Shown: positions 1-64,000, numbered from the stretch's first letter. The stretch: 64,000 nt of DNA from Candidatus Binatia bacterium (GCA_963664395.2 OY761159.2:3712001-3776000), one strand, 5' to 3'. Numbers and translations are program-made. The notes: generated by a model not told the origin, from the letters alone.

Positions 1-297
1 AGCCGGATGTTCAGGATTGCCTTCAAACTTTCTGATTGCGAGCGTCTCCGGATCAACATAGGCAAGCAGGCCGCAGGCCGACTCGCAATTAAAACACGTG
101 GTAGGGATAAGCATAGACCGCTGTTCGACGCGCTGGGGCCAGGCGCGCGCGTCCAACTCAACCCAATCGTCCCAACGTTCCTTGGGAGGAAAAGCCGCAA
201 GGTGGCTACGACTTGGCCCTGGATAAAAAGTTTCACCCCGCGCCTGCGTGTCTTGGCGAGCGGCGGAAACGCGTGCATTGCGGCGCTTAATACTCAT
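1..297 (-). CDS. Molybdopterin-dependent oxidoreductase catalytic subunit, N-terminal part (runs off window)
   Basis: Manual translation from ATG at 297 (GGGAGG RBS upstream): MSIKRRNARV...WDDWVELD...PTTCFNCESACGLLAYVD...KFEGNPEHP. The CxxCxxxC...GNPEHP motif is the N-terminal 4Fe-4S motif of DMSO-reductase-family enzymes. Not in the ORF track. Confidence 0.85.
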   Translation of the reverse strand, partial: MSIKRRNARVSAARQDTQARGETFYPGPSRSHLAAFPPKERWDDWVELDARAWPQRVEQRSMLIPTTCFNCESACGLLAYVDPETLAIRKFEGNPEHPA

Positions 298-308
298 GGC
301 AGTCCTCC

Positions 309-1853
309 CTAGGCGAGCGGTACGCTTTGACCGGCCTGAATGTAGGCGTGTTCATGCGCCAGCAATCCCATAAGCGCTGCACACCCTGCCAGTATGGCTG
401 CCCAGGGGGCGAGCAGGCCGATAGAGACCAGGAGTATCCCACCCCAGAAATAAGGCCGGTATTGACCCTTCGTCATCTCAGCAGCTGCCAGATGGGCGTG
501 GACCGTGGGATGGCTCAGCGTCATTTCCCCGCTCATGAGGAGGAGATGCAGCGCACATGACATTCCTAATAGCGTGGCTAATGGTGAAACCATGTCTGGT
601 GACAACCAGACCGCACAGGGGATGAGCGCAGCGGCTCCGGCGATAACCGCTTGGACGAGGAAATGCAGCGGGAGGAGCGGGCTTTGCCATAAGTCACGGG
701 CGGTCGATTGGGCAAAGAGATAGGCTGTATACACAGCGGTCAGCACGCCAAACGGGATACCGGGCAGCATGAGGGCTGACTGAAATGCTGTTCCGTCGGC
801 AAGAAGGCTCGCAAAAAAATGGAGGACAAGAACGAGACTGAAACCAAGGATGATAAAAGCGCCTCTGACCAGCCAGCTCCTCCACTGAGGGCGCGTAAAG
901 ATCAACACAAAGCGCTCAGGGTGGTCCAAATCAGCGATGAGAATCAGACCGGTGAGGGCAAGAAATGTACCGCTCAGGGTGGGGGCAATCCACTGCCAGA
1001 GAACGTTCTCCGGCCGCATCAGGCCAAAGAACACGAGAAACAGTGGAACGAGATACGCCCCCGAGGCGATCCCTTTTGTCCAGGTATAGAGGCTCAGTCG
1101 CCAATCCCACGGGGAATGATGCGGCACGTCATACGCCAGCACCGCTTGGACGGAGCTATTGTTCCGGGTTGGATGGCCTGAGGTCACCTGGTGCGGTCCC
1201 CGGCCTTGCTCACTCCACATAAAAAGGCCGCCTTCAGGACGTGTGGCGGCAAGCGGGTCAAGTGTTGCCTGATGTGCGCCTGTGTAGAACAATTTTGGAT
1301 GCGTTTCCTTTTCAGGGCGGCGCACGGTGACGGGTTCTCGGCCAACGATTGCCGCTACTCTTGAACCTGGTTCATTCAGGTCGCCAACCAGGATGGCCTC
1401 GGTCGGGCAGACCACAACGCAGGCCGGCTCAAGGTTCATATCAATCCGATGCGCACAAAAGTTGCACTTCTCGGCCGAGTGGTCTTCGGGATTGATAAAG
1501 ATGGCATCGTAAGGACAGGCCGCGATACAGGCTTTGCAGCCAATACAGATGGACTTGTCGAAATCCACAATGCCGTCAGAACGGGTATACATGGCGGCGG
1601 TAGGACATGCGTACGTACACGGCGCGTCTTGACATTGATTACATCGATTGACTTGAAAAGCCCGCCGCACGTTTGGAAAAGTTCCTACGTCGACGTATTT
1701 CACATAGGTGCGATTGACCGATACCGGGACATGGTTCTCTGATTTGCAGGCAGTAGTGCATGCATGGCAGCCAATACATTTGGTGTGATCAATGACCTTG
1801 GCCCAGCTCACTACAGATGCAGCTTGCGGCGTCTCTTGAGCGGTTGGTTCCAT
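309..1853 (-). CDS. 4Fe-4S dicluster protein fused to NrfD/PsrC polysulfide-reductase-type membrane anchor
   Basis: Four Cys clusters (CIGCHACTTAC, CNQCQDAPC, CIGCKACIAACP, KCNFC), then about 8 hydrophobic helices with the NrfD motif DLDHPERF...W. Start placed at ATG 1853, which has an AAGGAG RBS. Confidence 0.88.
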   Translation of the reverse strand: MEPTAQETPQAASVVSWAKVIDHTKCIGCHACTTACKSENHVPVSVNRTYVKYVDVGTFPNVRRAFQVNRCNQCQDAPCTYACPTAAMYTRSDGIVDFDKSICIGCKACIAACPYDAIFINPEDHSAEKCNFCAHRIDMNLEPACVVVCPTEAILVGDLNEPGSRVAAIVGREPVTVRRPEKETHPKLFYTGAHQATLDPLAATRPEGGLFMWSEQGRGPHQVTSGHPTRNNSSVQAVLAYDVPHHSPWDWRLSLYTWTKGIASGAYLVPLFLVFFGLMRPENVLWQWIAPTLSGTFLALTGLILIADLDHPERFVLIFTRPQWRSWLVRGAFIILGFSLVLVLHFFASLLADGTAFQSALMLPGIPFGVLTAVYTAYLFAQSTARDLWQSPLLPLHFLVQAVIAGAAALIPCAVWLSPDMVSPLATLLGMSCALHLLLMSGEMTLSHPTVHAHLAAAEMTKGQYRPYFWGGILLVSIGLLAPWAAILAGCAALMGLLAHEHAYIQAGQSVPLA

Positions 1854-1913
1854 GCAGTCTGCTCCTTCCCGCGTTAGGCTCTCTATCCATTGAGAACCGC
1901 CCCCATTTCTCAA

Positions 1914-2951
1914 TTACCGCTCAATGGGCAAGTGTTGCTCGTTCCAGTCAAGCATCCCGCCTTTAAGATTCGACACCTGCACAAACCCCAGGCCGGTGAG
2001 AATGGCTGCGGCCGTTGTGCTGCGGACTCCAGCCCGACAGATAACAATGATATTGCCGTCTTTGTACTGTTCAATTTCTCCGGCACGAGCCGGCACTTCC
2101 TTGAGGGGGATGAGGATGCTGCCCGCTATATGGCCAAGGTCATCGCTGTATTCGTCTGGTTCGCGCACATCAAGCAGGAGAGGAGGGGAGGGGTTATCCA
2201 GTTGGGCTTGGACGTCTCGCGCGGACAATTGGCGTACTCCGTTCAGCGCAGACAGACTCGGAAATTGAATGGATTCGTCTTCAATAGCGGATTGGTTCGG
2301 TTGGAGAACTTCTTGAATTTTATCTGGCAGCGAGAGGTGGAGGTTGTTCATCAAATCGACATATTCCTGGCGACTGCGGCCTGCAACGCGCGGATTTGTG
2401 TGTCTTTCTTCACCAATAGTGGATTGGGTATGACCGCGGTAGTCATGACCGGGAAAGACCAGTGTACTGTCGGGCAAGGTGAACAGTTTGTGATAGATGC
2501 CGTCGTACTGGGCGCCAGGGTCGCCATCGGGGAAGTCGGTGCGCCCGGTGCCGTGGATAAAAAGGGTGTCGCCGGTGAACACCCGATCCATGGCGTGTAA
2601 ACACATAGAGTCTGGCGTATGGCCTGGGGTAGCGAGCACATGTATGGTGAGCGTCCCAACTCGGATGAGTTGCCCATCTTCAACATGCCTATCAACATGC
2701 GGGGCTGGGGCGCGCTTATGCATGACAACTGGAGCGTCCGTGAGATCATGTAATTCCCAGCTCCCCGTCAGATGATCCGCGTGGGTATGCGTATCGATAA
2801 TGACGTCGAGCGTGTACCCATAATAGGCGAGGAGGGCGAGATAACGGTCGGTTTTTTCGAAGACTGGATCAATGAGGGCGACTGCATGTGTTTTTTCACA
2901 CCCAATCAGATAGGTCTTTGTTGCGCTGCGGTTGAGTTCACGGAACAGCAT
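1914..2951 (-). CDS. Persulfide dioxygenase (ETHE1-like MBL fold)-rhodanese fusion
   Basis: HTHADH, TPGHT, FTGDTL, GTGRTDF and PGHDY motifs. C-terminal rhodanese domain with LDVREPDEY and active-site CRAGVRS. Confidence 0.85.
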   Translation of the reverse strand: MLFRELNRSATKTYLIGCEKTHAVALIDPVFEKTDRYLALLAYYGYTLDVIIDTHTHADHLTGSWELHDLTDAPVVMHKRAPAPHVDRHVEDGQLIRVGTLTIHVLATPGHTPDSMCLHAMDRVFTGDTLFIHGTGRTDFPDGDPGAQYDGIYHKLFTLPDSTLVFPGHDYRGHTQSTIGEERHTNPRVAGRSRQEYVDLMNNLHLSLPDKIQEVLQPNQSAIEDESIQFPSLSALNGVRQLSARDVQAQLDNPSPPLLLDVREPDEYSDDLGHIAGSILIPLKEVPARAGEIEQYKDGNIIVICRAGVRSTTAAAILTGLGFVQVSNLKGGMLDWNEQHLPIER

Positions 2952-3010
2952 GGTGATTCTGCCCCACTCTCTCCAAATAAGAAAATAATGTCAAGAGATA
3001 TGGCGCGGCC

Positions 3011-3106
3011 AAAAAAAGAGCCGTCCGAGGCTGGGCTGCAAATGATTGCAGCGGGGTTCAACTGGCCCAAATGAACGGCCCTGCCTCCCCGAAGCGGAAG
3101 AGGGCC
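3011..3106 (-). promoter_or_regulatory. Structured leader with terminator-like stem and U7 upstream of the sulfur operon
   Basis: On the minus strand GGGCCGTTC (3081-3073) pairs with GGACGGCTC (3026-3018) and is followed by T7 (3017-3011). Internal hairpin at 3035-3052; alternative overlapping hairpin at 3077-3106. Confidence 0.4.
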
Positions 3107-3165
3107 TACGCTCCAATCCTCAACCGCATTGACATGCGTCCGGGACCCAGACTAAGGGGTGATAT

Positions 3166-4065
3166 ATGTACTGGCTCCCCATCGTCTTTCTACTTGGATT
3201 CCTCTGTATGTCCTGCGAAAGTTTTCTCTCTCCTGACGCGAGGCGTCAGACAGAGACCGAAAGAGACGTCCTAGGACTTCGAGGTCCCGTCCGCTCGTTA
3301 TCCCTCTTTCAGGCTGTCCTAGCGAAAAAGGGTGAGACGTGGGAGCCGCAGGAAGCAGTGCCGACCCGTATCGAGCAGTTTGATCGGCGTGGCAATCTCA
3401 CCGAGCGCCTCTCCTACGACCCCGGTGGAACGCTGCGCGAGCGAGTGGTCTTTTCCTACGACGCGAGCACAAATGAAAGAGAAGTGCGGCGCTATGGGCC
3501 AGAGAACAGCTTCCTTGGACGAATTGTCTCATCCTGTGATGACCACGGATCCCCGGCTGAGTCGCGTTCGTATTCGGCCAGGGATGTTCTGACTGAGCGA
3601 GCGATTTTTCAGTATGACGCTAATGGAAAGGAAGTCGAATCCCATACGTATCAGCAGGCAGGTGAGCTGAAAAACCGAACGTCCTCGCGCTACGACGTCC
3701 ACGGAAATGTTGAAGAGCAGTTGTGGTACGATGCGGCAGATGCGCTCGTGCAGAAGGTTGTCTATCACCGCGACTTTCAGGGAACCCTGGTGACCCGAGT
3801 CTCTTTTGTCTATGCTGCCAACTCCGGGCTGAGTGAGCGAACGGACGGCCACTTCAATAATAACGGTGATTTGACCGAACGCAGTGTTTACGTGGACAGT
3901 GGTCGGCAGCAACACAAAGAGATGTTTACCTACCGTTACGATGCTTTTGGCAATTGGACGACCCAAACGGTAAAGCGGCAGGTCGTCAATAAGAATGCAT
4001 CCTATTTTGCACCGACGCGGATTATCTTTCGTGTTTTTGAGTACTACGAAAAAGGTGGAACGTAA
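3166..4065 (+). CDS. YD-repeat-like putative lipoprotein
   Basis: Hydrophobic N-terminus ending in CMSC (lipobox-like). About 8 repeats of (Y/F)DxxG(N)xxExxxY with a period near 24 aa. Confidence 0.65.
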   Translation: MYWLPIVFLLGFLCMSCESFLSPDARRQTETERDVLGLRGPVRSLSLFQAVLAKKGETWEPQEAVPTRIEQFDRRGNLTERLSYDPGGTLRERVVFSYDASTNEREVRRYGPENSFLGRIVSSCDDHGSPAESRSYSARDVLTERAIFQYDANGKEVESHTYQQAGELKNRTSSRYDVHGNVEEQLWYDAADALVQKVVYHRDFQGTLVTRVSFVYAANSGLSERTDGHFNNNGDLTERSVYVDSGRQQHKEMFTYRYDAFGNWTTQTVKRQVVNKNASYFAPTRIIFRVFEYYEKGGT

Positions 4066-4098
4066 TACGCATCTAATCACTATCCCTTCGCCTTCATG

Positions 4099-4132
4099 CT
4101 TCGACAGAGCCTGCCCTGAGCAGTGTCAAAGG
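4099..4132. repeat. REP-like intergenic palindromic element (degenerate)
   Basis: CTTCGACAGAGCCTGCCCTGAGCAGTGTCAAAGG between convergent genes; resembles the common CTTCGAC...CCTGAGC...GTCGAAGG repeat type. Confidence 0.35.
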
Positions 4133-4147
4133 AGGCGAGCGGGTCTG

Positions 4148-4744
4148 CTATGTCCGACGCGTGAGTATACAACCCAATTCGTGTAGTCCGGCTGGATGCG
4201 GAATGGTGAGCGGTTCAGCGTCTCGCCATTCCCAGCGAGTTTCCTGAAAAAGCTGATGCATGGTATCGAGATCGCATGGAAACGGCGGGCCAGCTGGGTT
4301 TGTTGCTTGCATGAAGAGCGCAAACAGTTGTCCGCTCGGCTTGAGCCACGAGAAGAGTTGGCGTTCATAGTCCTGGCGGGTTGAGGGATTGATGGCACAC
4401 AAACAGGTTTGGTCGTAGATTGCATCGAAGCGGTCGGGTGCATCCCAGTCGAGTAAGTCGGCTTGAATCACCTCTGCGGTCACGCCCGCGTTCTCAATCA
4501 ACTGTTGGGCGCCGTGCACTGCCGATGGGGCGAGATCAACGGCCGTGACCTCAAACCCCTGCTGCGCAAGGATGACAACCTCATGGCAACGCCCACAGCC
4601 GGGAATAAGTATCCGACACGGTTGAAGCAGTCCTTGCTCAAGCCAGGTGAGGAGGGCTGGGCTGGCTGATTCCCGTTGCCAGCCGGTTTGGCCTGTGTGA
4701 TATCGAGTTTCCCACTCAGCTTGCCGAGTCGCGGTGTGACTCAC
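4148..4744 (-). CDS. Thiopurine S-methyltransferase (TPMT)/thiol methyltransferase family protein
   Basis: WETRY..GQTGW, LIPGCGR SAM motif I, FDAIYDQTCLCAI and GPPF motifs. Confidence 0.85.
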   Translation of the reverse strand: MSHTATRQAEWETRYHTGQTGWQRESASPALLTWLEQGLLQPCRILIPGCGRCHEVVILAQQGFEVTAVDLAPSAVHGAQQLIENAGVTAEVIQADLLDWDAPDRFDAIYDQTCLCAINPSTRQDYERQLFSWLKPSGQLFALFMQATNPAGPPFPCDLDTMHQLFQETRWEWRDAEPLTIPHPAGLHELGCILTRRT

Positions 4745-5105
4745 GATCGTCTCCTTAGCTCGGGCGGAGACTTCCCAGCGCAGAGGCGCTGGGAGGCCGG
4801 CCTTAAAAGGGCTCGAACCCGTACGGTCTGAAGAAATGGCCGGTGTAGGACTCGGCGTTATTTGAAGGTGTGGCGCGGAAAGGTCTGGGTGGTGCCAGAG
4901 TTAAAGGTGAAGGGGAGAGGCCCGTGCACATTGGAGTTGGGATCCCCTCTATATTCAATCTCGCCATTCACCGACCCGCAATTCTCAGGAAGAGTTGGCC
5001 CAATTCATATACTGACTATCCACCATAAATGAATCAGAGCCATATACCAAATAGTCGAGGCCGACAAGCTCATAAGCACGGCCAAAAGATAAAGGAAATG
5101 TGACG

Positions 5106-6257
5106 TCAGCGGACCACTGCCCGCAGGGCTTCGGCGAGAGCGATAATGTCTGCTTGCGTATTGTAGACATGCGGAGACACGCGAATGGAAGTGCCACGCT
5201 GTGAGACATAGACTGCGCGCTGGCGTAATTCTTCGAGAATGGCGGGAATCTGCTCGGCGTCGGCAAGACGAACACCAAACAGGTGGGCTGCACGCTCGTT
5301 TGGTGGCGCGACTGTGTATGGGGTCCCTTCAAGGGTATGAACGAGTTCTTTGCCAAGCCGCGCGCAGTAATGCTGAATATTGCTGACTCCCCATTCGCTG
5401 ATCTGCTTGAGAGCGGCGAGGAGCATGGGAATCATAATGAAATTCGAGCGCTCTCCGGTATCAAAGCGCCGAGCCCCTGGTTGGTATTCAGACTGATAAT
5501 TGATTAAGGCGCTAAAATTCTGACTATCTTTGCGGTTAATCCAGTTATGCTCAAATGGCTCCCCATTCAGCAAGCGATCCCCGACAGCCGCGAAGCTGTA
5601 CTGGTAGGGGCCAAGCAGCCATTTATAGCCGGCGCAGACCAAAAGATCGGGCTGAACCTGTTCGAAATCAAACGGCAGAGCGCCGACCGACTGGGTGCCG
5701 TCCACAATAAATAGCGCACCCACATCGCGGGCACGCTGTCCAATCTGCTCAAGCTCAAACAGGGTGCCATCTGTCCAGTGCACACTGCTCAGGGCAACGA
5801 CGGCAGTATCGGCATCGATGGCTTCGAGAAATCGTGTGTTCCAGACTTTTCCCGGTACGTGCGCTTCTCGGGGCCGGTCAACCCTGCGCAAGGTTGCTCG
5901 CGTGCGCTTGCACTGCTCCAGCCAGGGATAGACATTGCTCGGGAACTCTTCACCGGGAATCACGACGTTCTGTTCCGGTGTGAGCGGCAGGTTGTGTGTC
6001 GCGATGCTCATCCCATAGCTGACTGCAGGGACGAGGGCGATTCGCTCGGGCGAGGTGTGAACGAGTCGGGCGAACGCACGGCGCAATTCTTCTGCCGGCT
6101 CGAAAAAGTCTTCAGGCGTGATCTCGGCAGGAACGGCTTTGCGTCGCAGACCGTTGATGCCGGCCGTCTCAACGGCTTTCAGCAACGGCGACATATAGGC
6201 ACAGTTGAGGTAGTGCTGGCCGTCGGGCAAGGAAAATAAATCGCGCTGGCATTGCAT
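5106..6257 (-). CDS. Class V PLP-dependent aminotransferase (cysteine desulfurase/C-S(Se) lyase-like)
   Basis: YLNCAYMSP, VDGTQSVG, AGYKWLLGP (PLP lysine) and IRVSPHVYN motifs. Confidence 0.85.
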   Translation of the reverse strand: MQCQRDLFSLPDGQHYLNCAYMSPLLKAVETAGINGLRRKAVPAEITPEDFFEPAEELRRAFARLVHTSPERIALVPAVSYGMSIATHNLPLTPEQNVVIPGEEFPSNVYPWLEQCKRTRATLRRVDRPREAHVPGKVWNTRFLEAIDADTAVVALSSVHWTDGTLFELEQIGQRARDVGALFIVDGTQSVGALPFDFEQVQPDLLVCAGYKWLLGPYQYSFAAVGDRLLNGEPFEHNWINRKDSQNFSALINYQSEYQPGARRFDTGERSNFIMIPMLLAALKQISEWGVSNIQHYCARLGKELVHTLEGTPYTVAPPNERAAHLFGVRLADAEQIPAILEELRQRAVYVSQRGTSIRVSPHVYNTQADIIALAEALRAVVR

Positions 6258-6390
6258 CGGTGTGCTCGTTTCTCGGCTAGGCTCTATCCTGAGCAGTCAG
6301 TATTGAGGGGATCGTATCACGGTCCTGCACGGTAGGCGCGTAAGACAGGGATACGTGGTTTCCATTGTTTTCTTGTGCTAGCGTAACACT

Positions 6391-6792
6391 ATGGGCCGGG
6401 TTTACCAGCAGTATTGTGTCACCTTTCTTTTTCTGGTGTTGCTCCTGCATTGCACGCAGATGTGCCTTGCTGCCGGTCATACTCGGACGACCAGTGTATC
6501 TCCTCCTGATTCAGCTCAGAGCACTCAGACAGCTCCGTGTCATACACCGGACAGAGAGTCGCATTCCACCCCTGAGAAGTGTCCGGATTGCGGAGAGCAT
6601 TTCTTTCTCAAGCCTCTCGTGGTGGGAGGCCAGGAACTGTCTGCTGCTTCACCTGCGGCGCGTTTCCTCGCGTTCTCGGCCGCATCAGTGAGTGTCTCCT
6701 CCCGGCCAGTATCCCTTGACCTTCGACTCTCAGCAGGACGGGCTCAATATTCCGTCCCGCTATATCTATCCTTCTCTATTTTCCGTCTCTAA
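6391..6792 (+). CDS. Small Cys/His-rich exported protein preceding the metal efflux operon (DUF2946-like)
   Basis: Signal-like N-terminus, PCH and CPDC motifs, C-terminal PLYLSFSIFRL. Position matches peptides often found upstream of cus/czc operons. Confidence 0.5.
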   Translation: MGRVYQQYCVTFLFLVLLLHCTQMCLAAGHTRTTSVSPPDSAQSTQTAPCHTPDRESHSTPEKCPDCGEHFFLKPLVVGGQELSAASPAARFLAFSAASVSVSSRPVSLDLRLSAGRAQYSVPLYLSFSIFRL

Positions 6793-6922
6793 AGCTCCCA
6801 GGCTATCACCTGGACGGTGGTAGTTCTCATTTCTGTGCTGCGACGGCGCACTGACGTCGAACCGCGCTGTGTGTGTCTTTCGAAGACGCACAATACCACC
6901 AGTATTGAGAAAGTAGCCTCTT

Positions 6923-8374
6923 ATGATGAACGGTTTCGCGTGGCGATTCCTGATTATTGCACTTGCCGTTATAACTCCCCTGCCGTTGGGGTGCGCGACG
7001 GCTCCCATCTTCACTGCCCGTACCGGAGGAGGGCCATCTCCCATGCCTCAGAGCAAGGCTTTACGGCCTGTTCCGGGAGAAGATACGCTTGACACGGTCG
7101 CCGTCCCAAGGGGGAAGACGCAGTCTACCGCCTCCGCGACAGGACGATTTCCTGAGACTCTGCATGGCTATCTCGGCTCTGCGCTCGAAAACAGCGCTGG
7201 GCTGCGGGGGAGTTTTGCGGCCTATCAAGCGGCTCTCAAAAAACGTCCTCAAGTCACTGCTCTTGCTGACCCCCGACTGACCTATGGGTATTTCCTGCGT
7301 TCGGTTGAGACTCGGGTCGGAGCGCAGCAACATCGGCTCGGAATAACCCAAGCGTTTCCGTGGTTCGGAACGCTGACGCTACGTGGTGATGAGGCAGATT
7401 TCGAGGCGCGCGCGGCATTTTACCGTTTTCTGAGCCTCAAGAACGAACTCGTTTTTGATGTGACCAAGACGTATGCCGAACTGGTCTATCTGCATGCTGC
7501 GGTCCGCATTGCCGAAGAGACTCTCCAACTTGTTCAATCCTGGGAAAAAGTCCTCCAGGTCCGTTTTCGCTCTGGGATCGGGACACATAGCGATCTGGTC
7601 CGCGTGCAGACCGAGCTGGGACAATTAGAGGACCGCCTCGCGGAATTCCGTGAGGTCAGACAACCGACCCAAGTGGCGTTCAACGCACTGTTGAATCGTC
7701 CCACGACGGCACCTATTCACATTCCCCCCAGCCTGCTCCTGGACCCAGCTCTGGATGCAGAAGCGAGCGCCGCACGGCAGTTGACCGAAGAGACTGTCCT
7801 CACAGGCAATCCTGGGCTTGCGCGCTTGGATGCCCTCATTCAGGCGGGACGCGTGGGCGTCGAACTGGCCGGGAAGACGGCCTACCCCGATTTTACTCTC
7901 GGCCTTGATTATATCGCGACGGATAAGCGTCCGGGGCCAACGGACAGCGGCAAAGATGCTCTGCTGCCGACGCTCTCAATGACTCTCCCTATCTATTGGC
8001 AGAAGAATCAGGCGAGAGTCGAGGAAGCGGTCCTGCGGCAATACAGCCTCGAAGCGCAGCGTCGGGATAGCGCCGCTGTGTTAGCCTCAGACTTTGCCCG
8101 AGCGCGGTTTGCGCTGCGAGATGCCGAGCGCAAGACTGCTCTCTTTACCCATACGCTGCTGCCCAAAGCCGAAGAGTCTATTGAGGCCAGCTTTACTGCC
8201 TATGAAAGTGGCGAGGTCGGCTTCTTGGACGTGCTCGATTCAGGCCGGAGGTTGCTGGATTTCGAACTCTCGCTGAGCCGGGCACGAACGGATCGAGCCA
8301 TCGCCATCGCGAAGCTTTTTATGCTGAGCGGAGGATATAGCGATTTCCTCTCTGCTGAGGAGAGGGGAAGGTGA
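6923..8374 (+). CDS. TolC-family outer membrane efflux protein (CusC-like)
   Basis: Lipobox-like LGC, OEP helical repeats, QAFPWFG and YESGEVGFLDVLDS motifs. Overlaps the adaptor gene by GTGA. Confidence 0.88.
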   Translation: MMNGFAWRFLIIALAVITPLPLGCATAPIFTARTGGGPSPMPQSKALRPVPGEDTLDTVAVPRGKTQSTASATGRFPETLHGYLGSALENSAGLRGSFAAYQAALKKRPQVTALADPRLTYGYFLRSVETRVGAQQHRLGITQAFPWFGTLTLRGDEADFEARAAFYRFLSLKNELVFDVTKTYAELVYLHAAVRIAEETLQLVQSWEKVLQVRFRSGIGTHSDLVRVQTELGQLEDRLAEFREVRQPTQVAFNALLNRPTTAPIHIPPSLLLDPALDAEASAARQLTEETVLTGNPGLARLDALIQAGRVGVELAGKTAYPDFTLGLDYIATDKRPGPTDSGKDALLPTLSMTLPIYWQKNQARVEEAVLRQYSLEAQRRDSAAVLASDFARARFALRDAERKTALFTHTLLPKAEESIEASFTAYESGEVGFLDVLDSGRRLLDFELSLSRARTDRAIAIAKLFMLSGGYSDFLSAEERGR

Positions 8375-9744
8375 ATCAAATGGGGAATATCAACGTTTTC
8401 GTGATGAAGGGTTTACTCCTGTGTCTGACGATATTGACCTGGTGTGGAAATGGTATTGCTCAGCACGCAGGTCATGACACACAGGGACACGCCTGGCAGG
8501 CCACCGCCCCGCACGGAGAAGAGCCGGAGACCACCGGTCAGGAGATTATGCTCAGTGACTCGGCCAAGAGATTGATCCAGCTTGAGACCGCGCTGGTGGA
8601 ACGGAAATGGGTCGAGCGGCAGGTGCGGCTCGTCGGGAAGATTGATTATGACGAAACGCGGCTCAAGCATATTACTGCCTGGGTGCCCGGACGCGTGGAC
8701 CGCCTGTACGTGAACTATACCGGGATTCGCGTCAACAAGGGTGACCACATGGTCTCTCTCTACAGCCCGGAATTACTCTCTGCTCAGGAAGAGCTTATCC
8801 AGACCGCCCGTTCACTCGACCGGCTGCGTGAGAGCACCAGTACCATCGTGAAACGCTCTTCAGCGCGCTCGGTGCAAGCCGCCCGCGACAAGCTGCGCCT
8901 TTTGGGACTGACGGGCACACAGGTACGCCAGATTGAGAAGCAGGGGCAGGCCGATGAGCATGTCACCATCTACGCTCCTATGGGCGGGATTGTGGTGGAG
9001 AAGCAGATCAACGAGGGCATGTATGTGAACACCGGCACCAGGATTTACACGATTGCCGATCTGTCACATCTATGGCTGTATCTGGACGCCTATGAATCTG
9101 ATCTGCCCTGGATTCGCTATGGGCAAGCGGTGGCATTTCGTACCGAGGCATTCCCCGGAGAAGAATTTCACGGAGTGGTCTCGTTCGTTCAGCCTTTCCT
9201 TGACGCGAGAACACGGACAGTCCGGGTGCGAGTGAATGTTGAAAATCCTGACCTCGGGCTGAAGCCGGGGTTGTTCGCCACCGCAACGATCAAGGCTCAG
9301 ATTTCGGACCGGGGAACCGTCATAGGTCCTTCTTATACCGGGCAGTATATCTGCCCCATGCATCCCGAGGTGATCCGTGAGGCGGCGGGAAGTTGCCCGA
9401 TTTGCGGAATGCCTCTGGTCCTGGCCGACAATTTCCCGCTGGTTGGCCACAACCATGAGCACGAGGCCGGGCCACCGCTGGTTATTCCGGCGTCGGCGCC
9501 GCTCATTACCGGGAAGCGCGCCATTGTGTACGTGCAGAAGCCGGGCACTGGGGCGTACGAGGGCCGAACCATTACGCTCGGTCCACGCGCGGGGGACTAT
9601 TACATTGTCAAAGCGGGGCTCCACGAGGGGGAGCGTATCGTTTCAAGCGGCTCGTTCAAAATTGATGCAGACCTCCAGATTCAGGGTAAACGCAGCATGA
9701 TGAATCCACACGGTGGGCGGGCAGGTGGTGCCCCTAGGCATTGA
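8371..9744 (+). CDS. cusB: RND periplasmic adaptor, CusB family, with heavy-metal-binding domain
   Basis: YSPELLSAQEE, IADLSHLW and TRTVRVR motifs; YICPMHP...CPICGM metal-binding domain; His-rich segments. Confidence 0.85.
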   Translation: MNQMGNINVFVMKGLLLCLTILTWCGNGIAQHAGHDTQGHAWQATAPHGEEPETTGQEIMLSDSAKRLIQLETALVERKWVERQVRLVGKIDYDETRLKHITAWVPGRVDRLYVNYTGIRVNKGDHMVSLYSPELLSAQEELIQTARSLDRLRESTSTIVKRSSARSVQAARDKLRLLGLTGTQVRQIEKQGQADEHVTIYAPMGGIVVEKQINEGMYVNTGTRIYTIADLSHLWLYLDAYESDLPWIRYGQAVAFRTEAFPGEEFHGVVSFVQPFLDARTRTVRVRVNVENPDLGLKPGLFATATIKAQISDRGTVIGPSYTGQYICPMHPEVIREAAGSCPICGMPLVLADNFPLVGHNHEHEAGPPLVIPASAPLITGKRAIVYVQKPGTGAYEGRTITLGPRAGDYYIVKAGLHEGERIVSSGSFKIDADLQIQGKRSMMNPHGGRAGGAPRH

Positions 9745-9770
9745 ATCCCAGACATACCCCGGAGTGCATT

Positions 9771-12700
9771 ATGAACGCGGTCATTCGTTTTTGCCTGGAA
9801 AATAAGTGGATCGTTCCCCTCTTCATTGTCTGCATTACTGCGTGGGGCGTCATGGTCGCCCCTTTTGATTGGAAGCTCGATTTCCTCCCTCGAAATCCTG
9901 TTCCGGTTGATGCCATCCCGGACATTGGCGAGAATCAGCAAATTGTCTTTACGAAATGGCCGGGACGGTCTCCGCGTGATGTTGAGGACCAAATCAGCTA
10001 TCCGCTGACGGTTTCCCTGCTGGGGCTGCCCGGTGTCAAAACCATCCGGAGCTTTTCCTATTTTGGATACTCATCCATCTACATCATTTTTAAGGATGAA
10101 GTTGACTTCTACTGGTCTCGTTCCAGGGTGTCGGAGAAACTCTCCAGTCTTCCACAGGGTCTGTTACCGGACGATGTTTCTCCCGCCCTGGGACCGGATG
10201 CGACCGCCCTGGGGCAAATCTTTTGGTATACGCTCGAAGGCCGTGATCCTGAGGGCAATCCGACCGGTGGCTGGAATCTGGACGAGATTCGTAGTGTTCA
10301 GGATTGGTACGTCCGCTATGCGTTGCAAGGGGCGGACGGAGTCGCCGAAGTGGCCTCCATCGGCGGGTTTGTCAAAGAGTACCAAATCGACATCAACCCC
10401 GATGCGCTTCGGGCGTATGACGTCAGTCTTGCCCAGATCATAAACGCGGTCCGGAATTCCAATCTCGATGTCGGTGCGCGAACTATCGAAGTGAACCGGG
10501 TGGAATATGTCATCCGCGGTGTGGGCTTTATCCGGACGCTCCAGGATATCGAGGACATCGCTATCACCGTTCGGGAGAACAATATCCCGGTTCAGGTCAA
10601 AGACGTTGCTCATGTCCACCTTGGGCCGGCGCTGCGACGCGGAGCGCTCGATAAAAACGGAGCTGAGGTCGTGGGCGGGGTCGTGGTTGTCCGCTACGGC
10701 GAGAATCCACTCGCTATAATCCAAAACGTGCGGGCGAAGATTGACGAAATCTCTCCCGGAATGCCGGAAAAGGCCTTAGCCGACGGCACGGTGTCAAAAC
10801 TCACGATCGTGCCTTTCTATGACCGGACCGGATTGATTCTTGAGACCCTCGGGACGCTCAAGGCCGCACTGACGGAAGAAATCCTCGTGACCGGCATCGT
10901 GGTAGTCGTCATGGTCTTCCACCTGATGAGTGCCGTCTTGATTGCTCTTGTGCTTCCCCTGGCAATCCTTATTGCCTTTATCCTCATGCAATTGTCCCAG
11001 GTGCAGGCCAATATTATGGCGCTCTCCGGCATTGCCATCGCCATTGGCACCATGGTCGATATGGGCATTGTGCTGTGTGAGAACATTCTCTTTCATCTCA
11101 ACGCCGCCCCAGCCGATAAGAGCCGCCTGGAGATAGTCTATGAAGCAACTATCGAGGTTGCGGGGGCGGTGCGTACCGCAGTCCTGACAACGGTTGTGAG
11201 TTTTGTGCCCGTGTTCGCCCTGCAGGCCGCGGAAGGAAAACTGTTTGCGCCACTGGCGTACACCAAGACCTTTGCCCTGCTTGGAGCGCTGTTTGTTTCG
11301 TTCATCCTTATCCCACCGGCCGCCCATTTCCTTTTTCGTGACTGGACGGGGCGACGCAGACTGAGGCAAGGACTGTCTCTTGCAGAGGTTGTTGCGGGCC
11401 TCCTGCTGGTTGGGACCTACGCTTTTCCCGGCCTCGTCCTGATGCTGCTGGGTGTCTCTAGCTTGGTGCGTGAGACGTTTCCCTCTCGTTATGCGTGGTT
11501 TTCCCGTTACGAAGGCTACGTCGTTCCGGCTGCCGTTATTGTGATCACGCTGTTCTTTCTTGTCCGGTCTTGGCTCCCCCTTGGCGTAGAAACAGGAACG
11601 CCCATCAACATGGTCTGTGTGGGAGTACTGATTGCTCTGTCGCTGACCTTCTTCAAGTTTTTTCAGGACGTATACCCACGCCTGCTCGGCTGGTGCCTCC
11701 AACACAAACTCCTATTTGCCGTCATTCCTCTCAGCGCGGTGGTCGCAGGTGGAGCGATTTGGTCCCGTATGGGCGAGGAGTTTATGCCGCCGCTCGACGA
11801 GGGGTCTTTTCTGTATATGCCAACGACCATGCCGCATGCGTCCATTGGAGAGGCGCTGGACGTGGTGAAGAAGCTCGATATGGCAGTCGCTTCGATTCCC
11901 GAGGTCGAATTGAGCGTGGGGAAACTGGGACGAGTCGATTCTTCACTCGACCCGGCTCCTATTTCCATGTTTGAGAACGTGATCAACTACAAGTCGGAGT
12001 ACATCGTCGATGCCAATGGATATCCGGCCTATTTTCGCTATGACGCAGCCGCTGACGCATTTGTTCGCGATGCGCAGGGACGGCTTATTCCAGACCCGAA
12101 CGGGCGACCGTATCGACAGTGGCGGTCTCATATTCGTACTCCCGATGATATCTGGAATGAAATCGTCCAGGTCACCAAAATCCCAGGCGTCACGTCCGCG
12201 CCTAAGCTCCAACCCATTGCCGCTCGGATCATGATGCTGCAATCCGGGATGCGTGCGCCCATGGGCGTAAAAGTGAAAGGGCCGACCCTGGAAATTATTG
12301 ATAGCGTCGGACAGCAAATTGAAACGTGGCTGAAAGAGGTGCCGACGATCGAACCGGCAACCGTTGTCGCCGACCGCGTCATTGGCAAGCCGTATCTGGA
12401 GATTCGTATTAACCGTGCTCAGATCGCCCGCTATGGGCTCACGATCAAGGATGTCCAGGACATTATCGAAGTCGCCGTCGGTGGAAAGACGTTGACCCTG
12501 ACGATTGAAGGACGCGAGCGGTATCCGGTGCGGATTCGGTATCTCCGAGAACTCCGCAACGACCTGGAAACGTTGGGCGGGATTCTCATCCCTACGCCAC
12601 TCGGACAACATATCCCGCTGCGCGAGCTTGCAGATATTGCGTTCGAACGCCGGGCTCAAGTGATCAAGAGCGAGGATACCTTCCTGACGAGCTATGTGGT

Positions 12701-13442
12701 CTTTGACAAAAAGCCCGGCCAGGCCGAAGTTGAAGTCGTCGAGGCGGCACAGGCATATCTGCAAGACAAAATTGCGCGCGGCGAGTGGCAAATACCAGCA
12801 GGAGTCAGTTACACCTTTGCCGGCAGTTATGAGAACCAGCTCCGGGCAAAGAAGCGCTTACGAATCGTTATTCCGCTCACTCTCTTTGTGATTTTTCTCA
12901 TCCTGTATCTGCAATTCCGCTCGGCCCTGACGACCTTATTTATCTTCTCGGGTATCTTTGTCGCGTGGGCAGGCGGGTTTCTGATGTTATGGCTGTATGC
13001 CCAAGACTGGTTCTTGAATTTCGCTGTGGGGGAAACAAATTTCCGTGACCTGTTTCAGGTCCGTCCCTTTAATTTGAGCGTAGCGGTGTGGGTCGGCTTT
13101 ATTGCACTGTTTGGGATTGCGACGGATAACGGAGTCCTGATGGCAACCTATCTCAAACAGAGGTTTGACAAACACGCGCCCGGAACGAGAGAGGAAATTC
13201 GGGCTGCGGTCCTTGAGGCAGCTCAACGGCGTATCCGGCCGGCATTGATGACTACGGCAACGACACTCTTGGCCCTCTTACCCGTGCTCACCTCGCGGGG
13301 CCGTGGGGCCGATATCATGGTGCCGATGGCCATCCCGTCTTTCGGCGGCATGGCCATCGCTCTGCTGACCGTATTTGTCGTGCCGGTCCTGTACTGTGGG
13401 GTCGCGGAGTTCAAGGCTCAAAGACAGGCTGAGGGCCTATAG
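9771..13442 (+). CDS. cusA: CusA/CzcA-family heavy-metal RND efflux permease (Cu/Ag type likely)
   Basis: VDAIPDIGENQQIV, LGPDATALG, GEEFMPPLDEGSFLYMP and RIRPALMT motifs. Confidence 0.9.
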   Translation: MNAVIRFCLENKWIVPLFIVCITAWGVMVAPFDWKLDFLPRNPVPVDAIPDIGENQQIVFTKWPGRSPRDVEDQISYPLTVSLLGLPGVKTIRSFSYFGYSSIYIIFKDEVDFYWSRSRVSEKLSSLPQGLLPDDVSPALGPDATALGQIFWYTLEGRDPEGNPTGGWNLDEIRSVQDWYVRYALQGADGVAEVASIGGFVKEYQIDINPDALRAYDVSLAQIINAVRNSNLDVGARTIEVNRVEYVIRGVGFIRTLQDIEDIAITVRENNIPVQVKDVAHVHLGPALRRGALDKNGAEVVGGVVVVRYGENPLAIIQNVRAKIDEISPGMPEKALADGTVSKLTIVPFYDRTGLILETLGTLKAALTEEILVTGIVVVVMVFHLMSAVLIALVLPLAILIAFILMQLSQVQANIMALSGIAIAIGTMVDMGIVLCENILFHLNAAPADKSRLEIVYEATIEVAGAVRTAVLTTVVSFVPVFALQAAEGKLFAPLAYTKTFALLGALFVSFILIPPAAHFLFRDWTGRRRLRQGLSLAEVVAGLLLVGTYAFPGLVLMLLGVSSLVRETFPSRYAWFSRYEGYVVPAAVIVITLFFLVRSWLPLGVETGTPINMVCVGVLIALSLTFFKFFQDVYPRLLGWCLQHKLLFAVIPLSAVVAGGAIWSRMGEEFMPPLDEGSFLYMPTTMPHASIGEALDVVKKLDMAVASIPEVELSVGKLGRVDSSLDPAPISMFENVINYKSEYIVDANGYPAYFRYDAAADAFVRDAQGRLIPDPNGRPYRQWRSHIRTPDDIWNEIVQVTKIPGVTSAPKLQPIAARIMMLQSGMRAPMGVKVKGPTLEIIDSVGQQIETWLKEVPTIEPATVVADRVIGKPYLEIRINRAQIARYGLTIKDVQDIIEVAVGGKTLTLTIEGRERYPVRIRYLRELRNDLETLGGILIPTPLGQHIPLRELADIAFERRAQVIKSEDTFLTSYVVFDKKPGQAEVEVVEAAQAYLQDKIARGEWQIPAGVSYTFAGSYENQLRAKKRLRIVIPLTLFVIFLILYLQFRSALTTLFIFSGIFVAWAGGFLMLWLYAQDWFLNFAVGETNFRDLFQVRPFNLSVAVWVGFIALFGIATDNGVLMATYLKQRFDKHAPGTREEIRAAVLEAAQRRIRPALMTTATTLLALLPVLTSRGRGADIMVPMAIPSFGGMAIALLTVFVVPVLYCGVAEFKAQRQAEGL

Positions 13443-13522
13443 AGCACGCATCGGACATTTATGAGATAGCTTCTAAATACATTGGGCTGAAAAACTCTGT
13501 CTTAATAAAGGGAAGGTCAGGA

Positions 13523-14166
13523 ATGTATATTGGTGAAGAGCAGACGTTAGCGGGCCGCCCAATGCGAAAGATCCGTGACGTCCTTGCTACAGCACTAGAA
13601 CCTCCATGCAAATTGGGAATCCGTCCGTTTCAGGACGTGCTGGGGTTGGACAAGGAAACTGCGCTGGAAGTGGCGCAGTCCTTAGAGCGAACCTACCTCC
13701 AACCTGATCATGACGAGATATTTAAGATTCGGCCCCCTCGTTCTGAAACCGTCCATAATTGGACACTGACAGGAGATGGGGTCAGGCTTGCTAAAGCGAG
13801 AGATATTCGCATATCACGTGCCGAAGCAAAAGCGGGCGTGGAGAGTTGCATTGAGGCAATTCGCAAATTAACGTGGATGATGACTTGGCTTACCGAGTCG
13901 AAGTTGCGATCGTCTTCGGTAGTTATCTGGGAGAGGAAGATTTACTCGGTGACGTCGATATAGGTATCAAATTGGTTGCTCGGTTTGGCGAGTCTCAAAA
14001 ACAAGCCGCCCTGGAGAAGTCGAAACACGATGTGAGTCAAGACCCGCTCTGCAATTGGCCGAGGCAAGAGGTGTGGAATGTTCTTGATGATCTATGCTCG
14101 GATGTCGTGGACATTAATGACCTCTGTCTAGTTGATCCAAAGGAATCTGAACAGATATTTTCTTGA
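13523..14166 (+). pseudogene. Frameshifted minimal nucleotidyltransferase (Pol-beta-like) domain protein
   Basis: Two overlapping ORFs join if one base is added near 13864-13868 (...EAIRK/INVDDDLAYRVEVAIVFGSYLGEEDLLGDVDIGI). GS..DxD NTase motif. Confidence 0.6.
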
Positions 14167-14241
14167 GAGTAGAAGAGTGGAGGAGATAATCTTTGCATAT
14201 AGAGATCGGGCAGGAGGATAGAACTGCTTAAGTTCTCCAAG

Positions 14242-14568
14242 CTAGAGCGCGAGGTAAACAGTCTCGTCCTCGATTTTTGCCCGGTACGTCGTAGCCTGGG
14301 CTGGCCGCTGACTCTCTCCGGTCCGAAGATCAAAGCGCCAGCCGTGCATCGGGCATTTGATGCCACCTGCACTATCTATGTAGCCGCGAATCAGAGGTCC
14401 CTTACGGTGAGGGCAGCGGTTATTGATGGCAAAGACTGTTCCGTCGATATTGAAGAGAGCGATCTCTACGCCGCTGACTGTTATGAGCTTCCGTTTCCCT
14501 GGGGGAAGTTCGTCGGCCTGGCAGGCTGCTTGCCAACCGCTTTCTGTAGGAGCGTGCGACAACGGCAT
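14242..14568 (-). CDS. Rieske [2Fe-2S] ferredoxin (NirD/dioxygenase ferredoxin-like)
   Basis: CPH...CPMHGWRFDLRTG. Confidence 0.9.
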   Translation of the reverse strand: MPLSHAPTESGWQAACQADELPPGKRKLITVSGVEIALFNIDGTVFAINNRCPHRKGPLIRGYIDSAGGIKCPMHGWRFDLRTGESQRPAQATTYRAKIEDETVYLAL

Positions 14569-14588
14569 AAATCAGGCACACAGTATTC

Positions 14589-15554
14589 CTAGGGGAGATA
14601 GCCCCAGAGTTTGACAATATCGTGTGGGTTGCCATTGCAGTACGCTTTATATTTCAGCACGGTATCAATGCCGTCACAGGTGCGCTCCAGATTAGTGTCC
14701 ATGCCTGGAAAATCGCCCCAGCCGTGGTCGTTTCTATTGTCCAGAATCCAAGTGAGGCCACGCATAATGGTTTCACGCTTTTGGTGGTCTTCCAGCATGT
14801 GTGTCACCAACATGAGCGACCGCGTACAGTCCATGGTGTGGTCTACGTTTTCTTCGTCCCACGCCCCTTCTTGGGCTTGCCAGTCACACAACCGCGCCGC
14901 TCCTTTGGCACACGCCTCGCGGACCCCATTGACCCGTTGACCAATAACCAGATCGGCGACCAGCGCGTCTTGGATTAAGTGGGCGGTAATCTCCACGCCA
15001 GACGGGTGAAATTCCTCGTCATACCAACCGCCATCTGTACTTTGGTTTGCGATAATAAATCGTATACCCTGCTCCCAGGCACGCCGGACCTCTTGCTGCC
15101 TATGGGCTTCGCGTAAGGCTATAACCACATTAAAAAAACTGACGGGATGGCTGGTCGTATCCAAGTTGGCCCAGGCCGGGTCAACCCACCGACCGTCCTG
15201 GTGCTGGGTATCCAGAAAATAGTCAATGGACTGCTGGACCGCCTGGGTCAGTTGATCGTGCTGAAGAAAACGGTTGCCACGAATAAGCATCAGACCGCAG
15301 AACGCAGACACCCATACGGTACTCTCAGTATCGGAAGAGAGCGGACTCCAGCCTCCGTCCATATTTTGGCAGTCCACGAGAGCAATATAGTCGTCAAGGA
15401 AGTCTGGAGTGCTCTGCGCGTGCAAGAGGACGCGCAGAGCGTGTGCGACAAGCTCCAGGTCCTGGGGACCAGCGGTCAGACTCCAGTTGTTCCGCTCGCG
15501 TAAGAAAAACGCGTATTCGTCTTTAATGAGCGTGTCAATTCTCTGCAAGTCCAT
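14589..15554 (-). CDS. Prenyltransferase/squalene-cyclase-fold (QW-repeat, alpha/alpha barrel) protein
   Basis: Repeated QxxDGxW motifs: QNMDGGW, QHQDGRW, QSTDGGW, QAQEGAW, RNDHGW. Confidence 0.7.
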   Translation of the reverse strand: MDLQRIDTLIKDEYAFFLRERNNWSLTAGPQDLELVAHALRVLLHAQSTPDFLDDYIALVDCQNMDGGWSPLSSDTESTVWVSAFCGLMLIRGNRFLQHDQLTQAVQQSIDYFLDTQHQDGRWVDPAWANLDTTSHPVSFFNVVIALREAHRQQEVRRAWEQGIRFIIANQSTDGGWYDEEFHPSGVEITAHLIQDALVADLVIGQRVNGVREACAKGAARLCDWQAQEGAWDEENVDHTMDCTRSLMLVTHMLEDHQKRETIMRGLTWILDNRNDHGWGDFPGMDTNLERTCDGIDTVLKYKAYCNGNPHDIVKLWGYLP

Positions 15555-15618
15555 AGGTCACTCCGCGTGAAGTGGTGAAGCAAGCCCGACTGCTCGTAGC
15601 TACTCGTACCTCGTCGTG

Positions 15619-15730
15619 TCTTAGTATCTTGGTGTCTTGGTGTCTTGGTGTCTTGGTATCTTGGTATCTTGGTATCTTGGTGTCTTGGTATCTTGGTGTC
15701 TTGGTATCTTGGTGTCTTGGTATCTTGGGG
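15619..15730. repeat. 8-bp tandem repeat (TCTTGGTR), 13 copies plus 1 partial
   Basis: Read directly. Units vary only at position 8 (A/G), except the first, TCTTAGTA. The array abuts the stop codon of the PEP-mutase-like gene. Confidence 0.95.
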
Positions 15731-17410
15731 CTAGTGTATTTTTGCCCAGGCACGTCGGTAATCTTCGAATGTATCGATTTCAAGCCAACCTTTATAAATA
15801 TCCACGCAGGCGATGTCATGTTTGTGATCGATGAGTTCTTGTAGCATGTCGGTGAACGCCGCAGTTTCCAGCGTACTCGCTTCGTGGAAGCGACGGGCCG
15901 AACGTGCTGTCTGAAGCTCTTGATAGGCAGTCCGTAAGATTCGTGCACCTGAAGCGGAAAACATGGCTAAGCCAATAAATTCGCCATCGGCAGCCTGTGG
16001 TGCAATATGCTGACCTATCTGCGTCAGTGTCGTGGCTTCGGCGGTTGGGAGGTAGCGATAGCCTGTTTTGGGAGGCTGATGGGTGACTACAAGATCCGGA
16101 TTATTCGTTCGGACCTCTGCTTGTCCCGGTTCGTGATCATTCCAGGCACGATCGACCACTATGCTGATAGCAGCTTGAGATTTGAGCAATTTTTCGAGAA
16201 TAGATGGATCAAGAAGAATGTCCGAATAGAGAAAGAGAAAGCGGCCTGTCATCTCAGTTTCAGCAAGGAAGAGAGACGAGAGCTCGCCGGTCTCGCGGAA
16301 GCGGTCGTTATCGTAGTAGCGAATGTTCGGCAGGTTGATTTGCTCTTTATGATAGCCCCGGACAACGACAATATCTTTTACCCCGCACTCGTTCAGCGCC
16401 TGAATCTGTCGCTCAAGAATGGTCTTGCCCTTGATTTCAAGCATGGCTTTTGGACGGTCCTCAATCAGGGGTAAGAGTTCTTCCTCAAAGCCGGCCGCAA
16501 TAATAATAGCGGTCACCTCATGTCCGCCGGGGACTAAGAATTTCTTTTCATTGGCTTGGAGAGCAGGAACGCCAACAAGGTCGTAGATTTCGGGCAGCGT
16601 CACAATCTGTTTATCAACCGCAGCCGGCCGCCCCTCCTGTTTGAGTGTCGCCAGCGCGCTTCGCATCCCGGTGACGGCAGCTCGCAGGGTTTGATTGGCA
16701 AAAATAACGAACTGAAAACCGGCGGCAGCAAGATCTTGAGCAGTAATATCAGCATAAGTCGTCGGCACGGCGACGAGCGGACAGGGCACATCCCAGCTTG
16801 CTGCAAAATCTCTCAGTTCTTCATCAAAAGTCGCGGCTTTAGAGTGGATGAGGATGGCGTCAGCGCCAGCTTCAGCATAGGCATGGGCTCGACTCAGCGC
16901 CTCTTGTTTTCCCCAGCCAGCAATAAAGGCTTCCGTGCGTGCAATAATGACAAAGTCCGCATTCTGCCGCGTAGCCGTAGCGGCCTGGATTTTTCGGGCA
17001 TGCTCGTCAATCGGGACGAGTTCGCGCTGGACTCCGGCGTAAAAACTGCAGCGCTTGGGAAAGATATTATCCTCAATACAAATGCCGGCCGCCCCGGCAT
17101 GCTCGTGCTCGGCCACAGTGCGTATGACGTTAATGGCATTGCCAAAGCCGTTGTCGCAATCGGCAATCACCGGAATACTCACCGCAGCGCTCATCCGACG
17201 AACGGCCTCCAAAGTCTCACTCATTGTGAGTATATTGGCATCCGGCACGGCGTTCACGGCCGAGATGCCAAAGCCGCTTGCCCAGATCGCATCAAAGCCG
17301 GCCTCTTGGGCAAGCCGGGCAGAGAGGGCATCGTGTGCCCCCAGGACTAGGGTCGGACCGGGCTGCTTGAGTAATTCCCGCAGGCGTGTTGTCGCTGTCA
17401 TGATGGGCAA
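15731..17410 (-). CDS. PEP-mutase-like (ICL superfamily) enzyme fused to a C-terminal nucleotidyl(cytidylyl)transferase
   Basis: GAHDALSA, WASGF, IADCDNGFG, IEDNIFPKRCS, IIARTEA and LIHSK motifs. C-terminal domain has IIAAG...RPKAMLEIKGKTILERQ...GWLEIDT. Alternative start ATG 17401. Confidence 0.8.
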   Translation of the reverse strand: MPIMTATTRLRELLKQPGPTLVLGAHDALSARLAQEAGFDAIWASGFGISAVNAVPDANILTMSETLEAVRRMSAAVSIPVIADCDNGFGNAINVIRTVAEHEHAGAAGICIEDNIFPKRCSFYAGVQRELVPIDEHARKIQAATATRQNADFVIIARTEAFIAGWGKQEALSRAHAYAEAGADAILIHSKAATFDEELRDFAASWDVPCPLVAVPTTYADITAQDLAAAGFQFVIFANQTLRAAVTGMRSALATLKQEGRPAAVDKQIVTLPEIYDLVGVPALQANEKKFLVPGGHEVTAIIIAAGFEEELLPLIEDRPKAMLEIKGKTILERQIQALNECGVKDIVVVRGYHKEQINLPNIRYYDNDRFRETGELSSLFLAETEMTGRFLFLYSDILLDPSILEKLLKSQAAISIVVDRAWNDHEPGQAEVRTNNPDLVVTHQPPKTGYRYLPTAEATTLTQIGQHIAPQAADGEFIGLAMFSASGARILRTAYQELQTARSARRFHEASTLETAAFTDMLQELIDHKHDIACVDIYKGWLEIDTFEDYRRAWAKIH

Positions 17411-17472
17411 ACTATAGGGGCCGATTAGTGGGGTCGCAAGTGCCTAGTGATGTTCTTGCCGTCGTATTGACC

Positions 17473-31511: not shown

Positions 31512-33974
31512 GTGATGGATATGCAGCGGATATTCTGGAGTCTGACGGGTTGTATTTTCTTGGGGCTGCTTGGAACTGCGAGCGTTCTTGGCTGGCAGTT
31601 TTACCACAAGTTAGAACACGAAGTGGTCAGACGTTTTTCTGACCATCGCTGGGCAGTGCCGTCGAAGGTCTATGCTCGTCCGTTACTTCTCTACCCTGGA
31701 CTCAATATCGAAGAGGTCGCCCTCTTTGATCAGCTGGCCCGCTTGGATTATCGACAGGTTGAAAGTCCTATTCGTGCTCGGGGAGACTATTGGCTCAATG
31801 CCAAAACCGGAGAAGTCCAGATTTTTTTACGGGAATCTACGTATCCCGGACGACAGCGCGCTGCTCGGCGGATTCTGCTGTCCATAGGACAGGGACGGAT
31901 CGAACGCCTGATTGATCTTGATGATCAGACTGAAATCCATGCCATTGAGACGGAGCCGGAAATCATTACTCGCCTCTATGCGCAAGCGTGGGAAGAGCGA
32001 AGAGTTGTGAAACTCTACGAAGTTCCATCCCTGCTTGTAAAGGCAGTGCTGGCTGCTGAAGATCAACACTTTTTTGAACATAACGGGGTTGATTTCTGGC
32101 GAATCTTGGGAGCTGCATGGGCAAACCTCAGGGCCGGACGAACAGTCCAAGGCGGCAGCACGCTTACGCAGCAGCTTATTAAGAACTTCTTTCTTTCCCA
32201 AGAAAGAACCCTCGAGCGAAAGCTGACCGAAATCTGTATGGCGGTCATTGTTGAGAACCATTATTCCAAACTGCAAATACTCGAGAATTACTTGAACGAA
32301 ATTTACTTGGGTCAGCGGGGAGCAAAGAGTCTTTTTGGCATCTGGGAAGCAGCTCGATTCTACTTTGGAAAAGCACCTCGTGATTTAACGGTCGGAGAAA
32401 TGGCTGTCCTTGCTGGTATGATCAAAGCGCCTAATCGATATGCTCCCAATCGTCACCCCGAGCGTGCAATCCGGCGGCGCAATCATATTCTCCAAAGAAT
32501 GACCGAATTAGGAGCCATTCCGAAAGAGGAAGCATACGCTGCACGGCACGAAGAAGTTGGACCGCGCGCTATCCAACCTGAACGAAATACAGCCCCGTAT
32601 TTCGTGGACTTTATTAGAAAAGAGCTTGAAGAGCGCTATCCTGCCGGCACATTGACCAAGGCAGGGCTCAATATCTTTACTGTTTTAGATATGCGACTCC
32701 AGCAGATCGCGCGTGAAGTCATTCAAGCAGGACTGACGGAACTTGAGGAAAAGCATCCACGGCTGAAGCGAGAGATTCCTGACGAGCGCCTTCAGGCGTG
32801 CCTTATTGCTATCCAACCCCAAACTGGACATATTCTCGCTTTGGTAGGTGGACGTGACTACCAGGTGTCGCAGTTTAATCGGGTAGTACAGGCCCACCGG
32901 CAACCGGGCTCGATTTTTAAACCAGTGGTGTTCCTGGCTGCCCTTGAAAGAGAAAGGCAACAGAAAGACGGCTGGTTCCTTCCGACGAGTCTGGTCAACG
33001 ATGCTCCCTTCAGCTGGTTCTATGAAGATAAAGAATGGAGTCCGCGGAACTATAAAAATCGCTATCTTGGCCTGGTCAGTCTTCGAAAAGCTCTCGCAAA
33101 ATCATTGAATGCAGCTACGGCGCGTATTGCCCAAGAAGTCGGCCTTGAACCTGCCCGCCAAATGGCTGTGCGTCTGGGCTTTACCAGTCCTTTGCCTGCC
33201 TACCCTTCACTTGCTCTCGGCGCGGCTGAGGTAACACCGTTTGAGGTCGCCCTTGCGTATAGTACTCTGGCCAATCAAGGTATTGCGACACTGCCAGAGA
33301 CTATTAAATGGATAACAAGTCGCACGGGTGAAATGATTGAGCAGCGCCAGATGACCGTCGAACAGCGGATTCATCCGGACGATGCGTATGTTTTGACTCA
33401 CCTTCTGGAAGGCGTCATGGAACAGGGAACTGGTGCGGGGGCCCGTCGGAGGGGATTTGTCCGCCCGGCCGCAGGAAAGACGGGAACTACGAACGATTAC
33501 GGCGACGCCTGGTTTGTGGGCTATACACCCGATCTCTTAACGGTGGTGTGGGTCGGGTTCGATCGTCGGACTTCACTCGAACTGTCCGGTGCCCAGGCCG
33601 CGTTGCCGCTTTGGACCGAATTCATGAAACGCGCGACAGCCGGGACGGCCGCCGCTTTTGCGGTCCCACCTGGGGTAACCCTTGTTGCCGTTGATCAAGA
33701 AACTGGTCTGCGTGCAACACCCTCCTGTCCGCAGGCTATTCAGGAAGCTTTTCCAAAGGGGCAAGAGCCTATCCTGGCGTGTCCGTATCATACCCCGGCT
33801 GCAAGGCCACCACGTCCTCCCGTTCGCACGCCGGCAGCAGCCCGGCAACGCCCGGCCGCGCAGCCTCCCGCAAGAGCAGCCGCTACGTTTCCGCCGGAGT
33901 CGGAGCAACCGTCGGCAATAGAGACGCCGGCGCCACAACCAAAACGCTCCAAGCCGTGGTGGAAAATACTTTGA
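31512..33974 (+). CDS. mrcB: Bifunctional penicillin-binding protein 1B (transglycosylase/transpeptidase)
   Basis: UB2H region, EDQHFFEH, QGGSTLTQQ, SIFK, SLN and KTG motifs; Pro/Ala-rich tail. Confidence 0.9.
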   Translation: MMDMQRIFWSLTGCIFLGLLGTASVLGWQFYHKLEHEVVRRFSDHRWAVPSKVYARPLLLYPGLNIEEVALFDQLARLDYRQVESPIRARGDYWLNAKTGEVQIFLRESTYPGRQRAARRILLSIGQGRIERLIDLDDQTEIHAIETEPEIITRLYAQAWEERRVVKLYEVPSLLVKAVLAAEDQHFFEHNGVDFWRILGAAWANLRAGRTVQGGSTLTQQLIKNFFLSQERTLERKLTEICMAVIVENHYSKLQILENYLNEIYLGQRGAKSLFGIWEAARFYFGKAPRDLTVGEMAVLAGMIKAPNRYAPNRHPERAIRRRNHILQRMTELGAIPKEEAYAARHEEVGPRAIQPERNTAPYFVDFIRKELEERYPAGTLTKAGLNIFTVLDMRLQQIAREVIQAGLTELEEKHPRLKREIPDERLQACLIAIQPQTGHILALVGGRDYQVSQFNRVVQAHRQPGSIFKPVVFLAALERERQQKDGWFLPTSLVNDAPFSWFYEDKEWSPRNYKNRYLGLVSLRKALAKSLNAATARIAQEVGLEPARQMAVRLGFTSPLPAYPSLALGAAEVTPFEVALAYSTLANQGIATLPETIKWITSRTGEMIEQRQMTVEQRIHPDDAYVLTHLLEGVMEQGTGAGARRRGFVRPAAGKTGTTNDYGDAWFVGYTPDLLTVVWVGFDRRTSLELSGAQAALPLWTEFMKRATAGTAAAFAVPPGVTLVAVDQETGLRATPSCPQAIQEAFPKGQEPILACPYHTPAARPPRPPVRTPAAARQRPAAQPPARAAATFPPESEQPSAIETPAPQPKRSKPWWKIL

Positions 33975-34546
33975 TCGTACTGTCACCTACTTTCCTCGGA
34001 ACTGTTTTTTCCTGTGTGCTCTTGCTGTTGACATATAGCTGTCCTGTTGCATATGCACAGGATGGCTCTCTTGAGAATCTGAGCAGTACAACGGAACAGA
34101 ACGACGGAACGACCGAAGAGCAAGAGAATTCTCCGCTGTCTGAGCAGGTGGAATTCTCTCCCCAGGAGCGGGTTGCCCTCTATTTTGTGGAACAAGGACA
34201 GGCCGCATTGAGTCAGAAAGATTTTGAGCAGGCTCGTATTTTTTTCGAGCGGGCAATTGAGGCCGCTCCTCTACAACCTTATGGTTATTACTTCCTTGGG
34301 CGCTTGGCCTTTACTCTGGACGAAGCGGGCCAAGCGTTGGTCTTTTTACTGAAAGCGGAACTCTTGTTCTCAGAAGAGAATGATGCCTGGTTGGGTGAAA
34401 TAACCTGCCTGCAGGGGGCGATTCACGAGGCGGCCGGGGACTACGAGGATGCCCGGTTGAATTACCGACGCTGCCTGGATTTTTCTCCCCAAAGCTTACG
34501 CGCCATTAGTGCTCTTGCCCGGCTGCCTGATGCGGGTGAGCGGTGA
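33971..34546 (+). CDS. Exported tetratricopeptide-repeat protein
   Basis: Signal peptide ending AYA, three TPR-like repeats; TTG start overlaps the mrcB stop. Confidence 0.7.
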   Translation: MIVLSPTFLGTVFSCVLLLLTYSCPVAYAQDGSLENLSSTTEQNDGTTEEQENSPLSEQVEFSPQERVALYFVEQGQAALSQKDFEQARIFFERAIEAAPLQPYGYYFLGRLAFTLDEAGQALVFLLKAELLFSEENDAWLGEITCLQGAIHEAAGDYEDARLNYRRCLDFSPQSLRAISALARLPDAGER

Positions 34547-35571
34547 AAACGCCCGGTCAAAAGGACTTCACCGTCTTAGGCATTGAGTCCTCGTGTGATG
34601 ACACAGCGGTGGCCGTTCTGCGTGGGCGACGGATCCTGTCTAACATTGTCTCGTCTCAGGATGCGGTCCATGGCCCCTATGGGGGGATCGTGCCCGAGCT
34701 GGCCTCTCGGCAGCATATACAAAATGCACTGCCTGTTCTTGATACAGCGTTGGAGCAAGCCCACACCACTCTCGATGCTATCGATGGTATTGCCGTCACT
34801 GCCGGCCCGGGTTTAGTCGGCTCGTTGTTGGTTGGGGTGTCGCTCGCGAAGTCGCTCGCGTTTGCCAAGAATCTACCGTTTATTGGTATCAATCACCTTG
34901 AAGGCCACCTCCTGGCGGTGCGGCTCGAACAAGAGGTCGATTTTCCATTCCTGTGTGTATTAGTGTCTGGCGGCCATACGAGTTTATATCTTGCGCGGGA
35001 TTGGGGAAACTATCAGCGTCTGGGCGCGACCCGGGATGATGCGGCTGGCGAGGCGTTCGACAAAGGGGCGAAAATGCTCGGCCTAGGGTACCCAGGCGGG
35101 CGGATCATTGATGAGCTAGCCAAAGCAGGCCGGCGCAACGCCTTTCGGTTTCCCCGCGCGCGTATCAAAAAGGCGAGGTACGACTTTAGCTATAGTGGGC
35201 TCAAGACGGCCCTGCGCCAATTTCTCGCATCTCCGGAGCGAGAACGGTATACCCACGCCGATATCGCAGCAAGTTATCAAGAAGCCGTGGTGGACACCGT
35301 GGTGGACACCACTCTACGAGCGGCCCATGATCTTCACATCGGGTGTATTGTCGCCTCTGGTGGCGTCTCAGCCAATTCTCGACTTCGCCACCGCCTGACC
35401 GAAGCCGGAGAGCAAAACGATTTTCGGGTATTCTTCCCTTCGTTGAAGCTGTGTACGGATAATGCAGCGATGATCGCTTTTGCCGGTGCATGGCGTCTTG
35501 CCGCGGGGCAGCGTTCCGGGTTGGACCTGAATGCGTCTGCTGTGCTGCCATTAGAAGATGCCGTAAGATAG
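34543..35571 (+). CDS. tsaD: tRNA N6-threonylcarbamoyladenosine synthesis protein TsaD
   Basis: GIESSCDDT, PELASRQH, NHLEGH, SGGHT, DDAAGEAFDK and TDNAAMI motifs. Confidence 0.96.
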   Translation: MKTPGQKDFTVLGIESSCDDTAVAVLRGRRILSNIVSSQDAVHGPYGGIVPELASRQHIQNALPVLDTALEQAHTTLDAIDGIAVTAGPGLVGSLLVGVSLAKSLAFAKNLPFIGINHLEGHLLAVRLEQEVDFPFLCVLVSGGHTSLYLARDWGNYQRLGATRDDAAGEAFDKGAKMLGLGYPGGRIIDELAKAGRRNAFRFPRARIKKARYDFSYSGLKTALRQFLASPERERYTHADIAASYQEAVVDTVVDTTLRAAHDLHIGCIVASGGVSANSRLRHRLTEAGEQNDFRVFFPSLKLCTDNAAMIAFAGAWRLAAGQRSGLDLNASAVLPLEDAVR

Positions 35572-35591
35572 AACCCCGGTGAGAGTCCGTT

Positions 35592-36419
35592 GTGCCAACA
35601 CTGCTCCAACAAGCCCGTTTCGTCCTTGGCGAACTTGGCATTCGTCCCCATAAACGTCTCGGCCAGCATTTCCTGATCGATGCAGACGTTATACAGCATA
35701 CGGTGACGGCAGCGGCCATACGCCCTGAGGATAACGTGCTGGAGATCGGACCAGGGCTTGGGGCACTATCTGAAATCTTGGTCAAAGCCGCCGCTCAGCT
35801 TATTTTAGTCGAAATGGACGCGACTTTGGCTGAACGACTGGCCGAACGCTTTGCTCATGACGAGCACGTCCGGATTATTTCGGCCGACTTTCTTCGCTTG
35901 GATATGAAGGAAACGTTTCAAGAACAGTCCATACAGGTCGTGGCAAGCCTGCCATATAATGTTGCGACTCCCATCCTCTTTCGGTTGCTCGACCATCGGA
36001 CGCAGTTCCCGCAGGCCACGGTCATGCTCCAACGGGAGGTGGCAGAGCGTATTACGGCCTCCCCTGGGACAAAAGCGTATGGTGTGCTTTCCGTCTTGAT
36101 TCAACTCTACGCTACTACGAAAACGGTGTGCTCGGTTGGACCAGGCAGCTTTTTCCCTGCACCAAAAGTGCACTCCCAAGTGATTCAACTGATTTTCCAA
36201 AAAGACCCTCGGGTTGAAGTTGCAGATGAGGGCCTGTTCCGCCATATCGTGAAGGCTGCCTTTAATCAACGCAGAAAAACGTTGCGGAATGCGTTGCGAG
36301 GTATTGGTGGGGCAGACCTTGAAGCCATTGGCCGACGGACTGATATTGACTTACAGCGCCGCGGAGAGACGCTAAGCCTTGAGGAATTTGCTCGCCTGAC
36401 AAATAGTTGGCTCGGGTAA
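35592..36419 (+). CDS. rsmA: 16S rRNA dimethyltransferase RsmA/KsgA
   Basis: KRLGQHFL, LEIGPGLG, LPYN and FNQRRKTLRN motifs. Confidence 0.96.
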   Translation: MPTLLQQARFVLGELGIRPHKRLGQHFLIDADVIQHTVTAAAIRPEDNVLEIGPGLGALSEILVKAAAQLILVEMDATLAERLAERFAHDEHVRIISADFLRLDMKETFQEQSIQVVASLPYNVATPILFRLLDHRTQFPQATVMLQREVAERITASPGTKAYGVLSVLIQLYATTKTVCSVGPGSFFPAPKVHSQVIQLIFQKDPRVEVADEGLFRHIVKAAFNQRRKTLRNALRGIGGADLEAIGRRTDIDLQRRGETLSLEEFARLTNSWLG

Positions 36420-36442
36420 TCCGTGCGTATAAAGGGAATGCT

Positions 36443-37264
36443 ATGGAACGAAAAGTCATCGAATATACAGTCAAAGACCGTATTGCCACGATCACCCTCA
36501 ACCGTCCTCAACGCAGAAACTCGTGGACGGGTAGAATGCACGTTGAGTACCGCTGGTCCATTGAGCAAGCCGAGAATGACCCGGAGGTTCGGGCTATTCT
36601 CGTGACCGGGGCGGGTCGGGATTTTTGCGTTGGGGCCGATTCGCGCGCGCTTGAGGGGCATGTTGAAAAAGGTGGCTACGACCCAGGAACTCCGGACAAA
36701 ATGCCGACTCCGGGCTATGGCGTACGACCTGAGTTTGACGCGGATTTCGCGTATCAATTCGGCCTCACCAAGCCGGTGATTGCGGCCATTAACGGCGCAA
36801 TCGCTGGCGCCGGCCTGGCGGTGGCCTGCTATGCTGATATCCGTTTCGCTGCAGAAGGTGCGAAATTCACGACCGCCCACGGTGCCCTGAACCTGCCGGC
36901 CGAGTTTGGTCTGTCTTGGCTGCTACCGCGTCTTATGGGCGTCACGCGGGCAAATGATATCTTGCTCACGAGCCGTATCTTCCTGGCAGAGGAAGCGTAT
37001 GACCTGGGGCTGGTCAACAAAGTTTTGCCTTTCGACGAACTCCTCCCCCACACCTATGCCTATATACGTCAGATGATTGCCCGTGTTTCTCCCGGATCGT
37101 TGCGGGCAACCAAAAATCAGATCTATGCCGACTTGCATGGCGATGCGGCCTCGGCAGTCCAGCGCTCGCGCAGCCTGATTGACCGTATGACGACCGAGTC
37201 AGACTTCCGTGAAGGCGTCGCCGCCTTCACGGAAAAGCGCCCGCCGCGTTGGTCAGGCAAGTGA
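36443..37264 (+). CDS. Enoyl-CoA hydratase/isomerase family protein
   Basis: ITLNRP, FCVGAD, KPVIAAING and EGVAAFTEKRPP motifs. Confidence 0.88.
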   Translation: MERKVIEYTVKDRIATITLNRPQRRNSWTGRMHVEYRWSIEQAENDPEVRAILVTGAGRDFCVGADSRALEGHVEKGGYDPGTPDKMPTPGYGVRPEFDADFAYQFGLTKPVIAAINGAIAGAGLAVACYADIRFAAEGAKFTTAHGALNLPAEFGLSWLLPRLMGVTRANDILLTSRIFLAEEAYDLGLVNKVLPFDELLPHTYAYIRQMIARVSPGSLRATKNQIYADLHGDAASAVQRSRSLIDRMTTESDFREGVAAFTEKRPPRWSGK

Positions 37265-37268
37265 GCGC

Positions 37269-37799
37269 TTACGACCCCATCCCTGACACCACCAACCCAA
37301 TCCGTGACATATCGAGCGAAATCCAGACAATCCAGGCAGTCAGGACAAGTGCTACTCCAGTAAAGATTTGTATGCGCTTGACCAGACCCGGAAGTTTATC
37401 CGGTGGGAATGCCTCACCGCGTATCTCGGTGCGGACAAGGCGATGACCCATCCCAAGGGAAACCGCGGCGCTGACGTTAATGAGAATAAAGACAATGAGG
37501 AGTTTGAGGCTCAGCAAGCTGCCAAAGTCTGACAAATATCCCTCCGGAGTAAAGAATGATAAGCTTGGTCTGGCTTTGAACGAGGTGAGATTCCACGCGC
37601 CGGTCATCAGCACGACTCCGAGGGAGCCGATACTGAGGGGATTGTAGTATTTCAGCCCCTTGGCCAAGTATGTTTGTTTTGCTGCCGGGTCGTCAATCTG
37701 AGCGGCCGGAGGAAGCAACATGACGAGGAGGGTGACGCCGCTGCCAAAGAAGACTGCTAAGCTGAGTACATGGGTCCACAAGAGAATGAAATCACTCAT
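37269..37799 (-). CDS. Four-helix membrane protein (CopD/DUF2269-like)
   Basis: Four hydrophobic segments; N-terminal LWTHVLS, TG..N and LKL motifs. Confidence 0.55.
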   Translation of the reverse strand: MSDFILLWTHVLSLAVFFGSGVTLLVMLLPPAAQIDDPAAKQTYLAKGLKYYNPLSIGSLGVVLMTGAWNLTSFKARPSLSFFTPEGYLSDFGSLLSLKLLIVFILINVSAAVSLGMGHRLVRTEIRGEAFPPDKLPGLVKRIQIFTGVALVLTAWIVWISLDMSRIGLVVSGMGS

Positions 37800-37857
37800 T
37801 AGTCGGACGTTAAACCAGAGGGCACTAGAAATGTAAATGGCCGCCCGCTAGGAATGT

Positions 37858-37886
37858 TTGACACTCAAAACCAGGGTCGATATTCT
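37858..37886 (+). promoter_or_regulatory. Sigma70-type promoter for nuoF
   Basis: TTGACA, 17 bp spacer, TATTCT. Confidence 0.6.
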
Positions 37887-37953
37887 GACTACATGCGGTG
37901 CTTTCTCTTTATTTCATATTCCTTTTTCAATGAGGCGAGGGAAGGAAGGGTGA

Positions 37954-39246
37954 ATGGCCGAAAACGTACTACTGCGCCACGAAGATGTCCCTGACATTCA
38001 CAAGCTTGACGTATACTTGGCCCATGATGGGTATGTCGCAGCACGCACGGCGCTGACCACGCTCAAGCCTGAGGAAGTCACGGCCCAAGTAAAAGAGTCG
38101 AACCTGCGGGGGCGGGGCGGAGCCGGTTTCCCGGCAGGCGTCAAATGGGGCTTCTTGCCGAAGGACTCGGATAAGCCCGTCTATCTGTGTTGCAACGCAG
38201 ACGAGAGTGAACCTGGGACGTTCAAGGATCGAGCAATCATTGAGAAGAATACGCATATCCTCTTAGAAGGCATTCTCATCACCTGCTATGCCATTAATGC
38301 CCATACGGCCTACATCTACATCAGAGGTGAATTCGCCTATGGTGCAAAGTGTCTGGAAAATGCCCTGGCCGCTGCGTATGACACGGGGCTGTTCGGCAAA
38401 GATATTTTCGGAACCGGATTTGATCTTGAGGTCTATGTTCACCGGGGAGCTGGGGCCTATATCTGCGGGGAAGAGACTGGCCTGATTGAGTCGATTGAAG
38501 GCAAGCGCGCCTACCCCCGTATTAAGCCTCCGTTCCCTGCCGTGTACGGCTTATTTGGCTGTCCAACTATTGTGAACAATGTGGAAACGCTGGCCTGCGT
38601 GCCGTCCATCATCAAAAACGGTCCGGCCTGGTTTCGGTCCATTGGGCCGGAAAGTGGGCCGGGTCCCAAAATATATGGAGTCAGCGGTCATGTTGAGCAG
38701 CCCGGTATGTTCGAGCTGCCCATGGGTATGCCGCTGCGCGAAGTGATCTACGACTATGCAGGTGGCATCAAAGATGGAAAGAACCTCAAGGCCGTCATGC
38801 CGGCGGGGTCGTCCTTCCCCGTTTTGACGCCGGACGAGATTGACGTCCATATGGATTTTGACTCCATGCGTGCCATTGGCGCCTTCCTGGGCACCGCCGG
38901 CATTATCGTTATGGACGAAGACACCTGTATGGTCCACGCCTTGGAGATCATCGACCGCTTCTATCACCATGAATCCTGCGGCCAGTGTTCGCCGTGTCGA
39001 GAAGGAACCGGCTGGTTACACAAGCTGCTGGTGCGACTCGAAGAGGGCAACGGCAAGGCCGAGGATATCGACCTGATAGACCGTATTTGTACCAATATGA
39101 TGGGCAATACGGTGTGTGTCTTGGCTGACGCGGCTGCCATGCCAACGCAGAGTTATCTGAAAAAGTTCCGCAACGAGTTTCTTGCCCATGTGACTGAAGG
39201 TGGCTGCCCGCTGAAAAAATCATCGGCCCAGCCTGAAGCTGTCTAA
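37954..39246 (+). CDS. nuoF: NADH-quinone oxidoreductase subunit F
   Basis: LRGRGGAGFP, NADESEPG, GAGAYICGEET and HESCGQCSPCREG motifs. Confidence 0.95.
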   Translation: MAENVLLRHEDVPDIHKLDVYLAHDGYVAARTALTTLKPEEVTAQVKESNLRGRGGAGFPAGVKWGFLPKDSDKPVYLCCNADESEPGTFKDRAIIEKNTHILLEGILITCYAINAHTAYIYIRGEFAYGAKCLENALAAAYDTGLFGKDIFGTGFDLEVYVHRGAGAYICGEETGLIESIEGKRAYPRIKPPFPAVYGLFGCPTIVNNVETLACVPSIIKNGPAWFRSIGPESGPGPKIYGVSGHVEQPGMFELPMGMPLREVIYDYAGGIKDGKNLKAVMPAGSSFPVLTPDEIDVHMDFDSMRAIGAFLGTAGIIVMDEDTCMVHALEIIDRFYHHESCGQCSPCREGTGWLHKLLVRLEEGNGKAEDIDLIDRICTNMMGNTVCVLADAAAMPTQSYLKKFRNEFLAHVTEGGCPLKKSSAQPEAV

Positions 39247-39264
39247 GTCTCCCCAGAGGTTTTC

Positions 39265-40854
39265 ATGCCCACACTTGAAATTGATGGCCAAGAAGTGACG
39301 GTCGAGGATGGCCTGAACGTCATCCAAGCCGCCGAACAGGTCGGTGTTGAAGTTCCGCATTACTGTTACCATCCGGGGCTCAGCATATCGGGGAACTGCC
39401 GGATGTGCTTGGTCGAAATCGAGAACATGCCCAAACTCCAGATTGGATGTAATACGCGTGTTTCCGACGGCATGGTGGTGAAAACTGCAAGTGAAAGAGC
39501 AAAACACGCCCAAGCGGCTGTGCTTGAGTTTCTTTTAATTAACCACCCGATCGATTGTCCCATCTGCGACCAAGCCGGCGAGTGTAAGCTCCAGGACTAC
39601 TACATGCTGTACGGAGCCTATAGGAGCGAGATGAAGCTTGAGGCCAAGGTCCACAAAGGGAAAGTCGTTGACCTTGGACCTGAGGTTGTGCTCGACGAAG
39701 AGCGCTGTATTCTATGCGCGCGCTGTACCCGTTTCTGTGACGAAATAACACAGACCGGCGAGTTGGGAATTTTTGAACGAGGGGATCATTCTCGCATCAG
39801 TCTCTTTCCAGGGAAGAAACTCGACAATCCATATTCCGGAAACGTGGTTGATGTATGCCCCGTAGGGGCGCTGACGAGCAAGGATTTTCGATTCAAATCC
39901 CGGGTCTGGTACCTCGAAAAAACGCCTTCAACCTGCACCCGCTGTGCCACCGGTTGCAATATTGATATCTACCATCGGCAGGGTGAGGTCTTTCGTTTTC
40001 GTCCGCGTCAAAATCTCGAAGTCAATGCGTATTGGATGTGTGATGAGGGGCGACATTGGTACAAGTCGTTCCAGCAAGAAAGTCGTATTCCCAGTCCTTT
40101 GGTACGAGGCGAATCCTCTTTCGCTGTAGCCTCGTGGGATGAAGCTGGAAAAAAGGTTGCTGAAATCCTTCGTCAGGCTACAGACGAACATGGCGCTCAT
40201 ACGGTAGCGGCGATTGTTGGTGCCAAGGCAACCAACGAAGAAGCATTTCTACTCTCTCGCCTGCTCAGAGAGCAAATTGGCTCCACCCAAACGGCTGGCT
40301 TAGCGTGGTCTCCGGCTGATGCATTTCATGATGACTTCCTGATCCACGCAGACAAAAATCCGAACACGCGCGGACTGAAGAGCTTGGGTCTGCTGAATGG
40401 CGGAGGCGAGGCCGAAGCTGTTTTATCCGCAGCAGAGAAGGGAAACGTGAGAGTCCTCCTTATCCTTGGCGCGGACTTGGTTACGACATTTGGCCAAGAT
40501 CGCATTGATAAAGCCTTGGGCGAAACAACCGTCATTCTGCTCGATACGGATTACAACCGTACGACAGAATACGCCAACATTGTTTTACCAATCGCAGCCG
40601 CCATAGAGACGGACGGGACCTGCACGAATCAGGCGGGCCGTGTCCAGCGGCTCTCTCAGGCATTCCCACCGCCAGGAGAAGCTAAAGTTGGGTGGGAAGC
40701 GCTGGCCTTGCTGAGTACAAAGTTGGGTGGTCCAGACTCTGTTTCGATTACTGATGTCTTCGGCGAATTGACGCACTCAGTCCCAGCCTTTGCCGGTCTG
40801 ACGTATGGGAAGATCGGCCTCCAAGGAGCGCCTTTAGCCAAGGCTGGGTCGTAG
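39265..40854 (+). CDS. nuoG: NADH-quinone oxidoreductase subunit G (short form)
   Basis: HYCYHP..GNCRMC, NHPIDCPICDQAGEC, CILCARCTRFC and CTRCATGC motifs. Confidence 0.88.
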   Translation: MPTLEIDGQEVTVEDGLNVIQAAEQVGVEVPHYCYHPGLSISGNCRMCLVEIENMPKLQIGCNTRVSDGMVVKTASERAKHAQAAVLEFLLINHPIDCPICDQAGECKLQDYYMLYGAYRSEMKLEAKVHKGKVVDLGPEVVLDEERCILCARCTRFCDEITQTGELGIFERGDHSRISLFPGKKLDNPYSGNVVDVCPVGALTSKDFRFKSRVWYLEKTPSTCTRCATGCNIDIYHRQGEVFRFRPRQNLEVNAYWMCDEGRHWYKSFQQESRIPSPLVRGESSFAVASWDEAGKKVAEILRQATDEHGAHTVAAIVGAKATNEEAFLLSRLLREQIGSTQTAGLAWSPADAFHDDFLIHADKNPNTRGLKSLGLLNGGGEAEAVLSAAEKGNVRVLLILGADLVTTFGQDRIDKALGETTVILLDTDYNRTTEYANIVLPIAAAIETDGTCTNQAGRVQRLSQAFPPPGEAKVGWEALALLSTKLGGPDSVSITDVFGELTHSVPAFAGLTYGKIGLQGAPLAKAGS

Positions 40855-40870
40855 GCGGACAACTGCTCCC

Positions 40871-41653
40871 GTGCGTATTGCCACCTGGAATGTGAATTCA
40901 ATCCGCGCGCGCAAGGAGCGTGTGCTGGAATGGCTCACCCGTCAGCAGTTCCCTGAAATCGTTTGTCTTCAGGAAACAAAAGTCATAGACGCTGCCTTTC
41001 CTCGCCGTGAGTTTGAGGATTGCGGCTACTACGTGACCGTGTGTGGACAAAAGACCTACAACGGCGTTGCTATCCTGTCTCGCACTGAGCCGAGTAACAT
41101 CCTGCGCAGCCTCGATGGCGATCCTGAAGATCTCGAAGCTCGCTTCTTGTCCGTCCAGGTTGCTGGTGTCCACATCCTGTGTCTCTACGTCCCGAATGGA
41201 CAGGTAGTCGGGAGTGAGAAGTTTGCGTATAAGCGAACCTGGCTCAGTCGAGTCCGTCACTTCCTTGACACTCAGTGTGATGCTGGAAAACAGCTGGCCC
41301 TGTGTGGAGATTTGAATATCGCGCCGGAAGCGCGTGATGTATACGACCCGGAGGAATGGGAAGATACCGTCCTGTTTCATCCGGACATGCGCGAGGCTTT
41401 TGCATCCCTGTGTGAGTGGGGCCTGGTCGATACTTTTCGTCTCCATCACGCCGAAGGAAAACTGTATAGCTGGTGGGACTACCGTCACCTTGCATTTCCC
41501 AAAAACAAAGGGCTCCGCATCGACCATATTCTTGTCACCCAGCCACTCGCTGAGCGGTGTACTGGCGTTGCTATCGACCGCGAAGCGCGCAAAGGGAAGG
41601 GGGCTTCGGATCACGCCCCGGTTATTGCTGAATTTGGTGACGTATTAGAGTGA
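40871..41653 (+). CDS. xth: Exodeoxyribonuclease III
   Basis: TWNVNS, LQETK, YNGVA, GDLN, RIDH and SDHAP motifs. Confidence 0.95.
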   Translation: MRIATWNVNSIRARKERVLEWLTRQQFPEIVCLQETKVIDAAFPRREFEDCGYYVTVCGQKTYNGVAILSRTEPSNILRSLDGDPEDLEARFLSVQVAGVHILCLYVPNGQVVGSEKFAYKRTWLSRVRHFLDTQCDAGKQLALCGDLNIAPEARDVYDPEEWEDTVLFHPDMREAFASLCEWGLVDTFRLHHAEGKLYSWWDYRHLAFPKNKGLRIDHILVTQPLAERCTGVAIDREARKGKGASDHAPVIAEFGDVLE

Positions 41654-41719
41654 AGACAGAGCAGAGGCCCGTTGTCTTTGGAAAGAAAACCTGACAGTCT
41701 GAAGGCGTTGGAGGAGCGT

Positions 41720-42619
41720 ATGCAGAAGCCACCGGTCGACTACATCAAACGCATTACGGATAATTATGCCGCGCTTGGCTACAAGACGTATCAATGGGTG
41801 CATAACGAAGACACGCCGCCGTGGACCCCGCTGACCAAGCCGCTGTCGGAGTGCCGCCTGGGCTTGATCGCTTCCGGTGGCATTTATGTGACCGGCCAAA
41901 TCGCTTTTCATACCAAGGACGACTTCTCGTTCCGTACTATCCCAAAGGATGTCAAAACCTCAGACCTGCGGACCGCCCATTTCGCCTACGATCAGACCGA
42001 CGCCCGGAATGATCCCAATGTCGTTTTCCCGATTGACACGCTCCGCCGTTTAGAAGAAGAAGGCGTCATCGGCGAGCTGGCCGATAACGCCTTTACCTTT
42101 ATGGGCGGCATTTATTCGACCCGGAAAGTCCGTGAGACATTAGCCCCGCAACTGACCGAGCAGTTGAAGGCCGAACGGGTTGATGTGGCTTTGCTGGTGC
42201 CCGTTTGACCGGTGTGTCATCAGTCCGTGGGACTGATTGCCCGCCATGTCGAGGCCGCCGGCATCCCGACCTTATGCATGGGCAGCGCGCTGGATATTCT
42301 CCAGGCCGTGTATCCTCCCCGCGCGGCCTTTCTCGACTATTTGCTCGGTCACACAACCGGCAAGCCGCTTGAACCGGAACTCCAGCGAGCGATCCTGCTT
42401 GAGGCTCTGGGCGCGTTCTCTTCCTTACAAGAGCCCGGCCAGATTAAACATCTCCCATTCCGCTGGGCGGAAGATGATGACTGGAAAGACGGTGTGATGA
42501 ACGACGGCGACTCCCGCACCCCGCGCCAGGATACCCCACAGTATCAAACCGAAGAAGACCGTATTCTGGCCGAGCAGAACGACCCGGAAGCCTGCGAGGT
42601 GTGTGAGACGGCGGCCTAA
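41720..42619 (+). CDS. Selenoprotein B family (GrdB/PrdB-like reductase subunit), probable Sec at codon 163
   Basis: ORFs 41672-42208 and 42212-42619 are in frame and read LLVPV-U-PVCHQSVGLIAR..EAAGIPT, with TGA at 42206-42208. N-terminal PWTPLTKPLSECRLGL..SGG and DPNVVFPID are family motifs. GGAGGAG RBS precedes ATG 41720. Confidence 0.85.
42219..42237 (+). promoter_or_regulatory. Candidate bacterial SECIS element
   Basis: Perfect 8-bp stem ATCAGTCC-GTG-GGACTGAT. The loop starts with G, 18 nt after the UGA. Confidence 0.7.
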
Positions 42620-42673
42620 AGGCGGACACAGACTGTCGGGCAGAGGGAGACAGCGTTCCCACCGAAATCTGTT

Positions 42674-42706
42674 CCCTCTCCCTCTGGGAGAGGGCCAGGG
42701 TGAGGG
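42674..42706. repeat. REP-like element
   Basis: CCCTCTCCC-TCT-GGGAGAGGG-CCAGGGTGAGGG, a widespread extragenic palindrome type. Confidence 0.7.
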
Positions 42707-42726
42707 TTCCCCTCCGAGGAGACGCA

Positions 42727-43499
42727 ATGGCAGGGCGTGAGTCACTTGGCGGAGCCACTGTGGTCGTCGGGTGTGGAGGTATCGGCAGCGCTGTCATTGC
42801 CAAGATCGCTGACCAGGGGCTCCCGCTTGTTGCCGCTGATATCGATTATGCGCGCGCCGAGGCGAGTGTCGCCAATCTTCATACCGAAGCCCTGGCCCAC
42901 AGTGTTGACGTGACGGATGAGGCGTCTGTTGCCTCTTTGATTGCTCAGGCGCGTGCGGTGTTCGGTGTCGTCACCCGGCTCGTATATACCGTCGGTATTA
43001 TCCACACCGGCAACTTCCTGGAGCTGTCTCCCCGTCAGTGGCGCCGGACGTTCGAGGTGAATCTGACCGGCGCATTTTGCAGCATCCAGGCCACTGCTCG
43101 TCACCTGATCGAGAACAATCAACCTGGCCGTATGGTGATGGTGGCCTCGGTTGCCGGGCGTGGACCGCGTGCCGATAGTAGCGACTATGCGGCGAGTAAG
43201 GCCGGCCTCATTATCTGGTGCGCTCCGCTGCCCTCAGCCTTGCTGCTGCCAACATTCAGGTCAATGCGGTCTGCCCAGGAATCGTAGATACTGCAATGAC
43301 GTATGGCATCCATACGGAACGAGCTGCCCGGCGCGGCATCAGCGTAGAAGAATCTCTGGTCGGGTTGGCCGACGCCATTCCGCTCGGGCGGATCGAAAGC
43401 CCCCAGGAGGTTGCCGAGGTCATTTGGTTTCTCCTGTCAGATGCAGCGAGCTATATAACCGGCCAAGCGCTCAACGTCTGCGGCGGGATTGGCCTTTGA
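42727..43499 (+). pseudogene. SDR-family oxidoreductase with a single-base frameshift
   Basis: GCGGIG, VNLTG and YAASK in one frame; VRSAALSLA..VNAVCPG..YITGQ in another. The frames join by adding one base near 43213. Confidence 0.8.
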
Positions 43500-43562
43500 C
43501 TGAGAGGAGCAGGCCTACCGGGAATCGTTCTCCATATTCATTGAGCGCCAAAGGAGATTGCC

Positions 43563-44036
43563 ATGTTGGGTGTATGGCATTTCAGCCTGACCGTCTCAGA
43601 CCTTGAGCGATCAATTTCATTCTACCAGAAGCTGGGACTCAAGCTGCTGCTTGTCCAGGAACAGGCCAACGCCTATACAAGCCGTTTGGTTGGGTATGAG
43701 AACGCCCACCTCAAGGTTGCCCAATTCATCATCCCAGGACAGCCGCGCGGTCGCTCGACCCACGACCTTGAGCTGGTCGAGTACATACATCCCAAAGGCA
43801 GGCGACAAAAGCCGGACGTCTGCAATCCCGGCGAGGCCCACCTCGCCCTCACGGTCACAGACATCCACGCTCGTTACGAACAGCTCAAGGCAGACGGCGT
43901 TCATTTTTTCTCGCCGCCGAACGCCATCACTTCAGGCGTCAACCGGGGTGGCTACACCTGCTACTTTTGGGATCCCGATCAGATCGTTCTTGAGCTGGTT
44001 CAGCCTCCCTCGGAAAGATCACCTTCGCCTCAATGA
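43563..44036 (+). CDS. VOC/glyoxalase family protein
   Basis: HFSLTVSDLERSISFY, LELVEY, HLALTV and YFWDPDQIVLELVQ motifs. Confidence 0.88.
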   Translation: MLGVWHFSLTVSDLERSISFYQKLGLKLLLVQEQANAYTSRLVGYENAHLKVAQFIIPGQPRGRSTHDLELVEYIHPKGRRQKPDVCNPGEAHLALTVTDIHARYEQLKADGVHFFSPPNAITSGVNRGGYTCYFWDPDQIVLELVQPPSERSPSPQ

Positions 44037-44088
44037 ATACATCAAAGAAGCTATAGCGGTCAGGATATTGTTCCCCGGCCTGCCGAAC

Positions 44089-44511
44089 CTATTTCGGGCA
44101 CTTCTCCGCATACGGGCCTATTGAAGGCAGTAACTCGACGGTACTCCCATTGACGGAAACGCCCTTCAGAGTTTTTCCTAAACGACTCAAACTGCGGCAC
44201 CCTTTTTTGTTTTCTATGATCAGTACGATGCCAGGCTGACGATCTAGTCCTATCTGTTGAGTATAGTGTACGACTTGTCCAATGCTTCTTAGGACCTCGC
44301 TCCATGTACCGGCACGCTTAAACTCAACGACGTGTGTGTCAGTAAGGCAATCCGCTTCAGTCTTGTCGTCGAGAGGCCAGTACCGTTCACCACTATTCGC
44401 CGAACACCATTCCTTCACATAATCATCTTCGTCCTTGTCTTCGTTTTGATCCGCTTGCCCTTCCAAGGGGAAGAGTATGGCGATCGCAAGGGTAGCCAGT
44501 ATTCTTCTCAT
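44089..44511 (-). CDS. Exported hypothetical protein with PD-(D/E)XK-like motif
   Basis: Signal peptide MRRILATLAIAILFPLEGQA; ADCLT...VEFK...IGQVVHY. Confidence 0.55.
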   Translation of the reverse strand: MRRILATLAIAILFPLEGQADQNEDKDEDDYVKEWCSANSGERYWPLDDKTEADCLTDTHVVEFKRAGTWSEVLRSIGQVVHYTQQIGLDRQPGIVLIIENKKGCRSLSRLGKTLKGVSVNGSTVELLPSIGPYAEKCPK

Positions 44512-44521
44512 AATGCTCGTC

Positions 44522-44830
44522 CTACAACTGTTCCACCAGCTTCTCGACCTCGCTCCATTCCACAATCGGGGTCAGGCGGCGCTTCTCAATCAGGCCGCTT
44601 GAGACGATTCTGCCAAAGACCTGAAAGGTCGGGGTATGGTCGGGAATATCCACCAGAAAGATGACCTTGGGCTCTTCATTCGAGAACCACGGGCCACCGG
44701 CAAAGCGAACCTCTTGCGGCGCGCCGACCGAGGCCGGATTTTTTGCGGCCGAGCCTATGAGCCCGACAAATTCCTTCATCCGCTCCGGGCTCGGATCCTT
44801 GAGCCAGACTTCGTCAAGATAGAGTGCCAT
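44522..44830 (-). CDS. Small hypothetical protein (DUF3303-like ferredoxin fold)
   Basis: GAGG RBS and ATG 44830; GPW...IFLVD...RLTPIV pattern. Confidence 0.55.
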   Translation of the reverse strand: MALYLDEVWLKDPSPERMKEFVGLIGSAAKNPASVGAPQEVRFAGGPWFSNEEPKVIFLVDIPDHTPTFQVFGRIVSSGLIEKRRLTPIVEWSEVEKLVEQL

Positions 44831-44945
44831 GCTTCCCTCCTCAAAAAAGATGTTGAGGGTATAGCAAAGTCCACGCAGGAGAAAAAGAGAAGGAGGCCGT
44901 CTGCGGCGAGGAATAAGGAGCCGAAGCGATGCCGTGCTTTCTTTG

Positions 44946-45200
44946 TTACTCAGCCAGCAGGTCGTCCAGCTCGCCACTGACTTCCAGCGTCTGCAACTCC
45001 ATGAATCCGCCGATGGACTCGTCCCCAATAAAAATTTGGGGTACAGTCCGTTGACCTGAGCGTTGGACAATCTCTTGACGCCGGGCGGGATCGTCAGACA
45101 CGTCGATGTCTTCGAATGGGATTCCTTTTTGTGTCAGCAAAGCCTTTGCTGCGGTGCAAAAGCCTCAATAATCTGTTGAGTAGACGGTAATTTTTTTCAT
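44946..45200 (-). CDS. Glutaredoxin (Grx3-like), probable selenoprotein with UGFC active site
   Basis: From ATG 45200 (GGAGG RBS): MKKITVYSTDY-U-GFCTAAKALL...RTVPQIFI...IGGF. The TGA at 45167-45165 occupies the first Cys of the CxxC motif. Confidence 0.88.
45135..45151 (-). promoter_or_regulatory. Candidate bacterial SECIS element
   Basis: CAGCAAA-GGC-TTTGCTG hairpin. The loop begins with G, 20 nt after the UGA. Confidence 0.6.
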
Positions 45201-45239
45201 GAACGATACCCCTCCTGCCTATTGATTCGTAAGAAAGCA

Positions 45240-46724
45240 CTATGGCAGCTCGGTGCTGCCCATGAGATAGCTGTCAACTTCTCTGGCCGCCCCGCGCCCT
45301 TCATTAAAGGCCCAGACGACCAGACTCTGGCCGCGACGCAGGTCGCCGGCGGCAAAGACGCCGTCCACGTTTGTCTGGAACCGACCGTATTCCGCTTTGG
45401 CATTCGAGCGCGGGTCGCGCTCAACCCCGAGTTGTTCGAGGACCGGGTCTTCCGGCCCAAGAAATCCCATGGCCAGAAAAACCAGGTCTGCCGGCCATAC
45501 CTTTTCTGTTCCTGATAGGGGTTTGGGAATAAACGCGCCGTTTTCGTTTTTCCCCCACTCTATCTCTACGGTGTGCAGTTCTTTGACGTTGCCGTCTGCG
45601 TCGCCCACAAATTTTTCCGTCTGAATCAGATAAATGCGCGGGTCTGTCCCAAACCGGGCTTCTGCTTCCTCCTGTCCATAATCGACCCGCAAAATCTTGG
45701 GCCACTCCGGCCAGGGATTGTCCGGCTGCCGCTCCAAGGGCGGCTGGGGAAGAATTTCAAATTGGGTCAGCGTCTTACATTTGTGGCGGAGTGATGTCCC
45801 AACGCAGTCGGTTCCGGTATCTCCACCTCCAATAACGATCACATGTTTATCTGCCGCGGAAATATACGCCCCATCCGCATGTTCTGAGTCGAGCAGGCTT
45901 TTGGTATTGGCGTGGAGGAACTCCATGGCGAAATGGATGCCGTTGAGGTCGCGGCCGTCTGCCGGCAGGTCACGCGGTTTTGTCGCGCCGCCGCACAAGA
46001 CTATCGCGTCAAAATCTTCTCGTAATTGAGTCGCAGGAATGTCGCTGCCAATAGTCGTGTTCGTCACAAAAGTAATGCCTTCTTGGGCCATAATTTCAAT
46101 ACGACGCTGCACGATGGCCTTATCCAGTTTCATATTGGGAATGCCATACATGAGCAAGCCGCCGATACGGTCGGCTCGTTCGTATACCGTGACCGCGTGG
46201 CCAGCCTTGTTGAGCTGCGCAGCACACGAAAGACCTGCCGGGCCCGAACCAACCACGGCCACCTTTTTCCCCGTCCGTTTCTCCGGAGGGAGAGGGACGA
46301 CCCAGCCTTCTGCAAAGCCGCGGTCAACGATGGAGCATTCAAGATTTTTAATCGTGACCGGCGGATTCGTAATACCGAGCACGCACGAGCCTTCGCACGG
46401 CGCCGGACATACCCGACCGGTGAACTCCGGGAAATTATTGGTTTTGTGCAGCCGCTCAAGCGCTTCCCGCCAGAGTCCATGGTAGACTAGGTCATTCCAC
46501 TCGGGGATGAGGTTATTAATCGGACAACCTGACGCCATGCCGCTGATCAGGGTGCCGGTGTGGCAGAACGGAATGCCGCAGTCCATACAGCGGCCGCCTT
46601 GTGCCTGGAGCTTATCGTCAGGAAAATGCTGATGGAATTCTTTCCAGTCGTTGGTGCGCTCGACCGCTGAACGGTCTGCGGGTAGCTCCCGCTCGTATTC
46701 CATGAATCCAGTTGGCTTACCCAT
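45240..46724 (-). CDS. gltD: Glutamate synthase small subunit
   Basis: [29 protein letters not shown] and [10 protein letters not shown] motifs. Confidence 0.96.
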
Positions 46725-46761
46725 GCTCTCTTCCTTCGCGGTCTTCCTTCGTCAGTCGGTC

Positions 46762-49700
46762 TTAGTTGCCGCTTACCCGAGCGGCATCGTTCTTATTGGC
46801 CTCAAAAGCCGCCATGATGGCTTCGTCGCCGGCCAGGCCGCTGCTTTCCGCACTGGCAATAGCGTCGAGCATGCGTTGATAATCCTTGGGCATGACTTTG
46901 ACAAACTTCAGTGCACTTGAATCCCAATTGTCAAGAATCCGCTGCGCCTGAACGCTGTGGGTATAGTGGACATGCTGGTGAAGCAGCGCCTGAACGTCCT
47001 GGAGATCATCCTCCCTCAGTGTATCCAAAGTGACGGTTTCGAGATTACAGTGGTTCCGAAAGGTCCCGTTCGTATCCCAGACGTAAGCAACACCGCCAGA
47101 CATGCCAGCGGCGAAGTTGCGCCCGGTCTCACCCAGGACAACCACGCGACCACCTGTCATATATTCACAGCCGTGGTCTCCGACTCCTTCAACAACCGCT
47201 CGAACACCGCTATTCCGAACACAGAAGCGTTCGCCCGCTATGCCGCGAATATATGCCTCTCCGTTCGTCGCCCCATAAAAGGCTACATTGCCAGCAATAA
47301 TGTTTTCTTCTGCAACAAAGGTCGAGCCGGTTGGTGGATACAGGATTACTTTCCCACCAGACAGGCCCTTGCCACAGTAGTCGTTGGCGTCGCCTTCTAA
47401 TTCCAGTGTCATGCCGGGTGGGACAAAGGCACCAAAACTCTGACCGGCGGAACCCTGAAAATGAAAGTGAATGGTATCCTCCGGTAAGCCTTCTCGGCCG
47501 TAGCGGCGCGTGACCTCACTCCCTAAAATCGTTCCGGCTACCCGGTTGATGTTTTGAATAGGCAGAGTAGCAAAAACCTTTTCCTGACGTTCGAGCGCCG
47601 GGCGCGCCAAGTCAATCAGGGTTTGCCTATCCAGAGAACGCTCAAGGCCGTGATTTTGGCCGATTTGACAGTAACGGCCGACTTCCGGCCCTACTTCTGG
47701 CTGGTACAGAATATCGGTGTAATCCAGCCCTTTGGCTTTCCAGTGGGCTATCGCTTTGCGGGCCTCAATCTTGTCCGTTCGACCAATCATGTCATTCATG
47801 GTCCGAAAGCCGAGTTGTGCCATATACTCCCGGATTTCCTGAGCAATGAACTGCATGAAGTGGACCGCATGTGACGGGTCACCCGTGAATTTCTTGCGTA
47901 ACGCCGGATTCTGGGTCGCGACGCCGACCGGGCAGGTGTCGAGATGGCACACCCGCATCATAATACAGCCTAATGAAACCAGCGCGGCTGTGGCAAAACC
48001 GAACTCTTCTGCGCCAAGCAGCGCGGCAATCACAACATCCCGGCCGGTTTTGAGTTGGCCGTCGGTTTCGACCACAATCCGGCTGCGCAGATTGTTCAGG
48101 ACTAATGTTTGATGCGTTTCCGCGAGGCCGAGCTCCCAGGGGAGGCCGGCATGTTTAATACTCGTCTGCGGCGAGGCCCCGGTACCACCATCGTGCCCAC
48201 TAATGAGCACAACATCGGCATGGCCTTTCGCAACACCGGCGGCAATCGTGCCGACGCCAATCTCGGAGACGAGTTTCACGCTGATACGCGCGTCCGCATT
48301 GGCGTTCTTCAGGTCGTGAATGAGCTGGGCCAGATCTTCAATTGAATAGATATCGTGGTGGGGCGGCGGCGAAATCAGTCCAACGCCAGGCGTTGATAAC
48401 CGCACCTTGGCAATCCAGGGATAGACTTTCCTGCCGGGCAGCTCTCCGCCCTCACCGGGCTTGGCACCTTGGGCCATTTTGATCTGGATCTCACGGGCTT
48501 GGGTCAGATATTCACTGGTGACACCAAAACGGCCTGAAGCGACTTGTTTAATCGCACTGTTGCGCGAATCTCCATTCGGGTCCGGGGTATAGCGCGCAAT
48601 ATCTTCTCCACCTTCGCCGGTATTACTTCTACCGCCGATGCGGTTCATGGCAATCGCCAGTGACTCATGCGCCTCTTGACTGATAGAGCCGTAGGACATG
48701 GCGCCGGTCTTAAAGCGCCTGGTAATTGCCTCAATCGGCTCGACTTCTTCAATCGGGATAGGCGCGGGCTTTAATTCCAACAATCCGCGAAGCGTGGCTA
48801 TTCGCTCCGATTGGTCGTCTATGAGCTGTGTATATTCTTTGAATGTCGCATAGTCATTGGTGCGACACGCTTTCTGCAGCGTATGAATAGTGCGCGGATT
48901 GAAGAGATGGAGCTCGCCGTCTTTGCGGAACTGATACTGGCCGTGCACTTCAAGCGTCTGGCCGCGAACGGGGTTGGCTGGGAATGCCCTGGCATGTTGT
49001 TGGCTTGCTTCTCGCGCGAGTTCCGCCAAGCCAATGCCTGCTACGCGGGAGGGAGTCCAGGTAAAATACCGATCGACCACTTCTTGGCCCAAGCCGATGG
49101 CTTCAAAAATCTGAGCGCCACAGTACGACTTAATCGTTGAAATGCCCATCTTGGACATGACTTTGACGATGCCTTTGACCGCGGCTTTGATATAGCCGCT
49201 CACCGCGTCATGGTAGGTTATGCCAGTCAGCACGCCTTCGCCGATCATATCGTTCAGGCATTCGTAGGCCATGTATGGGTTGATCGCCTGGACGCCATAT
49301 CCGAGCAGCACACAGAAATGATGAACTTCGCGTGGTTCGCCCGATTCGAGCACCAGCCCGACATGGGTACGGCTGCCGGTGCGGATCAGGTGGTGGTGCA
49401 AGCCCGACGAAGCCAGCAAGGCCGGCATCGCGGCGCGTTCGGCATCAACGCCTTTATCTGACAAGATGAGAATCGTCGCGCCGTTCTCAATGGCGGCATC
49501 CGCTGCCTGACAGAGCGCGCGTAAAGCCTGCTCAAGGCCGTCTTTGCCCCGCTTGGGGTTAAAGAGAATGGGCAATGTCACCGTCTTGAGGCCCGGTTGA
49601 TCAATGCGCCGGAGCTTTTCAACGTCCGCATTTTTCAGGACCGGAATAGACAGCCGGATTTGGCGGCAATTGTCCGGCCGGGAATCGATCAAATTTCCCT

Positions 49701-51474
49701 CTGATCCCAGCGTCAGTGTTGTTGACGTGACGAGTTCTTCCCGAATCGGATCAATGGGGGGGTTGGTGACCTGAGCAAAGAGCTGCTTAAAGTAATTGTA
49801 TAAAAGCTGTGGCTGGTCGGACAACACGGCCAGCGGCGTATCCGTGCCCATGGAACCAATAGGCTGGATCTTATTCATAGCCATTGGTCCGATATTGACC
49901 TTCAAATCTTCAAAGCTGTATCCAAACGCGCGGAGACGTTGGAGCGTCGCAGCATGATCGTACGCCGCCGGCTCTTCTGCCACATCCGGCAGCTGATCAA
50001 AATAGACTGTGTGTTCGTTCAGCCACTGCCGGTATGGCTGCGCAGTAATGATCTCCTGTTTCAATTCTTCATCACTAATAATGCGGCCTTGCTCTGTGTC
50101 GACTAAGAACATCCGTCCCGGCTGGAGCCGCCGTTTTTCTAATACGCGTTCCGGCTCAACGTCGAGCACACCCACCTCGGAACCCATGATGACCAAGTCA
50201 TCTTTGGTAACATAATATCGAGACGGACGGAGTCCGTTCCGGTCCAACACTGCTCCCACGCGGGTGCCATCCGTGAAGGCGATCGAGGCCGGGCCATCCC
50301 AGGGTTCCATCAGACAGCTGTGGTATTCATAAAATGCCCGCTTCGTGTCGGCCATGCTGGCATGATTCTCCCATGGCTCGGGGATCATCATCATCATCGC
50401 ATGGGGGAGGGAGCGACCACTCAGGGACAGGAATTCCAAGCAGTTATCAAAAATGGCTGAATCGCTGCCGTCTTCCAGGATAACGGGAAAGACCTTCGAC
50501 AGATCGTCACCGAAGAGTGCTGAGGCCATCATCGCCTGTCGGGCATGCATCCAATTCACGTTCCCCCGCAGGGTATTAATCTCGCCATTGTGGATGAGGT
50601 AGCGATACGGGTGCGAGCGTTCCCAGCTCGGAAAGGTGTTGGTACTAAAGCGTGAATGGACAAGGGCAATAGCGCTGTCCATTTCTGGGTCGGAGAGGTC
50701 CGGGTAGAATGTCTCGATCTGTTGCGGGGTGAGCATTCCCTTATAGATAATGGTCTTGTGCGACAGGCTGGGGATATAGAAATACTCTCCACCGGCTACC
50801 CCTCCGTAGCGGATGGCATTCGTGATGCGACGACGGATAATGTACAACTTTCGTTCAAAAGCGAGATTAGCTGCGGGACTATCTGCGGGACTATCTGCGG
50901 GACTATCTGCGGGACTATCTGCGGGGCTATCTGCGGGACTATCTGCGGGGCTATCTATAAGATCGGCACTGCGACCGATGAAAATTTGCCGGATAAAAGG
51001 TTCACACGCCTTGGCCGTCTCTCCTAAGCCGTCATTGTTTGTCGGTACATCTCTCCAGCCCAAGACCTCCTGGCCTTCTTCTCTGACGATGGCCTCAAGG
51101 CGCTGTTGGCACTCTTGCCGCTGGGTCACATCGGGTGGCAGGTAGATCATTCCTACCCCGTACTGGCCCGAATTGGGCAGTGTGAAGCCCCCAGCGCGAC
51201 ACCGCGCACTCAGGAATTTATGTGGGAGCTGAAGGAGCATTCCTGCGCCGTCTCCAGTGTCTTCTTCGCAGCCCCGTGCCCCGCGATGGTCCAGATTGAC
51301 GAGGACGGTTAAGCCTTGTTCGACCACCTGATGCGAGCGCTCACCTTTGATGTTGACGACAAAGCCGATCCCACAGGCGTCATGTTCAAAGCTGGGATCG
51401 TAGAGTCCTTGTTTCGGAGGTATACCGGCGTGTGTCATACGCGCCCCTTTCCTGTCTCTCTGTAGTACCGGCAT
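46762..51474 (-). CDS. gltB: Glutamate synthase large subunit
   Basis: [43 protein letters not shown] and GXGXG domain. Confidence 0.97.
50871..50954. repeat. In-frame 12-bp tandem repeat x7 encoding (DSPA)7 within gltB
   Basis: CTGCGGGRCTAT x7 (5 copies with A, 2 with G). Confidence 0.95.
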
Positions 51475-51492
51475 GAATCTCTCCTTGAGATG

Positions 51493-52035
51493 TCAGGCCC
51501 CTCGTCTTATGCGTGAGGCTAGAGATGCGGTCACTGCGTTTATTTTATGTTGCCGGCCATCCGACTTGGTGCCGGACTGGAGTCCAATCCAGAGCCCTTC
51601 GGTATGCGTGGACAACACAACGGATGTTTCCGTTCGTTCTACCCCTTCAAGAGAGCGGATTTGACGAATCACTTCCTCAAGGTCTGAAGTGTTATCGGCT
51701 TTGACTTTGAGGAGTAGGGTATATTCGCCGGTAACATGGTGACATTCCTGAATATCTTCAAAACCATCAATGGCCGTTTCAAACTGGGTAATCAGCTTGG
51801 GATGATTAATTGAGACGCCAATAAAAGCGGTAATGTCCTTCCCAAGCCTACGCGCGTCGAGAATGGCGGTGTAACCTCGGATTACTCCGCTCTCTTCCAA
51901 CTTTTTAATGCGTTCAATAACTGACGGCGCGGACAGGCCGACGCGTTCGCCGATTTTAACCAGCGGGAGTTTGCAATTTTCCTGCAGGACCGAAAGGATA
52001 TGCTTATCCAAATGGTCAATGCTGCCGAGTTCCAT
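51493..52035 (-). CDS. Lrp/AsnC family transcriptional regulator
   Basis: DKHILSVLQEN..HTH..ERIKKLEESGVIRGY and CHHVTGEY motifs. Confidence 0.92.
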   Translation of the reverse strand: MELGSIDHLDKHILSVLQENCKLPLVKIGERVGLSAPSVIERIKKLEESGVIRGYTAILDARRLGKDITAFIGVSINHPKLITQFETAIDGFEDIQECHHVTGEYTLLLKVKADNTSDLEEVIRQIRSLEGVERTETSVVLSTHTEGLWIGLQSGTKSDGRQHKINAVTASLASRIRRGA

Positions 52036-52214
52036 ATCTATCCTACTCGCTTTGGCCAGCTGCCGAATTTATTGAGGTTAAAGATGCTGAGAGGCTAATA
52101 AATAGCGAAAAGTGAGCTATTCTGTCAAGCGAATATTCAGCAGGCTATGGTTCCTTGAGTTTTTCCTAAGCCCCCGTATAATCATATGCTCCTGAGGATG
52201 CAATAGAGGCACAC

Positions 52215-53921
52215 ATGGCAAAAATGACTGGTGCACAGATCACAATCGAAAGCCTTCTGGCCGAAGGCGTGGATACCATTTTCGGCTACCCCGGTGGAGC
52301 GATTCTGCCCACCTATGACGCTTTGGTACAAAACCCGGCCCTTCGGCATATTCTTGTCCGGCACGAACAAGGCGCTGCGCATATGGCCGAGGGGTATGCG
52401 CGTGTATCCGGCCGACCGGGCGTCGTGCTCGTGACCTCAGGGCCGGGGGCAACCAATACGGTCACCGGCATCGCTGACGCCTACATGGATTCAACTCCAC
52501 TGGTAGTGATTTGTGGCCAAGTGCCGACCAATATGATCGGCAATGACGCCTTCCAGGAAGCTGACGTGACCGGCATTACGCGCCCCTGCACGAAGCACAA
52601 CTATTTGATTCGTGACGTAAACGACATCTCCCGAACGATTAAGGAGGCGTTTCATATTGCCGGCAGTGGGCGGCCGGGGCCGGTTCTGATTGATCTTCCC
52701 AAGGACGTACAAACCGGCGAAGCCGAATTTTTCTACCCTGAAACGGTCAATCTGCGGGGCTATAAGCCTACCCTCAAAGGAAACACCCGACAGATCGAAC
52801 GGGCGCTTGAAGTCATTGAACAGTCCGAACGGCCACTCTTCTATGTTGGCGGTGGGGTCCAGTGGTCCGGCGCATCCGAGCCGCTCACCGCCCTGGTCCG
52901 AGGGCTCAAGATTCCTATTACGACGACGGTTATGGCCTTGGGCGTTTATCCCAGCGCCGACCCGCTGTGCCTTGGGATGCTCGGCATGCACGGGGGATAT
53001 TGGACGAATATGGCCGTCCAGAACTGCGACGCCCTGATTGCCGTTGGCGCACGTTTTGATGATCGGGTCACCGGCCGGACGAGCGACTTTGCGCCCAGAG
53101 CAAAGAAAATCGTTCATATCGATATTGATCCCTCTTCAATCAGTAAGAACATCAAAGTCGATGTGCCCATTGTTGGTGATATCAAGGCAGTCTTGCAGGT
53201 AATGCTTGGGAAAGTCAAAAGCCAGGAACAACTGGCCGCGCAGCAGCAAAAATGGGCCGACTGGCATACCCGGATTATGGACTGGAAGCGGGAAAAACCG
53301 CTGCCTTATAACCTACAAGGCCCTAATGGAGAAATTCTGCCGCGGGCGGTGCTGGAAGAGATCAATAGACTCACCGGGGGTGAGGCTATTGTCGTGACTG
53401 ATGTGGGCCAACACCAGATGTGGGCTGCTCAGATGATGGAGTTTACCCAGCCACGCTCATGGCTGACGTCGGGTGGATTGGGAACCATGGGCTATGGTTT
53501 GCCTGCCGGGATTGGTGCCCATTTTGCCGCGCCGGACAGGCAGGTCGTGGTGATTAGCGGTGACGGCAGTATTCAGATGAACATTCAAGAACTGTCCACC
53601 GCCGTGCAGTATAACGTTCCGGTCAAAGTTGTCATCCTGAACAACCACTATTTGGGCATGGTTCGGCAGTGGCAGGAGAAGTTCTACGAGGAGCGCTACT
53701 CCCACTCCTATATGGACGCAATGCCAGACTTTGTAAAACTGGCCGAAGCCTATGGGGCTAAAGGATTTCGGGCGGAAAAATCGTCCGACTTGTCCGCCAC
53801 GCTGCAGGCTGCATTTGCGGAGTCGGGGCCCGTTCTGGTTGAAATTGTTATTCCGAAAAGTGAAGGTGTTTTTCCCATGGTGCCGGCTGGTAGCGCCATG
53901 CACGAAATGCTCTTTGCGTAA
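52215..53921 (+). CDS. ilvB: Acetolactate synthase large subunit, biosynthetic type
   Basis: FGYPGGA, RHEQGA, DVGQHQMW, GDGSIQMN and LGMVRQWQ motifs. Confidence 0.93.
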   Translation: MAKMTGAQITIESLLAEGVDTIFGYPGGAILPTYDALVQNPALRHILVRHEQGAAHMAEGYARVSGRPGVVLVTSGPGATNTVTGIADAYMDSTPLVVICGQVPTNMIGNDAFQEADVTGITRPCTKHNYLIRDVNDISRTIKEAFHIAGSGRPGPVLIDLPKDVQTGEAEFFYPETVNLRGYKPTLKGNTRQIERALEVIEQSERPLFYVGGGVQWSGASEPLTALVRGLKIPITTTVMALGVYPSADPLCLGMLGMHGGYWTNMAVQNCDALIAVGARFDDRVTGRTSDFAPRAKKIVHIDIDPSSISKNIKVDVPIVGDIKAVLQVMLGKVKSQEQLAAQQQKWADWHTRIMDWKREKPLPYNLQGPNGEILPRAVLEEINRLTGGEAIVVTDVGQHQMWAAQMMEFTQPRSWLTSGGLGTMGYGLPAGIGAHFAAPDRQVVVISGDGSIQMNIQELSTAVQYNVPVKVVILNNHYLGMVRQWQEKFYEERYSHSYMDAMPDFVKLAEAYGAKGFRAEKSSDLSATLQAAFAESGPVLVEIVIPKSEGVFPMVPAGSAMHEMLFA

Positions 53922-53949
53922 CGAGCCGAACTGGAAAAATGGCAGAGTC

Positions 53950-54255
53950 GTGGAAAGAGATACGCCGCAAAAGTCTGAGAGCGAACACTCTCCAGATCAC
54001 GCCCAAGACGGCTTCCAGGATCATTTTCAGGACCATTTCTATAAGGGGGTGATCCAGAAGATCTTTTCCGGCAATGAAACTGGCATCGTTTTGAGTGACT
54101 CCGGAAAAGAAATTCCCTTTGTCTTCCCGTTCTTACGGTTGATCGGGGCACCTCGTCTGGACATTCGATTTCTGACCGAAGGGATGCGCGTGGGCTTTGA
54201 CGTTGGCTGGACCTCAAAGGGGCTGCGCATATCGGTCTTGAAAATCTACGACTAG
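53950..54255 (+). CDS. Small cold-shock/OB-fold-like hypothetical protein
   Basis: FYKGVIQK...GIV...EIPF...LTEGMRVGFDV pattern; GTG start assumed. Confidence 0.5.
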   Translation: MERDTPQKSESEHSPDHAQDGFQDHFQDHFYKGVIQKIFSGNETGIVLSDSGKEIPFVFPFLRLIGAPRLDIRFLTEGMRVGFDVGWTSKGLRISVLKIYD

Positions 54256-54285
54256 TCCTCATCTTCTGATGAGACATTGCGAGGC

Positions 54286-55116
54286 TTAGAGTGGCAGCGT
54301 TGTCCGAAACAGCACAAACCGCCCCAGAAATTCGCCCACAATAGCCGCGAGAATGGCGATATAAAAGAGACCGGTTGCAGCCATTGTTTGTGGAATCTGG
54401 AGCGTCCGCCAAATCATATAGGCGACGCCGAGTGAGGCCAGCGGTCCCAGCCCAAAGCGCATCCAAAGCAAGGTCTGATGGTCCGTCCAGAGCGCGCTCA
54501 CGCTCGCCCGTGTCGCCACGTTACCACTCACTAAGAGGACCAAAAGGCCGAGGGCAAGGGTTGTTAAATGGACGACGATAGTACCGGCGTAGAATTTGAA
54601 GATACGCCTGAAGGGGTCAAGAGAGAGGTCAAGCTCAATGAGGTACCAATGGCCCAGGGACATGCCCGTTGCGACCGCACCCAGCATCAAAGCCGAGGTC
54701 AGAAAACTGAGTGGGTAGAAGAGCGTCTCGAATGAAAAAAATGGTGCGGTGCGATATATGTTTGCGCTGAAACTCAGCGCACACAGGCCTGAGATGAGCG
54801 TAAAGAGATAAGCCCGGGCCCGCAAGACAAAGCGATTCCCCCATAAAGTATAGGTATACAGGCCACCCACCACGCAAAACAGCAGCCACAAACTGACTTC
54901 AAACGTCCGCATATTCCAAAGTGTTTCCGGCAGCGCGGAGTAGGCCAGGGAAAGCTTTCCGATGAAGATGGTCAGCCCGCAGCCAAGATAGACGCAGGCC
55001 GTGGACTTGAAAAACCCACGTTCAATCTCATGAAACCCCGGAACACTCAGGGCAAAGACGCCGCCAAAGGCAAGCTGGCCGAAGATGAGGAGAAAAACAT
55101 GCGCAAAGTCCGTCAT
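54286..55116 (-). CDS. Eight-helix membrane protein (DmsC-like, GHWYL motif)
   Basis: About 8 hydrophobic segments; GMSLGHWYL; C-terminal ATGLFY..GEFLGR. Confidence 0.6.
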   Translation of the reverse strand: MTDFAHVFLLIFGQLAFGGVFALSVPGFHEIERGFFKSTACVYLGCGLTIFIGKLSLAYSALPETLWNMRTFEVSLWLLFCVVGGLYTYTLWGNRFVLRARAYLFTLISGLCALSFSANIYRTAPFFSFETLFYPLSFLTSALMLGAVATGMSLGHWYLIELDLSLDPFRRIFKFYAGTIVVHLTTLALGLLVLLVSGNVATRASVSALWTDHQTLLWMRFGLGPLASLGVAYMIWRTLQIPQTMAATGLFYIAILAAIVGEFLGRFVLFRTTLPL

Positions 55117-55295
55117 GCCCGGACTGTATCGACCCCCGGATATGAGCTCAAGCAGGGGGGAGTTCTCTCAGCTCTGAGGTGCGGACTGCCGGAATGGGCT
55201 TGAGTAGGCTCCCGGCTTCCTGCCTTGCTGTTCCTCAGCGCAACTGGTAGGAGAACAAAGCATACCCTCGGATTGAAGAATGTGAGCGAGAAACT

Positions 55296-55790
55296 GTGGC
55301 AAAATCGCTGATTACGGACGAAATCCGCACTTGGATCGGTCGTCAGGCTCCACCCTGGACGATTGAGGTCACGGCGCTGGATGTCAAACGTTTTGCGGTG
55401 GCAACCGATGATGCCAACCCGCTCTACACCGATACGGAGCGGGCCAGACAGAGCCGCTCTGGCGGGCTGATCGCACCGCCCCTGTTCTATATGGCTCCGC
55501 TGACGGACCCGGTGCCCGAAAGCGCACTCCGCCCGGATGGACTCCCCGCTGAAGGGCGCTTTCCCATTCCGCCGACCCCACTCCCGCGCCTGATGGATGG
55601 CGGGACAGACATCGAGTTTTTTGTTCCAATTCGTGTTGGCGATACCCTCACGGCACGCAGTATAATAGTGGATATCTACCAGAAAGACGGGCGCTCCGGA
55701 CCCTTGATCTTTGTGGTGAGAGAGACCACGTATACGAATCAAAACGATGAGATCGTCGTCATTGAAAAAGGCTCGTCTATTTTACGCTAA
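55296..55790 (+). CDS. MaoC-like dehydratase, N-terminal (HadA-like) subunit
   Basis: RFAVATDDANPLY, IAPPLF and YTNQ motifs. Confidence 0.85.
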   Translation: MAKSLITDEIRTWIGRQAPPWTIEVTALDVKRFAVATDDANPLYTDTERARQSRSGGLIAPPLFYMAPLTDPVPESALRPDGLPAEGRFPIPPTPLPRLMDGGTDIEFFVPIRVGDTLTARSIIVDIYQKDGRSGPLIFVVRETTYTNQNDEIVVIEKGSSILR

Positions 55791-55812
55791 TGGGCGCTGA
55801 GGCTACAACGTC

Positions 55813-56259
55813 ATGGATGCACAGCTTTATTTTGAAGACGTAACCGAAGGGATGACGTTGCCGAATCTGGAGAAGACGCCGTCAAACACCCTGCTGTTCC
55901 TGTATAGCAGTATCACCTGGAATCCGCAGCGGATTCACTTTGATAAAGATTTTACCCAAGGCGAAGGCTACCGCGACATTGTTGTCCATGGGCCGCTGCG
56001 CGGGGCGTTTTTATCGCAATTGTTGACGGGTTGGATAGGGGAAGAGGGCACGCTGAAGAAGCTGTCGTATGCCAACCGCGATATTGCCTATGTCAATGAG
56101 CGCCTGGTGTGTAAAGGGATGGTGACCAAGAAGTGGGTCGAAGCGGGGACGGGACATGTCGCCTGCGAGGTATGGGTTGAGAATGCGGAAGAGGCTCGTC
56201 TCACGCTTGGGAGTGCCACGGTCCTCCTGCCTTTGAAAACCGCTGAAAACCGCTCTTGA
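55813..56259 (+). CDS. MaoC-like dehydratase (HadB-like) subunit
   Basis: YFEDV..G, RIHFD and VVHGPL motifs. Confidence 0.85.
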   Translation: MDAQLYFEDVTEGMTLPNLEKTPSNTLLFLYSSITWNPQRIHFDKDFTQGEGYRDIVVHGPLRGAFLSQLLTGWIGEEGTLKKLSYANRDIAYVNERLVCKGMVTKKWVEAGTGHVACEVWVENAEEARLTLGSATVLLPLKTAENRS

Positions 56260-56288
56260 TCCGACAAGTACAGCCTAAAGGAGTCTGC

Positions 56289-57038
56289 ATGGCGCAATCA
56301 CGCCTGACTATTATTCATACCTCTGATGTCCATCTTGAAAGCGACACCTTTGGCCGAGGAGAAGCCGGCCAAGCCTATCAACGTCGCATTCAGGATGCAT
56401 TTCGAAATGTTGTTGACCTGGTGTGCCAGCAGCAGGCTGACTTATTTCTCATTGCCGGAGACCTGTTTGACTCAAACCGTATACCGGAATCCGGGATCGA
56501 ATTTGTCGATGCCGAACTCCGGCGCGTGCCCTGCCCGGTTATCCTCATTCCTGGCAATCATGACTGTTATGATCACCGTTCGGTATACAAAAAGGCTGAT
56601 TTCACCCAAGCCGGCCCGCATGTCCACACACTGACGGAAGAAGGAGGACGCACAATACAATTCCCGGAACTTCAGGCAACGGTGTGGGGCAAAGGTCTGG
56701 TCGAGCATGACCCATCCTTCCGCCCACTTGCCGGAGTCCCGAATCGCCAAGGAGATTGGTGGCATATTGGTATGGCGCACGGCTATTATGTCGAAGAGGA
56801 GGAAACACAGCGCTCTTCGCCAGTGAAGCCGGAAGAGATTGAACAATCCGGCCTGGATTATCTGGCTATGGGGCATGTGCATGTCTTCAACGATCTCAGT
56901 CAGGGAGCAACAACGTCGTGTTACCCTGGCACGCCGGCCCCGTTATATATGGGGGTGGATGATGGCGGGAGCGTTGCGGTCGTGACTCTTGATCCGGACC
57001 AAGGCGTGCTGCTGAGGCGGCAGAAGGTCGTGCTGTAA
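56289..57038 (+). CDS. Metallophosphoesterase, SbcD/Mre11-like nuclease domain
   Basis: HTSDVH, AGDLFD, PGNHD, AHG, DYLAMGHVH and YPGTP motifs. Confidence 0.85.
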   Translation: MAQSRLTIIHTSDVHLESDTFGRGEAGQAYQRRIQDAFRNVVDLVCQQQADLFLIAGDLFDSNRIPESGIEFVDAELRRVPCPVILIPGNHDCYDHRSVYKKADFTQAGPHVHTLTEEGGRTIQFPELQATVWGKGLVEHDPSFRPLAGVPNRQGDWWHIGMAHGYYVEEEETQRSSPVKPEEIEQSGLDYLAMGHVHVFNDLSQGATTSCYPGTPAPLYMGVDDGGSVAVVTLDPDQGVLLRRQKVVL

Positions 57039-57131
57039 TATATTCCAAGCCCCCGTGGAACAGGGGCGCGTGCCCGACTTTTCTGTTACGTCCTGGTTTT
57101 TTCTTCACCCTTAATTTGCTAAGAGGAAAGC

Positions 57132-57713
57132 ATGGCTGAGCGAGCGGATATACGGCGACGGCCGCAACGGACAACGGTGAGAGATATTCTCCGTACCGCG
57201 GTCAATCTCGAAAAAAAGGCCATGGCGCTCTATATGCAGTTTACCCGCATGTTTGAGGGCCAGGAGGAGCTACGGAAGTTCTGGTTCAGTATGGCTCGTC
57301 ACGAAGCCAGCCATCTTGGGGCGCTGGCACTCGTAGAAGGAGTGGTTGAAAACGATCCTGATGTTGCGGAGAGTAGCAAAGTCTGGTTCGATCCTTCGAC
57401 CGTCGTACGCCTCCGGTCTCTCTTGAATGTCTATAGTCGCGAGGCTGAGAAGGAGATTTCAGTCGAGCGCGCCTTTGAAATGGCCATTGATGTGGAAGGC
57501 TCCGAGCTAGAAGACGTTGTGGTTGATCTGCTCCAGGTCGTGCGTGAACAGATGGTCCGTGACCAGGCGATCAAGCTCCTCATTCACGATCTGAGTGACC
57601 TGAGTTATATGGTCGAGAAGTTTACCCAGAATGAAGCCTTGCTGGCGCGAGCAGATGCGCTAGTCGACCACCGGGTTGACGCGCTTGCTATCGATCAAGG
57701 TCAGAAGGCATGA
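57132..57713 (+). CDS. Ferritin-like (rubrerythrin-type) four-helix protein
   Basis: AVNLEKKA...Y...MARHEASH...AIDVE pattern. Confidence 0.6.
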   Translation: MAERADIRRRPQRTTVRDILRTAVNLEKKAMALYMQFTRMFEGQEELRKFWFSMARHEASHLGALALVEGVVENDPDVAESSKVWFDPSTVVRLRSLLNVYSREAEKEISVERAFEMAIDVEGSELEDVVVDLLQVVREQMVRDQAIKLLIHDLSDLSYMVEKFTQNEALLARADALVDHRVDALAIDQGQKA

Positions 57714-57765
57714 TGAGTGCTGCGCGCAAGACGCGTGAAAACCTCTTCTCAGGAGAGATAAGCTG

Positions 57766-57951
57766 ATGAATCCTGTCGTCATACAAGCCACCCTCTGTCT
57801 TCTTATCGGCCTGTGGGGCTTGTCCATGATCGTCATGGGAATGGTGTGGCGTAATGCCATCTGGCTCGGTCTTGGCGCTGCCGTTCTCGTGGTCGGACTG
57901 CCATTTATGCGTAATCTTCTACCCGATCAATTGAGACGCGGCTTGATGTAG
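57766..57951 (+). CDS. Small two-helix membrane protein
   Basis: AGGAG RBS and two hydrophobic segments. Confidence 0.5.
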   Translation: MNPVVIQATLCLLIGLWGLSMIVMGMVWRNAIWLGLGAAVLVVGLPFMRNLLPDQLRRGLM

Positions 57952-58019
57952 CGTCTCGGCTCCTTGTCCTCAATCCTCCCACTGTTTCCAATATGCTTGA
58001 CCAGCATTCCTTGTAAGCC

Positions 58020-58430
58020 ATGTTTCTTCGCCTTCTCGTATTATTTACGCTGGTGCCGCTCGCGGAGCTATATCTGCTCCTCCAGGTCGGCAGTGCCCTC
58101 GGAGTCGGCCTGACGATTCTCCTGGTTGTCGGCACAGGTGTTGTTGGCGCGTATCTGGCACGGCTGGAAGGCTGGCGGACGCTGCGGCAGATGCAGGAGA
58201 ATCTCCACAACGGTATTGCGCCAACCGGAGAGATCATTGACGGAGCCCTTATTCTCGGGGCCGGACTGCTCTTGATTACCCCTGGAATTGTGACCGATAC
58301 TGTCGGTTTCAGTCTGCTCTTGCCCCCAACCCGGTCCGCGCTGAAGCGCGCCATTCGGCGGCGTCTTGAAGCTCATAGGCCCGCCTCCTCGTCCACCATT
58401 GAGGTCGAAGTCATCCGTCGGACGGACTGA
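58020..58430 (+). CDS. fxsA: FxsA family membrane protein
   Basis: VPLAELYLL and GLLLITPGIVTD..G motifs. Confidence 0.88.
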   Translation: MFLRLLVLFTLVPLAELYLLLQVGSALGVGLTILLVVGTGVVGAYLARLEGWRTLRQMQENLHNGIAPTGEIIDGALILGAGLLLITPGIVTDTVGFSLLLPPTRSALKRAIRRRLEAHRPASSSTIEVEVIRRTD

Positions 58431-58550
58431 CGGGTTGTCCTGAGGAGCTGGAGATAGCCGCCCTTTCGGGAACTTCAGCGTGAGGTAGACTGCGCCTTTT
58501 AGCCTTCGCCCTGCGCAAGAGGAGGGGGAGGAGGGCTGCACCGCGGTGCT

Positions 58551-58691
58551 TCACACGTAATCGTCTGCGCGCTGCCGATTCTGCGGACACGAGGCGCAGC
58601 CTGTTTTTGCACGTCTGGGCCAGAGTGAGCAGCCGAGGTAGAATGCCGCGCCGACGATAACCGAGAATATCAGGAGGGTTTGGAGGTCCAT
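58551..58691 (-). CDS. FeoB-associated Cys-rich small membrane protein (46 aa)
   Basis: Manual translation MDLQTLLIFSVIVGAAFYLGCSLWPRRAKTGCASCPQNRQRADDYV; starts 3 nt after the feoB stop. Below the ORF-track length cutoff. Confidence 0.8.
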   Translation of the reverse strand: MDLQTLLIFSVIVGAAFYLGCSLWPRRAKTGCASCPQNRQRADDYV

Positions 58692-58694
58692 AGT

Positions 58695-60920
58695 TTAACT
58701 GATAAGCCGACTGCCTATTTGGTATACAGCCAAGGCTCCAAGATACGCCAGGCTCGTCATATAGACAAATGTAAAGAGCGGATAGCCCCAGGAATTGGTT
58801 TCCCGCTTGATGGTCGCCAGAGTGGCCCCGCACTGACAGCACAGGGCAAAAAAGACCATGATCGAAATCGCCACAAGCGGCGTATACACCGGTCGGCCGT
58901 CCGGCCAGCGCTCCGCCCGCATGGCCTCACGCAATTCGACGCTCTCTTCATCCTGGCCGGCACCCAGATTATAGATCGTACCAAGTGCGGCAATAATGAC
59001 TTCACGTGCAGGAAAACTAGCCAGCGTAGCCATGCCTATTTTCCAGTCCCAGCCTAGGGGCTGAACAAACGGCTCAATCGCCCGTCCGGCCTGTCCGAGA
59101 TAGCTTTCGCGCAAGCGAACGCCGGCCACTTCGCTCTCAAGAAGCGCCAGTTCGGCTTCCGTGGCGGTCGCCCGGCGGGTCTCAAACTCTTCTGAGACGA
59201 GGTCCTGATTCGGATAATAGCAGAGTGCCCAGACCAGGATGGTTGTGGCCAGGATGATACTCCCGGCGCGCCTTAAAAAGGCCATGCTCCGGTCGTACAT
59301 GCGAAACAGAACCACGCGCCAGGCTGGCATCTTAAATGGCGGCAGTTCCATGAGAAAAGGAACTGTTTCACCACTGAGGACTGTGCGCTTCAATACCCAA
59401 GCAATTGGTGGTGCGATGAGAAGGCCGAGACAATACATGAGAAAGAGCGTCAGTCCCTGCAAACCAAAAATCCCCCACACGGTCTGGGCCGGGATAAAAG
59501 CCGAGATCAGCAGCACATACACGGGCAGCCGCGCGCTACAGCTCATCAGGGGCGCGATAAGAATGGTCGCAATCCGATCCCGCTGATTGTCGATCGTTCG
59601 AGCCGCCATAATGCCCGGAATTGCGCAGGCGAAAGAGGAGAGCAGCGGAATAAAGCTCCGCCCCGACAGTCCGAAGCCGGCCATCACGCGATCCATAAGA
59701 AAAGCCGCCCGTGCCATATAGCCGGAATCTTCAAGGATGGCGATCAAACCGAACAGCATCGCAATTTGCGGGACAAATACCACCACCGCGCCCACCCCGC
59801 CGATCACGCCATCGACAATCAGGCTTTGCAGCGGACCTGCCGACAGCGCGCTGCCGACCCAGGAGCCCAGCGCCGAAAAGACGATGTCAATGCCATCCAT
59901 GAGCGGCAGCGCCCAGGAAAAAATGGACTGGAAGGTCACACCCATAACGCTCAGAAAAATCACCAGCCCCCAGACTTTATGGGTGACAAGAGAGTCAATC
60001 AGCTCGGACCAATCTGTCCGGCCACGGTTCACGATGGGTGAAGAGCGCCGCGTGTCCTCCACGACCTGAGCGATCCACGCATAGCGGTGATCCACTTCCA
60101 TCTGCGGGAGCTGAACCGCACCAGCGGCCAAGCGCTGGCGGGCCGCATGGGTGGAGTCCCGCACCTGCGCTCCGTGCTGTTGGGTGAGGTCTTGCTCAAC
60201 CATGCCTCCGGCGTCGATCAGCAGCCGCTCAACCAGAAAGTGAGGGAAACGGGCAGTCGGGTGGGCCTGGGTGAGCTGCTGGGTCAGCGTCCGGACCTCT
60301 TGCGTGAACGCTTCGGGAAACACAACCGGTCGGGGTGGGGGGGCGGCTGCGGTGAGCGTATCGCACAAGGTCTGACGTAATTGATTGATCCCCTGACGCC
60401 TTGTGGCCTGAACCGGGACGACACGCACTCCCAAGTGTTTCTCAAGAGCGGCAATATCAATATGTATGCCCTGCTTTTCCGCCAGATCGAGCATGGTCAA
60501 CGCAACGACGCAGGGAAGCCCGATATCCATGATCTGGGTCGCAATATAAAGATTGCGATCGAGATTAGTCGCATCGACAACACACAGGACGCCATCCGGT
60601 GCAACTGTCTCGTTGCCATAGCCGAGCAGGACGGAGACAGCGACCATCTCATCCGGCGCGCGAGGCGCAAGTGAATATATACCCGGCAGATCAACTGCGA
60701 GAAACCGGACACCATTCTGACGAAATTTGCCGAGCGCACTTTCGACCGTCACACCAGGGTAATTCCCGGTGTGTTGGCTTAGTCCGGTGAGCGCGTTAAA
60801 GAGTGTCGTCTTACCTGTATTGGGATTCCCAATCACGGCAACCCGATAGGAACCGGCACCGATTGGCGTGGAGGCGGTGCGATGCGCTGAAGGTGCTGCT
60901 GAGGGTGTTTCGGCATTCAT
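58695..60920 (-). CDS. feoB: Ferrous iron transporter FeoB
   Basis: GNPNTGKT, NYPGVT, DLPG, SFACAIP, PLMSCSARLP and gate domains. Confidence 0.96.
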   Translation of the reverse strand: MNAETPSAAPSAHRTASTPIGAGSYRVAVIGNPNTGKTTLFNALTGLSQHTGNYPGVTVESALGKFRQNGVRFLAVDLPGIYSLAPRAPDEMVAVSVLLGYGNETVAPDGVLCVVDATNLDRNLYIATQIMDIGLPCVVALTMLDLAEKQGIHIDIAALEKHLGVRVVPVQATRRQGINQLRQTLCDTLTAAAPPPRPVVFPEAFTQEVRTLTQQLTQAHPTARFPHFLVERLLIDAGGMVEQDLTQQHGAQVRDSTHAARQRLAAGAVQLPQMEVDHRYAWIAQVVEDTRRSSPIVNRGRTDWSELIDSLVTHKVWGLVIFLSVMGVTFQSIFSWALPLMDGIDIVFSALGSWVGSALSAGPLQSLIVDGVIGGVGAVVVFVPQIAMLFGLIAILEDSGYMARAAFLMDRVMAGFGLSGRSFIPLLSSFACAIPGIMAARTIDNQRDRIATILIAPLMSCSARLPVYVLLISAFIPAQTVWGIFGLQGLTLFLMYCLGLLIAPPIAWVLKRTVLSGETVPFLMELPPFKMPAWRVVLFRMYDRSMAFLRRAGSIILATTILVWALCYYPNQDLVSEEFETRRATATEAELALLESEVAGVRLRESYLGQAGRAIEPFVQPLGWDWKIGMATLASFPAREVIIAALGTIYNLGAGQDEESVELREAMRAERWPDGRPVYTPLVAISIMVFFALCCQCGATLATIKRETNSWGYPLFTFVYMTSLAYLGALAVYQIGSRLIS

Positions 60921-60959
60921 GGCGATATAACAATGGGCTTACCGGCCCACTACTATTTT

Positions 60960-61187
60960 TTATGGCTCGACAAGACGAATCCGCGCAGCTTCTTGTCGCC
61001 GGAGCGCGAGGTGAAAGCCCCGGATACGTATCTGCATGGGGTCGCCAAGCGGCGCAAAACGTATGACCTGAACGGTTTGACCGCTTGTAAAGCCGAGTTC
61101 AGCCAGACGCTGGCAAATACCGTCTGTTCCCGTGATGGAGTGAATACATCCCTGCTCTTCGGGGACGAGGTCGGCAAGTGTTTTCAT
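60960..61187 (-). CDS. feoA: FeoA
   Basis: QRLAELGF..G..APLGDP...ALRRQEA. Confidence 0.93.
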   Translation of the reverse strand: MKTLADLVPEEQGCIHSITGTDGICQRLAELGFTSGQTVQVIRFAPLGDPMQIRIRGFHLALRRQEAARIRLVEP

Positions 61188-61237
61188 GTTTTGAGTACTG
61201 AATTCTTTCTGTATTTTTTTTGTTCTTATCTTATACT

Positions 61238-61264
61238 AATTGAAATTGATAATCAATTTCAATT
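61238..61264. promoter_or_regulatory. Fur-like operator (perfect 13-1-13 palindrome)
   Basis: AATTGAAATTGAT-A-ATCAATTTCAATT between divergent feoA and the CDGSH gene. Confidence 0.75.
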
Positions 61265-61430
61265 CTATAAACAAGCCCCGCTGAACAATAGTTCGGCTCC
61301 AGTTCGCAATCCGATATCGCTGAGCCAGTTGGTGTAGTGGGCATAGCGGCCCTAGCGAGTATTCCTGTGAATGATAGCGTGAGTCTGAGACGAGACCGCT
61401 GTAGAGAAAGAGAATGATAAAGAGAATGAT

Positions 61431-61649
61431 ATGGCAAAAGCGACTATCCGTGTCTTAAAGAATGGTCCCTATGAAGTCCGAGGAGAAACGAATGTAACCG
61501 ACAGGAGGGGGAGGAAGCACCTTGGGCAAAAAGATCCCCTCTATTTATGTCGGTGTGGTCAGTCCAAGAATAAACCGTATTGTGATGGAAGCCACGCAGA
61601 GACGGGCTTTCAGGCTGAGGAGAGTGCTGTTGAGGTGACTCGGAGGTAG
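61431..61649 (+). CDS. CDGSH iron-sulfur domain protein
   Basis: NGPY...LCRCGQSKNKPYCDGSH. Confidence 0.93.
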   Translation: MAKATIRVLKNGPYEVRGETNVTDRRGRKHLGQKDPLYLCRCGQSKNKPYCDGSHAETGFQAEESAVEVTRR

Positions 61650-61801
61650 GAGTAGCCAATCCCGGTCGTGAAACAGAGAAAACAAAAACGGGCAATTCTA
61701 TGGAGCCGCAAAAATCCTGCGTCTCCTCCAGTAACGAAACCCCCTGACGTAAACCTTTGTCTGCTTTTACTTGTACCGGGGCTCGGGCGTTATTCGGGTT
61801 C

Positions 61802-61861
61802 AATTGAAAATGACTTTCAAAATCGTTTGTAGGGGCTAATTGAAAATGACTTTCAAAATCG
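61802..61861. promoter_or_regulatory. Duplicated 24-bp Fur-family-like operator
   Basis: AATTGAAAATGACTTTCAAAATCG is identical at 61802-61825 and 61838-61861. Each copy has a palindromic TTGAAA-N5-TTTCAA core. Confidence 0.7.
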
Positions 61862-61888
61862 ATTCCTCAATAAAATCAATAACTTACG

Positions 61889-61917
61889 TTGACAAACGCG
61901 CCGGCCGGGTGTAGGCT
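61889..61917 (+). promoter_or_regulatory. Sigma70-type promoter for the ferritin-like gene
   Basis: TTGACA, 17 bp spacer, TAGGCT. Confidence 0.6.
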
Positions 61918-61958
61918 GTAGACATCGTTAACCAGAAACACTCATCACAAGGAGATTC

Positions 61959-62423
61959 ATGATGGATACACAAAAAATTATTACCGCACTCAACAAAGCC
62001 GTCGCTCTTGAACATGCGGCTACGCTCCAGTACCAGCAGCACGCCCTCTTGGTGAATGGTCTGTGGCGCAAGGTCTTTGCCGACTTCTTTAACGACCAGA
62101 GCAAAGCGTCTCTCTCGCATGCCCACACGTTCGGGCAAAAAGTTGTCTCCCTTGGCGGTGTGTCCACGGTTGAGATTGGGACGACGGTCCATCAGTCCAC
62201 TGATCTTGAGGAAATGCTCAAGCAGGATTTGGCCCTCGAAAAAGAAGCCATGCAGGCATATCTGGAAGCCCATGCCCTGGCTGAGGGTAATGTTGCGTTG
62301 CGGTCCATGCTCGAAAACCACATCGAAGGCGAACAGAACGATATTGAAGAGTTGGAAATGTATCTGGGCATGGTGGAAACGAAAAATGTTGAGCGTGATG
62401 TGACGCTCCGTCGCGTAAAATAA
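61959..62423 (+). CDS. Bacterioferritin-like ferritin-superfamily protein
   Basis: LNKAVALE..A.LQY..H, HA..F..K..LGG and MLKQDLALE motifs; AAGGAG RBS. Confidence 0.8.
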   Translation: MMDTQKIITALNKAVALEHAATLQYQQHALLVNGLWRKVFADFFNDQSKASLSHAHTFGQKVVSLGGVSTVEIGTTVHQSTDLEEMLKQDLALEKEAMQAYLEAHALAEGNVALRSMLENHIEGEQNDIEELEMYLGMVETKNVERDVTLRRVK

Positions 62424-62445
62424 ACTCTGCATCGTCAGTGTGTTT

Positions 62446-62481
62446 ATGGGCGGCTTCTTGGTTGAGGCCGCCCATTTTTTT
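62446..62481 (+). terminator. Intrinsic terminator
   Basis: ATGGGCGGCTTC...GAGGCCGCCCAT followed by a T run. Confidence 0.85.
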
Positions 62482-62608
62482 GTCCGGCCACGCCCGCAGA
62501 TGTCCTCCAGGGAATGAAAGGGTAGCCGGCCTAATAAAAATCCACTCCCCATTCGTATCGTTGCGCGACGGAAAGGGAATAGATAATATAGGAGATCTCT
62601 ACCAACAC

Positions 62609-62697
62609 GGAGAGGTGGCCGAGTGGTCGAAGGCGCTCGCCTGCTAAGCGAGTGTATGTTTAACAGCGTACCGAGGGTTCGAATCCCTCCCTCTCCG
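62609..62697 (+). tRNA. tRNA-Ser(GCT)
   Basis: GGAGAGG acceptor, CTCGC-CTGCTAA-GCGAG anticodon arm, long variable arm, GGTTCGAATCC. Confidence 0.96.
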
Positions 62698-62836
62698 CTC
62701 TTTACATAAACGGCATCCTAGGAGGAAAAAACGGTAGAAAATCCGCGAACTAAAAGCCGAAGTTGCGATTTCCTTACCGCATGTGGTAGAAAGAAAACAC
62801 TGACGAACCGCTCTCACGTTCGGTTTTCCTACCTAC

Positions 62837-62911
62837 GCGCCCTTAGCTCAGTCTGGATAGAGCGGCAGACTACGAATCTGTAGGTCGGAGGTTCGAATCC
62901 TCCAGGGCGCG
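62837..62911 (+). tRNA. tRNA-Arg(ACG)
   Basis: GCGCCCT acceptor, GCAGA-CTACGAA-TCTGT anticodon arm, GGTTCGAATCC. Confidence 0.96.
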
Positions 62912-63204
62912 CTTTCCTTCTCCTTCTGTTTCAAGGACATTGTCAAGTCATCAGCGTAGAGTGCGAAACTCACGTAATGTGAGACCGGATGGGGACGGCC
63001 TCACACTGCATCCAGACTGCTCAACGCACAGATGGCCTGTATGAAGAATCAGGTAGAACAAAAAGAGCCTATTTTTTCACGAGAAACGTCTAGCTCTGTT
63101 CTCCAGGTGACAATTGAAAACACGGCTGCCCTTGCGTTTGACCCTTTCTACTATTTACAAACCTGACGAGAAGAGAAATGATTCGACTCAAGAAAGGGGG
63201 ATGT

Positions 63205-63669
63205 ATGGTTTACGATAAGCGAAGGATTATCGCTGGTGTTGCGTTGCTGTTCTTGTGCGTGACAGGAGCAGCCTATGGGGATGATTTGGACGATGTGAAA
63301 GCCGTCTTTAACGAAGACATGAGGCTCTTTAACGCACAGAATGCAGCGGCTTTTGCCACTAACGCGCATGCTGATGTTGTGCTGTTTGGGATGTTGTCTC
63401 CTTTTGCCGTCAGGGGCAAAGCCGCCATAACGGACATGCTGGAAGGATTTTTCGCCGATAGCGAGCGTATTATCTTTATGCCGATCAATCCCGAATTTAG
63501 CATCACCGGCGCGAGTGCCCTGGCCTGGGGACATTTTACGAATACCGAGGTGCCAGCCGTTGGGCCGCGAGAGGTTATCCATGGCCGGTACACGTTCACC
63601 TACGCAAAAAGAGACGGGAAATGGCTCCTCGTTGGGCTGCATTTCTCCCCACTCGGGGTCGAAGGGTAA
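63205..63669 (+). CDS. Exported SnoaL/NTF2-like (DUF4440) protein
   Basis: Signal peptide; VRGKAAI...GRYTFTYAKRDGKWLLVGLHFS. Confidence 0.8.
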   Translation: MVYDKRRIIAGVALLFLCVTGAAYGDDLDDVKAVFNEDMRLFNAQNAAAFATNAHADVVLFGMLSPFAVRGKAAITDMLEGFFADSERIIFMPINPEFSITGASALAWGHFTNTEVPAVGPREVIHGRYTFTYAKRDGKWLLVGLHFSPLGVEG

Positions 63670-63706
63670 AGGAGGGATGCTAATGATAAACCAAGGAGGA
63701 AGGACC

Positions 63707-64000
63707 ATGAGCTGGAGAAGAATTCTTGTTGTGGTCGTTGTATCGGCGTTTGGGAGCATGACCTCGGAGAGCGCTGCCCAGCAGACGCGAGATAGCTTGA
63801 TTGCGAGCTTTGGGGAAGAGATACAGGCATTGAATGGGAGAGACCTTGAGGCGATTGTTTCTCATGTGCAAGAGAATGTTGTCGTGTTCGGCTTGTATTC
63901 GCCATTTCCGATTGTTGGCAAGACCGCCTTTCGCACGTCGATTCAGGACTACTTTGAAACCAATGAAACGGCTAGCCTCAAGCCTGCCCACCAAGAATAT
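63707..64000 (+). CDS. Second exported SnoaL/NTF2-like paralog (partial)
   Basis: Manual translation MSWRRILVVVVVSAFG...ALNGRDLEAIV...VVFGLYSPFPIVGKTAF aligns with the upstream gene (VLFGMLSPFAVRGKAAI). Runs off the window. Confidence 0.75.
   Translation, partial: MSWRRILVVVVVSAFGSMTSESAAQQTRDSLIASFGEEIQALNGRDLEAIVSHVQENVVVFGLYSPFPIVGKTAFRTSIQDYFETNETASLKPAHQEY

What the first reader, a model, noticed from the sequence alone, without database searches (positions are those of the whole stretch)
41720..42619. Hidden selenoprotein: stand-alone PrdB/GrdB-like protein with UxxC and a SECIS-like hairpin
Seen: an in-frame TGA in V-U-P-V-C-H, continuous family similarity on both sides, and a perfect 8-bp hairpin with a G-first loop 18 nt downstream. 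Known: GrdB/PrdB carry Sec in UxxC and act in Stickland glycine/proline reductases with pyruvoyl proproteins (GrdE/PrdA). None of those partners is in the window, and the host has an O2-dependent dioxygenase gene. Inference: a single-gene Sec reductase with an unknown substrate, which also has an acidic C-terminal CxxC (CEVC) that may act as a built-in resolving dithiol.
Basis: partly seen in the sequence, partly recalled or inferred. Interest (0 to 1): 0.8.

Follow-up and report, generated by a model that had tools for sequence, protein, structure and literature searches.

The report
Stand-alone PrdB-like selenoprotein gene
This is a real selenocysteine-containing gene from a widespread family that databases cut short and label "D-proline reductase", although its owners lack that enzyme's other parts, so its true job is unknown.

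Summary
ORF 41720-42619 (+) has one in-frame TGA (42206-42208, U163, motif V-U-P-V-C-H). An 8-bp hairpin with loop GUG follows it.

The TGA is a selenocysteine (Sec) codon:
- 77 of 80 orthologous loci keep TGA and 3 have TGC.
- The hairpin is kept with compensatory changes.
- The frame after the TGA evolves as coding sequence.
- The genome holds selA, selB, selD and tRNA-Sec.

The protein stands alone. No GrdE/PrdA (PF09338) or GrdA (PF04723) was found in this genome. None of the 32 class relatives that hold an orthologue has PF09338, yet the same search rang in 10 other genomes of the class. It scores below NCBIfam's PrdB cut-off (179.7 against 300 bits).

A C-terminal CxxC tail is present in 59 of 77 Sec forms.

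The family is not new. Marine selenoproteome surveys have listed "proline reductase PrdB, UxxC" since 2005. What looks under-appreciated is its orphan status, the CxxC tail, three Sec paralogues per genome and a Sec-glutaredoxin 2.3 kb away.

The most likely mechanism is a selenenylsulfide redox cycle (U163/C166) recharged through the tail. This is inferred. The substrate is unknown.

The parts
41710..41715 (+). Shine-Dalgarno-like GGAGGA, 4 nt before the ATG
   Evidence: Read directly from the sequence.
41720..42619 (+). Coding sequence of the PrdB-like selenoprotein (299 aa plus stop), read with TGA 42206-42208 as Sec
   Evidence: Translation. Pfam GRDB 57.5 bits. TIGR04483 179.7 bits over residues 31-250. 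The same codon-position pattern of differences before and after the TGA.
42206..42208 (+). UGA codon for Sec163, first residue of the U-P-V-C motif
   Evidence: TGA in 77 of 80 orthologous loci and TGC in 3. Cys in 14 and Thr in 3 of 17 full-length homologues. Every match row in the class sample carries an in-frame TGA.
42215..42217 (+). Cys166 codon, invariant partner of Sec in UxxC
   Evidence: Invariant column C166 in alignments A1 and A3.
42219..42237 (+). SECIS-like hairpin inside the coding sequence: 8-bp stem, loop GUG
   Evidence: Fold. Conservation. Covariation counts. Pairing drops to 4-6 of 8 in the three TGC forms. No Rfam family matches it.
42593..42604 (+). C-terminal C292-E-V-C295 in an acidic tail of low model confidence
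   Evidence: CxxC within the last 30 residues in 59 of 77 TGA-form orthologues, 0 of 3 TGC forms and 0 of 17 full-length Cys/Thr homologues. Mean pLDDT of the last 10 residues is 54.
44949..45200 (-). Possible electron donor (association not shown): an 84-aa glutaredoxin with its own in-frame TGA (Y-U-G-F-C) and a hairpin just after it
   Evidence: Translation. Pfam Glutaredoxin 87.2 bits. Hairpin. An orthologous Grx lies within 6 kb in 6 of 80 loci, all close relatives, with Sec only in L017.

Best explanation
The gene encodes a genuine selenoprotein of the selenoprotein-B (PrdB/GrdB) superfamily that works without the Stickland partners.

Shown:
- UGA163 lies where homologues have Cys.
- It is followed by a conserved, covarying hairpin at the position expected of a bacterial SECIS element.
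- The genome has the full Sec machinery.
- The reading frame beyond the UGA is under coding constraint.
- No GrdE/PrdA or GrdA gene accompanies it.

Inferred mechanism:
1. SelB with Sec-tRNA reads UGA163 with the help of the hairpin.
2. In the folded protein, Sec163 sits in the loop between strand 156-160 and helix 164-179. Cys166 sits in the first turn of that helix, which is the usual setting of a redox-active UxxC or CxxC.
3. Sec163 attacks an oxidised or electrophilic substrate.
4. Cys166 resolves the adduct to a selenenylsulfide.
5. The flexible acidic C-terminal CxxC tail reduces that bond and is itself recharged by a thioredoxin- or glutaredoxin-type donor, perhaps the Sec-glutaredoxin 2.3 kb away.

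The substrate is unknown. D-proline reduction of the clostridial kind is unlikely, because the pyruvoyl subunit is missing.

The confidence of 0.7 is for the whole statement: about 0.95 that it is a real selenoprotein, about 0.9 that it stands alone, and about 0.45 for the tail-shuttle cycle.
For: Sec reading:
- TGA in 77 of 80 orthologous loci, TGC in 3.
- Every match row in a 101-genome class sample carries an in-frame TGA.
- 14 of 17 full-length database homologues have Cys there.
- Hairpin: 96.4% of cells paired and 31 double-change cells, with 0 of 500 shuffles reaching these values. It decays in the TGC forms.
- Differences from 9 orthologues fall on third codon positions both before the TGA (0.54-0.60 per site) and after it (0.46-0.62). 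First and second positions differ at 0.12-0.36 per site.
- selA 596 bits, selB 390 bits, selD 316 bits, and tRNA-SeC next to selA.
- TGA also ends 542 of 1480 long open frames on contig C1, so the codon is not reassigned genome-wide.
- Contigs from RNA libraries of three studies bridge the TGA. No difference is listed there among the 40 rows shown; 27 rows were not shown.

Stand-alone status:
- PF09338 and PF04723 were not found in the genome.
- PF09338 rings in 10 of 101 class genomes, but in 0 of the 12 genomes of this family and in 0 of the 32 genomes with an orthologue (best E below 1e-68). This is my own comparison of the tables.
- No conserved neighbour across 80 loci.
- No fused form of 525-2000 aa.

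Redox setting:
- AF2 model with pLDDT 93.6; strand, then U163, then helix.
- C166 is invariant.
- CxxC tail in 59 of 77 Sec forms.
Against: - No experiment shows selenium incorporation or any activity.
- The stretch around the hairpin is no more stable than shuffled sequence (z 0.21).
- The hairpin lies in codons for a conserved peptide (HQSVGLI), so part of its conservation is protein constraint. Two of the five covariation measures are not above shuffles.
- No Rfam SECIS family matches it.
- The tail is missing in 18 of 77 Sec forms.
- The link between Sec and the tail rests on only 3 independent pairs on supported branches (sign test p 0.5).
- 3 of 17 full-length homologues have Thr at the Sec site, which a pure redox role does not explain.
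- The fold gives no functional lead: best Foldseek TM 0.33, and best VIA Z 8.2 to generic alpha/beta folds.
- Contigs from RNA libraries do not prove transcription.
- The genome is 95.9% complete, so a missing partner cannot be fully excluded.
Confidence: 0.7

Rival explanations
1. It is the B subunit of a canonical D-proline, glycine, sarcosine or betaine reductase, and its partners (PrdA/GrdE, GrdA) are encoded elsewhere or in unassembled DNA.
For: The best family match is PrdB (TIGR04483, 179.7 bits, colinear over 220 residues). It carries a UxxC motif with Sec. JGI names many homologues 'D-proline reductase (dithiol) PrdB'. The genome is 95.9% complete.
Against: - The score is far below the equivalog cut-off of 300 bits.
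- PF09338 and PF04723 were not found in the genome.
- PF09338 is absent from all 12 genomes of the family and from all 32 orthologue holders, while the same search finds it in 10 other genomes of the class.
- No such gene appears among the 24 commonest neighbour clusters of 80 loci; 21 of those clusters were scanned against Pfam.
- The host has a haem-copper oxidase.
Confidence: 0.03
2. The TGA is a true stop, a sequencing error or a pseudogene lesion. Only the 162-residue N-terminal piece, or nothing, is made.
For: Gene callers end the protein there: 99 of the 120 best database hits are 164-219 aa and cover only 52-54% of the query. The neighbouring SDR gene looks frameshifted, so local errors or decay are possible.
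Against: - The TGA is kept in 77 of 80 species-level loci across many phyla.
- The downstream frame stays open and evolves as coding sequence.
- Residues after the TGA are invariant: P164, C166, E178, G181, P200, R201, G214, W255.
- The hairpin is conserved.
- The Sec machinery is present.
- Independent contigs from four runs of four studies agree at the site, as far as the rows shown go.
Confidence: 0.02
3. It is translated with Sec but is not a catalytic reductase. It could be a selenium- or metal-binding carrier, or a regulatory or scaffold protein that uses the UxxC and CxxC motifs as ligands.
For: - No substrate, cofactor site or partner could be identified.
- The fold is a generic alpha/beta sandwich closest to ligand-binding LacI-type domains (Z 8.2).
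- Thr replaces Sec or Cys in 3 of 17 full-length homologues.
- Four thiol or selenol groups could chelate a metal.
Against: - All characterised members of the superfamily use the Sec of UxxC as a catalytic nucleophile (papers read; mechanistic detail recalled).
- Sec is kept, rather than Cys, in 77 of 80 loci, which is typical of catalytic sites.
- The tail is dispensable in 18 of 77 Sec forms.
Confidence: 0.2

Closest known systems
PrdB, the selenoprotein subunit of clostridial D-proline reductase (NCBIfam TIGR04483)
   Same: Best-scoring named family. The match is colinear over residues 31-250 (model positions 16-235 of 238), and Sec sits in a UxxC motif (motif as tabulated in the review read).
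   Different: - It scores 179.7 bits against a cut-off of 300.
- No PrdA or other PF09338 gene is in the genome or in any orthologue-holding relative.
- It has about 30 extra N-terminal and about 50 extra C-terminal residues, including a conserved PQYQxEEDR stretch and the CxxC tail.
- The host can respire oxygen.
- PrdB needs PrdA and PrdH to form the active enzyme (abstract of PMC11229817).
GrdB, GrdF and GrdH, the selenoprotein B subunits of glycine, sarcosine and betaine reductase (Pfam PF07355, TIGR01918)
   Same: The Pfam GRDB domain is above its gathering score (57.5 against 22 bits). It shares the UxxC motif with Sec.
   Different: - Only the C-terminal part of the model is matched (positions 202-345 of 347); the N-terminal roughly 200 positions are not.
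- TIGR01918 scores 62.6 against a cut-off of 65.45, and TIGR01917 scores 60.3 against 602.
- No GrdA was found.
'Proline reductase PrdB' selenoprotein family of the Sargasso Sea and GOS selenoproteome surveys (pfam07355, UxxC)
   Same: Same Pfam family and the same Sec motif. The surveys report it as abundant in oxic surface ocean: 42 sequences in the Sargasso Sea (PMC1088965 text and Tables 1-3), and 235 Sec with 110 Cys forms in GOS (PMC2398784 Table 2). Marine Alpha- and Gammaproteobacteria genomes assembled from metagenomes are among the orthologues found here.
   Different: I did not compare their sequences directly. The passages I read file the family under D-proline reduction and mention neither the missing PrdA nor a CxxC tail.
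FarB/FarE, the GrdB/GrdE-like proteins proposed for fluoroacetate reduction in Synergistota (PMC10838667)
   Same: They show that the superfamily has been recruited for substrates other than amino acids. The authors propose Sec attack on a C-F bond (passages read).
   Different: Far still pairs the Sec protein with a GrdE homologue in an anaerobe. Here there is no such partner.
Enzymes with a mobile C-terminal cysteine-pair tail that shuttles electrons to the active site, such as the class I ribonucleotide reductase large subunit (recalled, not tested)
   Same: A flexible C-terminal cysteine pair lies far in sequence from the catalytic redox pair. This is only a working analogy for the tail.
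   Different: The fold and chemistry are unrelated. No test was made here.

Membership tests
D-proline reductase PrdB (TIGR04483 equivalog) | Score at or above the curated equivalog cut-off (300 bits) | tested here: not met
   179.7 bits.
D-proline reductase PrdB (TIGR04483 equivalog) | Selenocysteine in a UxxC motif | tested here: met
   U163-P-V-C166. The TGA is conserved in 77 of 80 loci.
D-proline reductase PrdB (TIGR04483 equivalog) | A partner pyruvoyl proprotein PrdA (Pfam PF09338) in the same genome | tested here: not met
   No match in the genome, which is 95.9% complete. 0 of the 12 genomes of the family and 0 of the 32 orthologue holders have it. The search rang in 10 of 101 class genomes, so it works.
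D-proline reductase PrdB (TIGR04483 equivalog) | Dithiol-dependent reduction of D-proline to 5-aminovalerate | not testable with these tools
   Needs an enzyme assay.
Glycine/sarcosine/betaine reductase selenoprotein B (PF07355, TIGR01918) | Pfam GRDB domain above the gathering score | tested here: met
   57.5 against 22 bits, but only model positions 202-345 of 347 are matched.
Glycine/sarcosine/betaine reductase selenoprotein B (PF07355, TIGR01918) | NCBIfam subfamily cut-off of TIGR01918 (65.45 bits) | tested here: not met
   62.6 bits.
Glycine/sarcosine/betaine reductase selenoprotein B (PF07355, TIGR01918) | Selenoprotein A (GrdA, PF04723) in the genome | tested here: not met
   No match. 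This search rang in no control genome, so it has no positive control.
Bacterial selenoprotein (UGA decoded as Sec) | In-frame UGA aligned with Cys in homologues | tested here: met
   TGC in 3 of 80 loci. Cys in 14 of 17 full-length homologues.
Bacterial selenoprotein (UGA decoded as Sec) | Stem-loop just downstream of the UGA with a small apical loop containing G (feature as stated in PMC1088965) | tested here: met
   8-bp stem, loop GUG, loop starting 18 nt after the UGA. Conserved with compensatory changes. No Rfam family matches. bSECISearch was not available.
Bacterial selenoprotein (UGA decoded as Sec) | selA, selB, selD and tRNA-Sec in the genome | tested here: met
Bacterial selenoprotein (UGA decoded as Sec) | Selenium found in the full-length protein | not testable with these tools
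   Needs 75Se labelling or mass spectrometry.
'Proline reductase PrdB' family of marine selenoproteome surveys | pfam07355 with a UxxC Sec motif | tested here: met
   family definition from Table 2 of PMC2398784.
'Proline reductase PrdB' family of marine selenoproteome surveys | Direct sequence similarity to the survey's sequences | not tested
   Their sequences were not fetched.

The most novel reading that the evidence does not exclude
The family is a single-polypeptide version of Stickland selenoprotein-B chemistry that works in oxygen-respiring bacteria.
1. Sec163 attacks a carbon that carries a good leaving group, such as a quaternary ammonium, sulfonium or halide next to a carboxylate. 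No pyruvoyl cofactor is needed.
2. Cys166 releases the reduced product as a selenenylsulfide forms.
3. The enzyme's own CxxC tail, fed by a (seleno)glutaredoxin or thioredoxin, resets it.

The three paralogues per genome, two of them beside luciferase-like monooxygenase genes, would then be substrate-specific variants of an unrecognised reductive C-heteroatom cleavage step in aerobic catabolism.
Probability: 0.12. Interest if true: 0.8.

Novelty: new member of a known kind. Interest (0 to 1): 0.5.

Why it matters
One of the most frequent selenoprotein families of oxic waters, and of many uncultured soil, groundwater and marine lineages, is routinely truncated at its Sec codon. Of the 120 best database hits, 99 stop there. 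It is also named after a clostridial fermentation enzyme whose essential partner its owners lack. Metabolic reconstructions that read 'D-proline reductase' from this gene are probably wrong.

The family keeps Sec rather than Cys in 77 of 80 species-level loci. It often carries its own CxxC tail and has multiplied to three copies in this genus. It is therefore a defined, testable target for finding a new selenium-dependent reaction in aerobes.

Tried and rejected
- Thermodynamics of the hairpin region: no better than shuffles, so it was not used as evidence.
- Rfam: no SECIS family matches 42150-42320. The only hit is a chance snoRNA match at E 8.5.
- Solved structures by sequence: none at E up to 1.
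- Foldseek against the PDB: the best TM-score normalised to the query is 0.33, and no match is credible.
- VIA-align wide search: best Z 8.2 to LacI-type and Rossmann-like alpha/beta domains. That is within the range the tool calls a common arrangement, so no fold assignment was made.
- Conserved gene neighbours: none across 80 loci. Clusters are lineage-specific, such as carboxylesterase, MIOX, CoA-transferase III, SDR and luciferase-like monooxygenase, each in at most 13 loci.
- Fused forms of 525-2000 aa: none, which is weak evidence.
- Link between Sec and the CxxC tail on a tree of 99 rows: only 3 independent pairs on supported branches, p 0.5. The tree was quick-mode, and the tail and Sec columns were not removed.
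- GrdA search and the first PF09338 search: no positive control among the 14 control genomes. The class-wide PF09338 search supplied one for PF09338 only.
- Literature: a search for 'PrdB-like' with 'selenoprotein' found 0 papers. A search for 'GrdB-like', 'PrdB homolog', 'selenoprotein B-like', 'PrdB-type' or 'GrdB homolog' found 3 papers, none about an orphan aerobic form. No paper found describes the orphan status in the passages I read. Supplements were not opened.
- Complex prediction: not used, because it takes only table-11 proteins.

Full report
**1. The observation**

The + strand from ATG 41720 to TAA 42617-42619 reads as one frame of 299 residues. It is broken only by TGA 42206-42208, giving ...ALLVPV-U-PVCHQSVGLIARH.... 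GGAGGA lies 4 nt before the ATG. The table-11 ORF list shows the two halves as separate ORFs, 41672-42208 and 42212-42619.

Its arms are 42219-42226 and 42230-42237, with eight perfect pairs and loop GUG at 42227-42229. The loop begins 18 nt after the TGA. The 91-nt stretch as a whole folds no better than shuffled sequence: z 0.21, and 113 of 200 shuffles fold at least as well. So stability alone proves nothing.

**2. Family**

- Pfam GRDB (PF07355) matches residues 21-160 at 57.5 bits against a cut-off of 22. Only model positions 202-345 of 347 are matched, so the model ends just before the Sec.
- NCBIfam's best match is PrdB (TIGR04483), 179.7 bits over residues 31-250, which spans the TGA. 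That is well under the equivalog cut-off of 300.
- TIGR01918 scores 62.6 against 65.45. The GrdB, GrdF and GrdH models reach 60-64 bits against cut-offs of 600-800.
- The protein is therefore PrdB-sized and PrdB-like, but by NCBI's own threshold it is not a PrdB.

**3. Is the TGA a Sec codon?**

The genome (5.04 Mb, 14 contigs, 95.9% complete) holds the full machinery:
- selA, 596 bits.
- selB, 390 bits.
- selD, 316 bits, as the C-terminal part of a 755-aa fusion with a pyridine-nucleotide-disulfide-oxidoreductase-like N-terminus and Cys at the active site.
- tRNA-SeC (anticodon tca), about 440 nt from selA.

TGA is not reassigned genome-wide. It ends 542 of 1480 open frames of at least 400 codons on contig C1 (a crude count).

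These are genomes assembled from metagenomes, labelled Binatia/Binatota, Methylomirabilota, Chloroflexi, Entotheonella, Acidobacteriota/Thermoanaerobaculia, Deferrimicrobia, Pseudomonadales, Acidimicrobiia, Alphaproteobacteria and others. At the Sec column, 77 of the 80 have TGA and 3 have TGC: L063, L069 and L083.

In the 5.8-billion-protein collection, 806 proteins match. Of the 120 best:
- 99 are 164-219 aa and cover only 52-54% of the query, so they were cut at the TGA by gene callers.
- 17 are full length. Of these, 14 have Cys and 3 have Thr at the column.

In a sample of 101 genomes of the window's class, 47 hold a match at E up to 1e-20. Every match row listed carries an in-frame TGA.

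After the TGA the frame stays open, and residues P164, C166, E178, G181, P200, R201, G214 and W255 are invariant over 71 sequences. I compared the window with nine ungapped orthologues. Differences per site were as follows:

| Codon position | Before the TGA | After the TGA |
|---|---|---|
| First and second | 0.12-0.24 | 0.12-0.36 |
| Third | 0.54-0.60 | 0.46-0.62 |

The two highest values after the TGA come from L025 and L036, which may hide internal gaps.

**4. The hairpin**

Of 78 TGA-bearing sequences (window plus 77 loci), 63 keep 8 of 8 pairs, 11 keep 7, and 4 keep 4-6. The three TGC forms keep 5, 4 and 6.

On the alignment, 96.4% of cells are paired, against at most 48.5% when the 3' partner is slid by 1-3 columns. 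Three of the eight pairs show changes on both sides:
- U-A to C-G in 19 sequences.
- G-C to A-U in 5 sequences, through two synonymous changes (CAG to CAA with CUG to UUG).
- U-A to A-U in 7 sequences.

None of 500 shuffles reaches the observed percentage paired, the number of double-change cells (31) or the covariation score. Two other measures are not above shuffles: the count of pairs with a double change (3 against a mean of 2.2; 146 of 500 reach it) and the count of further pair types (4 against 5.2).

The hairpin codes for a conserved peptide, so some of its conservation is due to the protein. The synonymous double changes and the decay in Cys forms argue for an RNA constraint tied to the UGA. 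A small apical loop containing G is the feature the Sargasso paper gives for bacterial SECIS elements (PMC1088965, passages). No Rfam family matches.

**5. Independent reads**

Contigs from three metatranscriptome libraries of three studies (X9, X17, X19) and one further run (X3) cover the site. X17 record 2 spans 41719-42683 with 48 differences. X19 record 9 spans 42155-42468. X9 record 19 spans 41882-42241. No difference at 42206-42208 appears among the 40 rows shown; 27 rows were not shown. Contigs from RNA libraries do not prove transcription.

**6. Stand-alone status**

- PF09338 (GrdE/PrdA) and PF04723 (GrdA) were not found in the genome.
- Across the same 101 class genomes, PF09338 rings in 10, which serves as a positive control. 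It rings in none of the 12 genomes of the window's family.
- Comparing the tables myself: 0 of the 32 genomes with an orthologue-level match (best E below 1e-68) have PF09338. Only 6 of the 47 genomes with any match do, and their matches are 36-39% identical.
- Neighbour genes in 80 loci are conserved only within lineages.
- The window shares nuoG, an exonuclease III-like gene and gltD/gltB with the Binatia-labelled loci.
- No fused form of 525-2000 aa was found. Two 443-aa database proteins carry an alpha/beta-hydrolase domain in front of the PrdB-like part.
- The genome has a haem-copper oxidase subunit I at 513 bits.
- The 'dioxygenase' beside the gene is only a 157-aa VOC-superfamily protein. 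A metallo-beta-lactamase plus rhodanese protein lies at 1917-2951.

**7. Structure**

AlphaFold2 with a 71-sequence alignment gives pLDDT 93.6 and pTM 0.93. Strand 156-160 is followed by U163 and then helix 164-179, so the UxxC sits at a helix N-terminus. The last 10 residues have a mean pLDDT of 54.

No solved relative was found by sequence or by Foldseek, where the best TM-score normalised to the query is 0.33. VIA-align's best Z is 8.2, to generic alpha/beta domains. This gives no functional lead.

**8. The tail**

A CxxC within the last 30 residues is present in 59 of 77 Sec-form orthologues. One of the 18 without it, L085, is cut by a frameshift. It is present in 0 of the 3 TGC forms and 0 of the 17 full-length Cys/Thr homologues.

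On a quick tree of 99 rows, the Sec/Cys/Thr state changes at least 8 times and the tail at least 5 times. Only 3 independent pairs lie on supported branches. The tail goes the same way in about 1.7 of them and never the other way, p 0.5. The link is suggestive but not shown.

**9. Mechanism**

The Sec decoding and the orphan status are shown as far as sequence can show them. The chemistry is inferred from the superfamily, where the Sec of UxxC is the nucleophile (review passages; Far proposal; details recalled from Andreesen's work). It also rests on the helix-N-terminal setting.
1. Sec163 attacks.
2. Cys166 resolves to a selenenylsulfide.
3. The mobile CxxC tail reduces it.
4. A thioredoxin- or glutaredoxin-type protein recharges the tail.

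Clostridial D-proline reduction is unlikely without the pyruvoyl subunit, which PrdB needs (abstract of PMC11229817).

**10. What is known**

- The Sargasso Sea survey lists 'Proline reductase PrdB', UXXC, as the third most abundant selenoprotein family: 42 sequences (PMC1088965, text and Tables 1-3).
- The GOS survey lists 235 Sec and 110 Cys forms in 38 samples (PMC2398784, Table 2).
- Later reviews list D-proline reductase among the most widespread families (PMC9312934; PMC13188914; PMC5029168 Table 3).
- In the passages I read, the family is explained as D-proline reductase. The missing PrdA and the tail are not mentioned.
- My searches for an orphan or 'PrdB-like' form found nothing relevant. 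Supplements were not read.

The gene is thus a new member of a catalogued but functionally unexplained family.

**11. Verdict**

| Claim | Probability |
|---|---|
| Real selenoprotein | about 0.95 |
| Stand-alone, with no Stickland partners | about 0.9 |
| Selenenylsulfide cycle with a tail shuttle | about 0.45 |

Interest is moderate. A specialist would not be surprised by the gene. The orphan status, the tail, the threefold paralogy and the nearby Sec-glutaredoxin do make the long-standing question of what 'marine PrdB' does more testable.

Noticed in passing
window 44949-45200 (-): A second hidden selenoprotein: an 84-aa glutaredoxin with in-frame TGA (motif Y-U-G-F-C), aggagg before its ATG, and an 11-bp hairpin starting right after the TGA. 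Table-11 ORF calling shows only a 64-aa C-terminal piece. Orthologues within 6 kb of the PrdB-like gene occur in 6 of 80 loci; L017 has TGA and 5 have Cys.
   Followed up: partly
L099:3921-4730 (+) = G000:C1:1853420-1854229; L015:1420-2574 (+) = G000:C1:2616090-2617244: Two more PrdB-like paralogues in the same genome, each with one TGA (U-P-V-C-H-Q and U-P-L-C-T-R) and a hairpin after it. They are 269 and 384 aa, and 35% and 34% identical to the window's protein. Both lie beside luciferase-like monooxygenase genes: one 55 nt downstream on the same strand, the other divergent. All 8 other sampled genomes of the genus have 2-3 matches.
   Followed up: partly
L100:1415-1651 (+) = G000:C1:537914-538150: A third UxxC candidate selenoprotein of the glutaredoxin/NrdH type (T-U-G-P-C) elsewhere in the genome.
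   Followed up: no
window 42727-43496 (+): The short-chain dehydrogenase just downstream is split over two frames. Pfam adh_short_C2 positions 7-151 fall in one ORF and 154-235 in the next, which suggests a frameshift near 43218-43287. This could be an assembly error or a pseudogene.
   Followed up: no
L010:1390-3657 (-): SelD is the C-terminal part of a 755-aa protein. Its N-terminus looks like a pyridine-nucleotide-disulfide oxidoreductase (judged by eye; Pfam was not run on it). The SelD active site has Cys, not Sec.
   Followed up: no
window 42660-42715: An intergenic hairpin-forming repeat lies after the stop codon. A 19-mer of it occurs 11 times in the genome. Contigs from the runs pile up on 42670-42700, with summed depth up to 3834 in X17, so it is a multi-copy element that other organisms may also carry.
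   Followed up: partly
proteins P0002, P0004, P0010: Three full-length homologues have Thr where the others have Sec or Cys (V-P-V-T-P-V-C-H-Q). This is unexplained.
   Followed up: no
proteins P0037, P0106: Two 443-aa database proteins have an alpha/beta-hydrolase domain (residues 21-258) directly in front of the PrdB-like part, which is cut at the Sec site. They may be a fusion, or two adjacent genes read through.
   Followed up: no
window 4151-4744 (-): A thiopurine S-methyltransferase family protein (Pfam TPMT, 117.5 bits). From memory, bacterial members of this family methylate selenium compounds, which may be of interest in a selenium-using genome.
   Followed up: no
window 22695-27612 (+): A ribosomal RNA operon: 16S at 22695-24248, two tRNAs, and 23S at 24635-27612.
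   Followed up: no
window 312-2951 (-): A 4Fe-4S dicluster plus NrfD-like membrane protein lies next to a metallo-beta-lactamase plus rhodanese protein. From memory, this domain pair is typical of persulfide dioxygenases.
   Followed up: no
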